Sequence record: OQ718158.1
Source of the DNA: Escherichia phage vB_Ec-M-J
Direction: 5' to 3' (one strand)
Length of the DNA stretch: 64,000 nt
Under the pieces are notes generated by a model. That model was not told the origin of the DNA. It saw only the letters and a list, made by a program, of their open reading frames with translations, and made no database searches. The translations under genes and the position numbers were made by a program. Positions 1 to 64,000 of this stretch are shown piece after piece (positions within the stretch are counted from its first letter, which is position 1; each line of letters starts with the position of its first letter).

Positions 1-2
1 AA

Positions 3-149
3 GAAGAATTCTTCCAAATGCAATGTGTGCTTGACACAAAAGGATTTGATGTGCTATTATTAAAGAATATACAGAAAGCTGTTAACGAATTAATATCCAA
101 TGACGAGTTAGGCAAAGTGAGGCTGTTCCATGATCTCGAAGTACAATGA
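3..149 (+). CDS. family-A paralog, 5'-truncated at window edge
   Basis: frame-3 ORF open from window start to TGA 147-149; translation begins EEFFQMQCVLD (family motif). Confidence 0.5.
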   Translation, partial: EEFFQMQCVLDTKGFDVLLLKNIQKAVNELISNDELGKVRLFHDLEVQ

Positions 150-705
150 AAGCAATGAGTACAATGAAATTCAGTACACCTACGCTAATGCAATCCTTAT
201 GGGACAAAAGTTAGCTTGTATTGTTGCAGCCTTATATAATGCACAGAAAGATTACAAGCGTCACATCCACAAATGTATTGGTATTATTCCATCGAAGTAC
301 AATACATATATTGCGTGCACGAGACATTTTGATAAACGATTCAATACACCTGATACCCCAAATGCCCATAGTGTTATTGGTCTTTTGGATTTTGCCCCTG
401 GTGCTGTTATTGGAAAGAATGATTTAGAGTACGCATGGTATAATAAAAATGCCCCGTTAGTAATGGTAAAATATGATACAGAAACGAACAAAGCAATAGA
501 GTACAATACATATAAATCAGAGGAAGAATTTTTCCAAGGTTCATTGCTTGTGCCAGTGCGTTTGTTATTTTATAATGTCATAATGAGTACAGTACACGAT
601 AGTCCATTACACAAGAATCACAAAATTAATTTCAATTTTTGTGCTTATGCGATTGATGGTGTTTATGAGTGCTTAATGGAGGTATTGAGTTATGAAGCTG
701 AATAA
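130..705 (+). CDS. hypothetical protein, family A
   Basis: 191-aa ORF; GAGG RBS upstream; motif EEEFFQGSLL. Confidence 0.65.
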   Translation: MISKYNESNEYNEIQYTYANAILMGQKLACIVAALYNAQKDYKRHIHKCIGIIPSKYNTYIACTRHFDKRFNTPDTPNAHSVIGLLDFAPGAVIGKNDLEYAWYNKNAPLVMVKYDTETNKAIEYNTYKSEEEFFQGSLLVPVRLLFYNVIMSTVHDSPLHKNHKINFNFCAYAIDGVYECLMEVLSYEAE

Positions 706-1033
706 TACATTTGATATTAAGAAGTTAAGAGAATGGTTTAATAGTATTGAAATTGACGCCATTCCTTATCATACATATGAACAAAGTGATTTACAAAGTA
801 TTGATATCAGTGAGTTGTACAAATATTATCAGAGTGCATTAGAGATGCATAAGTTATTTTTGAGTACAAATTTCATTCTAAATTACAATTTTGAGGAATT
901 TAATAATTATAATTTAGTACAGAAATATGTAGTAGCAAAGTACATGTACAATCAAGGAATTAAAGATTGCCTCGAATTCAATACCGTTCTTATTTTAGTT
1001 GAGGTAATTTTATGCACCGCATGTCTGATTTAG
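692..1033 (+). CDS. hypothetical protein
   Basis: 113-aa ORF overlapping the upstream stop; no family motif seen. Confidence 0.5.
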   Translation: MKLNNTFDIKKLREWFNSIEIDAIPYHTYEQSDLQSIDISELYKYYQSALEMHKLFLSTNFILNYNFEEFNNYNLVQKYVVAKYMYNQGIKDCLEFNTVLILVEVILCTACLI

Positions 1034-1509
1034 AGTTCAGTTTAGATGCAGCCTTTAAATTTGTTCACAAAATAGAAACAATATATCGTACATTATGTGC
1101 AATAACATCAGTATCAAAAGAGTTTGATGTTGGTGAAAGGTATCAGGTGTGGAATAATTCATTTTATAATAAAGAACATTCTGCGACGGCATTTTATATT
1201 TTAGCATTTAATCCCAGCAATTGTTACCCAGAGAAGCATGAACGTTATCCAAATGACGACATGTGGTTTGAGTACAAAGAAGATGCTGATATGTCGTCAA
1301 TTGTAGTTCCTGATGATTTTAATGCACAAGATTTAACAGAAGAGTGGTGGTTCCAGCAGAATTTAGTACATGATGATATTGATTTATTTTTCTATATTGC
1401 ATTTAAAATGCTTTATCACAACAATATAGTTAAAGAAAGTTTATCGTTTTCATGTCTATATATTGATGATTTGTACAATGAAATTCAAATAAACATGCCT
1501 GTATCGTAA
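1012..1509 (+). CDS. hypothetical protein, family A
   Basis: 165-aa ORF; GAGG RBS; motif EEWWFQQNLV. Confidence 0.6.
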   Translation: MHRMSDLEFSLDAAFKFVHKIETIYRTLCAITSVSKEFDVGERYQVWNNSFYNKEHSATAFYILAFNPSNCYPEKHERYPNDDMWFEYKEDADMSSIVVPDDFNAQDLTEEWWFQQNLVHDDIDLFFYIAFKMLYHNNIVKESLSFSCLYIDDLYNEIQINMPVS

Positions 1510-1581
1510 GATATGGGCTTTTTTTGTTTGACACGAGTACAAATGCATGGTACAATGTGTAATCATTTTAAGGAGATACCT

Positions 1582-2157
1582 ATGGAAAATTTTAAAATAC
1601 CAGATGATTTCAATTCAGTACAAGAGATTGTACACAAGGTTCATTATATTTTTAATGAATTAATTATTGCCAATTCATCCGGTATGCAAATTGAGTTAAA
1701 GGATATTGATAGAGAAGAAGTTTTTTTGGGTTCCCCAAATTCAATCATTCCTTTTTATGGTCAGGACCGTTTATGGTTCATGAGAGATACCCCAATTGAC
1801 AAATACAAAATACAAACAAAATCAGAGTTTTATTCTATTTTTGAATATCTTAATATTACATTACAAACACAAGATATAAATGCAATAAGTGCCATGAGTG
1901 CTGAGGAATATTTTCAGTACAGTACATTGCATAGTCCAGAAGAAATCTTTGTTGTTATGCTCGTTGCAAAATTGAGTACAGTTGATTTTGGGACGTACCC
2001 AAATAAATCATTCAAGATTATTATTCCTGCATTCGTTGATCTTTATGATTTCATTGTGCACAAGAAAGAAAGTACAGTGTACGATATGTATCGTTCAAAT
2101 ATCAGTTTATTTGCATCAAGTGCAGTAAATGCAGTGATTACAGGGGAATTAAAATGA
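1582..2157 (+). CDS. hypothetical protein, family A
   Basis: ATG 1582 preceded by AGGAG at 1571-1575 (ORF-track start 1513 lacks RBS); motif EEYFQYSTL. Confidence 0.65.
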   Translation: MENFKIPDDFNSVQEIVHKVHYIFNELIIANSSGMQIELKDIDREEVFLGSPNSIIPFYGQDRLWFMRDTPIDKYKIQTKSEFYSIFEYLNITLQTQDINAISAMSAEEYFQYSTLHSPEEIFVVMLVAKLSTVDFGTYPNKSFKIIIPAFVDLYDFIVHKKESTVYDMYRSNISLFASSAVNAVITGELK

Positions 2158-2762
2158 ACATAGATCAATTAATGAAGTACAGTACAAATACAATTCCAGT
2201 GCTAAGTAAAGCATTAGATGCATTCAATGCTAAGTACCCTGAAGGTTCAGAGTTAAATATTCCTTTTACCACAGAAGGGATTGTTGATACGTACATTGTA
2301 AACATCAGTAGTACAGGTATTGTTTTGAAGCAAAAGTACGGCGAAAGTGAATATTATGGATTGAAGCTGGATAATATTTCAGGAGAGAAGACACCTTATG
2401 AGTTTTGGGTTCCGAATAACATTGAGTCATGGAAAACAAATATTAATAAGAGAGACGAAAGAAATTTACCTCTTGTACAAAATAATGAAAAAAGAATTGA
2501 TGTATTTTATTATTACAGTACAGCCCAGTTTCCAGAAGAGATTTATTTAAATTCAGAGGTGCATGAAGATATTGAATCATTTTTCTTTCAGTTATCATTG
2601 GTACAGGATATCATGCCTGTGCAAATGTTCAGGGATGAAATAAATTTAGCGAAAGAGATTTCGGATATGTTACCTGAATTTAGTGTTCTTTATGGTAGTA
2701 GAGCTTTACCTGAAAATGTTTACAAAGAATTTATTTCCATTGTTAAAGGGTTGAATATATAA
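2154..2762 (+). CDS. hypothetical protein, family A
   Basis: 202-aa ORF, ATGA overlap with upstream gene; motif ESFFFQLSLV. Confidence 0.6.
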   Translation: MNIDQLMKYSTNTIPVLSKALDAFNAKYPEGSELNIPFTTEGIVDTYIVNISSTGIVLKQKYGESEYYGLKLDNISGEKTPYEFWVPNNIESWKTNINKRDERNLPLVQNNEKRIDVFYYYSTAQFPEEIYLNSEVHEDIESFFFQLSLVQDIMPVQMFRDEINLAKEISDMLPEFSVLYGSRALPENVYKEFISIVKGLNI

Positions 2763-2763
2763 T

Positions 2764-2958
2764 ATGACCGCCTATGATATCAAACAAAGGCATACGAAGT
2801 TTGATTTGTTCACATACCAATTCCACAATGATATAGTGAATTTTAACATCAATGCGTCCTTGCATCCTACATCACAAGATGATTTTGACAACAGAGTGCT
2901 TAACATCGTGGTGCTTTTGTGTTATAATCATTTCAGTGAATATTTTAACGCCAAATGA
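2764..2958 (+). CDS. hypothetical small protein
   Basis: 64-aa ORF filling the gap between family-A genes. Confidence 0.4.
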   Translation: MTAYDIKQRHTKFDLFTYQFHNDIVNFNINASLHPTSQDDFDNRVLNIVVLLCYNHFSEYFNAK

Positions 2959-2965
2959 GGCACAC

Positions 2966-3484
2966 ATGTATCAGGCCAAGTACAATACATCATATGCATT
3001 TGCACACAACATTTTGAAGATCATCAAAGCGTTAGAGGGTGGATTGCTTAGTCATAAGTACACCAAAGTAGGTGACAATTGGTTCAGAAATGATGATGAG
3101 TTCAGAAGTCATAAGATTGTTTACAGCAATAATTACAGTGCCAATTACCTTCAGGATGTTGCTATGTGCTTCGAATACGTGTTACAGTTCAGGGGTTCCA
3201 TCAGTCCTGATCTAAGAGAACACATGTACATTCGATACCTACCAATGCTTAAGGATGAGAAATCAATATTCAATTCAGTACACCACAGAGTACGAGAGAG
3301 AACATTCAGGGATATTTTAGAAGATGAAGCTGCATATTTCCAGCAATCATTGATTGATGCTCCTGATGTGTTACAGATGCAGAATTTGTATAATGTATTA
3401 GATGCGAACATCGATACGGATATCTTTTTTTCCTTAAGTGATTATGAAACATTTTTGGAAGATTTAAAGGAAATAGGATTATGA
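2966..3484 (+). CDS. hypothetical protein, family A
   Basis: ATG 2966 with GAGG RBS at 2957-2960; motif EAAYFQQSLI. Confidence 0.6.
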   Translation: MYQAKYNTSYAFAHNILKIIKALEGGLLSHKYTKVGDNWFRNDDEFRSHKIVYSNNYSANYLQDVAMCFEYVLQFRGSISPDLREHMYIRYLPMLKDEKSIFNSVHHRVRERTFRDILEDEAAYFQQSLIDAPDVLQMQNLYNVLDANIDTDIFFSLSDYETFLEDLKEIGL

Positions 3485-3825
3485 GTAGATTTTCAGTTTA
3501 TATAGTAAACGTCAGTAAAGATGGTAGTTTAATTGAATTTGATGTAGTTGATAACAATGATAATTCATATGGTATTAAGGTACAGGACAATGATGTACAG
3601 TTCAGTACAAGGACAAATTTTGAGAATCCAGTCCAAGTTCCGAATTTCATAGAAGATGAAGCTGCACGATTCCAACACGAAACGGCCTTTGATAATTTAG
3701 CGATGCATATTATTATGCAACAGAGTTTAGTTCAATTGCTTCAGGTATTCAGACAAAATATATATGTACATGAAGTGTCGATTAATGGCATTCAAAGTTC
3801 CGTTTTGTTCGGTACAAATATGTAA
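3481..3825 (+). CDS. hypothetical protein, divergent family A
   Basis: 114-aa ORF; degenerate motif EAARFQHETA. Confidence 0.5.
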   Translation: MSRFSVYIVNVSKDGSLIEFDVVDNNDNSYGIKVQDNDVQFSTRTNFENPVQVPNFIEDEAARFQHETAFDNLAMHIIMQQSLVQLLQVFRQNIYVHEVSINGIQSSVLFGTNM

Positions 3826-3835
3826 GGAAAGTACA

Positions 3836-4390
3836 ATGAGTTCAATGAGTTTATTAGATACATTAGAAAAAGACAGAAGTGCCATTAAGAGATTAAAAAA
3901 TCTTGTCCAGAGCATTGCGAACAACGCTGAGAAGTTCAGTGACAATCTTAGTATAGGTGATATAACCAGTACAGGAATAAAAACCCTGAAGTCAGATTTA
4001 TTAATTCATAAGGAAGATAAATTATTATTTGTATTGAGTTCAGATTTAATGGTTGCAAGTAATGGTTTCAATTCGATATCAACACAAGATGGTAGCACAG
4101 GATTATATCTATCACAGGGTGTCCAGACGAACGAACAAAAGTGTTTTAGTTCAGGAGTACAGAATCCCTTTAAGTTCAGTACAGAACAAGCTACAGAGCT
4201 TTTAGATGCTTCAGAAGAGATGTTATTTCAGTACAAAACGGTTCATACAGATTTTGAATTACGATGCATGTACGCTGTTAAGCATTATGTTCAGGAGTTC
4301 GAGAATTTAAGTTATCTTTTAGTTCGAACGAATACAAAGAACATTGGTGCATTAGAAGATTACATTTCAAAAGTTGTTAAAGGGTGCTAA
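3836..4390 (+). CDS. hypothetical protein, family A
   Basis: ATG 3836 after AGGAAAG; motif EEMLFQYKTV. Confidence 0.6.
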   Translation: MSSMSLLDTLEKDRSAIKRLKNLVQSIANNAEKFSDNLSIGDITSTGIKTLKSDLLIHKEDKLLFVLSSDLMVASNGFNSISTQDGSTGLYLSQGVQTNEQKCFSSGVQNPFKFSTEQATELLDASEEMLFQYKTVHTDFELRCMYAVKHYVQEFENLSYLLVRTNTKNIGALEDYISKVVKGC

Positions 4391-4399
4391 AGGGTGCTG

Positions 4400-4561
4400 A
4401 TGAAAGAGTTATTTGAAGAACAGTTCGATACATATGTGGATAATATTCTTTATTCTAGTCGTGCTAGTCAACGAGGAAATCGTGCTTACAACATAGATTA
4501 CCTATTAACGGTGCTGAGTTCACAGTACACCTACGCTGTGCAGAGGACATATTATGGATAA
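4400..4561 (+). CDS. hypothetical small protein (53 aa)
   Basis: short ORF not in the ORF track, ATG 4400 directly after a 9-bp tandem duplication; weak support. Confidence 0.3.
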   Translation: MKELFEEQFDTYVDNILYSSRASQRGNRAYNIDYLLTVLSSQYTYAVQRTYYG

Positions 4562-4757
4562 TTTTAGAGATGTTGCAAAGGAGAAGTTCAAGTGCAGTTT
4601 AGATTACGGTTTAAATGATTTTCTTACATGCACAATGTACAGGAATGATGATTATGAGCAATCCGTAATTTCGTTGCACAGATATTTCGAAATAATTTAC
4701 GCAAGATATCTTAGAAGGTTAGATGGGACAGGGGATTGGAATTATGATTACGTTTGA
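4554..4757 (+). CDS. hypothetical protein
   Basis: 67-aa ORF; GAGGA RBS 4543-4547. Confidence 0.5.
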   Translation: MDNFRDVAKEKFKCSLDYGLNDFLTCTMYRNDDYEQSVISLHRYFEIIYARYLRRLDGTGDWNYDYV

Positions 4758-4968
4758 AGAGCCGGAAGTGGTATATTGCTTTAGTGTGAAAGGTTTTGAA
4801 TACATGATGGATTCGATTTTGAAGGATACATATTTGGTTCAGATTGAAGTTACAGATAATACAGATAATGCATTACAGCGAGTATTGAATATATACGAGA
4901 GGACGAGTCGAAGGCTTTGTGCGATGAAAAGGATTGAAGAAATCAAGCTTTCTAGGCTGAATAAATAG
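4744..4968 (+). CDS. hypothetical protein
   Basis: ATG 4744 (MITFEEPE...) overlapping the upstream stop; GGGGA RBS-like. Confidence 0.45.
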   Translation: MITFEEPEVVYCFSVKGFEYMMDSILKDTYLVQIEVTDNTDNALQRVLNIYERTSRRLCAMKRIEEIKLSRLNK

Positions 4969-5174
4969 AGACGTTTCATTTTCACAGGCCGCAGGAGGGG
5001 GGGTCAAAAAAATTTTCGCTGAAAAACATGTTAAGGTATATGTTTAATATAAAGTTTTAAAATGTGTTCACAGAGTACAGTTCATGTTTCCTTAAACAAA
5101 AAAATACCCAGCCGCCGAACGTGCTCCTTATATTGGAGTTTACCTTATTAATTACAGTAGAGATTACAATTGAA

Positions 5175-5558
5175 ATGAAGATGCAAATAAAATATAATGA
5201 ATTTTGTGCAAGGACATTCATGTACACTGGTGAATTAGTTACGCACTGTAACTTATACAAGGGTGATTTAAACTACACAAGGGACAAGCTTATAAAATAC
5301 GAAAATGCTGACTTTTATTTGATGGATTTTAGTACTGGGTTTCATGGGATATCTATCGAGATGCCGGACTATACCGTACTTGATGATGCTGCACTGTTTC
5401 AGGAGGCATTAGTATTTGATAAGAAGTACATCTGTACATTAGAAGAGATAGTTGAAATCCAGCGTAGAATTAAATGTATTCACAGGGAATGTATAGATAT
5501 CTGGTGCAGGACTGGTGAGGCTGATTTCTGGAAATTTTTTAATCTAGGGGAAGAGTGA
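5175..5558 (+). CDS. hypothetical protein, family A (ELFQESL subfamily)
   Basis: start chosen by alignment to the next two paralogs (CNLYKGD); motif PDYTVLDDAALFQEALVFDKKY. Confidence 0.6.
   Translation: MKMQIKYNEFCARTFMYTGELVTHCNLYKGDLNYTRDKLIKYENADFYLMDFSTGFHGISIEMPDYTVLDDAALFQEALVFDKKYICTLEEIVEIQRRIKCIHRECIDIWCRTGEADFWKFFNLGEE
5361..5462 (+). repeat. nucleotide-level paralogous repeat, copy 1 of 3
   Basis: ~85% identical by eye to 5726-5827 and 6103-6186 (atgccggactata...gataagaagtac...). Confidence 0.6.
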
Positions 5559-5914
5559 TGGAATTTGATTTTGTAATATCAGTACATTCTTTTAAGAACA
5601 GTTTTCAGTACTTTTGTAATTTAAACAAAGGTGATTTAATGCACAGTGCAAATGAGTATATTCATTACACTCAGGGTAAATTTACATTCATTGATTACAA
5701 TTCATTACAGTATCCACATCAAGATATGCCGGACTATACAGTAATGGATGCCGCTGAACTATTTCAGGAGTCATTAGTATTTGATAAGAAGTACTTGTGT
5801 ACATTTGAAGAAGTAATTGCAATACAAAATGAAATGAAAGAGTATGACTCTTTGAATAAAGGCAATGTCAGTATTAATCAAGAATACAAATTCAATATAG
5901 GAATTCCAGAATGA
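5555..5914 (+). CDS. hypothetical protein, family A (ELFQESL subfamily)
   Basis: tandem paralog; motif PDYTVMDAAELFQESLVFDKKY. Confidence 0.7.
   Translation: MMEFDFVISVHSFKNSFQYFCNLNKGDLMHSANEYIHYTQGKFTFIDYNSLQYPHQDMPDYTVMDAAELFQESLVFDKKYLCTFEEVIAIQNEMKEYDSLNKGNVSINQEYKFNIGIPE
5726..5827 (+). repeat. nucleotide-level paralogous repeat, copy 2 of 3
   Basis: matches 5361-5462. Confidence 0.6.
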
Positions 5915-6255
5915 CATTTGATTTTTCTATGTTTATACCTAAGATTAGTACTTCACTGGAAGTGTATTGCAATCTTAACAAAGGTGATTATGAACACAAA
6001 ATGGATCAGTACATTAAATTTAATGGTTCTTACTTTAGCTTCATTGATTATCAGGCCAAAGGAACAGTTGTAGAAAATATGAAAGACTATGCAACTGTAC
6101 ATGGTGAGGCTGAAATATTTCAAGAGTCATTAATATTTGACAAGAAGTACTTGTGTACACTAGAGGAAGTTATTGAACTCCAACAGAAGATGAAAGAATA
6201 TAGAAGAATCTGCATAGAGACTGATTCCAAAGATAGGTATTGTTTTAAGCTATGA
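5911..6255 (+). CDS. hypothetical protein, family A (ELFQESL subfamily)
   Basis: tandem paralog; motif AEIFQESLIFDKKY. Confidence 0.7.
   Translation: MTFDFSMFIPKISTSLEVYCNLNKGDYEHKMDQYIKFNGSYFSFIDYQAKGTVVENMKDYATVHGEAEIFQESLIFDKKYLCTLEEVIELQQKMKEYRRICIETDSKDRYCFKL
6103..6186 (+). repeat. nucleotide-level paralogous repeat, copy 3 of 3
   Basis: matches 5400-5462 region (ttcaagagtcattaatatttgacaagaagtac). Confidence 0.5.
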
Positions 6256-6437
6256 ATAAAAAAGAACAAATGGAATCATTCATGAATACAATACTTCGAC
6301 GATTCGTAATTGATATTAGACATAACAACAGCATTAGGAATGATATGTACTTCGGTACATATGATATTAGTGAATTGTATATAGCTAATATTCACATGGT
6401 GTACCGAGATTATATCAAGACACAACACAGGAGTTGA
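6252..6437 (+). CDS. hypothetical small protein
   Basis: 61-aa ORF with ATGA overlap to upstream gene. Confidence 0.4.
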   Translation: MNKKEQMESFMNTILRRFVIDIRHNNSIRNDMYFGTYDISELYIANIHMVYRDYIKTQHRS

Positions 6438-6438
6438 T

Positions 6439-6909
6439 ATGAGTTTTTCAAGAGCATTAGAAATTGCTAAGTTAATTGATTTATGTAAAAAGGAAATAGT
6501 ACTCAATCGTCTCAATGGGTATCTATTCAAGGAAGGTAAAGCTTATTGTCGAATGATATACGATGACAGTAGTGAGTACATTCACATGTACGAAGAAAAC
6601 TTAGATTCTTCTGAAACAACACTCACTGGGTGTGATGTTAATCTGGAAGATAATTACATGTACTTCTGTCGTGATGCTGATATTTTAATACAATATACTG
6701 ACATTATAACTGGTGCAGCAGAAAAACATCTTCCGTATTCAGTACTGGATAATGACTGGGGAAGTGAAGAGTTCTACTTCCAGCAGAATACTATCTACGA
6801 GGAATATGTGCTTGACAAGCTTGTCATTCTGTGGTACTTTAATAATACCGATTGTCCTAGCTTCTATCTGGACTTGGATCTACTACGAGTTATTAAAGAG
6901 GATATATGA
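6439..6909 (+). CDS. hypothetical protein, family A (MSxxSAL subfamily)
   Basis: AGGAG RBS; N-terminus MSFSRALEIAK; motif SEEFYFQQNTIY ... LVILWYF. Confidence 0.7.
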   Translation: MSFSRALEIAKLIDLCKKEIVLNRLNGYLFKEGKAYCRMIYDDSSEYIHMYEENLDSSETTLTGCDVNLEDNYMYFCRDADILIQYTDIITGAAEKHLPYSVLDNDWGSEEFYFQQNTIYEEYVLDKLVILWYFNNTDCPSFYLDLDLLRVIKEDI

Positions 6910-7346
6910 GTTTAGCAAGTGCACTTAAACTGGCACACAAAATACATCACTTCCACGATAACATAAAAAGTGGTTTCTATGGTGATAAAGTAAGTGCATT
7001 TGGTAATGAGTATTATCTATCAGGTATAAAGACATACTCTGATGATATTTTACTTATGGGCCATGATAAAGACAATACTATACAGTACTCTTCATGTAGT
7101 CAATATACTAGTTTTTTTGTATATATTCCAGGTACTAAGATTACTTTTGACACATCAAATACACCTGTTGACTTCGGGATACTTGATGGGCCGTGGGGTA
7201 CTGAAGAGTATTACTTCCAACAGAGTCTTATTTTTAACCAAGAAATGCTTGATTCCTTGGTTGTTTTGTGGTACTTTAAGGAATTGAATTTTGAACCCTT
7301 CTTCCTTGACTGGGGAGCATGTGAATATTTAAGTACAGGGGATTAG
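6906..7346 (+). CDS. hypothetical protein, family A (MSxxSAL subfamily)
   Basis: N-terminus MSLASALKLAHK; motif GPWGTEEYYFQQSLIF ... LVVLWYFK. Confidence 0.7.
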   Translation: MSLASALKLAHKIHHFHDNIKSGFYGDKVSAFGNEYYLSGIKTYSDDILLMGHDKDNTIQYSSCSQYTSFFVYIPGTKITFDTSNTPVDFGILDGPWGTEEYYFQQSLIFNQEMLDSLVVLWYFKELNFEPFFLDWGACEYLSTGD

Positions 7347-7348
7347 TA

Positions 7349-7837
7349 ATGTCATTACAAAGTGCATTGAAAGAAGCAAAGAAGATTCATGAGTACATGA
7401 TTATGGTACAAGAAGGTTCAGTGCCTGGTGTGTATAAAACATCTGATACTGAATTTTTTGTAAAAGACCGCGACGATTATGATGAGTCAGAGATACATGC
7501 AGAAACGTTAGTACTACACACTGATACGGGTGATACTGATGACTGTGAATATCATATGTACAATCAATACATTAGTTATTGTAGAGATGAAGATATTATA
7601 ATTTACAGCCCTGATTACGATGATTATGACACAATCATTCCGTATTCAGTACTGGAAGGTCCGTGGGACAGTGAGGAATATTACTTCCAGAACAGTACTG
7701 TGTACAATGAAGAAGAATTAGATGTTATTGTAATTATGTGGTACTTTAAAAGTATTGGTTCTGGTAGTTTCTATTTCGATTATGAATACGTAGAGAATAC
7801 TGTAGGGGAAGATAATGTCATTACGAAGTGCTCTTGA
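7349..7837 (+). CDS. hypothetical protein, family A (MSxxSAL subfamily)
   Basis: N-terminus MSLQSALKEAKK; motif GPWDSEEYYFQNSTVY ... IMWYFKSI. Confidence 0.7.
   Translation: MSLQSALKEAKKIHEYMIMVQEGSVPGVYKTSDTEFFVKDRDDYDESEIHAETLVLHTDTGDTDDCEYHMYNQYISYCRDEDIIIYSPDYDDYDTIIPYSVLEGPWDSEEYYFQNSTVYNEEELDVIVIMWYFKSIGSGSFYFDYEYVENTVGEDNVITKCS
7631..7775 (+). repeat. nucleotide-level paralogous repeat, copy 1 of 2
   Basis: ~80% identical by eye to 8094-8233 (ggtccgtgggaYagtgaRgaRtattacttYcagaaYagtact...). Confidence 0.6.
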
Positions 7838-8258
7838 TAAAGCAAAAGAACTACAGGCATATATTGAAGATATTAAGGCTGGGAAGTTCGAAGAAGTATA
7901 CAAAGCCGAGAATGGTAACTACTACAAGGATTGTGATTTTGCTACAACTACAGTTATTCTTGGGTTGAATTCCAAAAGTCCCGCAGATTTTTCACAATAC
8001 AATCCAGATGCAGAATTTATCAGTTATGCTTATGGTGGTGAAATCCGTTTTTATAATCGCAGCAGACCTTTAAAATTGAACTTTGAAGTACTGAAAGGTC
8101 CGTGGGATAGTGAAGAGTATTACTTTCAGAATAGTACTTTGTATGATGATGAAGTACTAGATACTTTAGTTATTATGTGGTACTTTAAAAGTATTGATAG
8201 CACAAGATTTTATTTGGATTATGAATATGTACGTGCAGCACATAAGGGTAAACGATGA
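7815..8258 (+). CDS. hypothetical protein, family A (MSxxSAL subfamily)
   Basis: N-terminus MSLRSALDKAKE; motif GPWDSEEYYFQNSTLY ... IMWYFKSI. Confidence 0.7.
   Translation: MSLRSALDKAKELQAYIEDIKAGKFEEVYKAENGNYYKDCDFATTTVILGLNSKSPADFSQYNPDAEFISYAYGGEIRFYNRSRPLKLNFEVLKGPWDSEEYYFQNSTLYDDEVLDTLVIMWYFKSIDSTRFYLDYEYVRAAHKGKR
8094..8233 (+). repeat. nucleotide-level paralogous repeat, copy 2 of 2
   Basis: matches 7631-7775. Confidence 0.6.
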
Positions 8259-8569
8259 AATTCTTATACAGTATTCAGTACATTCCAGGTACAATTAGTT
8301 TAATGTATTTCTTCGATCATGATAATTTCCAGCACCTTGCCGTTAGAAGATGTAATGAATCTTTAATGATTGAATATCTTCACGATTGTGATTATATTCC
8401 CGACTTTCTTGAATGTGATTACAGAGATGATCATGAAACATTTCTTTTTCAGGAATCACTTATATGGGATAAGAGAATTAATTTTCATGCCTTAATTGAG
8501 ATACAAAAACAAGTGAAGTACTACTGGGATTACTTAATTACCCAAGAATATATAGAGATTGAAATATAA
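8255..8569 (+). CDS. hypothetical protein, family A (ELFQESL subfamily)
   Basis: 104-aa ORF; motif ETFLFQESLIWDK. Confidence 0.65.
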   Translation: MKFLYSIQYIPGTISLMYFFDHDNFQHLAVRRCNESLMIEYLHDCDYIPDFLECDYRDDHETFLFQESLIWDKRINFHALIEIQKQVKYYWDYLITQEYIEIEI

Positions 8570-9012
8570 TGTACGAAAGTGATCTTAAGCACGCTGAAGA
8601 ATTAGTTAATATAGTAAAGTTCTTTCAAAATAATATAAAGTACTTAGACTATAAAGGGGCATATATTAGTACTATAAGTGTTGGTACTGATATTCTAGGA
8701 TTAGGTAATGAATATAAGTACGAGTCACATGATTATGATTTGGAATTCAAGTACTTCGTATGGGATTCTGGAACTTTCTATTATATAGAGGAAGGTGGAA
8801 AATATTTTGAATTCACAGAAGAAGAAGTACTATTTTTAAATTCAGAAGATGCTTACTTCCAGTACAGTACTATATACCCAAATGGGGCGTTAAGAGCTTT
8901 AGTAGTTTTTAATGCATTCCTGAAAGAGAACTTTAATAATTCTATATTCATTGATTTAGATTATGTATATGAACTAAATCAGGTGATATATATGGAGTCC
9001 AGAGAAAAATGA
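8569..9012 (+). CDS. hypothetical protein, family A
   Basis: 147-aa ORF; motif EDAYFQYSTIY. Confidence 0.65.
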   Translation: MYESDLKHAEELVNIVKFFQNNIKYLDYKGAYISTISVGTDILGLGNEYKYESHDYDLEFKYFVWDSGTFYYIEEGGKYFEFTEEEVLFLNSEDAYFQYSTIYPNGALRALVVFNAFLKENFNNSIFIDLDYVYELNQVIYMESREK

Positions 9013-9455
9013 GTTATGAAAGTGCACTAAAAAAGGCTAATGATATTCTACGCGTTGTTCAGTTCTTAAAGGACTATCCTGATTATGTAGATGATGAACG
9101 AAGAGAAGTTTCTAATGGCACGAAGATTACAATTGATTCTTTATTTGACACTAGCAACGACAACTGTAGTACTATTGAATTAGCATACGATTATATTTCA
9201 TTGAACAGAAAATATGATGAAGTTACGATAGAGCGTCATGAGAATGAAGAATCTTTTAAAATTTCTGATATTTTATCTCTGAGTACAGAAGAAGGGTACT
9301 TCCAGGGAAGTACTGTTTATAATGAAGGAACACTTGACAATCTATGTACATTTAGTGTACTATATCAGAAGTCAGTACTGGATATATTTTATCTAGACAC
9401 TGAAAAACTTGATAGGTTAGTTGATTTCGTTACTATAGAAGAGGCATCCTTTTGA
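9009..9455 (+). CDS. hypothetical protein, family A
   Basis: N-terminus MSYESALKKAND; motif EEGYFQGSTVY. Confidence 0.65.
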   Translation: MSYESALKKANDILRVVQFLKDYPDYVDDERREVSNGTKITIDSLFDTSNDNCSTIELAYDYISLNRKYDEVTIERHENEESFKISDILSLSTEEGYFQGSTVYNEGTLDNLCTFSVLYQKSVLDIFYLDTEKLDRLVDFVTIEEASF

Positions 9456-9985
9456 GAAAAATTAACATTAATGATTATGATGCATTACAAGATTTATCAA
9501 AAAAGATTCGCACTATCGTACCAGTACTGAAAAAATGCAGTACTGGATTAATTGATCCTAGTACAGTTATTAGTGAGAAGTACGATTTCCATAAACTGTT
9601 ACAAGGGAATGGTGCATTCCAGAAGTGTGAGATACGTGAGAAACACGTCATTGATACATCATTGCTTTCAATTGGTTCAGCCGTTCATAAGAATGTTGTA
9701 TACCTTGAATCCAGATCTGAAACTATTCGACAGATGACTTTTAAGAAAAAGTGTACTGAAATTGACGTGTACACTATGATATGGGGTTATCCAGAGTTAT
9801 ATCGTACTATTAATATTCCTAAGTACAATTACAATTCATTTGAAGAACAGTGCTTTCAACTATCTTGTACTGATCCTGACTATGCTATTATTCAGTTCTA
9901 TATGGAATTACAGATGGCATTTAACAGTAATTTAAATATCAATTTATTAAAGGTTGATTTCGATGAAGTATTCAAAAACATTTAA
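9452..9985 (+). CDS. hypothetical protein, family A
   Basis: TTG start overlapping the upstream TGA, GAAGAGG RBS; motif EEQCFQLSCT. Confidence 0.55.
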   Translation: MRKININDYDALQDLSKKIRTIVPVLKKCSTGLIDPSTVISEKYDFHKLLQGNGAFQKCEIREKHVIDTSLLSIGSAVHKNVVYLESRSETIRQMTFKKKCTEIDVYTMIWGYPELYRTINIPKYNYNSFEEQCFQLSCTDPDYAIIQFYMELQMAFNSNLNINLLKVDFDEVFKNI

Positions 9986-10181
9986 TCGAATTGAATACAT
10001 GAGAACTGTGAGTGCAGTGTGGGACATATGGTTCACTACTAAACCAAAAATGGATTACCATGACTTTAAGCTATTGTTCTTCGTTGGCTCTAACAAACAG
10101 GATGTTGCAATGAAGGGTTATATTCAGCACTTACAGGAACTAATCCAGAAGAGAATATATGAAAATAATAGACCAAGATGA
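9954..10181 (+). CDS. hypothetical small protein
   Basis: 75-aa ORF; weak similarity to the next small ORF. Confidence 0.45.
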   Translation: MISMKYSKTFNRIEYMRTVSAVWDIWFTTKPKMDYHDFKLLFFVGSNKQDVAMKGYIQHLQELIQKRIYENNRPR

Positions 10182-10350
10182 TATTGCTAAACTATTCAAT
10201 ATATATTCTTCTAAAATGATGCAAACCGACTCATATAGTACTGAATTCAAAGAATTAAAAGTACTGATGTATTTGGGCACACAGTATCAGGAACAAGTTG
10301 TTAAAGAATATATTGATTCTTTACAGAAGGATATCCGTTATGTACAATGA
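10159..10350 (+). CDS. hypothetical small protein
   Basis: 63-aa ORF. Confidence 0.45.
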   Translation: MKIIDQDDIAKLFNIYSSKMMQTDSYSTEFKELKVLMYLGTQYQEQVVKEYIDSLQKDIRYVQ

Positions 10351-10894
10351 ACTTGACTTAGCATTTGAGCGTGTAAAAATCTTCATTGAAACTTATCTTA
10401 TGCATGAAACTATACTGAAAACAAAAGGAATATGGTTCACTGATAAATTTCTTACTATGGCTATGAGAGGTGGAATGAAACATCTGTACTGCACAGATAA
10501 TGCAAGAATTTCAGTACTGAATTATGATGAAAGTGTAGCATCCAGTACCAGTTTAATTTCTACATACAATGATAATGTTATTAGTATTATGTGCAATATG
10601 AATGTCCCATCTATTTCTGTATATAAAAACTGTGATAGTTCATTGGAGTACAAGATTGAGCAGTACTTATATCCTAACACAGAAGAAAACATCTTTCAAA
10701 ATAGTCTTATGTGGGATGATACATCTACTAAGTGCATATATCTTTATAATAAATTAAAAGAGTACATTGTTGATAGTTCAATTAGTACTGCTGTATTCAG
10801 TGTTACTGTTTTTAATGATAATCGTGAAGATATGAGTTATTACAGAGACATTGTAAGAATACATGCAATGTATAAGGATCTACTATGTTATTAA
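10340..10894 (+). CDS. hypothetical protein, family A
   Basis: ATG 10340 after AGAAGGA; motif EENIFQNSLMW. Confidence 0.6.
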   Translation: MYNELDLAFERVKIFIETYLMHETILKTKGIWFTDKFLTMAMRGGMKHLYCTDNARISVLNYDESVASSTSLISTYNDNVISIMCNMNVPSISVYKNCDSSLEYKIEQYLYPNTEENIFQNSLMWDDTSTKCIYLYNKLKEYIVDSSISTAVFSVTVFNDNREDMSYYRDIVRIHAMYKDLLCY

Positions 10895-11487
10895 ATGCAA
10901 ATAAATGTTGTAGTACTGAGGTTCATTTGTATTTTAAGAAATTAGTAAATGATATTATCTATATGCAAGAAATCATTTATCACAAAAGAATGGACTTAGA
11001 AAAAGCATTAGTTCAGTTCTCTTTTAATCTCGATGGTGATATATCGTTAGATGGTGATGGATTGCGTATAGCATTTGACGGTAATACAAATAGGGTTTTC
11101 TTTTGGATAGATAATAAATTATGTTCATCAATATGTCGTACTTTTTATAACCCTATTTCGGACTTATATCAATTGGTGTATTCTAAAGGTGCAGTTGAAG
11201 CATCATACGGTGATAGCTTTGCACTAGGGAAGAGTATCCCATATATGCAATCATTTGATATTGAATTAGTCAGTACTGATGAAGATGCAATGTTCACAAA
11301 TGATATAACAATGCAGCGTGAATCTGCAATGAGATATATTACAAATTCTATGCATACATTCTTCGAAAGAGCAGAATTTGATAATGTGTACATAGCAAAT
11401 GTAAATATTTTTACTGACCTTTGTCAGTTCTTGAGAAGTATTTTTGATTTCGATGAAAGCTATTGTAAGCTTTATACTGAGGTTTAA
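10885..11487 (+). CDS. hypothetical protein (possibly degenerate family A)
   Basis: 200-aa ORF; weak motif DAMFTNDITMQ. Confidence 0.5.
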   Translation: MLLNANKCCSTEVHLYFKKLVNDIIYMQEIIYHKRMDLEKALVQFSFNLDGDISLDGDGLRIAFDGNTNRVFFWIDNKLCSSICRTFYNPISDLYQLVYSKGAVEASYGDSFALGKSIPYMQSFDIELVSTDEDAMFTNDITMQRESAMRYITNSMHTFFERAEFDNVYIANVNIFTDLCQFLRSIFDFDESYCKLYTEV

Positions 11488-11492
11488 ATGCC

Positions 11493-11852
11493 ATGAATAC
11501 CATTAGTATTACGTACTACACAACGAAAAAATACGTTTGTTGTTTACTTTCATTAAAGACAAATGATGATATGTTTGAAATGGCGGCATATACATTAGGA
11601 TTATCCGAGGATGGTTTTCAATGTCATGAAGCGTACTCAAATACACGTGAAGATACAATTGATACTACTTTAATGCAAGAAGATGAGTTGTTTCAAGAAA
11701 GTTTAGTATGGGATAAAAAATACTATTGTGATTTTGATTTTCTTTGTTTAATCCAGAAAGAAATGAAAAGGATCTTCGACAATTATCCGGTGAAGAGATT
11801 GAGTACTAAGCCGGAGCAGTACAGGAGAATTTTATTCCGTTATGAAGACTGA
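11493..11852 (+). CDS. hypothetical protein, family A (ELFQESL subfamily)
   Basis: motif EDELFQESLVWDKKY. Confidence 0.65.
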   Translation: MNTISITYYTTKKYVCCLLSLKTNDDMFEMAAYTLGLSEDGFQCHEAYSNTREDTIDTTLMQEDELFQESLVWDKKYYCDFDFLCLIQKEMKRIFDNYPVKRLSTKPEQYRRILFRYED

Positions 11853-12180
11853 ATTAGTAAAAATAATGTACGCAACTCACACCAAGTTATTATTGGTTAA
11901 AATGGATTACAACAGAAAACATAATGAATTCTGTACATTAATCCGAAATGAGGAATCATTTACATTGCGTACAAATGATAAGCCAATGCTAACTATAAAT
12001 GATTTTTCAGGTTTAGATACAGGTGAATTGTTTCAGGAGTCATTAGTACTGGATAGTAGTATACATTTGGAAATTGAAGTACTACAACAGTACCAGATAC
12101 TTTTGAATCGTATTATGGAAAATTATCCATGTGAAGTTGGTGGACCAATGCAATTCAAATCAAAGATGTATGAACTATGA
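11842..12180 (+). CDS. hypothetical protein, family A (ELFQESL subfamily)
   Basis: motif TGELFQESLVLD. Confidence 0.65.
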   Translation: MKTELVKIMYATHTKLLLVKMDYNRKHNEFCTLIRNEESFTLRTNDKPMLTINDFSGLDTGELFQESLVLDSSIHLEIEVLQQYQILLNRIMENYPCEVGGPMQFKSKMYEL

Positions 12181-12187
12181 GGTTAGT

Positions 12188-12721
12188 ATGTTAGATAAAA
12201 TAAAGAACGAGGGAACTCTATACAATCATCTTAAGTTGGATACGTTCGAGGCAGCAATCAGTACTGCACAAGATATAATTGATATTATCAAGTACATTAA
12301 AGAAAATAAGTTAAAATGTGTGAAAACGCCAGAACGTACAATGTACAAAGATGACGACCTTCACGTATCAGTTGTTAAGCCAAAAGATAAGGATGGTAAT
12401 AGAGATTTCTATAATAACAGTGCACAGTATGAATGTGAATATGATCCCGAATTTAGAGGTGGATTCATGTGCTTCAGTAAAACAGATACTTCACATGTTG
12501 AGATACGTACATTAAAAGGTCTAGGTAGATTTGAGTTCATGGATATAGAACTAAATGAAGAAAACTACTTCCAACAATCATTACTTAATACTGAATACAA
12601 TTTAGGTGTACTATTCATGTACAAGTACTTATATGAGCACTTAAATGAAGACTTCTATCTGGACTTAGAAGATTACCATTTAGTATGGAAAGAAATGGTA
12701 GAACTTCGTGAGAACTCTTGA
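12188..12721 (+). CDS. hypothetical protein, family A
   Basis: ATG 12188 with GAGG RBS 12179-12182; motif EENYFQQSLL. Confidence 0.65.
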   Translation: MLDKIKNEGTLYNHLKLDTFEAAISTAQDIIDIIKYIKENKLKCVKTPERTMYKDDDLHVSVVKPKDKDGNRDFYNNSAQYECEYDPEFRGGFMCFSKTDTSHVEIRTLKGLGRFEFMDIELNEENYFQQSLLNTEYNLGVLFMYKYLYEHLNEDFYLDLEDYHLVWKEMVELRENS

Positions 12722-12747
12722 CACCCTCCAAATCTTTGTGATATAAT
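12718..12747 (+). promoter_or_regulatory. sigma70-like promoter (TTGACA-N18-TGATATAAT)
   Basis: -35 TTGACA 12718-12723, extended -10 TGATATAAT ending 12747, 34 nt upstream of the gene at 12781. Confidence 0.6.
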
Positions 12748-12780
12748 CTCTTTATATTAATTGTAAAGGGTTATATCACA

Positions 12781-13263
12781 ATGTCCAAAGACCTATCATT
12801 TAGCAATGCACAAAAAATCGCACAAAATATCATTAAACTTCATAAGTTCCTTTTAACAGTTAAAGAGAATATAATTCTCCCACGATGCACACTTTATGCG
12901 TACAAAAATTATTTGTCAATGAATAGCAATTTGTTGCATACTACAGATGAGAATTTCTGTGGTATTCGTGTACTTGACGATGCACCAACAGGGGATTTTA
13001 TCTCATATTGTTTCCATACATCTGATAGTTTTAAGTACTATCATCCTAGATTTAATGATGATGAATATGAATATGACACATTTAATGTTAGATCAGAAGA
13101 AGAATTCTTCCAGTACAGTACTTTGTACAATGAGAGAATCGTGTTTAGTTCTACAATTTTTACAGTACTTAAAGATGAACTCAATGACGCAGATGATAGA
13201 TTCTATATGGATTTAAACTTCGTAGATGAAATCATTGAGTACATGGAGAAAAATGGTCTATGA
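12781..13263 (+). CDS. hypothetical protein, family A
   Basis: motif SEEEFFQYSTLY. Confidence 0.7.
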   Translation: MSKDLSFSNAQKIAQNIIKLHKFLLTVKENIILPRCTLYAYKNYLSMNSNLLHTTDENFCGIRVLDDAPTGDFISYCFHTSDSFKYYHPRFNDDEYEYDTFNVRSEEEFFQYSTLYNERIVFSSTIFTVLKDELNDADDRFYMDLNFVDEIIEYMEKNGL

Positions 13264-13742
13264 TTACAACAGAATATGATTACGATGGTGTTTTAGAATT
13301 TGCATCTAACATTCATCGCATTGCAAAGGAGTTCAGAAGTCCCCAACCTTTCGGTGGAATGCCTTTTGGTGGAATGTTCCAATATGACCAATTCAGTTCA
13401 ACCAAAGGAAGACTTGCCTTTAAAAATAATAAGGGCAATCAAGTATATGCTGAGTTCTTTGACGATAATGACTTTCACTACAGAGCTGAATATATTTCAT
13501 ATTGCCAAGGGTCTGATTTGAAGATTAACATTGATACATTTAGAGATTCAGTGTTTATCCCTTATAGTGAGTTAGTTTTCATGACAGAAGAAATGTACTT
13601 CCAAGGGTCTTGTATTCATGATGCAAAAGTACTTAATGCTATATTACTTTATGGTGCACTACTTCATCATTACAAATACAAACAACGATTCTTTATAGAT
13701 TTAGTTGTATACCATCAATGCGTGGATTATTTGAATGCATAA
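13260..13742 (+). CDS. hypothetical protein, family A
   Basis: motif TEEMYFQGSCIH. Confidence 0.65.
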   Translation: MITTEYDYDGVLEFASNIHRIAKEFRSPQPFGGMPFGGMFQYDQFSSTKGRLAFKNNKGNQVYAEFFDDNDFHYRAEYISYCQGSDLKINIDTFRDSVFIPYSELVFMTEEMYFQGSCIHDAKVLNAILLYGALLHHYKYKQRFFIDLVVYHQCVDYLNA

Positions 13743-14097
13743 TACAACAACAATTCAGTACATGACGGATGGCAATGATTGCTTTGCTTCAAGATATGAA
13801 TTCATCAAGAACCATTTTGTAACCTATATCCCTGAATATAATCAGTTTTATCTACAGATTTACCAAAATGATTCATATATGAATGAGATATATTCTGAAA
13901 TAAAAATCCCTGATTATAGTACTTTATCAGAAGAGGAATTGTTTCAGGAGAGCACTGTCAATACTGAAGATGTGTACGAACTAATGGAATACCAGAAGGT
14001 ACTTAAATATTTCCATGAAGTTCAGGATATACAAATGGATAGTGTTAAAACGTGGAATTATAACACATACGAGGTAAATTATGTTCGAAATGATTAA
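13735..14097 (+). CDS. hypothetical protein, family A (ELFQESL subfamily)
   Basis: motif EEELFQESTV. Confidence 0.65.
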   Translation: MHNTTTIQYMTDGNDCFASRYEFIKNHFVTYIPEYNQFYLQIYQNDSYMNEIYSEIKIPDYSTLSEEELFQESTVNTEDVYELMEYQKVLKYFHEVQDIQMDSVKTWNYNTYEVNYVRND

Positions 14098-14494
14098 AAT
14101 TATGCAACGATGCATTGTTGACCAACATGGAATATATGGATATAGTTTAAGTGCAGCTATTGACAAAAACAAAACAACCTATGTAAGCTATAATTCAGTA
14201 CTTGGATTTGATATATTCATTGATGCCAACAATAAAATCAAACAAGCCAAGGATGTATCTATAATGACCCCTGATGAGCTATTTCAGTACAGCTTAGTTC
14301 TGCCCACCTGTATTGATTTACAACGCCTAGGAGCTATACAGAAGGTTTTACGCGAACATAAAGTACAACCAAATAAAATTACACACATTCCAGAAACATT
14401 CTACAAACCCATAGAAGTAGAAACACCTGATTATATGTTAAGTGATGATGAGTTCTACAAGAAACACTTCCCTGGTAAAGTTTGGAGAGATTAA
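14081..14494 (+). CDS. hypothetical protein, family A
   Basis: GAGG RBS; motif PDELFQYSLV. Confidence 0.6.
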   Translation: MFEMIKIMQRCIVDQHGIYGYSLSAAIDKNKTTYVSYNSVLGFDIFIDANNKIKQAKDVSIMTPDELFQYSLVLPTCIDLQRLGAIQKVLREHKVQPNKITHIPETFYKPIEVETPDYMLSDDEFYKKHFPGKVWRD

Positions 14495-14976
14495 TGAACC
14501 GAAAGTACAGAGAAACTATGAAGTTCGCTAAGGAGTGTTTAGAGACAGTTGATTTCATTTTCGATAACAAAGACTCATTGGGTCGCCACTTCGTAATTAC
14601 AAAGAAAGAAGATAAGAGATACAAATGTCAACGATTAGGATACAGTATTGAGTTCTCCTTAATGATTGATGGCATGATAAACTCCTTATATGAATGTGGT
14701 AAGACTGATTACATTTCATTTAGATCTTGGAGTGAACGTGTCATGTTCTTGACTCCAAATGGAGTTGTATATCCTTTTCTTGATGATTTATCAGAAGAAA
14801 GTTACTTTCAAAATAGTTTAATTTACACAGAAAAAGAACTCAAAATGCTATTCATTATGTCGTACTTTAAAAAGTACTGCAATTTTAAATCATTATCTTT
14901 TGAGATCTCTGCAATGAAAGTATTCATTAAAAATGTAAAAGAATTAAAGAGGATTTACGATGTACATAGAAAATGA
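14494..14976 (+). CDS. hypothetical protein, family A
   Basis: ATG 14494 overlapping upstream TAA, GGAGAG RBS; motif EESYFQNSLIY ... IMSYFKKY. Confidence 0.6.
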   Translation: MNRKYRETMKFAKECLETVDFIFDNKDSLGRHFVITKKEDKRYKCQRLGYSIEFSLMIDGMINSLYECGKTDYISFRSWSERVMFLTPNGVVYPFLDDLSEESYFQNSLIYTEKELKMLFIMSYFKKYCNFKSLSFEISAMKVFIKNVKELKRIYDVHRK

Positions 14977-15502
14977 TAATGTAAAATGCATTGCCGACAT
15001 TTGTATAAAATTAATGAAAATTTTCATTAACCCAAAATACAAGACTCGTTCTTTACGTCATAATATTGATGATCATTGTGTAATTACTATTCTAGGTAGT
15101 ATGCTTGATGTAAAGTACGATGGTAAATTGTTATTCGGTGTCCGAGAAGAGAAGATAGATGATGTCTTCTTTTCTCCTAAAGATAAGTTTGAACCTTCTG
15201 ATTATAAAGTAATTATTCGTGATGATAGTATCTACATTAGTAGTGACTATTCAAATTACGTCGAACAGATATACACTGAAAATGTTGACTACAACCATGA
15301 ACTACTAGATTTACCAACATCAGACATAGATATGGAGAGAATCAAATTTTCATTATCAAATAATGAGTACTTAGGTATACAAACATATTATGCACTTCAG
15401 GGAAAGATTCCACCTGCGATGTATATAAGAATTGAGATTGGTAATGTATTCAGTGATACGGTTATATCAATTGCTGATAAAATATTGAAGGTACAATTAT
15501 GA
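14960..15502 (+). CDS. hypothetical protein
   Basis: 180-aa ORF; AGAGGA RBS; family motif not evident. Confidence 0.5.
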   Translation: MYIENDNVKCIADICIKLMKIFINPKYKTRSLRHNIDDHCVITILGSMLDVKYDGKLLFGVREEKIDDVFFSPKDKFEPSDYKVIIRDDSIYISSDYSNYVEQIYTENVDYNHELLDLPTSDIDMERIKFSLSNNEYLGIQTYYALQGKIPPAMYIRIEIGNVFSDTVISIADKILKVQL

Positions 15503-16056
15503 ATTTTACTAATTATAATTTACATAGACTTGAATTACGTCATTGTATTGCATTTGCAAAAACATTAATGTGCATCATTGATACACTATCATCTAAAACT
15601 TTTCGAAAGGATAATGATTTATGCCTTAAAAAAGGTAAAGTACAAAAATACGATTATACAGATGAAACGTATTTTGATATCTTTTTGGGAACAAATGATA
15701 GTACAAGAGTAGGATGTTTGGGAACAGTTGGAACACATTGCTTTACATGGAATCCAAATTCAAGTAAAGTACGAATTGACACCAACGATACATGTTATGC
15801 TGACCTTAGTACTGAATCTGATTTAGAATCAGTTATGTTCCAACACATGTTAATTCATAAACCAAATGAAATTCTTTATCTTGTTGCTTTTAGTTATCTC
15901 TTACAAAATTATAAATCAGGTTTTACTATTGAAACTGATATCGATGAGATTATGGATGAGATTCCTAGTTTAAAAGATATTCTTGAAGAAAAAGATTTCT
16001 ATCAGGACTTTAGAGATTTATACAACATGCACAGGGAGTTATCTGATAATGAATAA
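15499..16056 (+). CDS. hypothetical protein, family A
   Basis: motif ESVMFQHMLIH. Confidence 0.55.
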   Translation: MNFTNYNLHRLELRHCIAFAKTLMCIIDTLSSKTFRKDNDLCLKKGKVQKYDYTDETYFDIFLGTNDSTRVGCLGTVGTHCFTWNPNSSKVRIDTNDTCYADLSTESDLESVMFQHMLIHKPNEILYLVAFSYLLQNYKSGFTIETDIDEIMDEIPSLKDILEEKDFYQDFRDLYNMHRELSDNE

Positions 16057-16567
16057 AGATGATATTCTAATCAGACTAATCAACAGTCTGTTAAAATTCG
16101 TGAATAGTGATAGTGATACACACAATGTAGGTGACATTGAATTCAAATCATTTGGAATGTACGGTGAGGACAAAACATATTATGCATCAATGAAATTCCA
16201 AGATTATTATGAAATGTTAATTGCGTTAACATACGAAGATGTGGACCCAAGATGGAGTTCCAGTATTTCTCTGTCGAGAATGGTAATTCGTAGTAAACAT
16301 CGTTACATTTCGTCAAAGAATACTCCTAATTTGTTTGATATTGTTTTGAATGAAAATACCAACCCCCCATCTAAACATGATATCGTACCTTTAACTGATG
16401 AAGTACAGTTTCAATTGAGTACCATTTGTGATGAAGATGTGATATCATGTATGAAAATTTACGAGAAGATTGGTAGTGATATCCCTAAGAACTATTACAT
16501 AACAATAGATGGAACGTACCTCCGAGATGAGGCTCTAGCGTACATTGACAGCGTTTTACCAAAATAA
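16049..16567 (+). CDS. hypothetical protein, family A
   Basis: ATG 16049 overlapping upstream stop; motif DEVQFQLSTI. Confidence 0.55.
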   Translation: MNKDDILIRLINSLLKFVNSDSDTHNVGDIEFKSFGMYGEDKTYYASMKFQDYYEMLIALTYEDVDPRWSSSISLSRMVIRSKHRYISSKNTPNLFDIVLNENTNPPSKHDIVPLTDEVQFQLSTICDEDVISCMKIYEKIGSDIPKNYYITIDGTYLRDEALAYIDSVLPK

Positions 16568-16590
16568 AGACCCTTATGGGTCTTTTTGTG
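16568..16590 (+). terminator. rho-independent terminator
   Basis: hairpin AGACCC-ttat-GGGTCT followed by a T-run. Confidence 0.65.
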
Positions 16591-16598
16591 TTTAGTGC

Positions 16599-16627
16599 TT
16601 TACATGAGCATTCAGGTGTGTTATAAT
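16599..16627 (+). promoter_or_regulatory. sigma70-like promoter
   Basis: -35 TTTACA, 17-nt spacer, extended -10 TGTTATAAT; 28 nt upstream of the gene at 16655. Confidence 0.5.
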
Positions 16628-16654
16628 CGCTTTTAACAGAGTACAGGAGAAGAT

Positions 16655-17218
16655 ATGAGTACTGAATTAATTAAAGAAATCACATTGTTGGTAAAGCATT
16701 GTTTTAAGTTCATTGATGATAATGGTTCACGCCAGTACATTAAAGTTAATGAGAAATATAACATTAACGTCCTAAAGAATGAAACCGTTAACAGTTATGC
16801 AAACATTGAGTTAGATGTTGAGGACAAATACACAGCATTACACATCATTTCGTCCGGCGATAGAAAACAAGATTATCGTTCTACATTTTATGATGATAGT
16901 GTTACTGTTGGTTATAAATTTCATAAAAATAAAATTGCCTATAAGAATACATACACACATGAAGTAATTGAAGAGTACAATTATAAAATTAAAAAAGACG
17001 AGTACGATGTACTTTTATTCAATGCGAACCTCATACACAACGCTGGTACTGTTCGCAATCTTATGTTAGCATATGAAATTCCAAAGATTATAGAAAGAAA
17101 TGAATTGATAATCTTTAAAACTATATTAAAATTCAGTACAGAAGAATTAGAAGATCTAGTACTGGCTCTTAAGACGTTCATCAATGAACATGTACCTGTT
17201 AAATTAGAGGACTTATAA
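16655..17218 (+). CDS. hypothetical protein
   Basis: 187-aa ORF; AGGAGAAG RBS; first gene after a terminator-promoter pair. Confidence 0.6.
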   Translation: MSTELIKEITLLVKHCFKFIDDNGSRQYIKVNEKYNINVLKNETVNSYANIELDVEDKYTALHIISSGDRKQDYRSTFYDDSVTVGYKFHKNKIAYKNTYTHEVIEEYNYKIKKDEYDVLLFNANLIHNAGTVRNLMLAYEIPKIIERNELIIFKTILKFSTEELEDLVLALKTFINEHVPVKLEDL

Positions 17219-17802
17219 TGCAAGCTGAACACATTCAAATTATGAAATTGATGCATGACATTGCAGAACTATCTGAAAAGCACAACATTACTGAACATGA
17301 GCCTATTGGAAATTATCGTCTTAAAGTTGAATGCAAATCACCATATCGTTTTGGTTCAGTAGTACTGGAGTCTTATAAAGTTTACGATTATGGAACGACG
17401 AAAAAAGGTTCATGGGATACTATGGCAATGTATATCCGAACATCAAGGCATAGTGAGCAAATCGGTTCCATTACTCCAAACATGATATTTGTCAATGCTT
17501 TACACGAAGATATTAATCGAATTGTTGAATCTAATTTTGATGACGTAGAGAATGATACATATTTGGAAATTCCACCAGAACTAGATCAAAGTGAAGACAT
17601 TCGTGAAGCATACATTTTCCAGAGATCAGTACTTGACAACTTCAAGGAGTTTGAGTACATGATGCTTTGCTATGAAACTGCAAAAGCTATTGACACTGGT
17701 GAATTGGTAATGTATAGTAAGTTCATTAACTGTGAATCCGATACATTAAAAGAGCTACACACGGCAATCAAAAACATCAAGGATACATATGAACGCTTAT
17801 AG
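17218..17802 (+). CDS. hypothetical protein, family A
   Basis: motif EAYIFQRSVL. Confidence 0.6.
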   Translation: MQAEHIQIMKLMHDIAELSEKHNITEHEPIGNYRLKVECKSPYRFGSVVLESYKVYDYGTTKKGSWDTMAMYIRTSRHSEQIGSITPNMIFVNALHEDINRIVESNFDDVENDTYLEIPPELDQSEDIREAYIFQRSVLDNFKEFEYMMLCYETAKAIDTGELVMYSKFINCESDTLKELHTAIKNIKDTYERL

Positions 17803-18367
17803 TTATATGACAGCCCGACACCAACAGCTATATGATATCAGTACAAAGATGCTACACATTGTTGGTAGTGCCAAAGAAATTAACAAACATTACCTCATTC
17901 GTGATGTGTCATTTTCATCTAAATGTATGTCCAAAGAATATTACGATCACGGTATTCTTACTATTTCTGGTGCCAGGAATATTTGTATTGTAAAAAATAA
18001 TAGTAAAAGTAATGAAGAGTGCGAGATTAGATCCGATATCCAAATTAATGATGATGGAAGTTTTTCACACCATCCATTTCATATTAGTACTGTTGGTGTT
18101 TTATATAATATTAAAGTACTATTCGGTGATAAAGAGTATGAGTTAAAAGCTATCAATCCAGAATCAAGTACAGTTGATGAAGAACTGTTTCAGATGAGCA
18201 CCGTTATACCTGAAGAGGTTCTTAGTACTGTTATTTTTTGTAGTTTAATTTATCACACATACAAAAAGTTCCAGTTCGATTTCCACATTTTAGGAACGTA
18301 CATCTTCAATACTTTGAATGTTGATCGTTTAAAAGCATTAAATGCAGCAATGGATAAGGTGCTATAA
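17789..18367 (+). CDS. hypothetical protein, family A
   Basis: motif DEELFQMSTVI. Confidence 0.6.
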   Translation: MNAYSYMTARHQQLYDISTKMLHIVGSAKEINKHYLIRDVSFSSKCMSKEYYDHGILTISGARNICIVKNNSKSNEECEIRSDIQINDDGSFSHHPFHISTVGVLYNIKVLFGDKEYELKAINPESSTVDEELFQMSTVIPEEVLSTVIFCSLIYHTYKKFQFDFHILGTYIFNTLNVDRLKALNAAMDKVL

Positions 18368-18795
18368 TGACAAGAGATGAATGCTTATACATATGGGATA
18401 TAATTGAAACTACACTTTCAAATCCAGAAAATTATAAAACAAAAAAAAGACAACGACACAAAATATGGATAGATTTGTTCGTTGAGGGCATACACGCAGT
18501 GACTATTTGGGATTCACCGAGGGCATCATCATCTACTCTGTTGGACAATGAATGCATTGATTGCATTAATTCCAATTTTCATCTCCACGGTACTACATAT
18601 TTCGGCACATTTCTGGATATTGAAAGTAAAGATGATATTGATTCACTTGCGTTACAATACCAAGTACTGTATGATACTAAATTAATTTACGATTTAGTAC
18701 TAGCTTCTTATGTGTATAAATTAATGATGAAATATAATCATATTTCAGTTTCAGTTTATACTAAGGATATTCTTTCATTAAGAGACAAAACATGA
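18367..18795 (+). CDS. hypothetical protein
   Basis: 142-aa ORF; no clear family motif. Confidence 0.5.
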   Translation: MTRDECLYIWDIIETTLSNPENYKTKKRQRHKIWIDLFVEGIHAVTIWDSPRASSSTLLDNECIDCINSNFHLHGTTYFGTFLDIESKDDIDSLALQYQVLYDTKLIYDLVLASYVYKLMMKYNHISVSVYTKDILSLRDKT

Positions 18796-19298
18796 GTTTA
18801 TTAAATGCACGAGAATTAGTTGAGATGTATGAGATCTTATCTTCATATAAAAATTCCCCAAAAGATGTAATTCTCAACAAAAAGTTCCATGTCAATGTTG
18901 ATCATATGAAAAATATAGATATGATTTCTTTAGTGGAAAGTCGTAAATCGGGTCTTGAGCGTGATATCATGCGTTTGATTTATATTAACAAACCATCATA
19001 TACTAATGATAGTTCAATTAGTAATGAGACGTTTTTGTACACTCCTTATACTGATTGTACTTTAGTTTCAATGTCTAATCAGAAACAAGATACTATCCAA
19101 TTCATCAATACCAGTACTGATAACATTGAAGAAAATGAATTCCAAAACAATACATTAAGTTCATGTAGTAGTGTTATAACCTTTATGTCATATCTGTGGT
19201 CAATCAAATCAAATGCAATTGTATATAGTTCTAATTACACACAAGATAGTATTGTTGAATCATTTAAAGTTCTAAAGGAATACTATGAAAATAACTAA
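18792..19298 (+). CDS. hypothetical protein, family A
   Basis: motif EENEFQNNTL. Confidence 0.55.
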   Translation: MSLLNARELVEMYEILSSYKNSPKDVILNKKFHVNVDHMKNIDMISLVESRKSGLERDIMRLIYINKPSYTNDSSISNETFLYTPYTDCTLVSMSNQKQDTIQFINTSTDNIEENEFQNNTLSSCSSVITFMSYLWSIKSNAIVYSSNYTQDSIVESFKVLKEYYENN

Positions 19299-19866
19299 TG
19301 ATTTTATTAGAAGCTTAGTGCACCCTATGCTTGGTGTTATGAAAAAACTACAGACTCTACCTGAAGACAACGATTACAAGTTTAATCGTTTTGATTCGGA
19401 TGTGTTTTGTATTGAAATGGAAATTAATAACAATCGTTATTTTCATTTAAAATTCAAAGAATCGTCGAGTTCGCACTACAACTTTGACATGAATTTTAAA
19501 ATAAGCAATGATATTGAAGAAAACGCAATATCAAATCATATTAGCAGAAATGGTTTCATGCATAGAACTAATATGTTCAATAATAAAAACAGTATTATAT
19601 CTAAATGGAATCATCAATTCACTAAAATTTGTGATATTGATTGCAGTACATTTGGTGAAGAACAATACTTTCAGTTAAGTACAATACATGAACTTCCACC
19701 ATATGATTGTGTAAAAACATGGTTTGATATTCATAATATAATTGATGATGCAATCGTACTTCCATTTGGGTTGTCAATATCATATACTGCACCTAAAACG
19801 TTTGTTTTTACTGAAGATATGATTATGAAAAAGATATGGGCGATGATGCCACTTATGCTTGATTAA
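19285..19866 (+). CDS. hypothetical protein, family A
   Basis: motif GEEQYFQLSTIHEL; tandem paralog of the next gene. Confidence 0.65.
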   Translation: MKITNDFIRSLVHPMLGVMKKLQTLPEDNDYKFNRFDSDVFCIEMEINNNRYFHLKFKESSSSHYNFDMNFKISNDIEENAISNHISRNGFMHRTNMFNNKNSIISKWNHQFTKICDIDCSTFGEEQYFQLSTIHELPPYDCVKTWFDIHNIIDDAIVLPFGLSISYTAPKTFVFTEDMIMKKIWAMMPLMLD

Positions 19867-19877
19867 CGGAGAACTAC

Positions 19878-20429
19878 ATGAATCAAAGTCATGATCTTTT
19901 TAAATTATGTGCATCCAAAGATGTGGAAGGATGGGCAGATAAAATCAATACAATTATTAACCGTTATCTTGGCTTCTGTGCACGATCACGAAGTGAAGGT
20001 TCAATGCGTTTCCAAATAACCATGACAATCGATGGTGTTACGATTTATGTCAACGAAGAACGTCTTGGTATTAATCTCTATGATAGTTGTGTCTTTGCTA
20101 TTCACCAGAAAATGGGGGCAGGTTGGGGTTGTAATAATATGAACACCAATGCATTTTTCTGGGTAGGTCATAGCAACACAGTACTTGATCCTTCAAAGAA
20201 ATCAAACCTTTTAGATGATAATTTGGTATATGATTTAGCTTACTCTGAAGAACAACATTTCCAGTTAAGTACAATACATAGCTTAGTTCAATATGACGAT
20301 TGTATCAAAGCATTAGAATTATGCCATTCACTTGAACTTAAAGAAAAATTGATACAAATTTACCCATTGTTCTTCCATGAAGAAGTACAATGCACACTAG
20401 ATCATATTTTATATGGGTACGACAAATGA
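19878..20429 (+). CDS. hypothetical protein, family A
   Basis: motif SEEQHFQLSTIHSL. Confidence 0.65.
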   Translation: MNQSHDLFKLCASKDVEGWADKINTIINRYLGFCARSRSEGSMRFQITMTIDGVTIYVNEERLGINLYDSCVFAIHQKMGAGWGCNNMNTNAFFWVGHSNTVLDPSKKSNLLDDNLVYDLAYSEEQHFQLSTIHSLVQYDDCIKALELCHSLELKEKLIQIYPLFFHEEVQCTLDHILYGYDK

Positions 20430-21028
20430 GAAAAAGTTATCAAGAAGCTATTGACCTAATTCGAGAAGTTATTAAGGCGGCTCCAGGTGCGATAGCATTC
20501 AAGAAGTCCCTATATAAAAAGTATGGTCCCATGTCAAGTATGTGCTGTCAAAAGAAACGTAGTAAATTTACTACGCAGTACTGGCATGATTCTATTATCC
20601 TGAGTAATGAACATCAGCGTATTTTAACAATCGAATCAGTAGATAATCAATATGGTGAAGGAATGATTTGTGTTCCTGACTATGATGAAATTAATTTCAA
20701 TTGTGGAGATTATGAGACAACATTATTATTACACGAGGGTTACCCTGAAGGTGATGTAATGGCAGAGTATAATCCAAAAACCAAAATACTGAAACGTGGT
20801 ATGCAGTTCAAAATCAATAACAAAGATGATGTGGAAGCAGCACTAATGCAACTTAGTACTAGTGAACCTATCACTATTGATGTAGAAGAGTTATGGGGCA
20901 TCATTTCAGTACTTAATGAGTGTTATAAAATTAAATCATTACATAAGTACTCTATCATTTTACATACTAATTGTGCAATGATAAAATGCAAGAACATACA
21001 AGAGATGGTGGTTCCAGATGAACTTTAA
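20426..21028 (+). CDS. hypothetical protein, family A (divergent)
   Basis: ATG 20426 overlapping upstream TGA; motif EAALMQLSTS. Confidence 0.55.
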   Translation: MRKSYQEAIDLIREVIKAAPGAIAFKKSLYKKYGPMSSMCCQKKRSKFTTQYWHDSIILSNEHQRILTIESVDNQYGEGMICVPDYDEINFNCGDYETTLLLHEGYPEGDVMAEYNPKTKILKRGMQFKINNKDDVEAALMQLSTSEPITIDVEELWGIISVLNECYKIKSLHKYSIILHTNCAMIKCKNIQEMVVPDEL

Positions 21029-21602
21029 AGAAATAGAAAGTAAAATTAAGTACTTCAAAGATATTAAAAAACTTTGGGAAAAGTATAAAATTGATTATCA
21101 GTTCCAAGATGATGATACTGTTCAAAACATTGATATTAATATTCGTGTGAAGTTCAAGAATGGTAGTTATGGTGAAGTTAAATTGAATGCTATTGGTGTA
21201 TTCCTTAAAGATTATGATGGTTCTTCACTTGCTCAATTCGATTTCACACCTGATCCTGATGATATGTTACTGAGTGAAATCAATGCATATGACCTTGAGA
21301 TGTTTAGTGGGAAGCCTTTACTATTCCGCTTATCAGATGAATGGGATGAGGTTTACTACACATACAAAGATGGAGTGATTCGAGACGTGAATGATGAAGT
21401 AGTAAATGATATGGAAGAACGTCTATTTCAAGAATCATGTGTGTCATCGGAGTCATATACATATCAATATCTTCTTGACATGTTCGATTTGTATAGTAAA
21501 ATAGATTCAGAAATGAGTACTTTAAGTATTCAATACCTTACAATCAACGACTATGCACAACTTGAAACAGTAGTGAAAGCTCTGGTCAAAGTACTGAAAT
21601 AG
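21018..21602 (+). CDS. hypothetical protein, family A
   Basis: motif EERLFQESCV. Confidence 0.6.
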   Translation: MNFKEIESKIKYFKDIKKLWEKYKIDYQFQDDDTVQNIDINIRVKFKNGSYGEVKLNAIGVFLKDYDGSSLAQFDFTPDPDDMLLSEINAYDLEMFSGKPLLFRLSDEWDEVYYTYKDGVIRDVNDEVVNDMEERLFQESCVSSESYTYQYLLDMFDLYSKIDSEMSTLSIQYLTINDYAQLETVVKALVKVLK

Positions 21603-21611
21603 GAATGAATT

Positions 21612-22025
21612 ATGAAACTGTATCATGCGAGTACTGTAAAAATTGATAACTTTTATATCCCGTATGGTGGCCTTCATATGGGAGGCAAACACAGTGCTCT
21701 AGAAGCTGCATTACGCAAGCTGAGAAGCCCACTAAACGTCGTTGACGCTGATACAGTATACTTGCATACCTTAGAAGTTGATGTTGATAACGTGCTTCTA
21801 TGGGAAGATTTAGGTAGTGATGATGAGTGGCGTGGGCTGATTGAACATTGTAATTCTAAAGGTTACGATGCTGTTCAGTACACAAATGAATACGAGCCGG
21901 ATAATGTTCCTAGTTATATGATTTGGGATACATCTAAAATTCGTATTATTGAAGTTGATGCGATGCATATGGATGATGCAGAAATGATCATCGAAGATTT
22001 CCTTGATGAATATGAAGGTGTATAA
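21612..22025 (+). CDS. hypothetical protein
   Basis: 137-aa acidic ORF; no family motif. Confidence 0.55.
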   Translation: MKLYHASTVKIDNFYIPYGGLHMGGKHSALEAALRKLRSPLNVVDADTVYLHTLEVDVDNVLLWEDLGSDDEWRGLIEHCNSKGYDAVQYTNEYEPDNVPSYMIWDTSKIRIIEVDAMHMDDAEMIIEDFLDEYEGV

Positions 22026-22543
22026 TGATTGAACCTATGACAGTACTAGCACGTACTAAACTATTATTGAAGATTGCTGAGATATTCACTGTTCTTATGT
22101 ACAAAAATAAAGACATAACTGACTTAGGTATTAAGCAACCTTGGTCTGTGTCAAGGTTCTCTGCATTCTACAGATTATCATATAATGGTGAAACTGTTCT
22201 TGATTTTAATCCAAAAGCCAAGTTTATGAATTACGCTGCATTATATGAATGTAATGGTGGATTAACAAATGACTTCACTGAAATAAAAGTACAATCAGAA
22301 TCATTAGAATTTAATGACTTACTATATCCAGAATTTAAGTTAACTGAAGAAATACTTTTCCAGTACTCTCTGATTCTCAAAGATACCAAAAGTCTTGAGT
22401 ACTACAAAGAGTTAGTAGATATTTTTAAGAATACTCGATTTACAAAAGATATTGTGATATTCTGGTATGCAGAGCATGTTACTGAGGAATTGCTTGAAGA
22501 ATTTCTTCTAAATATGACAGCAATCAAGGAGAAGTTATGTTAG
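22025..22543 (+). CDS. hypothetical protein, family A
   Basis: motif TEEILFQYSLIL. Confidence 0.6.
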   Translation: MIEPMTVLARTKLLLKIAEIFTVLMYKNKDITDLGIKQPWSVSRFSAFYRLSYNGETVLDFNPKAKFMNYAALYECNGGLTNDFTEIKVQSESLEFNDLLYPEFKLTEEILFQYSLILKDTKSLEYYKELVDIFKNTRFTKDIVIFWYAEHVTEELLEEFLLNMTAIKEKLC

Positions 22544-23010
22544 ACATTTTAGGAAACATCGATACAGCAAATTATTTTATTCAAGATGCACTGTTCAATA
22601 CAGTACAGAAAGGGTTGGATGTACGATGTAATATCCATCAGGGAGATGGGTATTTTGTTGATATCACTGAAACACGCAAGAACGTGTTCAATTTAAACAT
22701 TACCACATTGACACGTCAGAACATTGCACGTATTTTGGTCAATAAAGATGAAGTAGTTCTTCGTTATAATTCCAAATTCCTGTTCACATACAAGAAGAAG
22801 ACTGACATGTTCAGTACTAATTTGTTTGATGAACCCTTCAATCTGGAAGACTTAGAAGCAACATTCTTTACACAGAATACTATGCTGAAATTCAATGATG
22901 TTGAATTTTCATCAGAAGTAATGTCTGAAACACTACAAATGGTTAAGGTAGTATTCTATGCTTTTCAACAGTTTAACGAAGAACGAAACAAGGTTAACAA
23001 CAACAGATGA
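22537..23010 (+). CDS. hypothetical protein (degenerate family A)
   Basis: AGGAGAAG RBS; weak motif EATFFTQNTM. Confidence 0.5.
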   Translation: MLDILGNIDTANYFIQDALFNTVQKGLDVRCNIHQGDGYFVDITETRKNVFNLNITTLTRQNIARILVNKDEVVLRYNSKFLFTYKKKTDMFSTNLFDEPFNLEDLEATFFTQNTMLKFNDVEFSSEVMSETLQMVKVVFYAFQQFNEERNKVNNNR

Positions 23011-23371
23011 ACTAATCGCGGCGATGGGAGCCAATGAGAAATACTTCAATGGGATTCATTTTTTTAAAACGTATCTTAGTGAAAGTAAAGTACTATATGT
23101 ATACGGTTCCCAGTACTGCATTGTCGCAAAGCACCCAGATTCGATTTCACTAAAATTTAACACTTATTCAAAAAACTTCTTGACGATTAATAAAAGCAAT
23201 GTTACTATGTCTGGTATAGGGAATCAGGTTGTTGAGATTCCTTTGGACTCAATTGATTCTATTGAGTTCTTTCAATACGAGTGCTTAGGTGTTGATTTTG
23301 GTACTGTCAGTACTGAATCTATGCGAACATTAATTAATTTACTTAAAGGTAAAGTTCATGCTTTTAACTAA
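22958..23371 (+). CDS. hypothetical protein, family A
   Basis: motif SIEFFQYECL; start uncertain (alternative ATG 23024). Confidence 0.45.
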   Translation: MLFNSLTKNETRLTTTDELIAAMGANEKYFNGIHFFKTYLSESKVLYVYGSQYCIVAKHPDSISLKFNTYSKNFLTINKSNVTMSGIGNQVVEIPLDSIDSIEFFQYECLGVDFGTVSTESMRTLINLLKGKVHAFN

Positions 23372-23858
23372 TTCGATGAAGAATTCATTTAAAATTATCA
23401 AAGAAATACTAAATGGGTCTAAAACTTCTAGTGGGTCTTCCTTTACTAGTGACCAGATCCAACACAGTACAAAGGATTGTACTGTAATCTTTGGGTTACA
23501 TAGTCTGCGTTTGACAATAGTAAATAATATTGATAACACAGCAATTGTAATCACCCCATGTCATATTCAGAATGAAACAGGTGCATACTTACACCACATG
23601 GGGACTGTATTCTACATCTTCAATACTGAAGAAAACATTGTTAAAGAATACAACACACTCAATGTTGATGCAGGTGAGTTATTCCAATTGAGTACTGTCA
23701 ATGATTGTAACTTCAGTGACAATGCAGAAGTACTTCCATTGTTTCTAAGTCTTCTCAATAACATGGAAAAACTAACCACTGCATACAACAAAAGTGACGT
23801 ACCGCAAGCAGTATTGAATATCACCGAAGCAATGGAGAAATACAAAGCTGTGACCTAA
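23358..23858 (+). CDS. hypothetical protein, family A
   Basis: motif AGELFQLSTVN. Confidence 0.6.
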   Translation: MLLTNSMKNSFKIIKEILNGSKTSSGSSFTSDQIQHSTKDCTVIFGLHSLRLTIVNNIDNTAIVITPCHIQNETGAYLHHMGTVFYIFNTEENIVKEYNTLNVDAGELFQLSTVNDCNFSDNAEVLPLFLSLLNNMEKLTTAYNKSDVPQAVLNITEAMEKYKAVT

Positions 23859-23900
23859 TATATGTGCACATGGAGTGCCTTTGAAGATCAAGGATAGATC

Positions 23901-24374
23901 ATGGAGATTAAAACTGTTGAGAATGGAAAGATAGATGACATTTTAGAGTTGGACGCATTCAAAGTTCATGATATAATGTTCAATGTAAAGGACATAATTC
24001 AGTGCTTGTTTTTATGCAGTAAAACTATGCACGACTTCTTTCACAATCCAAATACTAATGTTTTCATACTAACAATCAGTACTAGCAATTCGTTTATCAT
24101 GGGTATGCCTATGAGTACAAATGACGAGTACATTGATTGTGTTATTCGTAACAATGATAATATTACCCCACAATCTGAAGTACGTAAGAAAAAGAATACA
24201 TACACTATCAAAGATGATAAAATCATGATGTGTTGTAGTAAAGGGTTTATTTTGGATAATTTTAAAGTGAAAGATAGTTATCATGATTTTAAAGTATCAG
24301 AGACACAAACTAATGTAGTTCTTTACGCAAGTGATATTGAAAGCCTAACAGTTAAAGATCCCGATTTGGAGTAA
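23901..24374 (+). CDS. hypothetical protein
   Basis: 157-aa ORF; AAGGA RBS. Confidence 0.55.
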   Translation: MEIKTVENGKIDDILELDAFKVHDIMFNVKDIIQCLFLCSKTMHDFFHNPNTNVFILTISTSNSFIMGMPMSTNDEYIDCVIRNNDNITPQSEVRKKKNTYTIKDDKIMMCCSKGFILDNFKVKDSYHDFKVSETQTNVVLYASDIESLTVKDPDLE

Positions 24375-24376
24375 GT

Positions 24377-24508
24377 ATGGCTAAAAATGTAAACAACTTT
24401 GTACAAAAGCATATGAATGAGTTTAATAAACCTCAAACACATGTGGACCGTAAAAAAGCAATGAAGAATGGTAAAGTAAAACACAAGTCGAGATTTATTC
24501 TCGACTAA
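24377..24508 (+). CDS. hypothetical small basic protein (43 aa)
   Basis: short Lys-rich ORF not in the ORF track, ending inside a terminator hairpin. Confidence 0.3.
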   Translation: MAKNVNNFVQKHMNEFNKPQTHVDRKKAMKNGKVKHKSRFILD

Positions 24509-24515
24509 TTTTTTA
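24487..24515 (+). terminator. rho-independent terminator
   Basis: hairpin GTCGAGA-tttat-TCTCGAC followed by TAATTTTTT. Confidence 0.65.
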
Positions 24516-24541
24516 TCCGAAATTTAGGAGATTGTATTACT

Positions 24542-25390
24542 ATGGATACAACAGATTTTCGTAATTTCAAAAAGTATTCAGTACTTGAACATATCAACGA
24601 ATTTCTGAATTCCCCAACACCATTTGGTATCAGTACATCAGATACATACGATGGATATAGAATCTTCCCATGCAATGACTTTCAAATTTCTGTCAAAAAA
24701 GGTACTTCAAAAGAAGTTGCAATTCGTGATGTAGTACTGTATAGCGATTCTTCTATTTCTTACTGTCATGATGTGAACAATTTTGAATCTCTTTCAACAC
24801 CTAATTGTTCATACTACAAATCCAATGACACAATGATGTACAAAGAAGAACACATCAATGGGGTTTCGTTTTATAAAACCGCCAGCGATAAATCATATAC
24901 ATCTAGAGATGATTTTGGAAAATATACATGCACTATGTATACGGATGATGAAAAATCAAATCGTATTCATTCATTCGAATCCAAATTCAAAGAGAGTGAA
25001 GTTTCAAATATCACTATACAAGAAAAGGTTACCGAAGATGGTGTTGTGTATCGTAGTACTGCATTCTTCCGAATGAAAGATATTGCAACTGGTCGCCCAA
25101 TGATGTATAATATTGACATATTCATGAAAGGTGAATCATCGGAAGTGGTGATTAGTACTGGTTATCGTGCCAACTACACATTTACAATGGAATCACCTGA
25201 TGCATCGTTGGTACATCTATTCAACAATTTATATACTTTCCAATTCGAACTTGGTTTCGAAACAAATGAATATCAAATATTTGAGATATTAAAAAGTAAT
25301 ATTATTAATAAATTGGAATATTACTTCAAGTTAGGCGGGAAGATGAACATAGTTAATACTATGTTACGCAACATAAAAGAAACAATGTAA
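24542..25390 (+). CDS. hypothetical protein
   Basis: 282-aa ORF; AGGAG RBS. Confidence 0.6.
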   Translation: MDTTDFRNFKKYSVLEHINEFLNSPTPFGISTSDTYDGYRIFPCNDFQISVKKGTSKEVAIRDVVLYSDSSISYCHDVNNFESLSTPNCSYYKSNDTMMYKEEHINGVSFYKTASDKSYTSRDDFGKYTCTMYTDDEKSNRIHSFESKFKESEVSNITIQEKVTEDGVVYRSTAFFRMKDIATGRPMMYNIDIFMKGESSEVVISTGYRANYTFTMESPDASLVHLFNNLYTFQFELGFETNEYQIFEILKSNIINKLEYYFKLGGKMNIVNTMLRNIKETM

Positions 25391-25406
25391 TTATGGAGGA
25401 TTTGGT

Positions 25407-25700
25407 ATGGATACTAAATTCAAACTTATGTTCAAAACAGAGCCGTATATCCCTTATACTGGTGAACGTTTTATTCCACCTGGTGCAGTGGAGATTGAGC
25501 ATCCTGATGGAACAAAATTGTATCTCAGCCCATGTTCGTATGAACGTGCAGTTGAAATGCTAATTATGAATAGTAAACATTGTAGTAATAAGTACATTAG
25601 CTACTTATACAATGAACATATTCTAGAATTTAATGATGAGAATATGTTCATGCTGGCTATTAACGATTTCAATAACTGGCACGAAAGTTTGACTATTTGA
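25407..25700 (+). CDS. hypothetical protein
   Basis: 97-aa ORF; GGAGGA RBS. Confidence 0.55.
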   Translation: MDTKFKLMFKTEPYIPYTGERFIPPGAVEIEHPDGTKLYLSPCSYERAVEMLIMNSKHCSNKYISYLYNEHILEFNDENMFMLAINDFNNWHESLTI

Positions 25701-25710
25701 TAAAATATTG

Positions 25711-25738
25711 TGGACATGACAATTCCTTGTGATATAAT
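25711..25738 (+). promoter_or_regulatory. sigma70-like promoter (TGGACA-N16-TGATATAAT)
   Basis: -35 TGGACA 25711-25716, -10 TATAAT 25733-25738 preceded by TGA. Confidence 0.55.
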
Positions 25739-25771
25739 GTTCACATCTTTTTTTGATAAATGGAGATATAG

Positions 25772-26158
25772 ATGAATACAAGTTCTGTTCTAAAAGCTAT
25801 TGGTGGTGTACTTCTGATTGAAGTCCAGGGTGAACCTAAGCTATGTTGCTTAGAAGACATGAAGAATACTAAACACTTCAGTACTGGACAGATTTTCAAT
25901 GCTATTCGTGTTCTTAACGACAAATCAGTACAAGACTATGGAAAGGTATGGCCTTCGTATGTAAATCCTGAAGGTGAAATTAGTGCTGATTGGAAAACAA
26001 TTGAAGCAGTACGTGTGAGTTGTGAGAGCGATTGGGATTTCATCGTTGAAGTATGTGACCAACTGCAAGAAGATGTGCCAGAGATTGTCGAACGTAAAGA
26101 AGTTCTAGCACAACTTGATAAATTCCGTCACGGTACTCTACCGTATGACGTAATCTAA
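25772..26158 (+). CDS. hypothetical protein
   Basis: 128-aa ORF; GGAGA RBS. Confidence 0.6.
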   Translation: MNTSSVLKAIGGVLLIEVQGEPKLCCLEDMKNTKHFSTGQIFNAIRVLNDKSVQDYGKVWPSYVNPEGEISADWKTIEAVRVSCESDWDFIVEVCDQLQEDVPEIVERKEVLAQLDKFRHGTLPYDVI

Positions 26159-26209
26159 TCTGATTTATTAAAAACTATCTAACTAACATTATATAAAAAG
26201 GAATTTAAA

Positions 26210-26515
26210 ATGGAAGACAACGGAATGAAATTTGATATGTTTGAAGGTGTACCAGAGTTCGATTTCAATAAACTTGAAAATGGTGAAGAATCAGAACTAG
26301 TAAGTGTTACACTAAAATCAGATACCAAAAAGAAATATTCCCCATCAGTTCGTGCTCGTTCTCAAGAAGAATATGAAACCTTCATTGAGAGTATTCATTA
26401 CGAAACGTTCCATCATGCAGATGGTACTCCGTATGAAGTTCGTGTTACAGTACTGAAGCCTGAAGTAAACCCAATGGAAAATCTACGTCCTGTTTACTGC
26501 TGGGCAAGCCACTAA
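26210..26515 (+). CDS. hypothetical protein
   Basis: 101-aa ORF; AGGAA RBS. Confidence 0.55.
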   Translation: MEDNGMKFDMFEGVPEFDFNKLENGEESELVSVTLKSDTKKKYSPSVRARSQEEYETFIESIHYETFHHADGTPYEVRVTVLKPEVNPMENLRPVYCWASH

Positions 26516-26523
26516 TAAACCAA

Positions 26524-26556
26524 AGGACGGGATATAATATCTCGTCCTTTTTTTGT
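26524..26556 (+). terminator. rho-independent terminator
   Basis: hairpin AGGACG...CGTCCT followed by TTTTTTT. Confidence 0.6.
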
Positions 26557-26566
26557 CGGGAGATAT

Positions 26567-27415
26567 ATGAAACTTTATCTAATCGTTGACTACAGTAAGG
26601 GTTATTATGACTACGCAGAAGAATCTGAAGGGTATTGCTCGTCTACTAATGTCAATGTACGCACAAGTAATACACATGAGCATGAATCTATTACAAGCCT
26701 AAAAGATTTCATCGCATATCGAGCATTTGAAAAGAATTTCTGTCGTAGTAGATATTCGAAGTTTGAGTACCCGTTAATTGATGTTCCTGATGAATTGATG
26801 TTCCAGTTAATGCTCACTGGAGTACAAGATTATGATTACATCGCGTACAATCACATTACTAAGAAAATTTATATCGGTACGTCAACACATGACATTTCTA
26901 TGTATGCATCATGCCCCGATGATCGAATGAATGATAGAAAATCATACTATAGTGGATCAGTTGGTTCAAATGATTCATTAAATGAAAATTTATTCTTTGA
27001 GTACGAGTTTGATAATCATCGAGGGAATAAAGACCGAGAAGATTATTGTACTGAAATTGATAGTACCAATGGATATGAAGAAGTGAAAGAAGCGTTAATG
27101 CCATATATCCTTGACAAGTACTACAAAGATTTTCAGTACTGTAGTAATTTTCTAATCAGAAATTCTATCATAATAGGTCGTCAAAGTACTGCATTCTCTA
27201 AGTACTACAATGATTCCCCTGTTGCTGAAAATGAAAACTGTAATGTTCTCTCAATCCCACGTGAAGATATGGTATTCATGTTCACATCTTTCATTGAAGA
27301 TGATGAGTTGTATGTAAAAAACAAGCACAGGTTCATGCCAAGTAAGATTGAGGTTATGAGAAGCTTAAGTGCAGATATCTTAACGAATTTCACTGAAAAA
27401 ACAGAATACAACTGA
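26567..27415 (+). CDS. hypothetical protein with family-A-like motif
   Basis: 282-aa ORF; GGGAGA RBS; motif PDELMFQLMLTG. Confidence 0.6.
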   Translation: MKLYLIVDYSKGYYDYAEESEGYCSSTNVNVRTSNTHEHESITSLKDFIAYRAFEKNFCRSRYSKFEYPLIDVPDELMFQLMLTGVQDYDYIAYNHITKKIYIGTSTHDISMYASCPDDRMNDRKSYYSGSVGSNDSLNENLFFEYEFDNHRGNKDREDYCTEIDSTNGYEEVKEALMPYILDKYYKDFQYCSNFLIRNSIIIGRQSTAFSKYYNDSPVAENENCNVLSIPREDMVFMFTSFIEDDELYVKNKHRFMPSKIEVMRSLSADILTNFTEKTEYN

Positions 27416-27441
27416 GACATACCATAAGTTTATGATATAAT
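27414..27441 (+). promoter_or_regulatory. sigma70-like promoter (GAGACA-N16-TGATATAAT)
   Basis: -35 GAGACA 27414-27419, -10 TATAAT 27436-27441 preceded by TGA; faces the ORF-free island. Confidence 0.45.
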
Positions 27442-27444
27442 GTA

Positions 27445-27478
27445 AGGTGACAGCAGAATATGTTGTCACCTTTTTTTA
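27445..27478 (+). terminator. rho-independent terminator-like hairpin
   Basis: AGGTGACAG...TTGTCACCT followed by TTTTTTTT. Confidence 0.6.
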
Positions 27479-28096
27479 ATCCTGAAAGGTTCCATATGGA
27501 AATGATTGAAGCCTAATCCACTCGAAAAGTAGAGGGTAGATGAGTAGTCCTTTCAGTACGAACAGCAAATGAAACCCGTTAGATGATGGCATAGTTTGAA
27601 CCACTCACGGCAATGCGGCTGTATAAAGAACTCCAATAGGATAAAGAGAGTTCCTCGATAGACATATAAGGATCGCACCTTACCAATTATCTAAGGGAGA
27701 TTTCATGAGAAATTTGCGGTCGTAATTTATACAAAATAGTTGCGTCCAAAATTCGTGAAATCAAATACAAGTACTGGTCATATGGTATTTGTATTATGTG
27801 TCGGGATGTTTAAGACCGACGACCGTTGCTACAAGAACCGCGATAGAGAGAAACAGAGCAACCCGCTTTCGCCTCGTAAGAGAATTCGTGATATGAACTA
27901 TGTGAAGGCCACCAGCGTCAAACTTTTTTTGTTCTTTCCCCTGCGGGGGGATGAAATATGCTCAAGCAAACCCCGTCAATATTAATTAAAACAAATCATA
28001 GTACTTTCGTTGAATTAGACATGCGAAGCGTGTATAATTCGACTGGTGTTGATGAAGTCAACGCCATGTACAGTCATTGATGTTTCCATAGGAATA
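27479..28096 (+). ncRNA. candidate structured non-coding RNA or regulatory island (identity unknown)
   Basis: ~600 bp with no credible ORF in a dense genome, visibly higher GC, palindrome TTCCATATGGAA, long-range complement CCTGAAAGG / CCTTTCAG, GC hairpin CCCCTGCGGGG. Confidence 0.25.
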
Positions 28097-28642
28097 ATGA
28101 TGTCATTTATTAAAAAATCTAAAAGCGTCACTTATAAAACACTAGAATTTGTTGATTCAGACAATCAGAACCAAGACCAGGAGAATTTTACTGGTTTTGT
28201 TGTGATTAAAGAAAAGGGATGTATTTCGTACATCAAAGAGTTGCAGTGCGGTTTTGAATTAACTTCCATTAAGTTATTCCCAACCAAGAAGCCTACAATT
28301 CTTAAAGCTCGTTATGGGAACTACTACGAAGAGCGTTATAGTAATAATCTAATCAGTGCGAAAGCACATATCGTCAATGGTGAACTAGAAGGAGAATATA
28401 GAAAATTCAACCCACAAGGAAAATGTGTTTGGGTTAAATACTTCAATTCAGGAAATGATGTAACATCAGAAATTATTGAGTTTTTAGGTTTAACATGTAC
28501 CCTTGAAACTCTTCATGATTACAAATTTAATACTGAAGAAGAGTTTAATCTGATGATGCGTTATGGATCACATTTTAAATTTTTATATGAATACAACATT
28601 GACAGTAGTACTTTTGATGACATAGTACTTAACTGTCTATAA
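28097..28642 (+). CDS. hypothetical protein
   Basis: ATG 28097 after AGGA; repeated G-x-Y/F motifs; C-terminal EEEFNLMM resembling family A. Confidence 0.55.
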   Translation: MMSFIKKSKSVTYKTLEFVDSDNQNQDQENFTGFVVIKEKGCISYIKELQCGFELTSIKLFPTKKPTILKARYGNYYEERYSNNLISAKAHIVNGELEGEYRKFNPQGKCVWVKYFNSGNDVTSEIIEFLGLTCTLETLHDYKFNTEEEFNLMMRYGSHFKFLYEYNIDSSTFDDIVLNCL

Positions 28643-28658
28643 TCAAAGGAAATTATGT

Positions 28659-29183
28659 ATGTCGAAGAAGGATGCTTCGAAGAAAAAACAATCAGTACAT
28701 TTCAGTACTGGAAAAGATAACTGGACTACTCCAAAGGATTTCTTTGAAGATTTGGATGAACTCTGGGAATTTACACTAGATGCAGCGTGTGTCAAAGAAA
28801 CTGCATTGTGTGATAAGTTCTTTACACCAGAAGACAATTCACTTGAACAGGACTGGGGAAACAATATCGTGTGGCTCAACCCACCGTACAGTGATTTGAA
28901 AACGTGGTTATCTAAGGCAGTTGATGCATATAATAACGGGGCAACTGTAGTTATTCTTGTACCCTCAAGAACCGATACAATTGCTTTTCAGGATTATGCT
29001 GCTAAAATATGTGATTGTATTTGTTTTATAAAAGGTCGCTTAAAGTTCGGCATTCCTGAAGAACCAGATAAAAAGACGGACAGTGCACCATTCCCTAGTT
29101 GTTTAATAGTACTTGATAAGTATTTGACTCCAGCTAAAATCAACTATCTTAAATCTCTTGGTCAGGTGATGAAGAACATATGA
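28659..29183 (+). CDS. dam: phage-type DNA N6-adenine methyltransferase (Dam family)
   Basis: NPPY catalytic motif (WLNPPYSD), 174 aa, layout typical of the small phage Dam family. Confidence 0.8.
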   Translation: MSKKDASKKKQSVHFSTGKDNWTTPKDFFEDLDELWEFTLDAACVKETALCDKFFTPEDNSLEQDWGNNIVWLNPPYSDLKTWLSKAVDAYNNGATVVILVPSRTDTIAFQDYAAKICDCICFIKGRLKFGIPEEPDKKTDSAPFPSCLIVLDKYLTPAKINYLKSLGQVMKNI

Positions 29184-29713
29184 AAGAAACATGTATATTA
29201 TCATTTATGCGATGTAACCCAATACATCACGGACATGGTTTAGTGTTTGAAAAAGCTCAAGCACTACAAGAACAGTACAATGCGGATTTGAAAATATTCC
29301 TTAGTACCAGTACTGATGCCGTCAAAAACCCATTACCTCCTGAACTGAAAATGTACTATACAGAAGGATTTTACCCATCTGTACAAGAAAATATCTATAC
29401 AGAAGATAATCTGTTTGATATAATGAGAGAACTGGATGGAAAGTACTTAGATGTTCTTTTCATATGTGGTTCAGATAGACTTGAACCATTCCAAAAAACA
29501 CTTGACACGTACAATGGGAAGTTATATAATTTTTGTTCAATCAAGGCAGTTCAAGCTGGAATTGACCGAAATGTAAGTCGCTACAGTTCCACACAGATGC
29601 GTGAGTTTGCCAAGAATGAAGATTTTAATAGCTTCAGTACTTTTCTACCTGGTAATGATGATGCACTGAAAATTAAACTATTTGAAGATGTAATAAAATA
29701 CATGAGGAAATAA
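29180..29713 (+). CDS. HxGH nucleotidyltransferase, NMN/NaMN adenylyltransferase-like
   Basis: N-terminal NPIHHGHG (H-x-G-H) and C-terminal SSTQMR (ISSTxxR-like) motifs. Confidence 0.6.
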   Translation: MKETCILSFMRCNPIHHGHGLVFEKAQALQEQYNADLKIFLSTSTDAVKNPLPPELKMYYTEGFYPSVQENIYTEDNLFDIMRELDGKYLDVLFICGSDRLEPFQKTLDTYNGKLYNFCSIKAVQAGIDRNVSRYSSTQMREFAKNEDFNSFSTFLPGNDDALKIKLFEDVIKYMRK

Positions 29714-29715
29714 CT

Positions 29716-30009
29716 ATGTCAGTACTGTTTAAAACTAACCCAGTACTTTGGGATCAGAATGAGGATTCGGGTTTCCGTTCAATCCATGTTGAATTCAAAG
29801 GTAATACGGTGGTTGCAATCATTGCAAACAAAACTTTAGGAAACTGGACTGCACAAGTTGTTCCTATGGGATATTCTTATACATCTGATGAAGTTGCGTT
29901 TCTGGCTGAATTATATAGTCAAACACCATTCATCATCAATGTTCTAGAGCGTAGTGATAAGTTAACACATGACGAAGTAATTGACTTCCTGGCGAACTTA
30001 CATGTCTGA
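29716..30009 (+). CDS. hypothetical protein
   Basis: 97-aa ORF; GAGGAA RBS. Confidence 0.5.
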   Translation: MSVLFKTNPVLWDQNEDSGFRSIHVEFKGNTVVAIIANKTLGNWTAQVVPMGYSYTSDEVAFLAELYSQTPFIINVLERSDKLTHDEVIDFLANLHV

Positions 30010-30289
30010 TGATTCGAATCTAACAGGTTATTTTTTGCAAGAATCAATGATCAAATTCAGTGAACATTTTCCAGTACTAGATGGTGTGGAGATGTGGCAT
30101 GTAAAACCACTCTTCCACACTTTCAGTAAAGAGCACAAAATGTTATTGACTGAGGCTTGTAAATCGAATAAAATATGCCAAATCAAGATTGGTGTAAATG
30201 TCTACAAAGGATTAGTCATCTTTTTTGACAACAACAGCAACTACTTTTATATTGTTAAGGAGCATTACGTTGACAAATACAAATACTAA
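30002..30289 (+). CDS. hypothetical protein
   Basis: ATG 30002 overlapping upstream TGA (ORF track offers 29981). Confidence 0.45.
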   Translation: MSDDSNLTGYFLQESMIKFSEHFPVLDGVEMWHVKPLFHTFSKEHKMLLTEACKSNKICQIKIGVNVYKGLVIFFDNNSNYFYIVKEHYVDKYKY

Positions 30290-30887
30290 TACATACTTTC
30301 GTTATCTTCGCCTAGGGCTTTCCCTACGCCCAATCCGTGGTAAGTGTGATTCACTTGCTGATTTGGATTATGCATATGCATTACATTGTGATGGTGTTCA
30401 ATATGTATTAGGTGACTATGGCACATTCGAAGAATCCAATGACAGTTCAGAAATTATTGCTGGTGTTGCTAACCTTAACAACATTGCCAATAGTTCTCGT
30501 CATGAAATCGTTCTTGAAATTCAGAACTTCATTGAGAAAAATACTGGCAAGCGTACATGGTCATATGTCGGTACTGATGCACAAATGTCAATCGCATTTG
30601 GTAACGAAGATGGTTATGTAGCACAACTTATTATGGATTTCGAATCAGAAGAGAAGTTCCTAGAATACAAGGAAAAAATCATCCAATCCTTGTTGCAAAT
30701 GGGTATTCCTGAAGATCGTATGCCTGAAATTCAAAGCATTGATGAGTTTGTTCTTATCCCATCTGATGAAAAATATGATGCGATGTTTACAGCACTGAAC
30801 ATTCCTGGTGTAGTTGTTGAGTACTTCGATGATGGTGATGCTGACATTTACCTAGATCTCGACGACGATGATGACGATGATGAATAA
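30270..30887 (+). CDS. hypothetical acidic protein with poly-Asp C-terminus
   Basis: TTG 30270 eight nt after AAGGAG (alternative ATG 30225); ends DLDDDDDDDE. Confidence 0.45.
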   Translation: MTNTNTNTYFRYLRLGLSLRPIRGKCDSLADLDYAYALHCDGVQYVLGDYGTFEESNDSSEIIAGVANLNNIANSSRHEIVLEIQNFIEKNTGKRTWSYVGTDAQMSIAFGNEDGYVAQLIMDFESEEKFLEYKEKIIQSLLQMGIPEDRMPEIQSIDEFVLIPSDEKYDAMFTALNIPGVVVEYFDDGDADIYLDLDDDDDDDE

Positions 30888-30893
30888 TACATA

Positions 30894-30923
30894 TAGCCCG
30901 ACATAAGTTCGGGCTATTTTTTT
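30894..30923 (+). terminator. rho-independent terminator
   Basis: hairpin TAGCCCGA-cataagt-TCGGGCTA followed by TTTTTTT. Confidence 0.7.
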
Positions 30924-30933
30924 AAGGGGAAAT

Positions 30934-31203
30934 ATGAATTACAAACATATACAATTCACTTATATGGAATTATTTAAATTACACCATAATCACAGAAGTA
31001 CTAACACAATTAATAAAAATGCGTTTACTCATAAATTATGGTCAAATTACCTAGAAGAATTACGTGAGTATTTTATTGATACTGAAATTTTCATTAATGG
31101 AAAAAAACGAAAGATACTTAGAGTCGATAGTTTTGGTGGTAGATTAGTACTTTCATATAAATTTGATAACGACTTATTCTCTGTTGATTTGGTGAATATA
31201 TGA
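30934..31203 (+). CDS. hypothetical small protein, family B
   Basis: 89-aa ORF; first of a tandem run of ~90-aa paralogs. Confidence 0.55.
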   Translation: MNYKHIQFTYMELFKLHHNHRSTNTINKNAFTHKLWSNYLEELREYFIDTEIFINGKKRKILRVDSFGGRLVLSYKFDNDLFSVDLVNI

Positions 31204-31460
31204 ATTATAAAGATTTCCAATTAACATTCAAGTGCATTCGTGACCTAGCAAATAAAAATAATAGTATATTTTTAGAAGATACATGTATTGAAATGATTAA
31301 TATTGTGCGTGAGAGGATTAAAGAAAAATTCAGTACTGTAATTATCAACAACGATCATGCAGAATTTTCAGATATAATCATTAAGCTCGATGGTAAAGTA
31401 GAGGTACAGTTCTACACTGATTTTGGATTTACGAGTGTTCCTCTGGAGATATTCCCTTGA
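31200..31460 (+). CDS. hypothetical small protein, family B
   Basis: 86-aa tandem paralog (MNYKDFQLTF). Confidence 0.55.
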   Translation: MNYKDFQLTFKCIRDLANKNNSIFLEDTCIEMINIVRERIKEKFSTVIINNDHAEFSDIIIKLDGKVEVQFYTDFGFTSVPLEIFP

Positions 31461-31768
31461 AATTAAATTTGAATGATGTTCAATTCACGTATAAAAATAT
31501 ATATGGTTTGTATGACATGTATCTTTTTAGTGGGAAGATTGGTGAACATGTCGAATCAAAAGAATCACCATTTATTAATAATTACTATGATTACTTAGAT
31601 TCTATTGCTGAATATATAAAAAAGAATTACAGTACTTACACTGATGGAGATGACATATTTGAATATTCAGGTGTAAAATCTTATCAAGGTATTATCCATG
31701 TAGAATTTCTTGAAAAAACTGATAGGGAATTTATGGAGATTAAAGTTATGAAGTTAACGGACCTATAA
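31457..31768 (+). CDS. hypothetical small protein, family B
   Basis: TTG start overlapping upstream TGA; tandem paralog (LNDVQFTYKNIY). Confidence 0.45.
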   Translation: MKLNLNDVQFTYKNIYGLYDMYLFSGKIGEHVESKESPFINNYYDYLDSIAEYIKKNYSTYTDGDDIFEYSGVKSYQGIIHVEFLEKTDREFMEIKVMKLTDL

Positions 31769-31778
31769 GAGTTGACAT

Positions 31779-32090
31779 ATGAATATTAATGATATACAAT
31801 TCACATACAAATTTTTGTATATCCAATACGCTACGGTTGATGCTGGAGAATATCTCTACGGTGAAATCTATCGTTCGGTATGGATAAAGTTTTTGGATGA
31901 ATTACATGAATATTACCATGATTTGTGTATAGTTCGTGATAATAAAATATACAAATTCCGCGATATTGTTAGTCATAGCGGTAAGCTACGATTGGAATTA
32001 AGTACCGATAGTGATGTTGATTGGATTGGTGTAAATTTACTGGAGTTGGAGAATGAAAAACAACTTAAAGGAAATACAAGTATTTTATAA
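31779..32090 (+). CDS. hypothetical small protein, family B
   Basis: tandem paralog (MNINDIQFTYKFLY). Confidence 0.55.
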   Translation: MNINDIQFTYKFLYIQYATVDAGEYLYGEIYRSVWIKFLDELHEYYHDLCIVRDNKIYKFRDIVSHSGKLRLELSTDSDVDWIGVNLLELENEKQLKGNTSIL

Positions 32091-32337
32091 ATTCTTATAC
32101 TTGTCATATGTAAAAGATGAGTACTATGAAAGTGTGTATTATTTTTTATGGCAACATTACCGTACTATAGTAAGAGATTTATATATAGGAAAATCTATCA
32201 TATCCAATGGTGAAAAATGTATATGTACTGATGTTGTTAGTTTTAATGGTTCTTTAACACTGTGTTTCAGATGCGATAATAATAGTGGGTCATTTTCATT
32301 AAACGTATATCAGTTAGAAGGAATAAATTTTGAATAA
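32053..32337 (+). CDS. hypothetical small protein, family B
   Basis: tandem paralog (LKEIQVFYKFLY). Confidence 0.5.
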   Translation: MKNNLKEIQVFYKFLYLSYVKDEYYESVYYFLWQHYRTIVRDLYIGKSIISNGEKCICTDVVSFNGSLTLCFRCDNNSGSFSLNVYQLEGINFE

Positions 32338-32530
32338 ATGTCCATATTGCAACAGTACTCAATTAGCTCGTTTCCGTTTAGATTCAGACTGGGCCACTGG
32401 TGCTGGTGATTTCTTTCCCATCAATGATGATTCGGAATACACTGAAGAACAGCACAAAGATTTTGATAAATCATGGCGACCTGACATTGAGTGCATTTAT
32501 TGCCTTAATTGTGAGCGTATCCATGACTAA
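32330..32530 (+). CDS. small zinc-ribbon protein
   Basis: CPYC ... CIYCLNC cysteine pairs; TTG start after AAGGA. Confidence 0.45.
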   Translation: MNKCPYCNSTQLARFRLDSDWATGAGDFFPINDDSEYTEEQHKDFDKSWRPDIECIYCLNCERIHD

Positions 32531-32786
32531 AGCTGAACTGATCGTGCAAACACTGCGTTTATTGAGGGATTTAGATATCCCACGCATGGATGTGAAACTT
32601 GAAGATATCTACATTGAATCTCTTAGTGAAGATTACACCGATACCGTAATGATGCTGAATGACGTGCTTTATCGTATAGATAGCATCAGTCGTCTTGGAA
32701 GTACTTTAAAAGTGAATATGGAAAGAGTTGATAAACTTTACGTACATATATATAGTCTACCCATTTCAATATTAAACTATAGATGA
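32523..32786 (+). CDS. hypothetical protein
   Basis: ATG 32523 overlapping upstream stop. Confidence 0.45.
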   Translation: MTKAELIVQTLRLLRDLDIPRMDVKLEDIYIESLSEDYTDTVMMLNDVLYRIDSISRLGSTLKVNMERVDKLYVHIYSLPISILNYR

Positions 32787-33073
32787 ATATTATATTGATA
32801 CAAAAAACATATGCGTTATTGATGAAAGAATATACTAATACTTATGATGAAAAGTGCAGTGCAAATCATAATATGTATAAATTCATCACTCAAGAGTACA
32901 GGGATTATATATATGCTGCGTTAGTTGGTAGATATTTCAGTACTAAAAAACGTAAAGAACTCAAAGTTGTAGATATTACTTTTTTCTACAACGGGCATAT
33001 AACAATTCATGGTGTGGAACATAATTCACAAATATATCGTAACTACTCATCCAATGAGGTAACATTTTTATGA
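32783..33073 (+). CDS. hypothetical small protein, family B
   Basis: 96-aa ORF (MNIILIQKTYALL). Confidence 0.5.
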   Translation: MNIILIQKTYALLMKEYTNTYDEKCSANHNMYKFITQEYRDYIYAALVGRYFSTKKRKELKVVDITFFYNGHITIHGVEHNSQIYRNYSSNEVTFL

Positions 33074-33243
33074 GAGCATTATTTTTTATCTGGAGTCTTT
33101 TTTCACTAGCAGTACTGACAGTAAGTGGGATTTGTTTCCTTTCGACAATGAATGTCTGGTACATTAATTTACTATTCCCATTCGTAGGTGTAGGTTTAGG
33201 ATTTACTTTACATAGTGTTTGTAAGGATTTTAATGGCAAATAA
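33070..33243 (+). CDS. hypothetical small membrane protein (57 aa)
   Basis: ORF not in the ORF track; two hydrophobic segments; ATGA overlap at both ends. Confidence 0.35.
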   Translation: MRALFFIWSLFSLAVLTVSGICFLSTMNVWYINLLFPFVGVGLGFTLHSVCKDFNGK

Positions 33244-33517
33244 ATCGAATGAAGTACTTGTTGCTGAAACAATGAAGATGGTTTATGCCATAACAACTAG
33301 TAATGATTTGTCTTACCCAATTAAGTCCAAGTTGAGGGATATAACTCTTCAGGTTATACAGCAGTACTACAAATCTAAACACAAAAGTATTATTAATGTT
33401 TATCGTGACTATGAAAGGATTCGCATTTTGTTCTGGAACAAGAATCGAGTTCGTTCGGAATGTGATATAGAAAACTTTAAATTTGAGAATCTTTATTGTT
33501 ACAAAGCGGGACAATAG
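33233..33517 (+). CDS. hypothetical small protein, family B-like
   Basis: ATG 33233 after AAGGA. Confidence 0.5.
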   Translation: MANKSNEVLVAETMKMVYAITTSNDLSYPIKSKLRDITLQVIQQYYKSKHKSIINVYRDYERIRILFWNKNRVRSECDIENFKFENLYCYKAGQ

Positions 33518-33535
33518 CTCAAGTAGTGATATAAT
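33508..33535 (+). promoter_or_regulatory. sigma70-like promoter (GGGACA-N16-TGATATAAT)
   Basis: -10 TATAAT 33530-33535 preceded by TGA; -35 GGGACA 33508-33513. Confidence 0.5.
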
Positions 33536-33575
33536 ATTGGGTATGGAACAATAACTAACACAAGGAGTGTGTAAA

Positions 33576-34499
33576 GTGCCAAGTAAAAAGCCAGATTCTG
33601 AAGTATTCAGACTGGTTGATGAAAAATTGAGTTCAATTGGTTCATCGGTAAAAATGGATAGAACAACATACACAACCATATCAAACAAATCAACTTTTTT
33701 CTGTGATGAATGTGGGTTTAGTAAAAATATCATAGTTAGGAATGTGTACAAAAATGGAATATTTTGTCATTGTCCCACATTTAAAACTTTATATAATAAA
33801 TTGGGTGAAATTAATTCAAAATTAAAATTAGATATTTCCACATTCACAACTACAAAAAACAAATCTAGATTTTATTGTGACGATTGTGCGTTTGAAAGAT
33901 ATATGACGGTGCATGATGTTAAGTCTAGAGGTGCATATTGTAAATGTCATTCATTATATTGTATGCCGTTAGATATCGACGAAGCATATAACACTATTAT
34001 GAATAAAATAAAAGATTACTCAAATACAATACATATGGATAAATCTACATACCGTGGTACACAATATAAGGTTAGATTTTATTGTACAGAGTGTAATTTT
34101 GACAAATATATTAATTATAGTAGAGTTAAATGTGGAACTCTTAACTGCAATTGTATCAGACCAATCCCAGAAGAAAGTAAATTATATATTTTAGGAATAT
34201 ATGAACAAAATATTTTAATAAAATATAAAGTTGGTATTTCTACAAAGATTGATAAATCAAGACTAATTAGTATTAGGTCAAAAACTAATTTTATAGTAGA
34301 GGAATTATATTATTTTACTGGAAATACCGAAGTTATTAAAAGTGTAGAATATAATATTTTAAATCTGCTTAAAAATAGTAGTAAATTGTCAAAGGATTAT
34401 TTTGGCGATGGGTATACTGAAACATTTGATTTACAAGATATAAATCTTGTTATTGATTATGTATGTAAATGTTTACTCGAAAATAAATTAAAAATATGA
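33576..34499 (+). CDS. T5orf172/GIY-YIG-like domain protein with three N-terminal zinc-ribbon repeats
   Basis: three ~45-aa repeats each with CxxC ... CxC; C-terminal LYILGIYEQNILIKYKVGIS ... FGDGYTETF; GTG 33576 eight nt after AAGGAG. Confidence 0.55.
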   Translation: MPSKKPDSEVFRLVDEKLSSIGSSVKMDRTTYTTISNKSTFFCDECGFSKNIIVRNVYKNGIFCHCPTFKTLYNKLGEINSKLKLDISTFTTTKNKSRFYCDDCAFERYMTVHDVKSRGAYCKCHSLYCMPLDIDEAYNTIMNKIKDYSNTIHMDKSTYRGTQYKVRFYCTECNFDKYINYSRVKCGTLNCNCIRPIPEESKLYILGIYEQNILIKYKVGISTKIDKSRLISIRSKTNFIVEELYYFTGNTEVIKSVEYNILNLLKNSSKLSKDYFGDGYTETFDLQDINLVIDYVCKCLLENKLKI

Positions 34500-34524
34500 A
34501 AATCATAAACACAAGGAATGTGAA

Positions 34525-35253
34525 ATGATAGATAATATAAAATTTGCAACAGAAATGGCGAATCAACTCAATATAGCAAATTTTCAAATGTTAACATCTG
34601 TTATGGCTGAACATGCTGCTGCATATTCATCTAGTGGTATACAATGTGGACAAGCTAACATGTTAGCTGATGTTTATAGTGAAGTTCAAAGCAAACAATA
34701 TAGCGTGAAGACATACAAGGATAAGTTCGTAAGTCTTTATATGAATGAAGATATTTCAGAAGACCGCAAATTCACCGATTTTATTATTGAACGCCGTATT
34801 AGTGGGGTTTCAGACCCAAATGCAGAAAGTGATATTGTATTCGATGAGGTATTAAAAGATATATACGAAAATGAATTGAAAAGTAAGAATCATTACAATG
34901 TACGTGAAACTAACACAGTGCTAGTTGGATATGATGAAGACGAACAATATTTCTATTTTCGTATAACAGAAGTTCCATTTGAATATAAAAAACCAACCAC
35001 TACATCTGTAAAAGAATTCACTGAGAAGAGTAAAAACTTCAAGAAACACGAAGGAAACCGTTGTAGTATTAATGGTTATGATGAAAATGGTGTTCATGTT
35101 TATGAATGGGTTTCACCTAATTGCCAGACATACACCCGTTGCTTGAAGAAACGTTATAATTTAGAAGACAATGAATCCTTCTACTTTAAAGTTAAGAAAC
35201 AAGGTTATACTCGCCCTGAAGATTCAGAATTGATGGGTATGGTATATTTCTAA
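34525..35253 (+). CDS. hypothetical protein
   Basis: 242-aa ORF; AAGGAA RBS. Confidence 0.6.
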   Translation: MIDNIKFATEMANQLNIANFQMLTSVMAEHAAAYSSSGIQCGQANMLADVYSEVQSKQYSVKTYKDKFVSLYMNEDISEDRKFTDFIIERRISGVSDPNAESDIVFDEVLKDIYENELKSKNHYNVRETNTVLVGYDEDEQYFYFRITEVPFEYKKPTTTSVKEFTEKSKNFKKHEGNRCSINGYDENGVHVYEWVSPNCQTYTRCLKKRYNLEDNESFYFKVKKQGYTRPEDSELMGMVYF

Positions 35254-35262
35254 GGAACTGTT

Positions 35263-35544
35263 ATGGATTTTTACCTACACACATGGTCATACGAACAATA
35301 CATTACATTATATCTTGAGATTATTAATACTGATCCCAGATATGGTTGTGATTTCGCTGATATTATAAAAGAGTATGCAGATGAGTTTGAGTTTGTATAT
35401 CTTGGTTCTGAACTATTTGTAAAGAGTGTAGGTAAAACCGGACGCATCACTGAAATTGATTATGATACTGTTAGTGTGAATTTCTATGTTGATTTTCCTT
35501 GTGATGGCGTTGATGGTGTATATTGTCTATATGAAATAATTTAA
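35263..35544 (+). CDS. hypothetical protein
   Basis: 93-aa ORF; AAGGAA RBS. Confidence 0.5.
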   Translation: MDFYLHTWSYEQYITLYLEIINTDPRYGCDFADIIKEYADEFEFVYLGSELFVKSVGKTGRITEIDYDTVSVNFYVDFPCDGVDGVYCLYEII

Positions 35545-35551
35545 ATTTTAA

Positions 35552-35576
35552 GGCCAGCGTTTGCTGGTCTTTTTTC
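35552..35576 (+). terminator. rho-independent terminator
   Basis: hairpin CCAGC-gtttg-GCTGG followed by TCTTTTTT. Confidence 0.55.
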
Positions 35577-35588
35577 GCAGGTACAAAG

Positions 35589-35891
35589 ATGCTCAGTATA
35601 GATTTAATTAACAGTACTATAAAGTTGTTGGCTGATGTAGTAAAAGAATCCAATGGAACTTTATACCCATCAATGTATAAAATCTTTGAACGATACATCA
35701 AGGATTGTAATATATCCTTATATGGACTGGCAGTTGATATAGACGACCACTATGAAATTAATACTTCATATAAAACTGGAATGTTAATTGGTATTAATAT
35801 AAAGATGGGATATTTTCCTTATTACTGTATAGGATTACCAGATAGTACTATGGTAGATTATCCAGCCAGTATTATTAAACTAAGAGGATAA
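35589..35891 (+). CDS. hypothetical protein
   Basis: 100-aa ORF. Confidence 0.5.
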   Translation: MLSIDLINSTIKLLADVVKESNGTLYPSMYKIFERYIKDCNISLYGLAVDIDDHYEINTSYKTGMLIGINIKMGYFPYYCIGLPDSTMVDYPASIIKLRG

Positions 35892-35898
35892 AACTAAA

Positions 35899-36477
35899 AT
35901 GAATGTATTAGAATTATGTACTAAGCTGATTACTATGCGTAATGAGTGGTACGATTGGTTTTATAATGGTACTGATATGGATTTTTCAAAATATCCATTT
36001 ATGGAATCAGGATGTGATGCAAGATACCGCTGGTTGAGCAAAAGTGGTTCTGGTTTATTCATTCGAATTGATGATAGTGGTCAAGGAATTATAAAAGATT
36101 TAATTCGAGTTGAAGAACTCGTCCATGACAATTGGTGTGATAATGATCCATACCTTGGAAATATGATTTATGTAAGTAAAAATGATTGCATATTCGTTAT
36201 CCAGCGTCATGGTGATTCTATGTTTTATGTAGCAGACAACAGTACACCTGACGGTGCAGCAGCCAATGGACTTATGCCTAAGATTGATATATTGAAATTT
36301 GGATTACCTGAGCACTTCCAGATTAGTACTTTATACGATATTCCACCACTTGAGTTCTTTGAAGAATTTAAATTGTACTTCAATGATCTTCAAAAATTGA
36401 GTACTGATCGACGCATGGAAATAACTGTTAAGTACATGGACGGAACGAAATTAACCGATACGGGGATAGAATTTTGA
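35899..36477 (+). CDS. hypothetical protein with family-A-like motif
   Basis: GAGGA RBS; motif PEHFQISTLYD. Confidence 0.55.
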   Translation: MNVLELCTKLITMRNEWYDWFYNGTDMDFSKYPFMESGCDARYRWLSKSGSGLFIRIDDSGQGIIKDLIRVEELVHDNWCDNDPYLGNMIYVSKNDCIFVIQRHGDSMFYVADNSTPDGAAANGLMPKIDILKFGLPEHFQISTLYDIPPLEFFEEFKLYFNDLQKLSTDRRMEITVKYMDGTKLTDTGIEF

Positions 36478-37163
36478 TTAAAGATTTAGATAGAATTTTA
36501 TATGTACTGAGAGGTGTAATTACATTACAACCACAGGTTAATCGTATGGAGAGAGCCTTTGAATTAAAATCAAGAGAAACTCCATATTCACATATATCAA
36601 ATGTAGTTGGATCATTCAGTACTGAAGACTCGCCTTATGATATTTGTGTATGTGAAGTACAGCCAAGTTCGGATCTTGGATTTGCTATTTTTGATAAAAA
36701 TCAAAATCTCATTAGTATGTTTCAGTGCAATAATCCTTTTTGGAAAACATGCCTGTATCCAGAGTGGGCTATGCTTGATCCAACAAAGAGTTCCATTAAA
36801 GTATATGACTCTAAAAATGATGAAGTCGTTATTGATTTGGATGAGTCAATGTCAGAGGAAGAACACTTTCAGCTAATGATGATGCGTGCTATGCCTGAGT
36901 ACAATGCAATGATTAACACTGTGCAATACATTAAGGATACCATGCCATCGTTGCGTACACATGAGTTTTGTCATCCGGTATTGTATGAACATTTGGATTT
37001 AGATTTCAGTACTATTAAATTTAAAGATAATGTTATTAATTACATTCAAGAGAATGTTAAATTTGATTTTATTAGTACAATGACAAATAATCCAAATACT
37101 AATTTCAGGCATCAGTACAATGAATCTTTGTCTGGTGGTCGTGATACAACTTGGTGGAAATAA
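36474..37163 (+). CDS. hypothetical protein with family-A-like motif
   Basis: TTG start overlapping upstream TGA; motif EEEHFQLMMMRA. Confidence 0.5.
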   Translation: MIKDLDRILYVLRGVITLQPQVNRMERAFELKSRETPYSHISNVVGSFSTEDSPYDICVCEVQPSSDLGFAIFDKNQNLISMFQCNNPFWKTCLYPEWAMLDPTKSSIKVYDSKNDEVVIDLDESMSEEEHFQLMMMRAMPEYNAMINTVQYIKDTMPSLRTHEFCHPVLYEHLDLDFSTIKFKDNVINYIQENVKFDFISTMTNNPNTNFRHQYNESLSGGRDTTWWK

Positions 37164-37164
37164 T

Positions 37165-37428
37165 ATGAATATCCAAGATAGATTGCAATTGTTGCACACA
37201 CTTGAAGAAGCTGCTTTTGAACTTGTTAATAAAATTGCACAAGAACTCCCAAAAGGAACCAAAGTTCGTGTTCGTGAAATGGATTATTTAACGGGAAAAA
37301 TTGATGAAAAAGTTCTAACAGTGATCAAAGTAACATACTATGAATCAGAGTTATCAATTCAATGTAATTCAGATAATGGTTACGTTTCCTACTATGGTAC
37401 AGATGTAGATATAGAGGTAATAAAATGA
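37165..37428 (+). CDS. hypothetical small protein, family B-like
   Basis: ATG 37165 after GGTGG; G-T-K-V-R-V ... G-K-I pattern. Confidence 0.5.
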   Translation: MNIQDRLQLLHTLEEAAFELVNKIAQELPKGTKVRVREMDYLTGKIDEKVLTVIKVTYYESELSIQCNSDNGYVSYYGTDVDIEVIK

Positions 37429-38567
37429 CCCTTTTACAAATATATGAAGATTTAATGCACTTATGTAATACCCGTGATGCTTTCTTTTATGTGGATCATA
37501 AAAGTCCTGCTGGTGGAACATATCGTGTATTCAGTTATCGTCTAGCATCATATACCGATTTCATGCAACCCAATGCATTAGAAACCCGTGGTTCTATGTG
37601 GGAAATTGATGAAGACGGTGATATGATTCGTTGTGCTGCTCGTACTATGAAAAAGTTCTTCAATGCTTACGAAAATCCTGCTACAATGTTCCCTGCTGAT
37701 ACCTCATTCGATGACATTGCAGTAGTGATGCCTAAGTTGGATGGTTCAGTAATCAGTACTTACCGTGATAATGATGGTGTAATTCGTTGTAAATCACATA
37801 CTGCATTGTATTCAGACCATGCGATTAACAGTACTCGTCTTCTCAATGAGAACCAAAATTTGTATCAATACATTGACGAAGCAGACCGTTTGGGCTATAC
37901 TGTTAATCTGGAGTATACAAGTCCAGAGTACCGTATTGTATTACCATATCAGGTTGAACAATTATTTGTACTAAACGTTCGCAATCGTAAGAGTGGTGAA
38001 CTATTATGTGGTTCTGCATTACGTAATAAGTTCCCATGCCTTGCACAGTACAGTACTAACATGACAGGTAAAGATATTCATTACACTTTCCCTGCTCGTG
38101 CTACATTCAAAGAAAGTGTTGAAGAAGTTAAGAAAATGCTTGACATTGAAGGTTTTGTGTGCATCCTAAATAATGGTACAATGTGCAAAATCAAAACCGA
38201 CTGGTATTGTTCTTTGCATTTAACGAAAGACAGTATTATAATCGATTCCCATTTATATGAAGCTGTATTAAATGGTTCGAGTGATGATTTAAAACAGTTG
38301 TTCAGTACTGACGAATATGCTACCCAAAAGATATTAAGAATGGAACAACTAGTCTTTTCGTGCTATAATGCTTTACAAGATGAAGTTGAAAGCTTCGTCA
38401 AGGAACACAAGCACTTGGAGCGAAAGGAATTCGCTAAGAAGGTTCAGGAGTGTTTAACTAATGAACTGAATCGTCAGGGCTTGGCCTTTGCAATGTACAA
38501 CAATAAGAAAGTCGATTACAAAGAGACTCTTATTAAGTACATGAAAATTGTACTAAAGGATTTTTAG
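37425..38567 (+). CDS. rnlA: RNA ligase 1 (T4 Rnl1/gp63-like)
   Basis: 380 aa; N-terminal FFYVDHKSPAGGTYRVFSY and lysine-nucleotidyltransferase motif I MPKLDGSVISTY align with T4 Rnl1. Confidence 0.9.
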   Translation: MTLLQIYEDLMHLCNTRDAFFYVDHKSPAGGTYRVFSYRLASYTDFMQPNALETRGSMWEIDEDGDMIRCAARTMKKFFNAYENPATMFPADTSFDDIAVVMPKLDGSVISTYRDNDGVIRCKSHTALYSDHAINSTRLLNENQNLYQYIDEADRLGYTVNLEYTSPEYRIVLPYQVEQLFVLNVRNRKSGELLCGSALRNKFPCLAQYSTNMTGKDIHYTFPARATFKESVEEVKKMLDIEGFVCILNNGTMCKIKTDWYCSLHLTKDSIIIDSHLYEAVLNGSSDDLKQLFSTDEYATQKILRMEQLVFSCYNALQDEVESFVKEHKHLERKEFAKKVQECLTNELNRQGLAFAMYNNKKVDYKETLIKYMKIVLKDF

Positions 38568-38596
38568 TACTATCTAGCCTAGCACAAGGAGAAGTG

Positions 38597-38851
38597 ATGG
38601 CTAAACCTAAGTATAAAAATGACGGTTCCCTTTCTCCGACAGAATTCAGGAAAATACAAGAAGAAATCGATGAATTACAGCACAAACGCTCTAAGAAAGG
38701 TGTGAAGATTAGTAAGAAACGAATCGAGAATACTTTCGGGTGTAGTAGTACTGAATACAAGAAGAAAAGGAAACCAAAAGGTGTTAAGCCGAGAATACAT
38801 GATGTAACTCGCTATACATCGAAACGTGAAAATAAATTCGACCCACTATAA
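38597..38851 (+). CDS. hypothetical small basic protein
   Basis: ATG 38597 after AAGGAG; Lys/Arg-rich. Confidence 0.5.
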   Translation: MAKPKYKNDGSLSPTEFRKIQEEIDELQHKRSKKGVKISKKRIENTFGCSSTEYKKKRKPKGVKPRIHDVTRYTSKRENKFDPL

Positions 38852-38860
38852 GGAGTTCAT

Positions 38861-39097
38861 ATGAAAGTTGAAGTTCAGCATAGTATTGTTCAGGATATGT
38901 CAGTAGTTAAATTTCTTTCCTTGAAAGATTATTTCAGATGTATCAAGTTCCTAGAAGAATCTCAATTACAGTGGACCCCATTAAAGTACAGTTCATCCAA
39001 TGATACTGCTAGTATTCGTTGTGATGAATCTGTACTTGTGAAAATCTCCAAGCGATTTGGGATTGGAAAATACAATGATAAACAATGCACAAAGTAA
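38861..39097 (+). CDS. hypothetical protein
   Basis: 78-aa ORF; AAGGAG RBS. Confidence 0.5.
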   Translation: MKVEVQHSIVQDMSVVKFLSLKDYFRCIKFLEESQLQWTPLKYSSSNDTASIRCDESVLVKISKRFGIGKYNDKQCTK

Positions 39098-39386
39098 TTT
39101 GCTATATATAAAGTCAGTTGAAGCTGAAATTAAAAATTCAGTTCAAACTATCGTCGAGGAAATGATTGACAAATACAAGAGCAATCTTATTGGAAAGAAA
39201 GTCAGATGTTGGGATTACACATTCAAACACTGGTACGATTCCGAGATTGTGAAAGTTGATGTGAATACTGATAGTAATGGTCTAATTAATGGTATTGCGT
39301 ATGTTGGTGTTTTAATACGCAAGGGAACGCCACAGGAATGGCTCACCTATCATAATATAGAGCATGTTAAATTTATAGAGGATTAA
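39075..39386 (+). CDS. hypothetical small protein, family B-like
   Basis: KYKSNLIGKKVRCWDY ... pattern; start uncertain (39057 or 39075). Confidence 0.45.
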   Translation: MINNAQSNLLYIKSVEAEIKNSVQTIVEEMIDKYKSNLIGKKVRCWDYTFKHWYDSEIVKVDVNTDSNGLINGIAYVGVLIRKGTPQEWLTYHNIEHVKFIED

Positions 39387-39389
39387 AGG

Positions 39390-40322
39390 ATGCCAACTAT
39401 CACACTAACAGTTGGATTGCCTGGGTGTGGTAAAACTACATGGGCAGTGCAAGAGATTAAAAAAGCCAAATCCAAGACTATCAACATCAACCGTGATGAT
39501 ATTCGTGAATCTATGGCTGGGTCACATGATGCTTACAAATTCAACGATGCTAATGAGCAGTACGTAACTAATTTACAGTTCAGTGCAGCAAATTCAGCCG
39601 CAGAGAATGGTTGGAACATCATCATATCCGATACGAACCTTAAACAACATTTCCGTAATCTATGGAAAGTATGGGCTATAGATAATGGTTATGATTACAA
39701 AGAAAAGAATTTCTATGATGATTTTGTACCTAATGAAGACCGTGGTGCAGATGTTCATGAATTCTTTAAGATTAAAGAGTTCGTAAAACTTTGTAAGAAA
39801 TATAACCTCCAGCGTGAGCGTTCAGTACAAGATAATATCATTGACACTATGGCAGATACGTACTATTATAGTAAGGCATTACACATTGGTTACTATGGTA
39901 ATTCACGAGAAGCTGCTATTATCGTTGATATCGACGGTACTCTTGCTCATAAATGGGGACGTAACCCGTTCGATGAAAGTACTGTACTCCAGGATACACC
40001 AGACGAAGAAGTTATTTTGTCGATTATCGCAGAAGCAGTTTTTCATAAACGCAAGATTATCGTCATGAGTGGGCGTACTGAAGGGTGTCGTGCTGATACC
40101 GAACAGTGGCTTAAGAATTGGGGTGTTCCTTACGATGCGTTGTTTATGCGAGGCATCGATGATAAACGTCCTGATGATGTTGTTAAATTCGACCTGTACA
40201 TGAAAAATGTGGTTGATCATTACGATGTTAAAAAGGTTTATGATGACCGCAATCAAGTTGTTTTTATGTGGCGTAAGCTACTTGGGTTGAAAGTTTTCCA
40301 AGTGGCAGAAGGAAATTTCTAA
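39390..40322 (+). CDS. pseT: polynucleotide 5'-kinase / 3'-phosphatase (T4 Pnk-like)
   Basis: 310 aa; Walker A GLPGCGKTT, NINRDD, ISDTNL, HAD motif DIDGTLA, C-terminal WRKLLGLKVFQVAEGNF match T4 PseT. Confidence 0.92.
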   Translation: MPTITLTVGLPGCGKTTWAVQEIKKAKSKTININRDDIRESMAGSHDAYKFNDANEQYVTNLQFSAANSAAENGWNIIISDTNLKQHFRNLWKVWAIDNGYDYKEKNFYDDFVPNEDRGADVHEFFKIKEFVKLCKKYNLQRERSVQDNIIDTMADTYYYSKALHIGYYGNSREAAIIVDIDGTLAHKWGRNPFDESTVLQDTPDEEVILSIIAEAVFHKRKIIVMSGRTEGCRADTEQWLKNWGVPYDALFMRGIDDKRPDDVVKFDLYMKNVVDHYDVKKVYDDRNQVVFMWRKLLGLKVFQVAEGNF

Positions 40323-40328
40323 TACAAA

Positions 40329-40358
40329 AGGGATCATATATTGGTCCCTTTTTCTTTT
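40329..40358 (+). terminator. rho-independent terminator
   Basis: hairpin GGGATCA...TGGTCCC followed by TTTTTCTTTT. Confidence 0.6.
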
Positions 40359-40389
40359 AAGGTACATTATAGTGAATGTAACAACACAG

Positions 40390-40548
40390 ATGTTATTACG
40401 AAAAGACTACTTAGAAAATATAGAAAGATACTACAGAATGTCTTTGTATGAAAATAAACATAAAAATTATAATTTTAATAAACTACTAAATTCCAGTACT
40501 GAAGATTATCTATTTTCATCAATGTTTTATGTGAGAGGATTATTGTAA
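40390..40548 (+). CDS. hypothetical small protein (52 aa)
   Basis: short ORF not in the ORF track, stop overlapping next start (TAATG); no clear RBS. Confidence 0.3.
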   Translation: MLLRKDYLENIERYYRMSLYENKHKNYNFNKLLNSSTEDYLFSSMFYVRGLL

Positions 40549-40808
40549 TGGATAAATTTCACACAGATATATCACAGATAGGTAATCTTATCAATAGTCT
40601 AATTACTGATTTAGAAGAAAAGTACTTAGGACGAAATGTATACTTAGAAATGTATGAAACATATGGTGTTATTGATATGATTTATTACAGTGCATTGAAG
40701 TATGAAATACGTTTAACTGTATGTTTATATGAAAAAGGTACATTTAAAAGAAGTACTGCAATTCGTCAAGTTGGAGTTGATGACATGGAATTATACGAGG
40801 AACACTGA
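40548..40808 (+). CDS. hypothetical small protein, family B-like
   Basis: AGAGGA RBS; EEKYLGRNVYLEMYETYG pattern. Confidence 0.5.
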   Translation: MDKFHTDISQIGNLINSLITDLEEKYLGRNVYLEMYETYGVIDMIYYSALKYEIRLTVCLYEKGTFKRSTAIRQVGVDDMELYEEH

Positions 40809-41059
40809 TGTTTGAGCAGGACTTAGAGCTATTCAAAAGTTATGTCGAGTACTTAGTTACATTAGAAAAAGAGCTAACGACAAAGTACAAAGGTATTCGT
40901 GTTCTGTGCTGGTATGATGATTCGGATTATAAACGTGAACTCACCATTGACCGAATCTATTTCATCGACGGTGTATTGAATGTGCATGGTGTAAATGATT
41001 TTGGACATTCATATACTTATTCGAATAATGCTAAATTCAAGAGGATTGACAATGAATGA
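40808..41059 (+). CDS. hypothetical small protein, family B-like
   Basis: KYKGIRVLCWYDDSDY pattern. Confidence 0.5.
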   Translation: MFEQDLELFKSYVEYLVTLEKELTTKYKGIRVLCWYDDSDYKRELTIDRIYFIDGVLNVHGVNDFGHSYTYSNNAKFKRIDNE

Positions 41060-41354
41060 GTACTATCAAAATTTATTCAATTACATAAAACTAATAGATG
41101 ATCTTGCTTTCGATTTTCTTAGTACTGATAAAGTTGGTGAGCCTTTATATTATGATTGTATTGGAACACTTTGTTCAGATGAAAAGAATATATTAGAAAA
41201 TAAATTACCGTCATCACAGTGCTTAATCAATGGTTCCAAAGCAGTAATAACTGATGTTAATTTTTATAAATCTCTTAATACTATTTGTTATGTATTCAAT
41301 AACACTGTGTTTAAACATGTAACAAGTAATATTAAATCTGTGAGGTTCTTATGA
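41052..41354 (+). CDS. hypothetical protein
   Basis: ATG 41052 after AAGAGGA. Confidence 0.5.
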   Translation: MNEYYQNLFNYIKLIDDLAFDFLSTDKVGEPLYYDCIGTLCSDEKNILENKLPSSQCLINGSKAVITDVNFYKSLNTICYVFNNTVFKHVTSNIKSVRFL

Positions 41355-41647
41355 ATTTAAAACTTTTGTTAGAACAGGTACATTTATTGTATAGCTGTGC
41401 TGATGGTTCTGATAAGGAGTATAGTGAAGTTTATTTAGAACTGTTTAGAACGGAAATACACATAATTAGAAGATACTTAATTGATAATAAAACTGAAGTA
41501 AAAGTTAGATACCATAATGGTACTTTAAAGAATGGTATAATTATTGGATTGATAGTTACACGAATGTCTAGTAATATTAAAGTTGCAGTTAGATTAATGA
41601 CTGATGATGGTGTCTACACCATAGAAGTAAGTGAGATTATATATTAA
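41351..41647 (+). CDS. hypothetical small protein, family B-like
   Basis: NKTEVKVRYHNGTLKNGIIIG pattern. Confidence 0.5.
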   Translation: MNLKLLLEQVHLLYSCADGSDKEYSEVYLELFRTEIHIIRRYLIDNKTEVKVRYHNGTLKNGIIIGLIVTRMSSNIKVAVRLMTDDGVYTIEVSEIIY

Positions 41648-41953
41648 ATGGATATACAAACATTCAATAAACTAAAGTACTATGACAATGGTTTTGCTAT
41701 TATCATTGATGAACTAGATGGAATACCATATGAGTATCATAATGATGTAATGAAGATAGTAAAAAGTATTTGTAATGATTTAAAAACTATTTTCGAAAAT
41801 GAATATGTATACGACTTAGGTACAAACAATAAGAAACTATACATAAAGAAATTCTGTGGAACGCATTGTGGTCTGATGGTTGATTTAGGTTTAAGTGCTG
41901 ACAACAATTTCGAAGCATGTAGTTTATATCTGGATGAAATGCGAATCTCATGA
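41648..41953 (+). CDS. hypothetical protein
   Basis: 101-aa ORF. Confidence 0.5.
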   Translation: MDIQTFNKLKYYDNGFAIIIDELDGIPYEYHNDVMKIVKSICNDLKTIFENEYVYDLGTNNKKLYIKKFCGTHCGLMVDLGLSADNNFEACSLYLDEMRIS

Positions 41954-41979
41954 GACATATCTTGATTCGGTGATATAAT
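41952..41979 (+). promoter_or_regulatory. sigma70-like promoter (GAGACA-N16-TGATATAAT)
   Basis: -10 TATAAT 41974-41979 preceded by TGA; -35 GAGACA 41952-41957. Confidence 0.5.
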
Positions 41980-42001
41980 TTCATTACAACACTGACATGG
42001 A

Positions 42002-42340
42002 GTGGTTGTTGTGAATAACGATTTTTTAAAAATGTGGGAAAAAACAATAGTAATTCTATCTAGTTCATTAATGCACATTTTCAGTACTGATAATTCTTAT
42101 AGTTCACATACATTTGATTTAATATGTAATAACTATGTAAATGGTATATCAGATGAAATATGTCCATTCATTGCGTATTCACCGGATGGTATTGAAGAAT
42201 TTAATATATGCAACATCAGTTGTGGTTTTGGTGATTGGCTTGTGTTAAATGATCGAGGTGGAATCTGTTTATACATCGAAGATATTGGTAAATTTATATA
42301 CAAAGGAGTAGAATATGTTAACAATCGCAGCAGTTATTAG
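42002..42340 (+). CDS. hypothetical protein
   Basis: GTG start; Cys-rich 112-aa ORF downstream of a promoter. Confidence 0.4.
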   Translation: MVVVNNDFLKMWEKTIVILSSSLMHIFSTDNSYSSHTFDLICNNYVNGISDEICPFIAYSPDGIEEFNICNISCGFGDWLVLNDRGGICLYIEDIGKFIYKGVEYVNNRSSY

Positions 42341-42911
42341 TGTACTTGGTGTAGTTATTGCAGGTATGCTTGCATACAATTACAATCGTAGTGTTATCGG
42401 CTATGTACTACTTAGTCTAGTACTAACCCCAGTACTCACCATCGTTACTTTATTAGTGCTAGGTGAACGTAATATCAACTTCATGATTAATGATAAACGT
42501 GATCAGGTTACACCAGAACCTGAAAAAGTTATTCCTGAAGAACAAGAAGAACTTAAAGTTGAAGTTCAAATGCAAGTGAATGTTCACAATGCACTTGATG
42601 AAACTGATCCAAAAGTTAATGTTACTGTTGTTCCTGTCGTCAATGAAGTAAAGCCTAAAGCAGCACCGAAAAGTACTAAAGCACCAAAGAGCACCAAGAC
42701 TACAAAGAAAGCTCGCTATACTAAAGGGAAGAATAAAAACAAAGTCCAAGATGAACCACAACAAGGTACACACGACCATACTTCCCATATTATTACAGCA
42801 GCCACCACCGCAGCAATCGTAACGCCATATATCTCTTCTGCTGATACTGGTTCATATGATAGCTCTAGCTGTGATTCAAGCTCTAGTTCAAGTTCCGGTA
42901 GCTGTGATTAA
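42315..42911 (+). CDS. membrane protein with Lys-rich linker and Ser-rich C-terminus
   Basis: AGGAG RBS; two N-terminal hydrophobic helices; KAPKSTK repeats; SSSSSSSGSCD tail. Confidence 0.55.
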   Translation: MLTIAAVISVLGVVIAGMLAYNYNRSVIGYVLLSLVLTPVLTIVTLLVLGERNINFMINDKRDQVTPEPEKVIPEEQEELKVEVQMQVNVHNALDETDPKVNVTVVPVVNEVKPKAAPKSTKAPKSTKTTKKARYTKGKNKNKVQDEPQQGTHDHTSHIITAATTAAIVTPYISSADTGSYDSSSCDSSSSSSSGSCD

Positions 42912-42913
42912 CA

Positions 42914-43246
42914 ATGAAACATCTTGCACAATATAATCAGTACTTGATTGCGTTGCATCAAATGAAAGATGATTTCTATAAAAGTGCAGAAACAGAACTC
43001 GTCGGTAAGATAGTAAAATTTACTGACGAGTACATCAACCGATATGCGGAAATGGACGATGATCCAGAGTATGAATCATACTACCAGTACATAAATCCCA
43101 ATACAAGAATGAGAATTATTGAAATTATGAAATACGGTATACGTTTAATTGCACAAGTAGAATACATCAATCACGATGCAATTGATGCCGCTGCCTTTGG
43201 TGATGAAATAAGTTTAGAATATCTTATTCAAGTTGATGAGGAATAA
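42914..43246 (+). CDS. hypothetical protein
   Basis: 110-aa ORF. Confidence 0.5.
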   Translation: MKHLAQYNQYLIALHQMKDDFYKSAETELVGKIVKFTDEYINRYAEMDDDPEYESYYQYINPNTRMRIIEIMKYGIRLIAQVEYINHDAIDAAAFGDEISLEYLIQVDEE

Positions 43247-43248
43247 TA

Positions 43249-43464
43249 ATGACTACATTTTTTGCAATATATGGATTTGTTGCGTTTTGCTCATTTATAT
43301 GTAACTTTCTAGTACTGAATTGGAAATGTTTCAAAGATGAAATCATAACTGCAATGAGTCTACAATCAGCAGCACTAATGGCTATAATTTGGCCTGTAAC
43401 TATGGTGTATCTTTTTATCTCAATAACAAAAGATATCATATCCCACTTCAAGAGAAAGAAATAA
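43249..43464 (+). CDS. hypothetical small membrane protein
   Basis: 71 aa; GAGGAA RBS; two hydrophobic segments. Confidence 0.45.
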   Translation: MTTFFAIYGFVAFCSFICNFLVLNWKCFKDEIITAMSLQSAALMAIIWPVTMVYLFISITKDIISHFKRKK

Positions 43465-43718
43465 TGTTCAACACCGACTATTCACATTTGCGATATCTTA
43501 TGTCTTTGGCTGATGATTTTATTAATGATTTGAAGCCGAAGTATATTGGACAAGAAGTACGTTTGATAAACTCAAGGGGTTATGGGAAGTACATTATCGC
43601 TGATATGTATATTAGCGGTGGTGAATGGCGTTTCAAAGTTAATACGTATCTTAAAGATGGTTCTTTTGCAGGTACACAAGTTACAAAACACACTAACATT
43701 ATATGGTTGGAACAATAA
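43464..43718 (+). CDS. hypothetical small protein, family B-like
   Basis: ATG 43464 overlapping upstream TAA; KYIGQEVRLINSRGYGKY pattern. Confidence 0.5.
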   Translation: MFNTDYSHLRYLMSLADDFINDLKPKYIGQEVRLINSRGYGKYIIADMYISGGEWRFKVNTYLKDGSFAGTQVTKHTNIIWLEQ

Positions 43719-44461
43719 TGAAACATTTTTTGGAAGTTACAGTACCGGATGATAAAGATTTATATATCGTTGGTGATTTACACGGCAATGGAAAACTGTG
43801 GGATGCTACCAAGAAAGAATTTGGTATCACCAATAATGACTATGTTTTTTGTGTAGGTGATGTTATTGACCGTGGTGACCAGAATTCCAAACTACTATTT
43901 GAATTCCTTTTCGGTGAAAACCGTTTTATGATTGCTGGGAACCACGAGATCATGTGTGTTGATTCTGAAACTCACCGTGACTGGCATCACTGTTGGGTAC
44001 AAAATGGTGGAGATAAGTTCATTGATGAAGTTGGTGAGACAGGTATACAGTTCTTCCGTCAGTACTTAAAGGATCTCCCTATGATTATCCAAATCAATCA
44101 CCGAGGATTGAAGATTGGACTGGTTCATGCTGGTGTTCCTTTGGAATATACCACATGGGAACGTTTCGTTAGTGGGACAAAATCACTTAGTGCTGATATA
44201 ATTGAGAAGTGCTTGTGGGACCGTGATACATTCGACTACTGCAAGAAAAATAACACATATTACGTCCCTAGACTTGATGGCATCCATTGCGTCTTTAGTG
44301 GTCATACCGCAGTATCCGACCCACTCATCTACGGTAATCGTATCTGGATTGATAGTCAGTTTTTAACTGGTGATTTGACTCTTGCAACTCCCCAAAGTGG
44401 CGGGATGAGATACTTACGTAAAGAAAAAGATGAGTATTCATTTAACCGCTTCAAAAGGTAA
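43718..44461 (+). CDS. Ser/Thr protein phosphatase (PPP family, lambda-PPase-like)
   Basis: GDLHGN, GDVIDRGD and GNHE metallophosphatase motifs in canonical order. Confidence 0.8.
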   Translation: MKHFLEVTVPDDKDLYIVGDLHGNGKLWDATKKEFGITNNDYVFCVGDVIDRGDQNSKLLFEFLFGENRFMIAGNHEIMCVDSETHRDWHHCWVQNGGDKFIDEVGETGIQFFRQYLKDLPMIIQINHRGLKIGLVHAGVPLEYTTWERFVSGTKSLSADIIEKCLWDRDTFDYCKKNNTYYVPRLDGIHCVFSGHTAVSDPLIYGNRIWIDSQFLTGDLTLATPQSGGMRYLRKEKDEYSFNRFKR

Positions 44462-44465
44462 TAAT

Positions 44466-44735
44466 ATGCATGATGATATTAAAAAATCATTGTATGATTT
44501 ATATATTATGAAAAAAACCATCAATTCTATACTTGCCGACCAGATCAAACAGGTACGTAACTTCCTATCAAAAAAACTTATTGGTGCAGAGGTTAAATTC
44601 TATTACAAAAAAAATGTCGTGGTTGATGGTGTTATTAGAAGAGTAGTTACAATTTCAGACCAAACAATATATGTTGAAGTTGAATATGATGGTAAATTAT
44701 CACAATTAAGTACTGAAGATTTAACATTTTTATAA
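44466..44735 (+). CDS. hypothetical small protein, family B-like
   Basis: KKLIGAEVKFYYKKNVVVDGVI pattern. Confidence 0.5.
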   Translation: MHDDIKKSLYDLYIMKKTINSILADQIKQVRNFLSKKLIGAEVKFYYKKNVVVDGVIRRVVTISDQTIYVEVEYDGKLSQLSTEDLTFL

Positions 44736-44745
44736 GGAAATAGAA

Positions 44746-44973
44746 ATGAAAGTAATTCAAGTTATGGTAGAAAAATACCAAACCGAAGATGGTCGTATTT
44801 TTGATTCAGCAAAACAAGCTGAACACCATGAACGTATTATTTCTGGAGCACGTAAAGTGTGCCCTACATGTAATGGTACACAACAAGTTCCATCTGAAGA
44901 CTATCGCAGTTATTATGCTTGTCCACATTGTGATGGTAAAGGGTTTGTAGAAAAACAAGAGGTATGGAAATGA
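44746..44973 (+). CDS. small zinc-ribbon protein
   Basis: CPTCNG ... CPHCDG; AAGGAAA RBS. Confidence 0.5.
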   Translation: MKVIQVMVEKYQTEDGRIFDSAKQAEHHERIISGARKVCPTCNGTQQVPSEDYRSYYACPHCDGKGFVEKQEVWK

Positions 44974-45383
44974 AATTATATTGCTTAACAAACATGTACT
45001 GTCAAGGTGTCCAAGCTGGCATTCAAGCATTTCATGCTGGTGTTAAACTAATTAAAGAATATGAAGGTACTGCTTTCAGTACTATTATTGATGAATGGTA
45101 TTATGACCACGAAACTATTGTAGTACTAAATGCTGGTGGTCATGATAAGTTAAATTCTTATTATGATGACCTTTGTAAGCAGGGGAAAGTTCCATTCGCT
45201 AAATTCAATGAAGCCGGATTAAATGATGCAACTACATGTGTAGCAGTACTATGTACATCTGAAATGGTTGAAGACATGTCTGTTATGCGTATGAATCTTC
45301 CTGCTGGGGATCAACTAATGCAAGTAAAATATGGTGCATTGTTTAACACATTAAAAGCAATTAGCACAATGAGGACTGTTTGA
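44964..45383 (+). CDS. hypothetical protein
   Basis: 139-aa ORF. Confidence 0.5.
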   Translation: MEMKLYCLTNMYCQGVQAGIQAFHAGVKLIKEYEGTAFSTIIDEWYYDHETIVVLNAGGHDKLNSYYDDLCKQGKVPFAKFNEAGLNDATTCVAVLCTSEMVEDMSVMRMNLPAGDQLMQVKYGALFNTLKAISTMRTV

Positions 45384-46582
45384 TGGATTTTCCAGAGAAG
45401 TTATTTGTGGCTCGTTCATATGTAAATCATAACCAAGTTACTGGTTACATTATAGATGCCACAAAATCACACACAAAAGCGTTTGAGACTAAAAAAGAAA
45501 AGGCCGAGTACTGGGCTAAGAAAAACAATCTACCGTCACTATGGATTGATAATGTGCCTACAATTGGATTTTCTGTGGTACATAAGCTCACTGTTCATGC
45601 TCGTGAAACATACTTCACCATTCGTCACCCTGAAGGTTTCGAGTTCTTGGTGAGTGCTAAAAACATGAACGACCTTATCATCAACAATGATATTGTTAAG
45701 GGTGTATTTGTTGAACCTATGTTCTTCAATAATAGTTTAGAACTAATTAACGGTAAAACTAAAACCTTTGCTAAATTGGTTGAGAAGGAGAATAAGAAAG
45801 AACAACAAAAAGAAGTTGTTTCTAAATTGAAAGTGGGTGATGGTTTTAGACACAATAAAGAAGATTACTATTATTGTGGTAAAGTAAATGCTATTTGTAT
45901 CAAGAAAACTAAAGAGTTTTCATTTTCTGATAAGAGTTCCAAGTATCACTTAGTATATAATACTACTCGTGGGACATATGCTCTTAATGCTCGTCTTGAA
46001 ACTTATGCGTTAGAACCAAGTGCTGCACTGAATGTAAAAACTACAGTTCAAGATGAAATTGTTAAAGCTAATGCATTTTGGCAAAATATCCAACGAAATC
46101 GCAGTAACCCATTATGTGAAAGCAATATTCCAGTACTGATAAGTGATAAGTCGTTTAAAGCACAAGATTTGAAAGTAAAGTACGAAGAAATCAATCCTGA
46201 TGATATAATGAGTAATGGACGATTCAATGAGAACGTACCGTTCATGTGTAAAGTTGATGAACAGGCATATCGTGTTTTCTTTGGTGTAAAGAACAATACA
46301 ACCAGAAGTTATTATGGTCGTAATGGTGATTATATTCTTCAATACACTGATGTATTTGAACGATACAGTGCGTATCCAGTTGAAATTGATGCTAATGGTA
46401 TTATGACAATGGATGTGGATTTAAACGAACATGTATCATTTGGTACATGGAACGGATACCGTTCTCCTTTCTTCCCACCGACTGAAAATAAAACATCATC
46501 AACTCGTTACTACCAAGAAAAACCTTGTCACGTCCAGCTATCACTAAGTAATAAACTTTATATTGGAAAGTATTATCTATAA
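45380..46582 (+). CDS. hypothetical protein
   Basis: 400-aa ORF; no recognisable motif. Confidence 0.6.
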   Translation: MMDFPEKLFVARSYVNHNQVTGYIIDATKSHTKAFETKKEKAEYWAKKNNLPSLWIDNVPTIGFSVVHKLTVHARETYFTIRHPEGFEFLVSAKNMNDLIINNDIVKGVFVEPMFFNNSLELINGKTKTFAKLVEKENKKEQQKEVVSKLKVGDGFRHNKEDYYYCGKVNAICIKKTKEFSFSDKSSKYHLVYNTTRGTYALNARLETYALEPSAALNVKTTVQDEIVKANAFWQNIQRNRSNPLCESNIPVLISDKSFKAQDLKVKYEEINPDDIMSNGRFNENVPFMCKVDEQAYRVFFGVKNNTTRSYYGRNGDYILQYTDVFERYSAYPVEIDANGIMTMDVDLNEHVSFGTWNGYRSPFFPPTENKTSSTRYYQEKPCHVQLSLSNKLYIGKYYL

Positions 46583-46593
46583 GGGAATATACA

Positions 46594-48012
46594 ATGAGCA
46601 TTTTAGCAATTCTTGAAAGCATTAAAAATACTAGCAGTACTCTGGGTAAAAAAGCTATTCTTGAACAAAACAAAGATAATCAAACATTACAAAAAGTACT
46701 GAAATATACACTAGACCCTTCAATTGTAAGTGGGTATAAAAAGCTACCACAAGCTGATGATGTATACCAACATATGACATTAGAAGAAGCAATTGATAAG
46801 CTAGAATGCATTTACAAACGTGGTGTGACCGGAAATGCTGGGCGTGACTTCATTGCTTCAGTACTGGGTTCAGTATCAGAAGATGACCAAGAAGTTCTTC
46901 GTAAAATGCTCACGAAGAACCTTGATTGTGGTATCCAAGAAAAGAACTGCAATGATGTGTTCGGGAAAGGTTTTATCAAAGACGAACCATACATGCGTTG
47001 TTCTTTGATTGACAAAAAGACTGCAAAGAACATTAACTTCAAAGATTATGGTTATGCTATATCAGAAGTGAAAATGGATGGTCAGTACTTGAACCACGTT
47101 GTCATTAATGGTTCATTAACTTCTACATCCCGTAATGGTAAACTATACGACTTCCTGGGTTGTCGTGATGGTGAAATGGCAGGTCTTGCTCACATCATCC
47201 AAAGTAAAGATGAACGTTTTAGTAGTGGTGTAGTCTTTATGGGTGAAGGTGTAGTACTGGACAATGATGGAGAAACCATTCTCCCACGCACTACTGGTAA
47301 CGGTATTATCCAGAAAGCTGGTAAAGATAGCATCAGTCAGAATGAAGCAATGCGTACTGTATTTGTTCTATGGGATGTTGTTCCATATGATGCATTTTGT
47401 GAAGGTGTATGGAATGTAAAACGTAAAGAACGTCGCGAGATCTTAGTAGATGCAATTAACGAACTCGGTAGTGATTTTGTTCGTATGGTTGGATTCCGTA
47501 AAGTTCTAAACATCAAAGAAGCATTTGAGTACAATAGTGAACTAATGAACGAAGGTGAAGAGGGTTCAGTACTGAAATGTGAAGATGGTATCTGGAAATC
47601 TCACACTTCTCCTAAGCAATTGAAAATGAAACTTAAAATGCAATTGGACTTGCGTATTGTTGGTTTCAATGAAGGTGAAGGTAAGCGTAAAGGTAGTCTT
47701 GGTTCTTTACAACTGGAAAGTGCTTGTGGTACATTGAAAGTTAATGTAGGTACTGGAATTAAAGAGAAAGACGCAGAATGGACGTTTAAAACCATTTGGG
47801 AAAGAATGCAAGAACTCATTGGTCAAGTAGTGACAGTAGAGTGCAATGATATTGTGTTCGATAAGCGAACTGGCGAGCCATCACTATTTTTACCAGTGTT
47901 TATTGAATTTAGATTTGACAAAAACACCTGTGACGACTATACTCGTATCTTAGAAATTCGTGATAGTGCTGTTGAGGTGTTCTCTAATAGTATTCTTGAA
48001 TCACTCGGTTAA
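46594..48012 (+). CDS. ATP-dependent DNA ligase (T4 gp30-like)
   Basis: 472 aa; N-terminal ILESIKNTSSTLGKKAILEQNKDN and motif I SEVKMDG match T4 DNA ligase; AAGGGAA RBS. Confidence 0.9.
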   Translation: MSILAILESIKNTSSTLGKKAILEQNKDNQTLQKVLKYTLDPSIVSGYKKLPQADDVYQHMTLEEAIDKLECIYKRGVTGNAGRDFIASVLGSVSEDDQEVLRKMLTKNLDCGIQEKNCNDVFGKGFIKDEPYMRCSLIDKKTAKNINFKDYGYAISEVKMDGQYLNHVVINGSLTSTSRNGKLYDFLGCRDGEMAGLAHIIQSKDERFSSGVVFMGEGVVLDNDGETILPRTTGNGIIQKAGKDSISQNEAMRTVFVLWDVVPYDAFCEGVWNVKRKERREILVDAINELGSDFVRMVGFRKVLNIKEAFEYNSELMNEGEEGSVLKCEDGIWKSHTSPKQLKMKLKMQLDLRIVGFNEGEGKRKGSLGSLQLESACGTLKVNVGTGIKEKDAEWTFKTIWERMQELIGQVVTVECNDIVFDKRTGEPSLFLPVFIEFRFDKNTCDDYTRILEIRDSAVEVFSNSILESLG

Positions 48013-48031
48013 TCATTTATAGGAGGTAATT

Positions 48032-48823
48032 ATGAAATTTGTTGTAACGTCAGACGTACACGGTGGCACTGATTACCTCCATAGTGGTGATTACAGTGAT
48101 ACAGTTCTGATTATTGCAGGGGACTTTGATGAAGCTAAACGCAGTCGTTATCGTACTGGTATCGAATCCCTGTGCAAGCAGTTCAAGAATGTAGTACTGG
48201 TTCCTGGTAATCATGAGTACTACGGTTCAAACATTCACAAGACTAATAAAGTACTGTCCGATATGCAAGATGAGATTCCAAATTTCATCTTTTTGCAAAA
48301 CAAATTTGTATGGCTGGATGGTGTACTGCTGGTTGGTAGTACACTGTGGACTGACTTTGATAAAGGCAATGCACTGGTTAAGTTTGATGCTCAACAAAAG
48401 ATGAATGATTATAAACACATTCGTCATGGAACAACATCAGAACCGTGGAAACGTAAGCTCAAACCTGATGATGTTGAGTTCATGCATTATCAGGATAAAC
48501 AATTTATCAAAAATTCAGTTAACACAGTTCGTCTAATGAATGATAATGATTTCAAGGTTGTGGTGGTAACACATCATGCACCAAGTTATCAGAGTGTATC
48601 TCCGAGATACAAGAATGACTCACTGAATGGATGTTATTGTTCTGATATGGACCAGTATATCGAAGATTTGGGTGCTGATGTTTGGATTCATGGTCACGTT
48701 CATAGTAGCTTTGACTACATCATTGGGAAAACTCGTATCATTTGTAACCCAAGAGGTTATGAATCTTACAGTGGTGCATGTGAGAACTTCGATTACGATC
48801 CTAAATTTGTATTTGAAATCTAA
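48032..48823 (+). CDS. calcineurin-like metallophosphoesterase
   Basis: DVHGG, AGDFD, GNHEY, THHAP and GHVH motifs. Confidence 0.8.
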   Translation: MKFVVTSDVHGGTDYLHSGDYSDTVLIIAGDFDEAKRSRYRTGIESLCKQFKNVVLVPGNHEYYGSNIHKTNKVLSDMQDEIPNFIFLQNKFVWLDGVLLVGSTLWTDFDKGNALVKFDAQQKMNDYKHIRHGTTSEPWKRKLKPDDVEFMHYQDKQFIKNSVNTVRLMNDNDFKVVVVTHHAPSYQSVSPRYKNDSLNGCYCSDMDQYIEDLGADVWIHGHVHSSFDYIIGKTRIICNPRGYESYSGACENFDYDPKFVFEI

Positions 48824-48832
48824 GGTAATGTT

Positions 48833-49228
48833 ATGATACATACACTTCACATTGATGATAAAATGCTTGTTATATTGGGTAGTTGTTATATGTTTCAACG
48901 ATTGGGTATGCGTATGCTATACTCTTGTGACAAAACCCAATACTACAATCCTGATGGTACTGGTACTGTGATGAAAGATAGGCATCACTTCACCAGTGAT
49001 GTAAAACAAGCAGACGATTTAGATTCATTTGCGGGAAAGGTGTATGTTCTAATTAATGATGATAGACGTGGTGGTGTGTTACCATTCAGTACTTTATCAA
49101 TTAATACGTTCTTTAAATACGAACAATTTTCAAATTCACTAAGAATGATTGAGATTGATTTTGATGACATCCCAGTTGGTATACGATATGAATTTCTTCA
49201 TGCTCTTGCATCAATAGGGGTGTACTGA
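48833..49228 (+). CDS. hypothetical protein
   Basis: 131-aa ORF; AAGGTAA RBS. Confidence 0.5.
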   Translation: MIHTLHIDDKMLVILGSCYMFQRLGMRMLYSCDKTQYYNPDGTGTVMKDRHHFTSDVKQADDLDSFAGKVYVLINDDRRGGVLPFSTLSINTFFKYEQFSNSLRMIEIDFDDIPVGIRYEFLHALASIGVY

Positions 49229-49611
49229 TGGAAAATATCGTTGTGTATGTAATTGAGTACAATGATGAAATAAAGTACGTAATTAATGGTTATAAACATT
49301 ACTCCAGTGCAGCCAGAAAGCTGGAAATATATTCAAAAGAAGCAAGAAACTACTGCTTAGATGATGATTCAGTTGAGGTTTGGATTGATGGAAATGCAGA
49401 GTACTTTGATGCTAACTTCTATGAAGATCTTGACAAATCAAATGAATTATACATTTATGTAGAAAATGAACGTTATTACACAAATTCTTTGTTTGACATT
49501 ACCGACTCTACGGTGTATGATAATGCTATGGTTAAGTTGTTAAAGATTGACCACGATATGTTTAATAAACATACAATTTGCGGTTTACTCGATTTTTTAA
49601 GAAACTTGTAG
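49228..49611 (+). CDS. hypothetical protein
   Basis: 127-aa ORF. Confidence 0.5.
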   Translation: MENIVVYVIEYNDEIKYVINGYKHYSSAARKLEIYSKEARNYCLDDDSVEVWIDGNAEYFDANFYEDLDKSNELYIYVENERYYTNSLFDITDSTVYDNAMVKLLKIDHDMFNKHTICGLLDFLRNL

Positions 49612-49636
49612 ACAAATACGAACACTGTGATATAAT
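49609..49636 (+). promoter_or_regulatory. sigma70-like promoter (TAGACA-N16-TGATATAAT)
   Basis: -35 TAGACA 49609-49614, -10 TATAAT 49631-49636 preceded by TGA; upstream of clpP. Confidence 0.6.
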
Positions 49637-49670
49637 ACTCACATCAATGAAACAATAGAGGAAAATAACA

Positions 49671-50366
49671 ATGGTTGAACAATTCAATTTTGGTGGTTAT
49701 GCTGGTGGTGAAGTTCGCAACATTTCTATTCCTTATGTAGTTGAAAAAGTTAATGGTGCAGAACGTACTTATGATCTAGCATCTCGTATGATGCAAGACC
49801 GTATCATTTTCCTTGATACTGACTTCAATGACCAAATGGCACATATCATCAAGCAACAATTGGTGTGGTTGGATTCTCAGGGTTCTGAACCAATTACCTT
49901 CTACATTAGTTCTCCTGGTGGTTCAGTACACGCAGGTTTGGGTATCGCTGACATTGCTAAGTCTTGTGTATCTCCTATCCGTACAGTAGTAATGGGTTAT
50001 GCAGCATCAATGGGTTGCTATACACAATCAGTAGTTGGGACTAAAGGTTTCCGTCTAGGTGGTAAGCGTTCTTACTTCATGTGTCATCAAGTAAGTTCCG
50101 GTACTCAGGGTCTGATTACCGATCAGAAGATTTCTTTGAAACACTCTGACGCATTGAACACACTATTGACGAAAGAAATTGCTGAAGCAGTTGGTGTATC
50201 ACACGAACAACTACTGAAAGATGCTGACCGTGACCTGTGGTTGAACGCTGAAGAAGCACTCGAATACGGTGAACATGGTTTCATTGATGGTATCATCCTT
50301 GGTCCACGCAACGAAGAAGGTAAGTATCTCGTCAAACGTCGCGGTGGCGTGGAAGAGTGGGTCTAA
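49671..50366 (+). CDS. clpP: ClpP-family serine protease subunit
   Basis: RIIFLDTDFNDQMAHIIKQQLVWL, ISSPGG, catalytic Ser in GYAASMG and His in FMCHQ align with bacterial ClpP. Confidence 0.9.
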   Translation: MVEQFNFGGYAGGEVRNISIPYVVEKVNGAERTYDLASRMMQDRIIFLDTDFNDQMAHIIKQQLVWLDSQGSEPITFYISSPGGSVHAGLGIADIAKSCVSPIRTVVMGYAASMGCYTQSVVGTKGFRLGGKRSYFMCHQVSSGTQGLITDQKISLKHSDALNTLLTKEIAEAVGVSHEQLLKDADRDLWLNAEEALEYGEHGFIDGIILGPRNEEGKYLVKRRGGVEEWV

Positions 50367-50380
50367 TTTGAATTTCATTT

Positions 50381-50408
50381 GATGCCTCATTTGGGGCATC
50401 TTATTTCT
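50381..50408 (+). terminator. rho-independent terminator
   Basis: hairpin GATGCC...GGCATC followed by TTATTTCT. Confidence 0.6.
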
Positions 50409-50417
50409 GGAGATTAT

Positions 50418-50708
50418 ATGAAAGTTCTTGTACGTAATAATACTGAAGTCAATGATGTGTTGGATGATTCAGAGTTTATTAATGTCGCATTAGATCAGAT
50501 TAGTGCAGTAGCTCTTGAATTGAAAGGTGTTGACGAGGCAGAACGAGTACTCAATGGTTTTTCTATTGTTCTCGAACTAATGCAAGAAGTTCTTATTAAA
50601 AAGAACATTAATCCAATTAACGCAGTTCAACACGCAGAAGCTATGCGTCAAGAACATGGCACATTCTCAGATAAAAAATTCATCAGTACTGACGAGGGGA
50701 AAGAATAA
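50418..50708 (+). CDS. hypothetical protein
   Basis: ATG 50418 after GGAG. Confidence 0.5.
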   Translation: MKVLVRNNTEVNDVLDDSEFINVALDQISAVALELKGVDEAERVLNGFSIVLELMQEVLIKKNINPINAVQHAEAMRQEHGTFSDKKFISTDEGKE

Positions 50709-50709
50709 T

Positions 50710-51156
50710 ATGTCTAATGCACAATACAAAGAAGGTTCTGCCGCGTTTAAAAACAAAGTAGTTTTTAACAATGAACAGCTAAAATCACAGCACCCACTAT
50801 TCCGTCAAGGTTATCGTGCTGCACAAGCTGAAGCTATGAAGAAAAACAACGTAACATTCCCAACAACTCTGTATGATATTCCTAAACGTCCATCAGTGTT
50901 TAAAGCAGAATGGACTGACATTATGGCAGCAACTAAACGTCCTCGTTTTGCTAAACTTCACACTGATGAAGGTCGCTGGATGTTGATGGGTATTATGAAA
51001 GCAGTTGAGAAACAGGCACATACCATCGTTCGTTACAAAGACGTTGTAGCTATGGTTGATAAAGCATTTGATCTTATTCTCCAGTACGGTTATGATGAAG
51101 GTGTACTAACTGTATCTGATTGTGAGCAGTACCAGTACACTCCATTCCAGAAATAA
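50710..51156 (+). CDS. hypothetical protein
   Basis: ATG 50710 after GAGGGGAAAG. Confidence 0.55.
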   Translation: MSNAQYKEGSAAFKNKVVFNNEQLKSQHPLFRQGYRAAQAEAMKKNNVTFPTTLYDIPKRPSVFKAEWTDIMAATKRPRFAKLHTDEGRWMLMGIMKAVEKQAHTIVRYKDVVAMVDKAFDLILQYGYDEGVLTVSDCEQYQYTPFQK

Positions 51157-51163
51157 TTACTTA

Positions 51164-51192
51164 GGGAATCTTTCATGATTCCCATTTTATTT
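51164..51192 (+). terminator. rho-independent terminator
   Basis: hairpin GGGAATC-tttcat-GATTCCC followed by ATTTTATTT. Confidence 0.7.
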
Positions 51193-51428
51193 GCTGCATA
51201 TCAAAAATTATTGATCAAAAATTGATCCATACGAGGTAAATACCCAAGGTGTAATTGTTAATAGGGTAGGTGGATATGCAGCAATATAAATTATCTGAAG
51301 ATCAAAGTGATTTATTTTTCAATCACATGTTTTTAATTGATGAATTTGCCGAAAGTTAAAATTCAGAGGCAATAGCTATAGTTAAAAAGTGGTATTCTTG
51401 CTATAACAAGAACAAAAAATGGTATTGG

Positions 51429-51794
51429 TTGAATAGAAATTTAAAATCATTTCTAGGAACAATAACTAGTACTGATAGTATTGAACTAATATATAGTTCC
51501 ATTGGCTATAGTTACTTAACCAAGCATAATAATACGTCAATAGAGTCTGGCTTTAAAATCAAGCGTCTAATGAAATTGACGGGATTGAGTGCAGAAACTA
51601 TACAAAACGATACAGAAAAGTTATGGAAGATTATAGAATTCATGAATAAAAATATGTCATTTATATATAGAAACTATGATATATTCACTGATGTACGACA
51701 ATTTTATAAGAGTCCATATTCACTTAATGAGAAATATTTCCGACACATGGAATTATGCTCAACTATGGTTGATGAATGGAATTTAGAGGATTAA
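51429..51794 (+). CDS. hypothetical protein
   Basis: ORF begins at TTG with no ATG; reading frame is open upstream back to a TAA at 51357-51359. Confidence 0.4.
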   Translation: MNRNLKSFLGTITSTDSIELIYSSIGYSYLTKHNNTSIESGFKIKRLMKLTGLSAETIQNDTEKLWKIIEFMNKNMSFIYRNYDIFTDVRQFYKSPYSLNEKYFRHMELCSTMVDEWNLED

Positions 51795-51795
51795 T

Positions 51796-52323
51796 ATGAA
51801 ATACACTGCTCTTAGCCCAACTGATACTAAAGTATGGTTGAGTAATTTGAACAAAACTATTATTTTAACCAAAAAAGTGATATCAACAGCTAATTCATTA
51901 GATGTAAATATCAAGAAGAATGTTCTTAAATATCATCACCGAAGTAAACTTAGTACTTGGTACTCCAATATTTTTTACGGCTTATATGGGATGGATGATA
52001 TTTTAATTGGTACATCATCTGGGTCATGCTTCAGTGCTGGTGGTATGTGCTTTATGGATTTGGGTTTTTCATTATCCGATGAAGAAATCGAGTTTAAACA
52101 ATTCCGTGACAAGTTACTGGGTTCGGGTGATATCAAGTTCTGTACAGAATTAATGGGAGCATGGGACGTTTATGCAGCGAAACCATTTGACATTGAAGAA
52201 TCAGATGTGCTAAACTACCTTCGTGTTCTTAAAATACATTCGAACTGTAAAACCAAATTACAATCCCTAGGAGTATATGATGAAACACTTGACGTGGTTG
52301 AAGATAGCCGAAGTCGTGGCTGA
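51796..52323 (+). CDS. hypothetical protein
   Basis: 175-aa ORF; GAGGA RBS. Confidence 0.55.
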   Translation: MKYTALSPTDTKVWLSNLNKTIILTKKVISTANSLDVNIKKNVLKYHHRSKLSTWYSNIFYGLYGMDDILIGTSSGSCFSAGGMCFMDLGFSLSDEEIEFKQFRDKLLGSGDIKFCTELMGAWDVYAAKPFDIEESDVLNYLRVLKIHSNCKTKLQSLGVYDETLDVVEDSRSRG

Positions 52324-52759
52324 AGAGAGTAAATGCATTTCACAGAAAGTTGGTTGTGTTATTGTTAAAAATAACCGAGTATTGAGTACTGGTTATAATG
52401 GCACTCCATCTAAACAACCTAACTGCTGTGACGCTAATGAGCACTTAGTTAATGGTGGACGTTTCCAAGACTGGGTTAGCGATGACGCAAAGCATGAACA
52501 CCATGAATGGAGTAATATCCATGAAATCCATGCTGAAATGAATGCATTGTTATACAGTTCACCTACCGAACGTCAGGGAGCAACACTTTACACAACGCTG
52601 CAACCATGCTATACTTGTTCTAAGTTGATCGCGGGAAGTGGTATTGCTCGCGTGATTTATCACAAAAGTTATCCTCGCACTCCACCAGAAGCTATTAAAG
52701 TACTGGAAGATGCTGGGATTATTGTAAATTGCATTTATGATAAGGGGTTGGGACTTTGA
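52277..52759 (+). CDS. dCMP deaminase (T4 Cd-like)
   Basis: N-terminus LKIAEVVAEESKC, then zinc-binding HAE and PCYTC motifs and STGYNGTPS, as in T4 Cd. Confidence 0.85.
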   Translation: MMKHLTWLKIAEVVAEESKCISQKVGCVIVKNNRVLSTGYNGTPSKQPNCCDANEHLVNGGRFQDWVSDDAKHEHHEWSNIHEIHAEMNALLYSSPTERQGATLYTTLQPCYTCSKLIAGSGIARVIYHKSYPRTPPEAIKVLEDAGIIVNCIYDKGLGL

Positions 52760-53016
52760 CTTTCTTGATTTTAGGTATCCCATTTGCAGTTGTGATTCTT
52801 GTACTTTTAGTGATGATGGTATTAAATGATAATACTACTCCACCAGTGATGCGTAATCATGAAGTACGATTTTCAGCACAAAACAACAAGTACTACATTG
52901 TAAATTGTTTAACTTGTAAAGAGTATAAAGTAACTGGTAAATTTGGTTTTACCATTTATTATAAAGACCGTGTTGAAGCTGACATGATTTGTCAGAAACT
53001 TAATACGGTAGAATAA
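52756..53016 (+). CDS. hypothetical small membrane protein
   Basis: TTG start after AAGGGG; N-terminal hydrophobic helix. Confidence 0.4.
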   Translation: MTFLILGIPFAVVILVLLVMMVLNDNTTPPVMRNHEVRFSAQNNKYYIVNCLTCKEYKVTGKFGFTIYYKDRVEADMICQKLNTVE

Positions 53017-53024
53017 AAAAAAAA

Positions 53025-53050
53025 GGAGCCATAAGGCTCCTTTTTCTTTT
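53025..53050 (+). terminator. rho-independent terminator
   Basis: A-run, hairpin GGAGCC-ataa-GGCTCC, then TTTTTCTTTT. Confidence 0.7.
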
Positions 53051-53137
53051 GTTAGTACACAACTTGTTTGAATTTCAGGAAAACTCTTAGATCCAACAAC
53101 GAGTTCAGTACTACCACGTTATTTGTTGACAAAAGCA

Positions 53138-53165
53138 TAGACATTATACATTAGTGTGATATAAT
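53138..53165 (+). promoter_or_regulatory. sigma70-like promoter (TAGACA-N16-TGATATAAT)
   Basis: -35 TAGACA 53138-53143, -10 TATAAT 53160-53165 preceded by TGTGA. Confidence 0.55.
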
Positions 53166-53232
53166 CATTCAAAAGAAGGTAAAAAGGTGGGATGATTCTG
53201 CGAGGGAATTTGTGAAGTGATATAAAAAACAA

Positions 53233-53260
53233 TTTGACTTAAGTTAAATCTTCCTATAAT
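53233..53260 (+). promoter_or_regulatory. sigma70-like promoter
   Basis: -35 TTTGAC(T) 53233-53239, -10 TATAAT 53255-53260. Confidence 0.45.
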
Positions 53261-53300
53261 ATTATTTATGTAATCAACAATCAACTAAGAGGGTTAACCA

Positions 53301-53909
53301 GTGGTACGATTATGTAAAGAAATCATCCAATCTATTATTATTATTTTCTTAATTAACTTTCCTGCAAGTGCAGGTGTTGAAAGAAAAAGTATCATTAGAT
53401 ATGATGAATCTAAACAGACAGTTCAGTTCATTTCAACTTTAACTGAAAATACTGTAAACCGTTTGATGGTTTTTAGAGAAACACACCCATTTGACACTAT
53501 CATCATTACGTCACCTGGTGGTGATTTTGATGCGGGAGTGGCACTAGGAAATTTTGTCAATGATAACAATTTAACAATTATTGTTGAAAGATATTGTAAT
53601 TCTTCTTGCACTATCGCATTCTTTAGTGCTAATATAGAAAACAGATACATGATGAAGGACTCAATTCTAGGTCTACATAATGTGTCAATCGAAAGTAAAG
53701 CACGAAATAGTGATGACACATACATATCAGTTCGCCAAATGACTATTTTTGCTGAACAGCTATCAACTAAGGTTGGTGTTCTATTTGCGTTATATGCAGC
53801 GAATGGTATTCCTCCAGAATTGTTAGTGGAGGTTAGTAAGGTTCGTGGTAATGAAGTTGTGAGACTTACACCAGATCAGTTGCTCGAATTAGGTAGTATC
53901 ATTCATTAG
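53301..53909 (+). CDS. exported ClpP/S49-like (crotonase-fold) peptidase-like protein
   Basis: GTG start after AGAGGG; N-terminal signal-like IIQSIIIIFLINFPASA; ITSPGGDFDAG ... CNSSCTIAFF ... LGLHN resembles the ClpP active-site scaffold. Confidence 0.45.
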   Translation: MVRLCKEIIQSIIIIFLINFPASAGVERKSIIRYDESKQTVQFISTLTENTVNRLMVFRETHPFDTIIITSPGGDFDAGVALGNFVNDNNLTIIVERYCNSSCTIAFFSANIENRYMMKDSILGLHNVSIESKARNSDDTYISVRQMTIFAEQLSTKVGVLFALYAANGIPPELLVEVSKVRGNEVVRLTPDQLLELGSIIH

Positions 53910-53941
53910 TATTAGATACAAAATAATAATATTATAATAAG

Positions 53942-53970
53942 AGGATGATAAAGTGGTACATCCTTTGTTA
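53942..53970 (+). terminator. possible terminator hairpin (weak T-run)
   Basis: AGGATG...CATCCT followed by TTGTTA. Confidence 0.3.
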
Positions 53971-54001
53971 TAAGTTCACATACACTAGGAGTGTATAAAC
54001 T

Positions 54002-54262
54002 ATGACAAATTTACAAAACTTAACATCTCTTGTTTTTTATGCAACAACTATTGTATATTGCATTACATTAGTTTTAACATGTTTCATCTATAAAGACTAC
54101 AAACGTGGTTTTATGGATTCCAGTACACACAAATTTGCATCCAAGTTAGAAGCAGGAATTTACTATGTTCTATCAATTTCTTATGGAGCATGTTTACTTA
54201 CACTAGGGTTGCTGATATACTGGTTGTATACGGCACTTTTTGCACAAGGAGTTATTTCATGA
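54002..54262 (+). CDS. hypothetical small membrane protein
   Basis: 86 aa; AGGAG RBS; hydrophobic helices. Confidence 0.5.
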   Translation: MTNLQNLTSLVFYATTIVYCITLVLTCFIYKDYKRGFMDSSTHKFASKLEAGIYYVLSISYGACLLTLGLLIYWLYTALFAQGVIS

Positions 54263-54852
54263 CTTGTATTATCGCTCACACAAATGGCACATCTTCCTTC
54301 ATCGCTGGTGATAAATTAGGAAGCAATGGTTTCACTAAAGCAGTTCAAACTGAGCCTAAAGTGTTTGAGAAAGAGTTCATTAAACTCAATGAGGATGGTC
54401 TTTCTCGCACTAAAGAAGTAATGGCGTTGGGGTATACTACCTCGTTCCGCATGGGACAGTTGTTGAATTACAACCTAACTCTACCAGAACAAGTTGCAGG
54501 GGAAACCTTTTCACAGTATCTAGTACTGAAAGTTATTCCTATCATTCGTCAAATGTTTAAAGATGAATGGGGTGCTCGTGATGCATCACAAGATGTTGGT
54601 GGTGGTCAGTTCATTATTCTTCATAATCATACGATTTATGAAGTTCAAGAAGACTTTTCAGTACTGCAACCTAAAACACAAATTACTGCTGTCGGAAGTG
54701 GGACTTATCATGCAATTGCATCCATGTCAGCGTATATTGAAGTTCAAGAAGAAACCAATGTTCAGTTACATGAACGTGTTGAGTCTATTTTCAAAATTGT
54801 TAGTGATAATGTAACAAGTGTTAGTCCAGAGTTTGATATTTTGAAATACTGA
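54259..54852 (+). CDS. HslV/proteasome-beta-like Ntn hydrolase
   Basis: N-terminus M-TCIIAHTNGTSSFIAGDKLGSNG aligns with HslV [23 protein letters not shown] (Thr would be residue 1 after Met removal); later ITAVGSGTYHAIAS resembles HslV GSGG region; AAGGAG RBS. Confidence 0.6.
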   Translation: MTCIIAHTNGTSSFIAGDKLGSNGFTKAVQTEPKVFEKEFIKLNEDGLSRTKEVMALGYTTSFRMGQLLNYNLTLPEQVAGETFSQYLVLKVIPIIRQMFKDEWGARDASQDVGGGQFIILHNHTIYEVQEDFSVLQPKTQITAVGSGTYHAIASMSAYIEVQEETNVQLHERVESIFKIVSDNVTSVSPEFDILKY

Positions 54853-54883
54853 GAATAATAATTATAAAGAGAGAGTGTATCTG

Positions 54884-55075
54884 ATGGCATACATAATTTA
54901 CGAGTGGATTTTTTGTTTCATAGTTGTGTTTATTTGTGTGGTGTTATACAATCACACTAAATGTTTATACCGAGAATTCAGGAATGGTAATAAACATGGA
55001 CACAATAAGTGGATGTATGTCTATCATATTGCTATCATTGTATTTTTAGTATTAAACTTGATACTTTTTATATAA
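54884..55075 (+). CDS. hypothetical small membrane protein
   Basis: hydrophobic ~63-aa ORF (alternative GTG 54875). Confidence 0.4.
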   Translation: MAYIIYEWIFCFIVVFICVVLYNHTKCLYREFRNGNKHGHNKWMYVYHIAIIVFLVLNLILFI

Positions 55076-55084
55076 GGAGTAAAT

Positions 55085-55837
55085 GTGATATCAGATAAAT
55101 TTATACAAAATGCTGGGAACAAAAGATTACTTATAATTTCAGGGGCAGGTCTTTCAGTTGAGAGCGGGATGGAACCATTCCGCTTTGATGATGGGTTGTG
55201 GGACAATTTCAAAATTAATGATGTTTGTAACATTGCACGACTTAGTTCTAAGTATCATGTAGTTCATTCATTTTATAATACATTGCGTGTAAAATTAGGT
55301 GAATGTCATCCTAATGAAATGCATTACTTTATTAAATCATTAGAAGATTTGTATGGTGATTGTTTTTTACACATGACTTCTAATATGGATGATCTATATA
55401 CTAGAATTGGTGGAACCGAACTCAAACTACACGGCAATTTATGTGAAGTAATTGAGAACTTTTCTATTAATACCGATGATTACAATGTCATTAATTGTGG
55501 TTATGAACCATATATTCCTAAAGCTGATGTTTTTGCAAAACCAAATGTAGTGATGATTGGTGAGTATCATCGCTACGTTGATGGGGTACGTCTCCCCATT
55601 TATGAAGAACGAAATGAAGTGTTGAAAAGTCTCACAGAAAATGATACAGTTGTAGTTATTGGAAGTAGTGATACAGTACTGGTATGGTCCAGACTAGCTG
55701 GTGCACTTCCATGCTATAGTGTAAATGTTAACATCCGAAAAAATGATAATGATTTTCTTTTTAATGAGAAGGTCATCAAACCTGCGACGAAAGCAATTCC
55801 ACAGATTGAAACTATAATTAAGGAACGAATGCGATGA
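55085..55837 (+). CDS. Sir2-family protein (sirtuin-like NAD-dependent enzyme)
   Basis: GTG start eight nt after AAGGAG; sirtuin motifs GAGLSVESGMEPFR, TSNMDDL (TQNID-like) and catalytic-His context KLHGNL. Confidence 0.75.
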   Translation: MISDKFIQNAGNKRLLIISGAGLSVESGMEPFRFDDGLWDNFKINDVCNIARLSSKYHVVHSFYNTLRVKLGECHPNEMHYFIKSLEDLYGDCFLHMTSNMDDLYTRIGGTELKLHGNLCEVIENFSINTDDYNVINCGYEPYIPKADVFAKPNVVMIGEYHRYVDGVRLPIYEERNEVLKSLTENDTVVVIGSSDTVLVWSRLAGALPCYSVNVNIRKNDNDFLFNEKVIKPATKAIPQIETIIKERMR

Positions 55838-56385
55838 GTAAAGCGGAAGTACCACTGGGGCAAATGGGGAAACGTGCAAATTTTGTATTCTGTTTCTTTT
55901 ATGCAAAAGAATGTACCCCATACGCTGGTTATGAACTAAATGATATCCCAGTGGTTAACTTAGTACTCCTACAAGTGCGTTGGGATGGATTGTTGGGTGC
56001 ATGTGGTGGAACAGTTGAAAGTACTGATAAGTCATTAGAAGATGCGTTACAGCGTGAAGTTCAAGAAGAAATGAACTATATCATTGACAAAAGTCGCCTG
56101 TCTCCATTAAAATCACTTGAATTGTTTCCAGAGGGACACTCACATAGCTATAGTTATGAAATGACTTATGCTGAACTTAAAAAACTTCGTGATAATTATG
56201 CATATGGCAAACATGCTAGTGCAGAGGTGGCTGGTGTAAATTTATGTCACATCTCTCGTTATTCGAAGGGACAAAATCGAGAAGCAGGATATAATAATCT
56301 TATGACACAGAACTTCATCGGAACTGCGAAACAAGAATTAGAGTATCTTGTACAAAAAGAAAACTTACTAATCAGCTATCTATAG
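55834..56385 (+). CDS. Nudix hydrolase
   Basis: Nudix box GACGGTVESTDKSLEDALQREVQEEMN (G-x5-E-x7-R-E-V-x-E-E); ATG overlaps the Sir2 stop. Confidence 0.75.
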   Translation: MSKAEVPLGQMGKRANFVFCFFYAKECTPYAGYELNDIPVVNLVLLQVRWDGLLGACGGTVESTDKSLEDALQREVQEEMNYIIDKSRLSPLKSLELFPEGHSHSYSYEMTYAELKKLRDNYAYGKHASAEVAGVNLCHISRYSKGQNREAGYNNLMTQNFIGTAKQELEYLVQKENLLISYL

Positions 56386-56394
56386 GAGTTTAAA

Positions 56395-56715
56395 ATGTCG
56401 TACTCAATGTTCTTGGATGATATTCGTGATTATCAAAAATATTATCCTGACCAAGAGATGGTATTGTGTCGTGACTACGAAAGTGCATGTGAATACGTAA
56501 TCAAAAATGGAATTCCAGCATTTGTCTCATTTGACCATGACTTGGGTGACTTGAGTACAGATGAGAAAACGGGATACACTTTTGCCAAATTTCTAATTGA
56601 TTATATGTTTGAGCATAATATTAAAGAACCATTTAAATACTATGTACATAGTAGTAATCCAGTAGGGAAAGTTAATATTGAAACTTACTTAACTAATGGA
56701 TTTAATGCACTATGA
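56395..56715 (+). CDS. hypothetical protein
   Basis: 106-aa ORF; AGGAG RBS. Confidence 0.5.
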   Translation: MSYSMFLDDIRDYQKYYPDQEMVLCRDYESACEYVIKNGIPAFVSFDHDLGDLSTDEKTGYTFAKFLIDYMFEHNIKEPFKYYVHSSNPVGKVNIETYLTNGFNAL

Positions 56716-57014
56716 TTTCAACACATATCAAGAGTCTTATTTGCACAACACTGTTAGGTATAGGTGTTCTATGGTTCAGTTCATATCATGAGAACACTAA
56801 ACGTTACAATATTCATTACAATGCAGCGACTGTAACAGGATTAGGTCAATGTAATGAAAATAAATGCTCATTTACTTATAAAACCAGTACTGGTGAAGTT
56901 CGTAATGGGTTATCAAGAGATCCAGTATCAATTGGTCAACTAGTTTACCAGGAATGCTGGGAGGAAAAGGCTCGTGGTTCAAGATGTTATGTTGAATACG
57001 AACCGAGCATGTAA
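56712..57014 (+). CDS. hypothetical exported or membrane-anchored small protein
   Basis: N-terminal hydrophobic segment LICTTLLGIGVLWFS; Cys-rich. Confidence 0.45.
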   Translation: MISTHIKSLICTTLLGIGVLWFSSYHENTKRYNIHYNAATVTGLGQCNENKCSFTYKTSTGEVRNGLSRDPVSIGQLVYQECWEEKARGSRCYVEYEPSM

Positions 57015-57075
57015 TATTCCGAGTCACTAACCATTAGTCGAGTACAAGGATGTACTCATAACTCAAGGATGTTTT

Positions 57076-58515
57076 ATGAAAAAATATACAATTGACACAA
57101 ACGTACTACTATCTGATCCAAATGCTACCATTGCTTTTGATGGAGCAGCTATCATTCTACCGTTCACAGTACTTGAAGAATTGGATTCAATTAAAAGTCG
57201 TAATGTGGATGTTTCCCGTGATGCTCGTGTTGCAATCCGTAACATTGAAGCTATCCTTTCTGATGCATCACATGAAGAAATTAGTAGTACTGGTGTTAAT
57301 ATTGCTGATGTTCATACTAATATGAGTCCTGAAAGCAAATTGTTTGTTATTACAAGCGAAGAAGCTGAAGCACTAATTCGTACTGCTGGTAACGAAGAGA
57401 AAGTTCAAACTCTTCTAAAAAGCACAGTACCAGATGATAAAATCATTTTAGTAGCATTAGCAACTGATTCAGTACTGGTTACCCGTGATATCAATATGCG
57501 TATCAAGGCTCTAAGCTACGGGGTGGAAGTTCAAGATTATCGTCATGATATCGTGATTGGTGATAGTGATTTGATTCACATTGGTCAACATCACCTTGAC
57601 CTACATTTCTGGGATGTGTATAGTAATCTGACTGATGTATCTATTCAGTCTGAACAAGTTGGTCGTCGTTTGTACCACTACATTCCAAAAAGCTTGATTG
57701 AACATATCATGCCACAAAATATTTGCATCGGTGATTACCTATATGATAATGCTGATGTTCTATTTGTGTACGAAGGTCAATCTGCAATTGAAGAAGATGA
57801 TGGTACTTTAACACCAGAAGATATTCTTGTATTCCAAGATATTGGACAATCTGTTGCTCTACGTGCTAAAGTGTGGGATATTAAGGCTAAGAATATTCAA
57901 CAAGCACTAGCAATCAACAGTATCCTAGATCCTGATGTTCATCTAACAGTACTGTTAGGTTCAGCAGGTACTGGTAAAACACTAATCACCATTGCAACTG
58001 CACTAGAGTTAGTTCTAGAGAAGAAAAAATACGACCGTATCATCTTCTCCAAAACACAAGATTCCCAATTCGAAGACATTGGTTTCTTGCCTGGTTCTGA
58101 AGCAGAGAAAGTGATTCCTTTCTGTGGTGCGGCAATCGATGCGTTGGAATTCCTACACAAAGATGATGCTAACCCACAAGGCAGTATCGAAGAAATCATG
58201 AAACGCAATGTTATCCAATTCAAAGCACTAAACTTCGTTCGTGGTCGTTCTTTCACAAATACTATCCTAGTAGTTGATGAATTCCAGAACATCACACCTG
58301 CTCAGGCAAAAACAATCTTGACTCGTGCAGGGATGAACTGTAAAGTGGTTATTATGGGCAACTTGAGCCAGATTGACTCTAAATTCATTAGTCCAGTAAA
58401 CAGCGGCCTAACTTATGTTACCGAGAAGTTCAAGAACTGGGACGGCTGTCGTGTAATCGAACTAGAAGGTGTCGTTCGTTCACCACTAGCAGAATTTGCA
58501 GAAGAAAATATGTAA
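57076..58515 (+). CDS. phoH: PhoH-like ATPase with N-terminal PIN domain
   Basis: N-terminal IDTNVLLSDPNA (PIN-like acidic pocket) and Walker A LLGSAGTGKT; 479 aa. Confidence 0.88.
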   Translation: MKKYTIDTNVLLSDPNATIAFDGAAIILPFTVLEELDSIKSRNVDVSRDARVAIRNIEAILSDASHEEISSTGVNIADVHTNMSPESKLFVITSEEAEALIRTAGNEEKVQTLLKSTVPDDKIILVALATDSVLVTRDINMRIKALSYGVEVQDYRHDIVIGDSDLIHIGQHHLDLHFWDVYSNLTDVSIQSEQVGRRLYHYIPKSLIEHIMPQNICIGDYLYDNADVLFVYEGQSAIEEDDGTLTPEDILVFQDIGQSVALRAKVWDIKAKNIQQALAINSILDPDVHLTVLLGSAGTGKTLITIATALELVLEKKKYDRIIFSKTQDSQFEDIGFLPGSEAEKVIPFCGAAIDALEFLHKDDANPQGSIEEIMKRNVIQFKALNFVRGRSFTNTILVVDEFQNITPAQAKTILTRAGMNCKVVIMGNLSQIDSKFISPVNSGLTYVTEKFKNWDGCRVIELEGVVRSPLAEFAEENM

Positions 58516-58581
58516 TAATGTGTGGGACATTCGTCCCATACATGATATAATAATATTGTTAACAACAAAGGAGAAATACTC

Positions 58582-58779
58582 ATGGCAAAGCAACCTAAGA
58601 AAAAAGAACCAGTAGCAAAAGTTAAGAAAGTTAAAGTTATTCAATCTAAAGAACAACGTAATTACGAACTACGTAAAGCAGAAACCCTATCAGGTCTTCA
58701 AGCTCTACGTAAACAAGGTGTTCTAACTCGTGCTCAATACCGTGAGATCGTAGCACAAAAAGGTTATTGGTCCATTTGA
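58582..58779 (+). CDS. hypothetical small basic protein
   Basis: AAGGAGAAA RBS; Lys-rich N-terminus. Confidence 0.5.
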   Translation: MAKQPKKKEPVAKVKKVKVIQSKEQRNYELRKAETLSGLQALRKQGVLTRAQYREIVAQKGYWSI

Positions 58780-58873
58780 GGCAATAAACTGGAGTTCATG
58801 ATAAATACTTTCATAAGAATAATAATACTTTTTATTAATTTAAAAAGAACTCCATGTGTTATTTCAGTTTTTC

Positions 58874-58903
58874 ATCCCTGTCTTTTGGCAGGGATTTTTT
58901 CTT
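58874..58903 (+). terminator. rho-independent terminator
   Basis: hairpin ATCCCTG-tcttttgg-CAGGGAT followed by TTTTTTCTTT. Confidence 0.7.
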
Positions 58904-58995
58904 TCTAGATATTGACAAAAGGATTAAACCATGAGAACATGTAGTAAAGGAAGAATGACATTCCATTAGGTTAGTTTAACTTAAAGGAGAAATAT

Positions 58996-59553
58996 ATGTT
59001 TTTTGACCAAACATTTACGTTGTACCATGATTCAGGTAAAGTTGAGATTATTGATAATCTGTTAGAGTACATTGCGGAACATGACGGTATAGACCGTTTC
59101 CACAGTAAGATGAAATTCGATTTAGCTGAATTCAACAAAAAGAATCGTGAAACATTTTGGAAGAACCGTTTCTATTACGAAATGTATCCAGAAAAGTTCG
59201 TAGGTTATTATCTTTGTACTGAAAAAGGATTACTTGTATCTCCTGATTTACTTATGGGTGAATACATGATACTCTATAATGAGTACTGGGAACATAAGCG
59301 TAATGCTCGTGACACTGAATGGCGACACAAGCGTTCGTATATGTACAAACATAACCACTCCAGATACAAACGTCCTAAGACCCAACAAGAGCGTCGTATG
59401 GCTTGTGCAGTACTGAAGGATGAGGGGGAACCTGAAATACGTGGAAGACGTAAGATGCGTTCATTGCCATCGTATTGGGATGATATCAGAACAAGACACA
59501 GTACTGGCTGGAAATACAGTACAAAACGTAAACATCAATACAAAGGGAGCTAA
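58996..59553 (+). CDS. hypothetical protein with basic C-terminus
   Basis: AAGGAGAAA RBS; Arg/Lys-rich tail. Confidence 0.55.
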   Translation: MFFDQTFTLYHDSGKVEIIDNLLEYIAEHDGIDRFHSKMKFDLAEFNKKNRETFWKNRFYYEMYPEKFVGYYLCTEKGLLVSPDLLMGEYMILYNEYWEHKRNARDTEWRHKRSYMYKHNHSRYKRPKTQQERRMACAVLKDEGEPEIRGRRKMRSLPSYWDDIRTRHSTGWKYSTKRKHQYKGS

Positions 59554-59569
59554 TGCTCCCTAATTTTAT
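59545..59569 (+). terminator. rho-independent terminator overlapping the stop codon
   Basis: hairpin GGGAGC-taat-GCTCCC followed by TAATTTTAT. Confidence 0.55.
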
Positions 59570-59580
59570 AGGTGAACTTT

Positions 59581-59910
59581 ATGAACAAAATTGACGTTAC
59601 TGTAGTGATTGGTTATATTGAAATTGAACCGTGTGGCATTGATACCTTTATTGACACTCTTAATAAGTATCGTGCTGAATATGACGGTCACATTAGTCTT
59701 TCACCAGACAGTGGTTACGGCGGTTTTCATGGATACAATGTAATTTGGACCAGAGAAGAAACTGACGAAGAATACCATGCACGAATTGAAGCTGAATCTA
59801 AAAGACGTGAAGAAATTGAACGTCAAGAAATGAAACACTTGATGAACAAGAAATCATTAAGTACCGAAGAGAAATCTAAACTTTTAAAATACATCAAGGA
59901 TTACATGTAA
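59581..59910 (+). CDS. hypothetical protein
   Basis: ATG 59581 after GGTGA; Glu/Lys-rich C-terminus. Confidence 0.5.
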   Translation: MNKIDVTVVIGYIEIEPCGIDTFIDTLNKYRAEYDGHISLSPDSGYGGFHGYNVIWTREETDEEYHARIEAESKRREEIERQEMKHLMNKKSLSTEEKSKLLKYIKDYM

Positions 59911-60557
59911 TGAAAAATGTATCACAAGAAAAGATTCTGTACCTTGCAAAGTACAATGGTGGATTTAATATTACCAGTTGTGAATATCATGGTAACATGG
60001 CTAAAATGATTGACGAGCTACTAGAAGGTAAAATGCTCCGTTGGGAGACAAATGACCTTTGGTACGAATATGCGGGTCAACAATGGGAAAGTGACTACGA
60101 TAATGCAATTCATACGTATACAATTACTAAAAGTGGTGAAGTACGTTTGGCTATCATGCGTTGTGCTTACACTTACAAAAATTTCAAAGATGAAGAAAAG
60201 CATATTCGCCGAAATGAAGAGTTAGTACACCTAATGGGTGAAGCTGGCATTACAATGCATGACTTGTTCAATGAACCAAGATGGACTGGGAATCTGACCA
60301 AAGCAGAATACAAAGCATTGCGATACATCCAAGTACCAGAAATCAACAAACCAAAAGAATGTATTGATGATGGTGAACTAAGCCTCAAAAATGTATTTGA
60401 AAGTACCAGTACTGAAAGTATTGCTGATCTTTCAGTTCAGATGGCTATCAAAGCTATGGAACTATTCAAAACACAATATGAAGGACACAGTGCTGAAGAA
60501 GTAGAGCGTGAGTTCATTACGCGAGTACAAATTGCATTACATAAATCAAAAAAGTAG
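59910..60557 (+). CDS. hypothetical protein
   Basis: 215-aa ORF. Confidence 0.55.
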   Translation: MKNVSQEKILYLAKYNGGFNITSCEYHGNMAKMIDELLEGKMLRWETNDLWYEYAGQQWESDYDNAIHTYTITKSGEVRLAIMRCAYTYKNFKDEEKHIRRNEELVHLMGEAGITMHDLFNEPRWTGNLTKAEYKALRYIQVPEINKPKECIDDGELSLKNVFESTSTESIADLSVQMAIKAMELFKTQYEGHSAEEVEREFITRVQIALHKSKK

Positions 60558-60563
60558 GTTCAT

Positions 60564-60743
60564 ATGAAAATTTTACTTGTACTAATCGCCGTTCTTATGG
60601 TATTATCTTGTTCAGTTAGTAATGGTTCATACATTTACGTATCAGTATTTGAAGAAGCACCAACGAACTGTGTATTAACTCACACTGGTATTGTGTTAGT
60701 TAATGGTAAACCATCAATCGAGTACTTATGTATAGGTGATTAA
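60564..60743 (+). CDS. putative small lipoprotein (59 aa)
   Basis: ORF not in the ORF track; signal peptide MKILLVLIAVLMVLSC with lipobox-like LSC. Confidence 0.45.
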   Translation: MKILLVLIAVLMVLSCSVSNGSYIYVSVFEEAPTNCVLTHTGIVLVNGKPSIEYLCIGD

Positions 60744-60746
60744 ATT

Positions 60747-60980
60747 ATGAAATTTATTTCTATTGCAATTGTTTCAGCACTCATGATGTTAGTAACAGGC
60801 TGTGCATCTAAAGTTCAGGAGGCTGATGCAGAGTTCATTCGCCAGAATTTGACTAAACTTAACTACGATGGCACATTGTATGCTTGCCATGAGATGCGTC
60901 ATGGGCAAGATCTTAATCTCATGTGCAGGAAGATTGTGAATCGCAAACGTCTTAATACTGTTCCGAAGGATGCACAATGA
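60747..60980 (+). CDS. putative lipoprotein
   Basis: signal peptide with lipobox LVTGC at residues 15-19. Confidence 0.55.
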   Translation: MKFISIAIVSALMMLVTGCASKVQEADAEFIRQNLTKLNYDGTLYACHEMRHGQDLNLMCRKIVNRKRLNTVPKDAQ

Positions 60981-61147
60981 AAGAAGTAATTGGTTACAAA
61001 TGTAAAAATTGTGGCAAAGATAAGGGTAAGCATTCAGTACAAGGGATGGCTTGTCCGAATCCAGGACGTGGTAATTTCAGAGGGTTCAGTACTGAAAAGT
61101 CTTACGAACTGGATCATACCAAACCTGTAATGGGTTATAAATTATGA
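60977..61147 (+). CDS. small zinc-ribbon protein (56 aa)
   Basis: ORF not in the ORF track; CKNCG ... CPNPG; ATGA overlaps at both ends. Confidence 0.4.
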   Translation: MKEVIGYKCKNCGKDKGKHSVQGMACPNPGRGNFRGFSTEKSYELDHTKPVMGYKL

Positions 61148-61503
61148 GTGATTATGTGGCATTTCTTCATCGCTTTGGTGAAGCTCAAGAAAAACACATT
61201 ATCCGTATGCCAGCTTATGGTGAAGAAGACTGGTACAAAAGTACTATCAGTGTAGGTGCATTTCGTGACCGTGAAGCTGAATTCTTTCTGGGTAAGCAAC
61301 ATGAACGAGAGGTACTTTGCTCACTTTGGCGTTTAGATGAATGGGATAGTGAAAATTCAAGAACGGCTAAATCAATGATGACTATTGTTGGTATTGCGAA
61401 CTATCAGCACCCATATGATCTATTACCTACATTTGAACATGCTTCTTTGTTTGACTTTTACAAAGCAGTAGGGTATGATTATAAAAAGAAACGTTACATT
61501 TAA
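61144..61503 (+). CDS. hypothetical protein
   Basis: 119-aa ORF. Confidence 0.5.
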   Translation: MSDYVAFLHRFGEAQEKHIIRMPAYGEEDWYKSTISVGAFRDREAEFFLGKQHEREVLCSLWRLDEWDSENSRTAKSMMTIVGIANYQHPYDLLPTFEHASLFDFYKAVGYDYKKKRYI

Positions 61504-61548
61504 TATCAGTACTGTTATAGTGGCAGTACTTTTTAATTGGAGATTACT

Positions 61549-62163
61549 ATGACTACATCTGAAAAGTACTGGTGGATTATGGGCCATCCTAAATTCATCA
61601 ACGGAGATATGGTTCCCCCAAGGATTGATATCGAACCACATGATGTGTGTCCAATCACAAACCGCATTGAATCATTTAAAGCTCTGAATACAAAGACACA
61701 ATTTTGGGTAGAATTCATCTCACCTATGTACGTTGAGCAAGATGATGAATGGGTACAAGCACATGATTATGAGTTAGATTGCGGTGGTGATACTTATGAT
61801 GAGGCAATTGATGAACTATACAAAAATGTGCTAAACACTTATGGTGATTACACCCAACAAGAAGCAGACGATACGTTTAATAAGATCCATGCAGTCATTC
61901 CTACATCATCAATTTACAATTCAGCAAAAACAGTTTGGGAAGAACGTCACGGGTGGAGTTCATCTGTAATTGATGCAGAAGCCAAAGAAACAATTCTCGA
62001 AGACATAAAAAATATAAAAAGTACAATAGAAGCCTTGCGTGAATTTATAAAGTCTTGTACAATAGAACAACAGAAAGAGGCAAAGATGCATTTGGAGAGT
62101 GAAGAATGTAAACTTTGGGTTCTAGAGAAATCATTTGAAAAGGGTATAGACTTAGACTTATGA
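61549..62163 (+). CDS. hypothetical protein
   Basis: ATG 61549 after GGAG. Confidence 0.55.
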   Translation: MTTSEKYWWIMGHPKFINGDMVPPRIDIEPHDVCPITNRIESFKALNTKTQFWVEFISPMYVEQDDEWVQAHDYELDCGGDTYDEAIDELYKNVLNTYGDYTQQEADDTFNKIHAVIPTSSIYNSAKTVWEERHGWSSSVIDAEAKETILEDIKNIKSTIEALREFIKSCTIEQQKEAKMHLESEECKLWVLEKSFEKGIDLDL

Positions 62164-62528
62164 ATCGTAAACTTGAGAAACTAATTGAAGAACTACGCCG
62201 GATGCCACCCATCGAGCAAGTGGGGAGCTACAAACGTTATCGTGTGATTGCTCGTGCACTAGATAAGAAAGGTCGTGTATTGGCAACACGTACTAATTCT
62301 TACACACATACTCACCCAGTACAGAAAGGTTTTGCAATCCGTGCTGGGCGTCCACAAGGTGAATTTCTTCATGCTGAAATCTCATGTTTGCTGGCTTCTC
62401 GTGCTGAAGTTCATACTTTGTTGATTGCACGGGTAAGTAAAGATGGTATTCCAGTCCCTGCCAAGCCTTGTGAGATTTGTACGTTGGCAATTCTGGAATA
62501 TGGGGTAAAAGAAATTATTCACACATGA
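62160..62528 (+). CDS. cytidine/deoxycytidylate-deaminase-fold zinc protein
   Basis: HAE ... PCEIC zinc-binding signature in a 122-aa protein. Confidence 0.6.
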   Translation: MNRKLEKLIEELRRMPPIEQVGSYKRYRVIARALDKKGRVLATRTNSYTHTHPVQKGFAIRAGRPQGEFLHAEISCLLASRAEVHTLLIARVSKDGIPVPAKPCEICTLAILEYGVKEIIHT

Positions 62529-62746
62529 AGAAAATTGAACGCTACCAAAACCATACAGTTGTGACTGAAGATGATATATTTTATTATTATATTTTCAGAC
62601 CCACACACTGTTTACAAATAACGACATATGAGAATGGTAAATTCAAAGATGTCAACTTCCATATAACAGATTTAGCAAAATATTCCAGTACTGAATACTT
62701 TAGTAATTTAGTATTTGTGTACTGTATACCACATCATAACATTTAA
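62525..62746 (+). CDS. hypothetical protein
   Basis: ATG 62525 overlapping upstream TGA. Confidence 0.45.
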   Translation: MKKIERYQNHTVVTEDDIFYYYIFRPTHCLQITTYENGKFKDVNFHITDLAKYSSTEYFSNLVFVYCIPHHNI

Positions 62747-62756
62747 GGAGTCAACT

Positions 62757-63116
62757 ATGGCTAAAACTATTTCTTTAAAAAATGAAAATGTAGGACAACG
62801 CAAAGATGGGTTCTTTGGATTCTCATGGACAACATTGTTCTTTGGTCCGTTCCCTGCATTGTTTCGTGGTGACTTTATTACGTTCATCGGTGCATTTGTA
62901 ATTTACTTCATCCTCAACGCAGTGTCTTTTTGGATTGTGGGTACAGTTGCAATGGTCGTGTGGGCATTTCTTTATAATAAGTACTACACTGTGAATCTCA
63001 TCAAGAATGGGTATAAATTCAATGGTACACATGAAGAAAATGCTGAAGCTGCAATGGCGTTACAAATTGATCTAAACAAAAACAATACTGTAGATAAAAA
63101 CAAAGAACCAGAATAA
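62757..63116 (+). CDS. hypothetical membrane protein
   Basis: AAGGAG RBS; two hydrophobic helices. Confidence 0.5.
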   Translation: MAKTISLKNENVGQRKDGFFGFSWTTLFFGPFPALFRGDFITFIGAFVIYFILNAVSFWIVGTVAMVVWAFLYNKYYTVNLIKNGYKFNGTHEENAEAAMALQIDLNKNNTVDKNKEPE

Positions 63117-63335
63117 ATGGATCAATATGAGATAACTTACGATTATTATGGTAAGGCTTATATGAAGTGTGGTCGTTTTATTGAACTATCGAATAGAGAA
63201 GCAATCGACCCACAAACCATTATATCCATCCATAACTCGTACTATAAAAAAATTACCATAGCTAATTTTGCAACATACGTAGATAATCCTATATTTCCGT
63301 ATATTATTCAGTTCTATTGTAGAGCTATAAAATAA
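63117..63335 (+). CDS. hypothetical protein
   Basis: 72-aa ORF. Confidence 0.45.
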   Translation: MDQYEITYDYYGKAYMKCGRFIELSNREAIDPQTIISIHNSYYKKITIANFATYVDNPIFPYIIQFYCRAIK

Positions 63336-63346
63336 GGTAAAACGAA

Positions 63347-63757
63347 ATGTTAGCCGATGATTTTATGTCTCTAAGTATCAAGATATTTGATATATTAGGT
63401 GATGAAATAGATTTCCATCTAAATGATAAAACTATACCACACGAAGATGGTGGGTATTTTTTCGCATTTGGTAATAAGTTCAATGTTGATTTTTCAATTC
63501 CGGTTCCTGATGGAAGTGATTATGCAGCATCAACATATTTTGAATTTCAGTTCAGTGGTCATACCGAGCGTTTACTAACATATAGACGTAAAGGAAATTT
63601 CAGTAGGCCAGAGATTATATTAATGGATTTTGAAAAACGCATAGAACTTGCCAAGAATAATCCATTCATCAGTACTTATGCGTTAAACCAATTCATTGAT
63701 CTATTTGATGGATATCCAGACAGAATACGAGGGTCGTTACGTATAAATGCAGAATGA
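63347..63757 (+). CDS. hypothetical protein
   Basis: 136-aa ORF; AAGGTAAAA RBS. Confidence 0.5.
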   Translation: MLADDFMSLSIKIFDILGDEIDFHLNDKTIPHEDGGYFFAFGNKFNVDFSIPVPDGSDYAASTYFEFQFSGHTERLLTYRRKGNFSRPEIILMDFEKRIELAKNNPFISTYALNQFIDLFDGYPDRIRGSLRINAE

Positions 63758-63932
63758 AATCTTTAAAAAAGAATACGATGGTGAAAGTCTCTATGATATT
63801 CAGCGAGACGTACATGAAGCATTCGATTCAAGATTTAACCCATTAGCTGGACAAATCCCACAAGATGAGTTTGGTTTCCAAGAAGGCACATTTACAGTGA
63901 CTATTACATGGAGTCCAGATGAGACTAGCTAA
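63747..63932 (+). CDS. hypothetical small protein
   Basis: 61-aa ORF. Confidence 0.4.
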   Translation: MQNEIFKKEYDGESLYDIQRDVHEAFDSRFNPLAGQIPQDEFGFQEGTFTVTITWSPDETS

Positions 63933-64000
63933 ACTTGTAATCGGATGCAGTGCAATTGCTGCATATATGTTTTTTGCCGCTCCAACCAATGTAGTACTGC
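63919..64000 (+). CDS. hypothetical membrane protein, 3'-truncated at window edge
   Basis: ATG 63919 opens MRLAKLVIGCSAIAAYMFFAAPTNVVL, running off the window. Confidence 0.35.
   Translation, partial: MRLAKLVIGCSAIAAYMFFAAPTNVVL

Follow-up and report, generated by a model that had tools for sequence, protein, structure and literature searches.

A tandem pair of predicted small lipoproteins and a zinc-knuckle mini-protein in an Asteriusvirus jumbo phage

Results

Gene map of the locus

The DNA analysed here is a stretch of 64,000 nucleotides from Escherichia phage vB_Ec-M-J (sequence record OQ718158.1), to which we refer as the window. Judged by its sequence, the window is part of the genome of an Asteriusvirus jumbo myophage (121Q/PBECO4 group, Rak2-like) because the DNA of the locus is 97% identical to that of Escherichia phages CMSTMSU and Turkey3 and 88% identical to that of 121Q and PBECO4, and because ORF2 is 100% identical to EcMJ_221 of phage vB_Ec-M-J (378,573-bp contig). 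The + strand carries nearly all ORFs of at least 90 aa in the window. In a well-annotated relative, the genes of this region encode a head protease, a Sir2-like protein, a NUDIX protein, PhoH, dCMP deaminase, and NrdD/NrdG. The features of the locus are as follows.

59544..59561, + strand: terminator-like hairpin from a consensus scan, ending the preceding gene at the upstream edge of the six-gene unit
59581..59910, + strand: opening gene of the unit, 109 aa when begun at the ATG that relatives use, phrog_25568
59910..60557, + strand: 215-aa gene, left anchor of the lipoprotein slot, with no transmembrane segment discernible by eye
60564..60743, + strand: ORF1, predicted T1 lipoprotein precursor, 59 aa, VLSC lipobox with Cys16 at 60609-60611
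60747..60980, + strand: ORF2, predicted T2 lipoprotein precursor, 77 aa, VTGC lipobox with Cys19 at 60801-60803
60977..61147, + strand: ORF3, predicted cytoplasmic CCHC zinc-knuckle mini-protein, 56 aa, phrog_10623
61144..61503, + strand: ORF4, last gene of the unit, 119 aa, phrog_9342
61508..61530, + strand: terminator-like hairpin closing the unit, from a consensus scan and annotated as a terminator in phage G17

The six genes form a tightly packed unit (59581-61503) with hairpins on both flanks, and ORF1-ORF3 lie within its tail part. The first gene is annotated with the same length in 121Q, Turkey3, and G17. Only 3 nt separate ORF1 from ORF2, and ATGA overlaps join ORF2 to ORF3 (60977-60980) and ORF3 to ORF4 (61144-61147). 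The three ORFs lie on the + strand, exactly at the coordinates given in the first-pass annotation, which had also noted the ATGA overlaps. ORF1, ORF2, and ORF3 are real genes under purifying selection. ORF4 is kept beside the lipoprotein genes in both Asteriusvirus and Alcyoneusvirus, and the neighbours of ORF1 and ORF2 further include a gene with a MazG-like tail as well as the genes for dCMP deaminase, PhoH, NUDIX, and NrdD.

A scan for sigma-70-like promoters returned sites no more frequently than in shuffled sequences. The T4 late motif TATAAATA does not occur in the window, but we draw no conclusion on timing from its lack because the motif is depleted genome-wide too. We found no transcriptome paper for the genus Asteriusvirus, and the papers on Sharanji, ph0011, Muenster, and Munch do not mention the genes of ORF1-ORF3.

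Lipoprotein signals of ORF1 and ORF2

ORF1 begins with MKILLVLIAVLMVLSC followed by SVSNG..., with a signal peptide of residues 1-15 and the lipobox MVLSC ending at Cys16; ORF2 begins with MKFISIAIVSALMMLVTGC followed by ASKV..., with a signal peptide of residues 1-18 and the lipobox LVTGC ending at Cys19. The residue at position +2 is Ser in ORF1 and Ala in ORF2. Both N-termini have a charged start and then an uncharged hydrophobic stretch (MK-ILLVLIAVLMVL in ORF1 and MK-FISIAIVSALMMLV in ORF2), and both conform to PS51257. We applied a PROSITE-PS51257-like rule, in which Lys or Arg within the first seven residues is followed by an uncharged hydrophobic stretch and then by [LIVMFWSTAG]2-[LIVMFYSTAGCQ]-[AGS]-C, the Cys lying between positions 15 and 35. 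The window has 265 + strand ORFs that reach 30 aa when taken from their first start, and only ORF1 and ORF2 among them matched the rule; on the non-coding strand, 4 of 299 ORFs did. The adjacent lipobox pair of ORF1 and ORF2 exceeds chance expectation.

Conservation across homologous sequences is a stronger argument for lipoproteins than the number of matches to the rule. Our set of ORF2 homologues comprises 15 clusters, the 15th being an N-terminally truncated fragment. The lipobox Cys is invariant in all 14 full-length homologues of ORF2 and also in distant homologues of ORF1, with no conservation of the h-region. The 14 full-length sequences contain about nine mutually unalignable h-regions, framed by an invariant M-K start and an invariant [LF]-x-[STAVC]-G-C, after which comes a highly conserved mature domain of 58 aa. 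Every full-length member of A1, A3, A4, P0021, P0023, P0026, and L027-L029 keeps the lipobox Cys; in two rows of A3, MAFFT places it a few columns off, but it is plain in the sequences themselves. When the window is compared with slurp01 or A4, the DNA encoding the ORF2 signal is 44-48% identical, which is roughly random, and the DNA encoding the mature part is 76-83% identical. At dS of 0.7-0.9, the signal has a dN/dS of 0.72 and the mature domain one of 0.12-0.15.

Profile matches in Pfam, NCBIfam, PHROGs, and the PDB were almost confined to the signal and lipobox segment of other lipoproteins, namely Lpp/OprI, YgdI/YgdR, DUF4223, an Rz-like spanin, T5 Llp, FlgP, and YecR. Matches of this extent in the libraries and the PDB show likeness of signals and not homology. 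For the T1 homologue of phage Muenster, the depositors recorded a LipoP SpII score of 10.3. With the lipobox rule matched by both genes and the Cys invariant across homologues, ORF1 and ORF2 are very probably lipoproteins, which bears out the tandem lipoprotein pair proposed in the first-pass annotation.

Two narrow families of mature domains

The mature parts of ORF1 and ORF2 represent two families, T1 and T2, respectively. There is strong support for T1 and T2 being unrelated and narrow families, each confined to Rak2-like jumbo phages. We considered paralogy of T1 and T2 and rejected it: hhalign aligned only the signal peptides, and the two are therefore not paralogues. Besides the lipobox Cys, each family has two conserved Cys residues, from which we predict a periplasmic disulfide in T1 and another in T2.

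The T1 mature part has 44 aa (a module of about 43 aa), is acidic (pI 4.6), and contains the conserved Cys36 and Cys56; the AF2 model predicts a small beta sheet, with pLDDT of about 85 over the mature part. A word-indexed search with ORF1 returned four clusters, all from Asteriusvirus. Using tblastn, we detected homologues in Escherichia phage A4, in Eneladusviruses of Erwinia, Serratia, and Yersinia, in Klebsiella Alcyoneusviruses, and in Munch-like Salmonella phages. All ORF1 homologues combine a lipobox (SSC, TAC, or SGC) with the mature motif N-C...N-G...Y-x-C, the distant members being those of A4, pEa_SNUABM_47, Muenster, Munch, L027, and L029. Syntenic T1 homologues stand in GenBank as 'putative outer membrane lipoprotein' (CPT_Muenster_205) and 'outer membrane lipoprotein' (K64-1). 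CPT_Muenster_205 differs from ORF1 in having 100 aa, with T1 fused to the tail of a downstream 74-aa gene, and comparison with L029 indicates that the deletion which created the fusion removed T2.

The T2 mature part has 59 aa (a domain of 58 aa) and is basic (pI 9.0), and its AF2 model predicts three helices with pLDDT of about 70. Tyr45, Cys47, and Cys60 are invariant even among distant homologues, and His48 is invariant within Asteriusvirus. Distant members (EJP2_141, Hallingskeid CDS0542, P0023, and P0026) combine VSC or SGC with Y-x-C-H...L-x-L-x-C-R. A word-indexed search with ORF2 returned only Asteriusvirus clusters, and an exhaustive profile search, run with the ORF2 family over 1.84 billion representatives, yielded three further lipoprotein clusters, all of them tiny; its other matches were spurious repeat proteins. 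Residues 48-52 of ORF2 (HEMRH) resemble the HExxH motif of metalloproteases; we dropped this idea because Glu49 is replaced by Thr or Ser in many alleles and distant members read HEIHE.

Searches with the AF2 models using Foldseek against the PDB and BFVD gave no match outside each protein's own family, with models of moderate quality (pLDDT 69 and 75) and a very small domain. Sequence and profile searches of the PDB with ORF1 and ORF2 gave nothing or signal-peptide matches only. Comparison of ORF1-ORF4 and their neighbours with Pfam, NCBIfam, PHROGs, and PADLOC yielded only PHROGs of unknown function or matches at the signal level, and the Pfam family Lysis_col, which covers the colicin-release BRP/Kil lipoproteins, had no match at E<=1.

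A swap-prone slot and single-gene losses

To the left of ORF2, the conserved 215-aa gene serves as the anchor. In other genera (Muenster, Munch, EJP2, and Hallingskeid), its homologues have a longer C-terminal tail and reach 257-286 aa. The contents of the interval between the 215-aa gene and ORF2 vary among the phages, as follows.

Window, 121Q, Turkey3, CRJP21, and L028: T1
A4 and L027: divergent T1
ph0011: T1 cut to a 28-aa ORF by deletion
PBECO4, slurp01, and G17: 34-aa remnant, WGR-domain protein, and 126-aa gene
fEgEco12: layout of the PBECO4 type but without the 126-aa gene
Alcyoneusvirus-like contig L029: WGR fragment and TyrRS, then T1
Four Salmonella-propagated SD phages: empty

In the four SD phages, the deletion also takes out the ORF2 signal peptide. 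T1 is missing in about 22 of the 35 Asteriusvirus records, and T1 and T2 have each been lost singly in some relatives. The order T1 then T2 is found in Asteriusvirus and in L029, there with an ATGA overlap; in Eneladusvirus, a possible T2-like gene (pEa47_00126), whose homology to T2 is weak, precedes T1 (pEa47_00127). Despite the losses, the T1-T2 tandem is old. Compared with 121Q, dS is about 0.1 for ORF1, ORF3, and ORF4 and about 0.8 for ORF2 and the 215-aa gene; therefore, alleles have been shuffled gene by gene.

ORF3 is a predicted CCHC zinc knuckle

ORF3 is basic (pI 9.5) and has no signal peptide. It contains C9-x2-C12 and C26-P-N-P-G, with three Cys residues in total, and the only invariant residues in seven homologues, down to 22% identity, are Cys9, Cys12, His19, Cys26, and Pro27. 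Because Cys9, Cys12, His19, and Cys26 form an invariant set of ligands, we assign ORF3 from its sequence as a CCHC knuckle, C-x2-C-x6-H-x6-C-P. The earlier description of ORF3 as a zinc ribbon thus stands as far as a small zinc-binding protein is concerned; a four-Cys ribbon with two CxxC/CPxC knuckles fails on the three Cys residues and gives way to CCHC ligands. Like other CCHC zinc knuckles, ORF3 has the C-x2-C...H...C ligand set within about 18 residues, and no Pfam family matched its spacing.

Among the PHROGs, ORF3 belongs to phrog_10623 and has a weak match to the N-terminus of the 400-aa phrog_36508. The module stands alone in the window phage, Hallingskeid, EJP2, and L027, is N-terminal in proteins of 267-402 aa (A4_484, Muenster_207, L027, and L029), and is C-terminal in the 169-aa Munch_154, whose N-terminal part starts with a D-x-S-x-S motif. 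ORF3 is tied to the lipoproteins through the transcription unit and conserved synteny only, with no demonstrable functional link.

A dedicated spanin pair elsewhere in the genome

In the search for spanins, we assembled EC22.5-2, an unannotated Asteriusvirus genome of 351,992 bp, and scanned it for lipoboxes. The scan identified the ORF2 homologue and a 102-aa LISGC lipoprotein (102-104 aa in relatives), whose start overlaps (ATGA) the end of the gene for a 124-aa protein. In the 124-aa protein, an N-terminal transmembrane segment is combined with a periplasmic part that is charged and looks helical, and the protein as a whole matches phrog_1152 'Rz-like spanin' (E=6.6e-29). In EC22.5-2 and Turkey3, this i-spanin/o-spanin pair is located some 16 kb downstream of ORF2. 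The pair is kept throughout the Rak2-like group, with gp511/gp512 as its members in 121Q; existing records already label it 'i-spanin' and 'o-spanin' in K64-1 and 'i-spannin' in Munch. The window contains no i-spanin homologue, and the position of the pair falls beyond the window end.

Inspection of the sequences revealed no transmembrane segment in the 215-aa protein, ORF3, or ORF4. The product of the 215-aa gene cannot be an i-spanin because no N-terminal transmembrane segment can be made out in it by eye. Past the signal peptide, no hydrophobic segment was found by a hydropathy scan of the ORF2 homologue or by inspection of ORF1 and ORF2. We also considered a unimolecular spanin similar to gp11 of phage T1, and neither ORF1 nor ORF2 has the C-terminal transmembrane segment of such a protein.

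The first-pass annotation had set spanins aside on the ground that no holin/endolysin pair is visible nearby. The observation holds to the extent that there is no spanin homologue in the window and that no lysis gene is annotated in the syntenic stretch of a well-annotated relative. The conclusion drawn from it is right, but not for that reason: the matter is decided by the dedicated pair elsewhere and by the lack of an i-spanin partner with a transmembrane segment beside ORF1 and ORF2.

Discussion

Jumbo phages of the Rak2/121Q group are under development for therapy, although the majority of their genes have yet to be given a function. Few phage products are known to reprogramme the cell surface, and small outer-membrane lipoproteins such as Llp, Cor, and the spanins belong to these. 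ORF1 and ORF2 are predicted from their sequences to be further small lipoproteins of the outer membrane. The existing records carry these genes as hypothetical proteins, 'membrane protein', or 'putative outer membrane lipoprotein'. What we add is the definition of the two families with their distribution, the ancestry of the tandem, the swapping of signal peptides at the lipobox, the CCHC nature of ORF3, and a firm separation from the real spanin pair.

Bacterial lipoproteins mature by Lgt/LspA/Lnt processing, and according to the E. coli Lol '+2 rule' Asp at position +2 retains a lipoprotein in the inner membrane. ORF1 and ORF2 would be exported and acylated at the Cys, and their signals would be removed. 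Asp occurs at +2 in no member of T1 or T2, and since the residue is Ser or Ala in ORF1 and ORF2, sorting to the inner leaflet of the outer membrane would be expected. There, the two remaining conserved Cys residues would form a periplasmic disulfide that staples the beta module of about 43 aa in T1 or the three-helix module of 58 aa in T2. The most likely effect would be the inactivation of a (secondary) receptor or of an entry step, comparable in principle to Llp and Cor, by which a further phage, or released progeny meeting cell debris, would not be wasted. Taken as a whole, from lipoprotein through the outer membrane to the inactivation of receptor or entry, this is the best explanation that we can offer, and we hold it tentatively.

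Exclusion or receptor inactivation as such, the role favoured in the first-pass annotation, is possible by analogy only. Llp, the lytic conversion lipoprotein of phage T5, and Cor of phages phi80, N15, and T1 are superinfection-exclusion lipoproteins that inactivate the receptor. In Llp, a periplasmic disulfide is essential, and growth does not require the protein; the llp and cor genes adjoin the gene for the receptor-binding protein. Exclusion is suggested by several features of ORF1 and ORF2, which are small lipoproteins of a virulent phage with probable disulfides, are dispensable in relatives, and lie in or beside a variable slot. The mature domains have no homology to Llp or Cor in PHROGs and Pfam, and the profile search of the PDB touches only the signal of Llp (8a60_B, matching T1 at E=0.16 over residues 1-22 only). 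For Cor (phrog_1119), there is no PHROG match with ORF1 or ORF2, and no gene for a receptor-binding protein adjoins them. The phages with T1 and T2 infect E. coli, Klebsiella, Salmonella, Erwinia, Serratia, and Yersinia; so many host genera together with the low dN/dS fit a conserved target better than a strain-specific arms race over a receptor. We rank exclusion above an envelope effector on a conserved host machine and above a lysozyme inhibitor.

That ORF1 and ORF2 are envelope effectors acting on a conserved host machine instead of the phage receptor seems somewhat unlikely to us. Candidate targets would be the lipoprotein activators of peptidoglycan synthases, Lpp/Pal tethering, Bam/Lpt/Lol, or, as with colicin-release lipoproteins, the outer-membrane phospholipase, and the purpose might be host takeover, a change of cell shape, or the timing of lysis. 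Such an effector would account for the conservation of T1 and T2 across genera infecting different hosts under strong purifying selection, and we count the T1-T2 tandem as kept in three lineages. In infections with Sharanji, a phage with T2 but not T1, filamentation and bulging of the cells precede lysis (PMC11895373), but there are other candidate causes of this filamentation. Against a host machine as the target, each gene is lost singly in viable phages, so that neither T1 nor T2 is essential, and there is no match to Pfam Lysis_col or any other family. A further reading, which we regard as doubtful, is that T1 and T2 are an ancestral co-transcribed pair. Located at the inner face of the outer membrane, the two would jointly target either a conserved machine of the envelope or a universal secondary receptor of Enterobacterales. 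In the window alleles, T1 is acidic and T2 is basic. If true, the pair would represent a new class of envelope effectors unrelated to Llp, Cor, or spanins.

It is unlikely that ORF1 and ORF2 are periplasmic inhibitors of peptidoglycan hydrolases, analogous to T4 Spackle or to lipoprotein lysozyme inhibitors, which might shield the cell from the tail lysozymes of superinfecting phages or from the premature action of the phage's own lysozyme. Small periplasmic domains, predicted to be stapled by disulfides and tethered near the wall, would suit such inhibitors, and phages of this group encode several lysozymes (supplement of PMC9692438), but no similarity in sequence or fold to known inhibitors was found, and the idea is one of pure analogy.

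We consider it improbable that ORF1 and ORF2 are exported without lipidation, through cleavage by signal peptidase I or with an N-terminal inner-membrane anchor. The VLSC of ORF1 and the STAC of an Erwinia-phage homologue are non-canonical at -2 and -3 and would agree with this, but the Cys is invariant at the end of the h-region in both families despite the free replacement of signals, and the LipoP call of the depositors for the Muenster homologue also points to lipidation. A part in the lysis system, with ORF1 or ORF2 as o-spanin or unimolecular spanin, is extremely improbable even though both are small lipoproteins and the ORF2 signal has a weak match to phrog_456 'Rz-like spanin' (E=0.03, confined to residues 2-25): we reject it because relatives have a complete i-/o-spanin pair of their own elsewhere, because the adjoining and overlapping genes encode no partner with an N-terminal transmembrane segment, and because ORF1 and ORF2 have no C-terminal one; moreover, most Asteriusviruses lack ORF1, and the SD phages have lost the ORF2 signal. 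ORF1 and ORF2 are thus, with high confidence, not spanins.

The real spanin pair is now separated from two other conserved lipoprotein families, and T1 and T2, both short and easy to clone, become candidates for a role in exclusion or receptor inactivation. Should they block a receptor, they would lead to the terminal receptor of the group, and interference within phage cocktails would be predicted; if they block none, they would provide handles on a new envelope target.

Among known systems, o-spanins of the Rz1 type, including those of the 121Q gp511/gp512 kind, resemble T1 and T2 as small outer-membrane lipoproteins with periplasmic Cys residues, whereas T1 and T2 have no partnered i-spanin gene and each is lost in viable relatives. 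Llp and Cor differ from T1 and T2, which share no homology with them past the signal peptide, have no receptor-binding gene beside them, and occur in phages of several host genera. Despite these differences, T1 and T2 are, like Llp and Cor, lipoproteins of virulent or temperate coliphages with precursors of similar size (59-77 aa here and 83 aa for 8a60_B), and they resemble Llp in particular in their two extra conserved Cys residues, which recall the Llp disulfide, and in being dispensable in some relatives.

Mosaicism and rearrangement of the lipoprotein genes

Compared gene by gene with phage 121Q (L003), the segment at window 59910-61503 is a mosaic. The dS against 121Q is ~0.1 for the predicted lipoprotein ORF1, the CCHC zinc-knuckle protein ORF3 and ORF4, and ~0.8 for the 215-aa gene to the left of ORF1 and the second predicted lipoprotein, ORF2, which are interleaved with the low-dS genes. 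In PBECO4-type relatives, the slot at window 60557-60747 contains a cassette in place of ORF1, comprising a 34-aa leftover from the tail of the upstream gene, a 323-aa WGR-domain protein and a 126-aa protein, the last of which is absent from the fEgEco12 cassette. The recombination junction in PBECO4-type relatives lies within ORF2, exactly at the lipobox, and ORF2 therefore has a different signal peptide in these phages. Four Asteriusviruses propagated on Salmonella, whose genomes are reduced to 310-326 kb, have lost ORF1 together with the signal-peptide part of ORF2 through a deletion that spares the reading frame of mature ORF2.

L007 2575-4123; L010 2576-4038; L001 7076-8161: slot cassette of PBECO4-type relatives
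L009 2509-2751 (Salmonella phage SD-15_S21); L011 2518-2676 (SD-1_S14): examples of the deletion site

Companions of the CCHC knuckle

EJP2 and Hallingskeid encode, beside the CCHC knuckle, a small domain with a D-x-S-x-S motif whose sequence begins MK..(L)IAVD(T/S)SG; in Munch, the domain and the knuckle are fused. This domain, possibly vWA/MIDAS-like, has no homologue in the window. In the metagenomic relatives L027 and L029, an extra 67-71-aa gene starting MKCPHCQ... is found immediately 3' of the ORF2 homologue; its product may add to the module a second small protein that is Cys-rich and binds metal.

L015 1899-2408 (Munch_154); L016 2651-2983; L017 4275-4610: D-x-S-x-S domain
L027 3235-3450; L029 3234-3437: MKCPHCQ... 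gene

Spanins, further lipoproteins and upstream neighbours

The group's real i-spanin/o-spanin pair lies elsewhere: it is located in relatives, and in the window phage it is predicted ~16 kb past position 60747, outside the window. Many records list the pair as 'hypothetical protein', and the fEgEco12 record misnames it 'cell division protein FtsB | lytic conversion lipoprotein'. EC22.5-2 encodes two more predicted lipoproteins, each with an LTAC lipobox, bringing the Asteriusvirus lipoproteins to at least 4-5. One of them (335376-335627) has Asp at +2, for which inner-membrane retention is predicted, and weakly matches the Cor PHROG at signal level (E=0.009).

EC22.5-2 141220-141899 (= L020 43220-43899); Turkey3 L026 1201-1886: i-spanin/o-spanin pair
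EC22.5-2 335376-335627 and 335989-336264, outside the window: predicted lipoproteins
Window 56712-57014: 100-aa protein with a hydrophobic N-terminal segment
Window 57076-58515: PhoH-like ATPase, 479 aa, with an N-terminal extension

The 100-aa protein, encoded a few kb before the lipoprotein genes and likewise small and envelope-directed, matches phrog_14661 ('membrane protein', moron/host-takeover category; E=2.6e-38). One record (ph0011) labels the N-terminal extension of the PhoH-like ATPase as a PINc domain. The CMSTMSU entry, which is marked 'UNVERIFIED', breaks the PhoH-like gene into four CDS and has a truncated ORF3, a pattern suggestive of sequencing frameshifts.

Comparison with T4 late promoters

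The T4 late-promoter core octamer TATAAATA does not occur on either strand of the 64-kb window (11.6 +/- 3.4 expected), and across the whole Asteriusvirus genome EC22.5-2 it is depleted ~5-fold, with 14 occurrences observed against ~68 expected.

Follow-up and report, generated by a model that had tools for sequence, protein, structure and literature searches.

A minimal, strongly basic deaminase-like protein of a jumbo coliphage: a member of a virus-only clade that may act on polynucleotides

The 64,000-nucleotide stretch of Escherichia phage vB_Ec-M-J analyzed here (OQ718158.1; hereafter, the window), which derives from an Asteriusvirus-type jumbo coliphage, encodes two proteins with cytidine deaminase (CDA)-type zinc-binding motifs, and this raises the question of what the second, smaller one deaminates. 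The first is encoded at 52277..52759 on the + strand and had been taken for a dCMP deaminase in an earlier note on this DNA. This assignment stands, as the 160-aa protein (pI 6.7) is a canonical dCMP deaminase of the Cd/ComEB type (Cd) that matched PF00383 (4e-22), PHROG_174 (4e-62) and the NCBIfam ComEB model (5e-19) and is about 44% identical to cellular dCMP deaminases. The second is encoded by a minimal CDA-fold deaminase open reading frame (ORF) at 62160..62528 (+ strand; 122 codons plus TGA).

The gene at 62160..62528 is genuine and conserved. Orthologues of its product are phage 121Q gene 490, Turkey3 XMR01135 and Sharanji gp468, and comparison with the Sharanji and Turkey3 genes gave a dN/dS of 0.05, indicating strong purifying selection. 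Its ATG overlaps the TGA of an upstream ORF (61549..62163, + strand; 204 aa, phrog_16370, function unknown), and because of this stop/start overlap (ATGA) the two genes are probably co-translated from one operon. The deaminase stop codon in turn overlaps the ATG of a 73-aa ORF with no family match (62525..62746, + strand; ATGA). The G+C content of the deaminase gene is 43%, compared with 33.9% in the window. Its GC3 is only 0.29, indicating that the excess stems from amino acid composition, and recent horizontal transfer, considered in view of the high gene G+C, was rejected for the same reason. Promoter and terminator sites were no commoner than in shuffled sequence, and the defense and anti-defense models of PADLOC gave 0 matches.

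The zinc-binding signature noted earlier in the 122-aa ORF was confirmed, with H71-A72-E73 in helix 2 (62370..62378) providing a zinc ligand and the catalytic Glu and P103-C104-E105-I106-C107 in helix 3 (62466..62480) providing two Cys zinc ligands (all motif coordinates on the + strand). In an alignment of 151 diverse family members sharing 30-50% identity, His was conserved in 150/151, Glu in 151/151, Pro in 150/151 and each Cys in 151/151 sequences. Asn46 (62295..62297), which follows strand 2, was present in 149/151 members and invariant in family alignments A1, A2 and A7. An Asn at this position occurs throughout the CDA superfamily and touches the sugar or base in related enzymes. Two further features were specific to the family. 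H50-T51-H52-P53-V54-Q55 (62307..62324) represents a [KR]-T-H-P-x-Q motif (K 84%, T 77%, H 92%, P 91% and Q 87% in the 151 sequences) that begins an inserted helix at residues 53-61 of the structure model and is missing from the Cd family both in the alignment and by hhalign. Arg91 (62430..62432), a basic residue at the end of strand 3 found in 148/151 members, opens an 11-residue loop, R-x4-G-x4-A-K, without a Cd counterpart, hhalign placing a 10-residue gap opposite.

The AF2 model of the 122-aa protein (pLDDT 90.9) showed a mixed beta-sheet against which both motif helices pack, as in the alpha/beta fold of the CDA superfamily. The order of elements was helix 1, strand 1, strand 2, the THPxQ helix, the HAE helix, strand 3, the long R..G..AK loop, the PCxxC helix and strand 4, right after which the chain ends (H121-T122-stop, 62520..62528, + strand) without helix 4 or strand 5. 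The protein passed Pfam PF00383 marginally (25.8 bits against a gathering threshold of 25.0) and matched PHROG_174 at 1.8e-11. A search of BFVD with the model returned solely family members without a name and entries labeled generically as "deoxycytidylate deaminase." On the basis of its motifs and predicted fold, the protein looks like a folded, apparently catalytically competent zinc-dependent hydrolytic deaminase.

Judged by sequence, the protein falls in a distinct, very large, almost wholly uncharacterized and effectively virus-only clade of the CDA superfamily. The clade was defined in this analysis, and no published name for it was found. Its signature is N-S-Y-x-[KR]-T-H-P-x-Q ... L-H-A-E-I ... 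R-x4-G-x4-A-[KR]-P-C-x-x-C ... [YH]-[TS] at or near the C-terminus, in proteins of 96-140 aa with a pI above 8.5; the 122-aa protein fits every position except that His50 replaces Lys. The clade comprises 1658 clusters at 90% identity and more than 1100 at 50% identity (1174 representatives at E<1e-10), and members were carried by more than 526 IMG/VR contigs. In a scan of 185,579 species genomes with a narrow family alignment, members turned up on only 14 short MAG contigs. Members include phiKZ gp260 and proteins of RaK2-like phages, the cyanomyoviruses S-CAM7 and ACG-2014f, Xanthomonas phage DES1 and Cobetia phage Carin-5. About 40% of the family stop within 2 residues of the end point of the window protein, many members of about 100 aa terminate in E-H-T, and some are without helix 1. 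Relatives that carry a tail of 10-13 residues have a strand 5 that pairs with strand 4 in a hairpin across a 2-residue turn, again without helix 4; in the model of the tailed relative P0206 these strands span residues 117-122 and 125-130, and the window protein has no such hairpin. GenBank and JGI pipelines name clade members dCMP deaminase or cytidine deaminase, and JGI also uses "tRNA(Arg) A34 adenosine deaminase TadA." The motifs by which dCMP deaminase, TadA and Cdd are recognized are all lacking in the clade. The literature on Asteriusvirus, RaK2, phAPEC6 and Sharanji mentions the gene solely as a "dCMP deaminase" listing, PHIKZ260 is cited merely as an example of an early transcription start site, and Iyer et al. 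2011 (PMC3239186) describe no such phage clade. No experiment on any clade member was found in the literature.

With the dCMP deaminases (S-TIM5 4P9C, T4 Cd 1VQ2 and the window Cd), the small protein shares the superfamily and the zinc-binding and catalytic motifs. By hhalign, its residues 21-122 paired with residues 17-132 of Cd at a probability of 98%, and its best PDB profile matches were dCMP deaminases at 3.5e-8 to 8e-5 (S-TIM5, 3.5e-8; Streptococcus mutans, 3.6e-6; T4, 1.7e-5). The spacing from the Asn after strand 2 to HAE is similar to that in S-TIM5 dCD, and the conserved Tyr in V-Y of dCMP deaminases is matched in the alignment by the Tyr/His that ends strand 4 in the clade. The curated NCBIfam dCMP deaminase models (ComEB TIGR02571 and others) gave no match at E<=1. 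The G-Y-N-G-[TA]-P motif of Cd is absent from the clade, which has N-S-Y-x-K-T-H-P instead, and in place of H-A-E-x-N-A the small protein has H-A-E-I-S-C, with A/S/D at the Asn position across the family; in the Cd alignment (A4), N41-G42-T43 and N89 are invariant. The suggestion that the small protein lacks the N-terminal region of dCMP deaminase was not upheld. Helix 1 is present at residues 3-14 of the model. What Cd has and the small protein does not is the C-terminal part, together with about half the insert between strand 2 and helix 2; an allosteric-site insert is also absent. The chain ends at T122 and is without the last ~30 residues of Cd, which contain helix 4, the parallel strand 5 and the conserved Tyr132, the counterpart of the aromatic pocket-wall residue Y153 of T4 and Y457 of CDADC1 (PMC12088426). 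The loop before PCxxC is 10-11 residues longer than in Cd. Cd also differs in having close cellular homologues, whereas the clade is virus-only.

TadA enzymes carry the motifs D-P-T-A-H-A-E and L-E-P-C-x-M-C. The family has [IQ]-[YF]-L-H-A-E and A-K-P-C instead, the small protein gave no match to the curated NCBIfam TadA model, and the C-terminal RNA-binding helices of TadA (the helix-4 division) are absent from the structure model, which has no residues beyond strand 4. The likeness to TadA/ADAT2 (2B3J, TadA-8e 6VPC and 6L2M) lies in the HAE/PCxxC core, the clade HAEI.A[LI] resembling HAEIMAL of TadA, and the Mycoplasma capricolum tRNA deaminase (6L2M) was the second-best PDB profile match (2e-6). 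The top Foldseek PDB matches of the model were blasticidin-S deaminase, Cdd and human DCTD (best, 1WN5 and 3MPZ). Tetrameric Cdd and blasticidin-S deaminase resemble the clade in their size of about 125-135 aa and in a spacing of ~29 residues from Glu to Pro-Cys, and the strand-4/5 hairpin of tailed relatives resembles that of the C-terminal-hairpin division (Iyer et al. 2011, PMC3239186). The window protein differs from both enzymes in being strongly basic and without strand 5, and the first zinc ligand, His in the clade, is Cys in Cdd. None of the Cdd motifs C-A-E, N-x-E (ribose-binding) and P-C-G-x-C-R-Q was found, the corresponding residues here being H-A-E, N-S-Y and P-C-E-I-C, and the protein scored 12.6 bits with TIGR01354 against a cut-off of 113.65. 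The features expected of polymorphic-toxin deaminases (MafB19, DddA, SsdA, etc.), namely, a toxin-deaminase model match, delivery domains at the N-terminus and an immunity gene alongside, were not found.

Single-domain viral CDA-fold enzymes offer a further comparison. The mSCD-B5, XP-12 and PBCV-1 bi-DCD (7FH4) deaminases are of this kind and have cationic substrate sites, and their documented substrates range from nucleotides through to ssDNA. They differ from the clade in their length of about 140-155 aa, in their full dCMP deaminase fold and in their tie to thymidylate synthase homologues and cytosine-modified genomes, a tie not seen at clade loci. CDA-fold dCTP deaminases of phages include those of PBS1, PBCV-1 (bi-DCD) and mSCD-B5 (PMC12088426, PMC12697855), and deamination of ssDNA is possible for phage "dCMP deaminase" homologues (bioRxiv 10.1101/2024.12.05.627091).

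The small protein is strongly basic, with a pI of 9.84 and a charge of +8.9. The family median pI was 9.68 and the median charge +9, with a pI >8.5 in 97% of members; the median pI was 6.3 for Cd homologues and 7.7 for neighboring ORFs of the same size. E. coli TadA, with a pI of 7.1, is not basic, so charge is no marker of tRNA deaminases. Lys and Arg also accumulate in triphosphate-specific CDA-fold deaminases, Lys/Arg clusters holding the triphosphate in CDADC1 and the XP-12 deaminase (PMC12088426), and a (d)CTP-level enzyme would therefore account for the charge about equally well.

The clade gene and a canonical Cd occurred together in about eight unrelated phage lineages (the window phage, the T4-like contig L007 and about 6 more), less than 500 bp apart in contigs L086 and L055. 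Neighbors were mostly genes of DNA replication and nucleotide metabolism (RNase H, DNA polymerase, NT5C, ThyX and PhoH), and nrdD/nrdG lie 1.7 kb downstream of the clade gene in relatives. No conserved neighborhood or operon partner was found; the commonest neighbor family, of no known function, was present at 11/56 dereplicated loci.

Proximity to tRNA arrays, or location inside them, was about 2-3 times more frequent for the clade gene than for Cd, a modest enrichment confounded by related loci: a tRNA gene was within 8 kb at 49/136 clade loci versus 17/80 Cd control loci (P = 0.03) and within 1 kb at 20/136 versus 4/80 (P = 0.04), and tRNA density was 154 per Mb at clade loci versus 58 per Mb at Cd loci. 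It was located inside same-strand tRNA arrays in L042, L080, L085/87/89, L211 and L230. A tRNA-Arg(ACG) gene is present in 4 large arrays adjoining clade genes, 300 bp downstream in L080. Most tRNA sets beside clade genes contain Arg(UCU/UCG) and no A34 tRNA, and the search for a TadA role via phage A34 tRNAs was mostly negative, as such tRNAs are usually absent nearby. The 64-kb window contains no tRNA genes. The tRNA genes of Sharanji are ~195 kb from the deaminase gene, and Asteriusvirus encodes Thr, Asn, Met, Ser(ACU), Arg(UCU), Ser and Gly tRNAs. The host always supplies tRNA-Arg(ACG) as a possible A34 substrate.

The 122-aa protein probably has a job different from that of an ordinary dCMP deaminase. 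The idea of something other than a second dCMP deaminase for nucleotide metabolism is indirectly favored by the failed hallmarks, the co-occurrence with Cd, the basicity and the proximity to tRNA genes. A nucleic acid substrate is a further step, weakened by the fact that, by sequence, dCMP deaminases come closest among solved proteins. The absence of a C-terminal lid, the family-wide charge of about +9 and the normal Cd alongside point to a polynucleotide substrate, and we tentatively favor a deaminase acting on polynucleotides, tRNA or other RNA being likelier than ssDNA. Such an enzyme would bind a strongly anionic, extended substrate and deaminate a base within the polynucleotide, most plausibly a cytosine (or adenine) in tRNA or other RNA and less plausibly in ssDNA. 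It would follow standard CDA chemistry, in which His71, Cys104 and Cys107 would hold a zinc ion that activates water and Glu73 would shuttle the proton, and it would not supply dUMP for thymidylate synthesis. Several observations count against this reading, namely, the dCMP deaminases as closest solved proteins, the replication and nucleotide metabolism neighbors and the modest tRNA enrichment, absent in the window phage. In addition, DNA deamination without specificity would introduce mutations into the genome of the phage itself. We know of no characterized phage RNA-editing deaminase.

A deaminase of free nucleotides at the triphosphate (or ribo-) level, converting dCTP to dUTP or CTP to UTP or acting on a modified dCTP, is possible and nearly as likely as a polynucleotide deaminase. 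It would complement the dCMP-specific Cd, shifting the pool toward T for a 34% G+C genome, with the charge binding the triphosphate. The nearest sequence relatives (dCMP deaminases), the location in replication and nucleotide metabolism modules, at times adjoining Cd, and the 33.9% G+C of the window are consistent with this, and differing substrates of the two enzymes would explain their co-occurrence. Precedents exist in the Lys/Arg triphosphate binding of CDADC1 and the XP-12 deaminase and in the phage CDA-fold dCTP deaminases (PMC12088426, PMC12697855). However, a charge of +9 on ~100-120 residues exceeds the needs of a triphosphate pocket, and the elements that close the pocket in all characterized nucleotide-level members (helix 4, strand 5 and an aromatic wall residue) are missing. 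Neither GYNG-P nor HAExNA is present. The hosts, being enterobacteria, are already equipped with Dcd, an unrelated enzyme, and the embedding in tRNA arrays is left unexplained. A dCTP deaminase was reportedly found in phiKZ itself (Mesyanzhinov, 2002), which also counts against a triphosphate-level role.

A second, streamlined dCMP or (deoxy)cytidine deaminase for salvage, redundant with Cd, appears improbable. The database names, the PHROG_174 membership, the Foldseek matches and the Cdd-like pre-PCxxC loop length and hairpin of tailed relatives favor it, but a canonical Cd is already present in about eight lineages, the hallmarks of both Cd (GYNG-P, HAExNA and the C-terminal Tyr) and Cdd (CAE, N-x-E and PCGxCRQ) are missing, and the TIGR01354 score is far below the cut-off. 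A pI of 9.7 is also atypical of such enzymes, and the family is virus-exclusive whereas salvage enzymes are universal. Within the nucleic acid reading, a phage TadA orthologue converting A34 to inosine in tRNA-Arg(ACG) would fit the JGI label on many members, the M. capricolum profile match and the four large arrays with tRNA-Arg(ACG). This is quite unlikely, as the TadA model match, motifs and C-terminal helices are all lacking, nearby tRNA sets mostly have no A34 tRNA, Asteriusvirus has Arg(UCU) and not Arg(ACG), and hosts already have an essential TadA. The very small size, high charge and loss of helix 1 in some members could also suit a nonenzymatic basic nucleic acid-binding or regulatory protein merely keeping the deaminase scaffold. 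This is hardly credible, since His, Glu, Pro and both Cys residues are (nearly) invariant across the 151 members, whereas pseudodeaminases such as ADAT3 and the N-terminal domain of CDADC1 lose such residues (PMC12088426).

Returning to the polynucleotide deaminase, its extension to the whole clade is put forward with somewhat greater reserve. Clade members may be stand-alone deaminases that are exclusive to phages and edit polynucleotides (tRNA, other RNA or ssDNA) early in infection by virulent phages; with about 100-120 residues and a four-stranded CDA core, they would be the smallest known enzymes of this kind. Their users would include T4-like cyanophages at one end and phiKZ and RaK2-like jumbo phages at the other, and the editing might retune decoding or evade tRNA-targeting defenses. 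If nucleic acid is edited, the clade would represent the first RNA/DNA-editing enzyme that is encoded by phages and widespread among them, and its 100-120 residues would provide an unusually compact base-editor scaffold. If (d)CTP or another nucleotide is the substrate, many phages would run two nonredundant CDA-fold deaminases, and a minimal catalytic CDA core would be defined without helix 4, strand 5 and sometimes helix 1. The phiKZ gp260 protein, whose gene is early and has a transcription start site of its own, offers a tractable model-phage member. Either way, thousands of database entries now called "dCMP deaminase," "TadA" or "hypothetical protein" belong to one distinct clade.

The small deaminase, a protein of 122 residues, is encoded at 62160..62528 on the plus strand, and both motifs ascribed to it by the earlier note were located, H71-A72-E73 at 62370..62378 (+) and P103-C-E-I-C107 at 62466..62480 (+). 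The dN/dS against the Sharanji and Turkey3 orthologues was 0.05, indicating that the reading frame is a genuine, strongly constrained gene. At both ends it overlaps a neighbour through ATGA, its start codon with the stop codon of the upstream 204-aa ORF and its stop codon with the start codon of a 73-aa ORF, which places it inside a tight operon of small genes of unknown function. The window shares 98% identity with Escherichia phages EC.P1 and Turkey3 and 86-87% with 121Q, PBECO4 and Sharanji, indicating an Asteriusvirus-type jumbo phage. The G+C content of the gene (62160-62528) was 43% versus 34% for the window, in the top 0.3% of the window's 369-nt stretches. Its GC3 was only 0.29, indicating that the excess reflects a composition rich in Arg, Ala, Gly and Pro and not recent transfer. 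Among nearby ORFs, two adjacent ones at 60564-60743 and 60747-60980 (59 and 77 aa) have N-terminal signal peptides resembling those of lipoproteins (...V-L-S-C-S and ...V-T-G-C-A), and the C-x-x-C ... C-P pattern of a 56-aa ORF at 60977-61147, which matches the function-unknown family phrog_10623, hints at a small zinc ribbon. The second gene downstream of the small deaminase, a 119-aa ORF at 62757-63116 (phrog_4915, function unknown), has a long hydrophobic stretch and probably encodes a membrane protein.

At the sequence level, several independent results show that the predicted deaminase is no chance motif match. The protein scored 25.8 bits against Pfam PF00383, just above the threshold of 25, and matched PHROG_174 at 1.8e-11; the family profile matched the family of the canonical dCMP deaminase (Cd) with 98% probability. 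The near-invariant positions in 151 aligned members were N46, H52, P53, H71, A72, E73, R91, P103, C104 and C107. K50, T51, Q55, A59, G63, L70, G96 and A101 were 70-90% conserved, and positions 121-122 were mostly [YH]-[TS].

The structure model comprises helix 1 (residues 3-14), strand 1 (28-34), strand 2 (40-45), an inserted helix that begins with a T-H-P-x-Q motif (53-61), the HAE helix (72-80), strand 3 ending in Arg91 (86-92), an 11-residue R-x4-G-x4-A-K loop, the PCxxC helix (105-114) and strand 4 (118-121), followed by the C-terminus. This order of elements predicts a four-stranded sheet versus the usual five. Residues 21-122 aligned with Cd residues 17-132 in hhalign, and with helix 1 also in place, the proposal that Cd's N-terminal region is missing from the protein did not hold. 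Absent instead were the C-terminal ~30 residues of Cd, with helix 4, strand 5 and its invariant Tyr132, and about half of the segment that Cd has inserted between strand 2 and HAE. About 40% of family members likewise end at most two residues from T122, and the others carry a tail of 10-13 residues; many members of ~100 aa have no helix 1 and end in E-H-T. In the model of the tailed member P0206 (pLDDT 87), the tail forms strand 5 after a two-residue turn from strand 4, and the predicted arrangement is a hairpin.

The small deaminase did not show the hallmarks of the known families. The dCMP deaminase motifs GYNG[TA]P and HAExNA were absent, as was the helix 4/strand 5 unit with the aromatic pocket wall (Y153 in T4, Y457 in CDADC1; PMC12088426), and the curated NCBIfam dCMP deaminase models gave no match. 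There was no match to the NCBIfam TadA model, and the C-terminal RNA-binding helices of TadA were missing. Against the tetrameric cytidine deaminase (Cdd) model TIGR01354 the score was 12.6 bits, far below the cut-off of 113.65, and the Cdd motifs CAE, N-x-E and PCGxCRQ were absent. These results indicate a distinct clade of the superfamily. Judged by profile matches, its closest relatives are for the most part dCMP deaminases (S-TIM5, 3.5e-8; S. mutans, 3.6e-6; T4, 1.7e-5), and the M. capricolum tRNA deaminase matched at 2e-6. In contrast, loop length and strand-5 topology are nearer to Cdd and blasticidin-S deaminase; the P0206 hairpin resembles the division that Iyer et al. 2011 (PMC3239186) assign to these two, not TadA and dCMP deaminases with their helix-4 arrangement.

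An exhaustive family profile search recovered 4689 representatives at 50% identity with E<1e-3 and 1174 with E<1e-10; the best 150 of the 4689 were all 96-166 aa. A second database yielded 1658 clusters at 90% identity (E<1e-8), nearly all metagenomic and without names, and the few named ones bore contradictory automatic labels ('TadA', 'deoxycytidylate deaminase', 'hypothetical'). Named members include phiKZ gp260, which has H-S-E and is transcribed early in infection from a primary start of its own (PMC8244752), and proteins of Aeromonas phages, Xanthomonas phage DES1, Cobetia phage Carin-5, RaK2-like jumbo phages of Klebsiella, Salmonella, Cronobacter, Erwinia and Yersinia, and the T4-like cyanophages S-CAM7 and ACG-2014f. 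A pattern scan of IMG/VR confirmed more than 526 contigs with the family, whereas an equivalent scan of 185,579 bacterial and archaeal species (one genome per species), made with a single peptide pattern, gave 14 matches, all on short MAG contigs and none in an isolate genome. Within that scope, the contrast points to a family that is effectively virus-exclusive and not a prophage cargo gene.

The family is strongly basic (median pI 9.68, 5th-95th percentile 8.8-10.2, median net charge +9; n=311), versus a median pI of 6.3 (5.6-7.7) for 120 homologues of the window's Cd and 7.7 for neighbouring ORFs of the same size. The small deaminase itself has a pI of 9.84 and a charge of +8.9, versus 6.7 and -0.9 for Cd. 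That Cd, which the earlier note had rightly placed at 52277..52759, is canonical, with cellular homologues ~44% identical; it probably begins at its second Met (52280). The canonical Cd (52277-52759; L006 1072-1551) is labelled 'tRNA-specific adenosine deaminase' in Sharanji and UniRef; dCMP-deaminase/ComEB models fit it far better than TadA models. The two genes lie 9.4 kb apart in the window and 3.2 kb apart on an unrelated T4-like contig, and among 136 family loci a canonical Cd occurred within 8 kb in about six further lineages. On the IMG/VR phage contigs L086 (4117-5017) and L055 (7968-9228), they are immediate or almost immediate neighbours, separated by 155 bp and 490 bp, respectively.

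Two samples of family loci (136 loci) were compared with 80 canonical-Cd control loci fetched identically. A tRNA gene lay within 8 kb at 49/136 family loci versus 17/80 controls (p=0.03) and within 1 kb at 20/136 versus 4/80 (p=0.04), and tRNA density was 154 versus 58 per Mb; the association is modest, it was weaker in the second sample, and related loci inflate it. At loci L042, L080, L085/87/89, L211 and L230 the gene sits within a same-strand tRNA array. The association does not extend to the present phage: no tRNA gene was found in the 64-kb window, and the Sharanji tRNA cluster is ~195 kb from the small deaminase. In the Sharanji record, outside the window, two adjoining tRNAs with long variable arms and unusual anticodons occur at 95373-95561 (L094, 19374-19562), a 90-nt 'tRNA-Met(CAU)' and a 92-nt tRNA-Ser(ACU) whose A34 is odd for a split codon box (AGY Ser/AGR Arg). 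Phage contigs with the small deaminase also carried tmRNA genes and tRNAs of the suppressor type, with anticodons UUA and CUA (L026 15909-15979, L028, L029, L041 5716-5791; L045, L048, L052, L053).

No conserved neighbour family was found, the commonest occurring at 11/56 dereplicated loci. Identifiable neighbours were RNase H, DNA polymerase, NT5C nucleotidases, ThyX and PhoH; in Asteriusviruses, nrdD/nrdG lie 1.7 kb downstream, and PhoH, a Sir2-type deacylase and Clp subunits upstream. The corresponding ~30 kb of Turkey3 (70-99 kb, L001/L002; window ~37-64 kb and beyond) has a noteworthy collection of auxiliary genes, with RNA ligase 1, polynucleotide kinase, DNA ligase, a MazG-like NTP pyrophosphohydrolase, three Clp protease subunits, Sir2/CobB deacylase and PhoH, and nrdD/nrdG just beyond the window end. 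In two unrelated phages the small deaminase has, possibly by chance, a gamma-glutamylcyclotransferase-like (GGACT/AIG2) gene at a distance of 0.7-1.3 kb (L003 6032-6376, Xanthomonas phage DES1; L010/L011 5291-5752).

Since all catalytic residues are invariant, the small deaminase is almost certainly an enzyme, and a non-catalytic scaffold is very improbable. The analysis shows its fold, motif conservation, clade identity, distribution and charge, and the statistics of its genomic context. For its substrate and biological role, we tentatively infer action on a polynucleotide, on tRNA or other RNA and less likely on ssDNA, because the C-terminal lid is lacking, the positive charge is conserved, Cd co-exists and there is a partial association with tRNA arrays. 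A true TadA orthologue would also act on tRNA, yet an A34 tRNA (Arg-ACG) occurred in only four of the arrays, which argues against a plain TadA role; this reading is quite unlikely. A dCMP or cytidine deaminase that simply duplicates Cd is improbable as well.

The main rival, a nucleotide deaminase acting at the triphosphate level, is only a little less likely than the polynucleotide reading. Lys and Arg also accumulate in the triphosphate-specific CDA-fold enzymes CDADC1 and XP-12 deaminase (PMC12088426), CDA-fold phage dCTP deaminases exist (PMC12697855), and the sequence affinities and genomic neighbourhood suit nucleotide metabolism. The two readings are compatible in vitro; mSCD-B5, a phage enzyme, deaminates 5-methyl-dCTP as well as ssDNA (bioRxiv 10.1101/2024.12.05.627091). 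The existence of the gene is not new, as GenBank labels it 'CMP/dCMP-type deaminase domain protein' or hypothetical; we found no paper that recognises a separate clade or tests any member.
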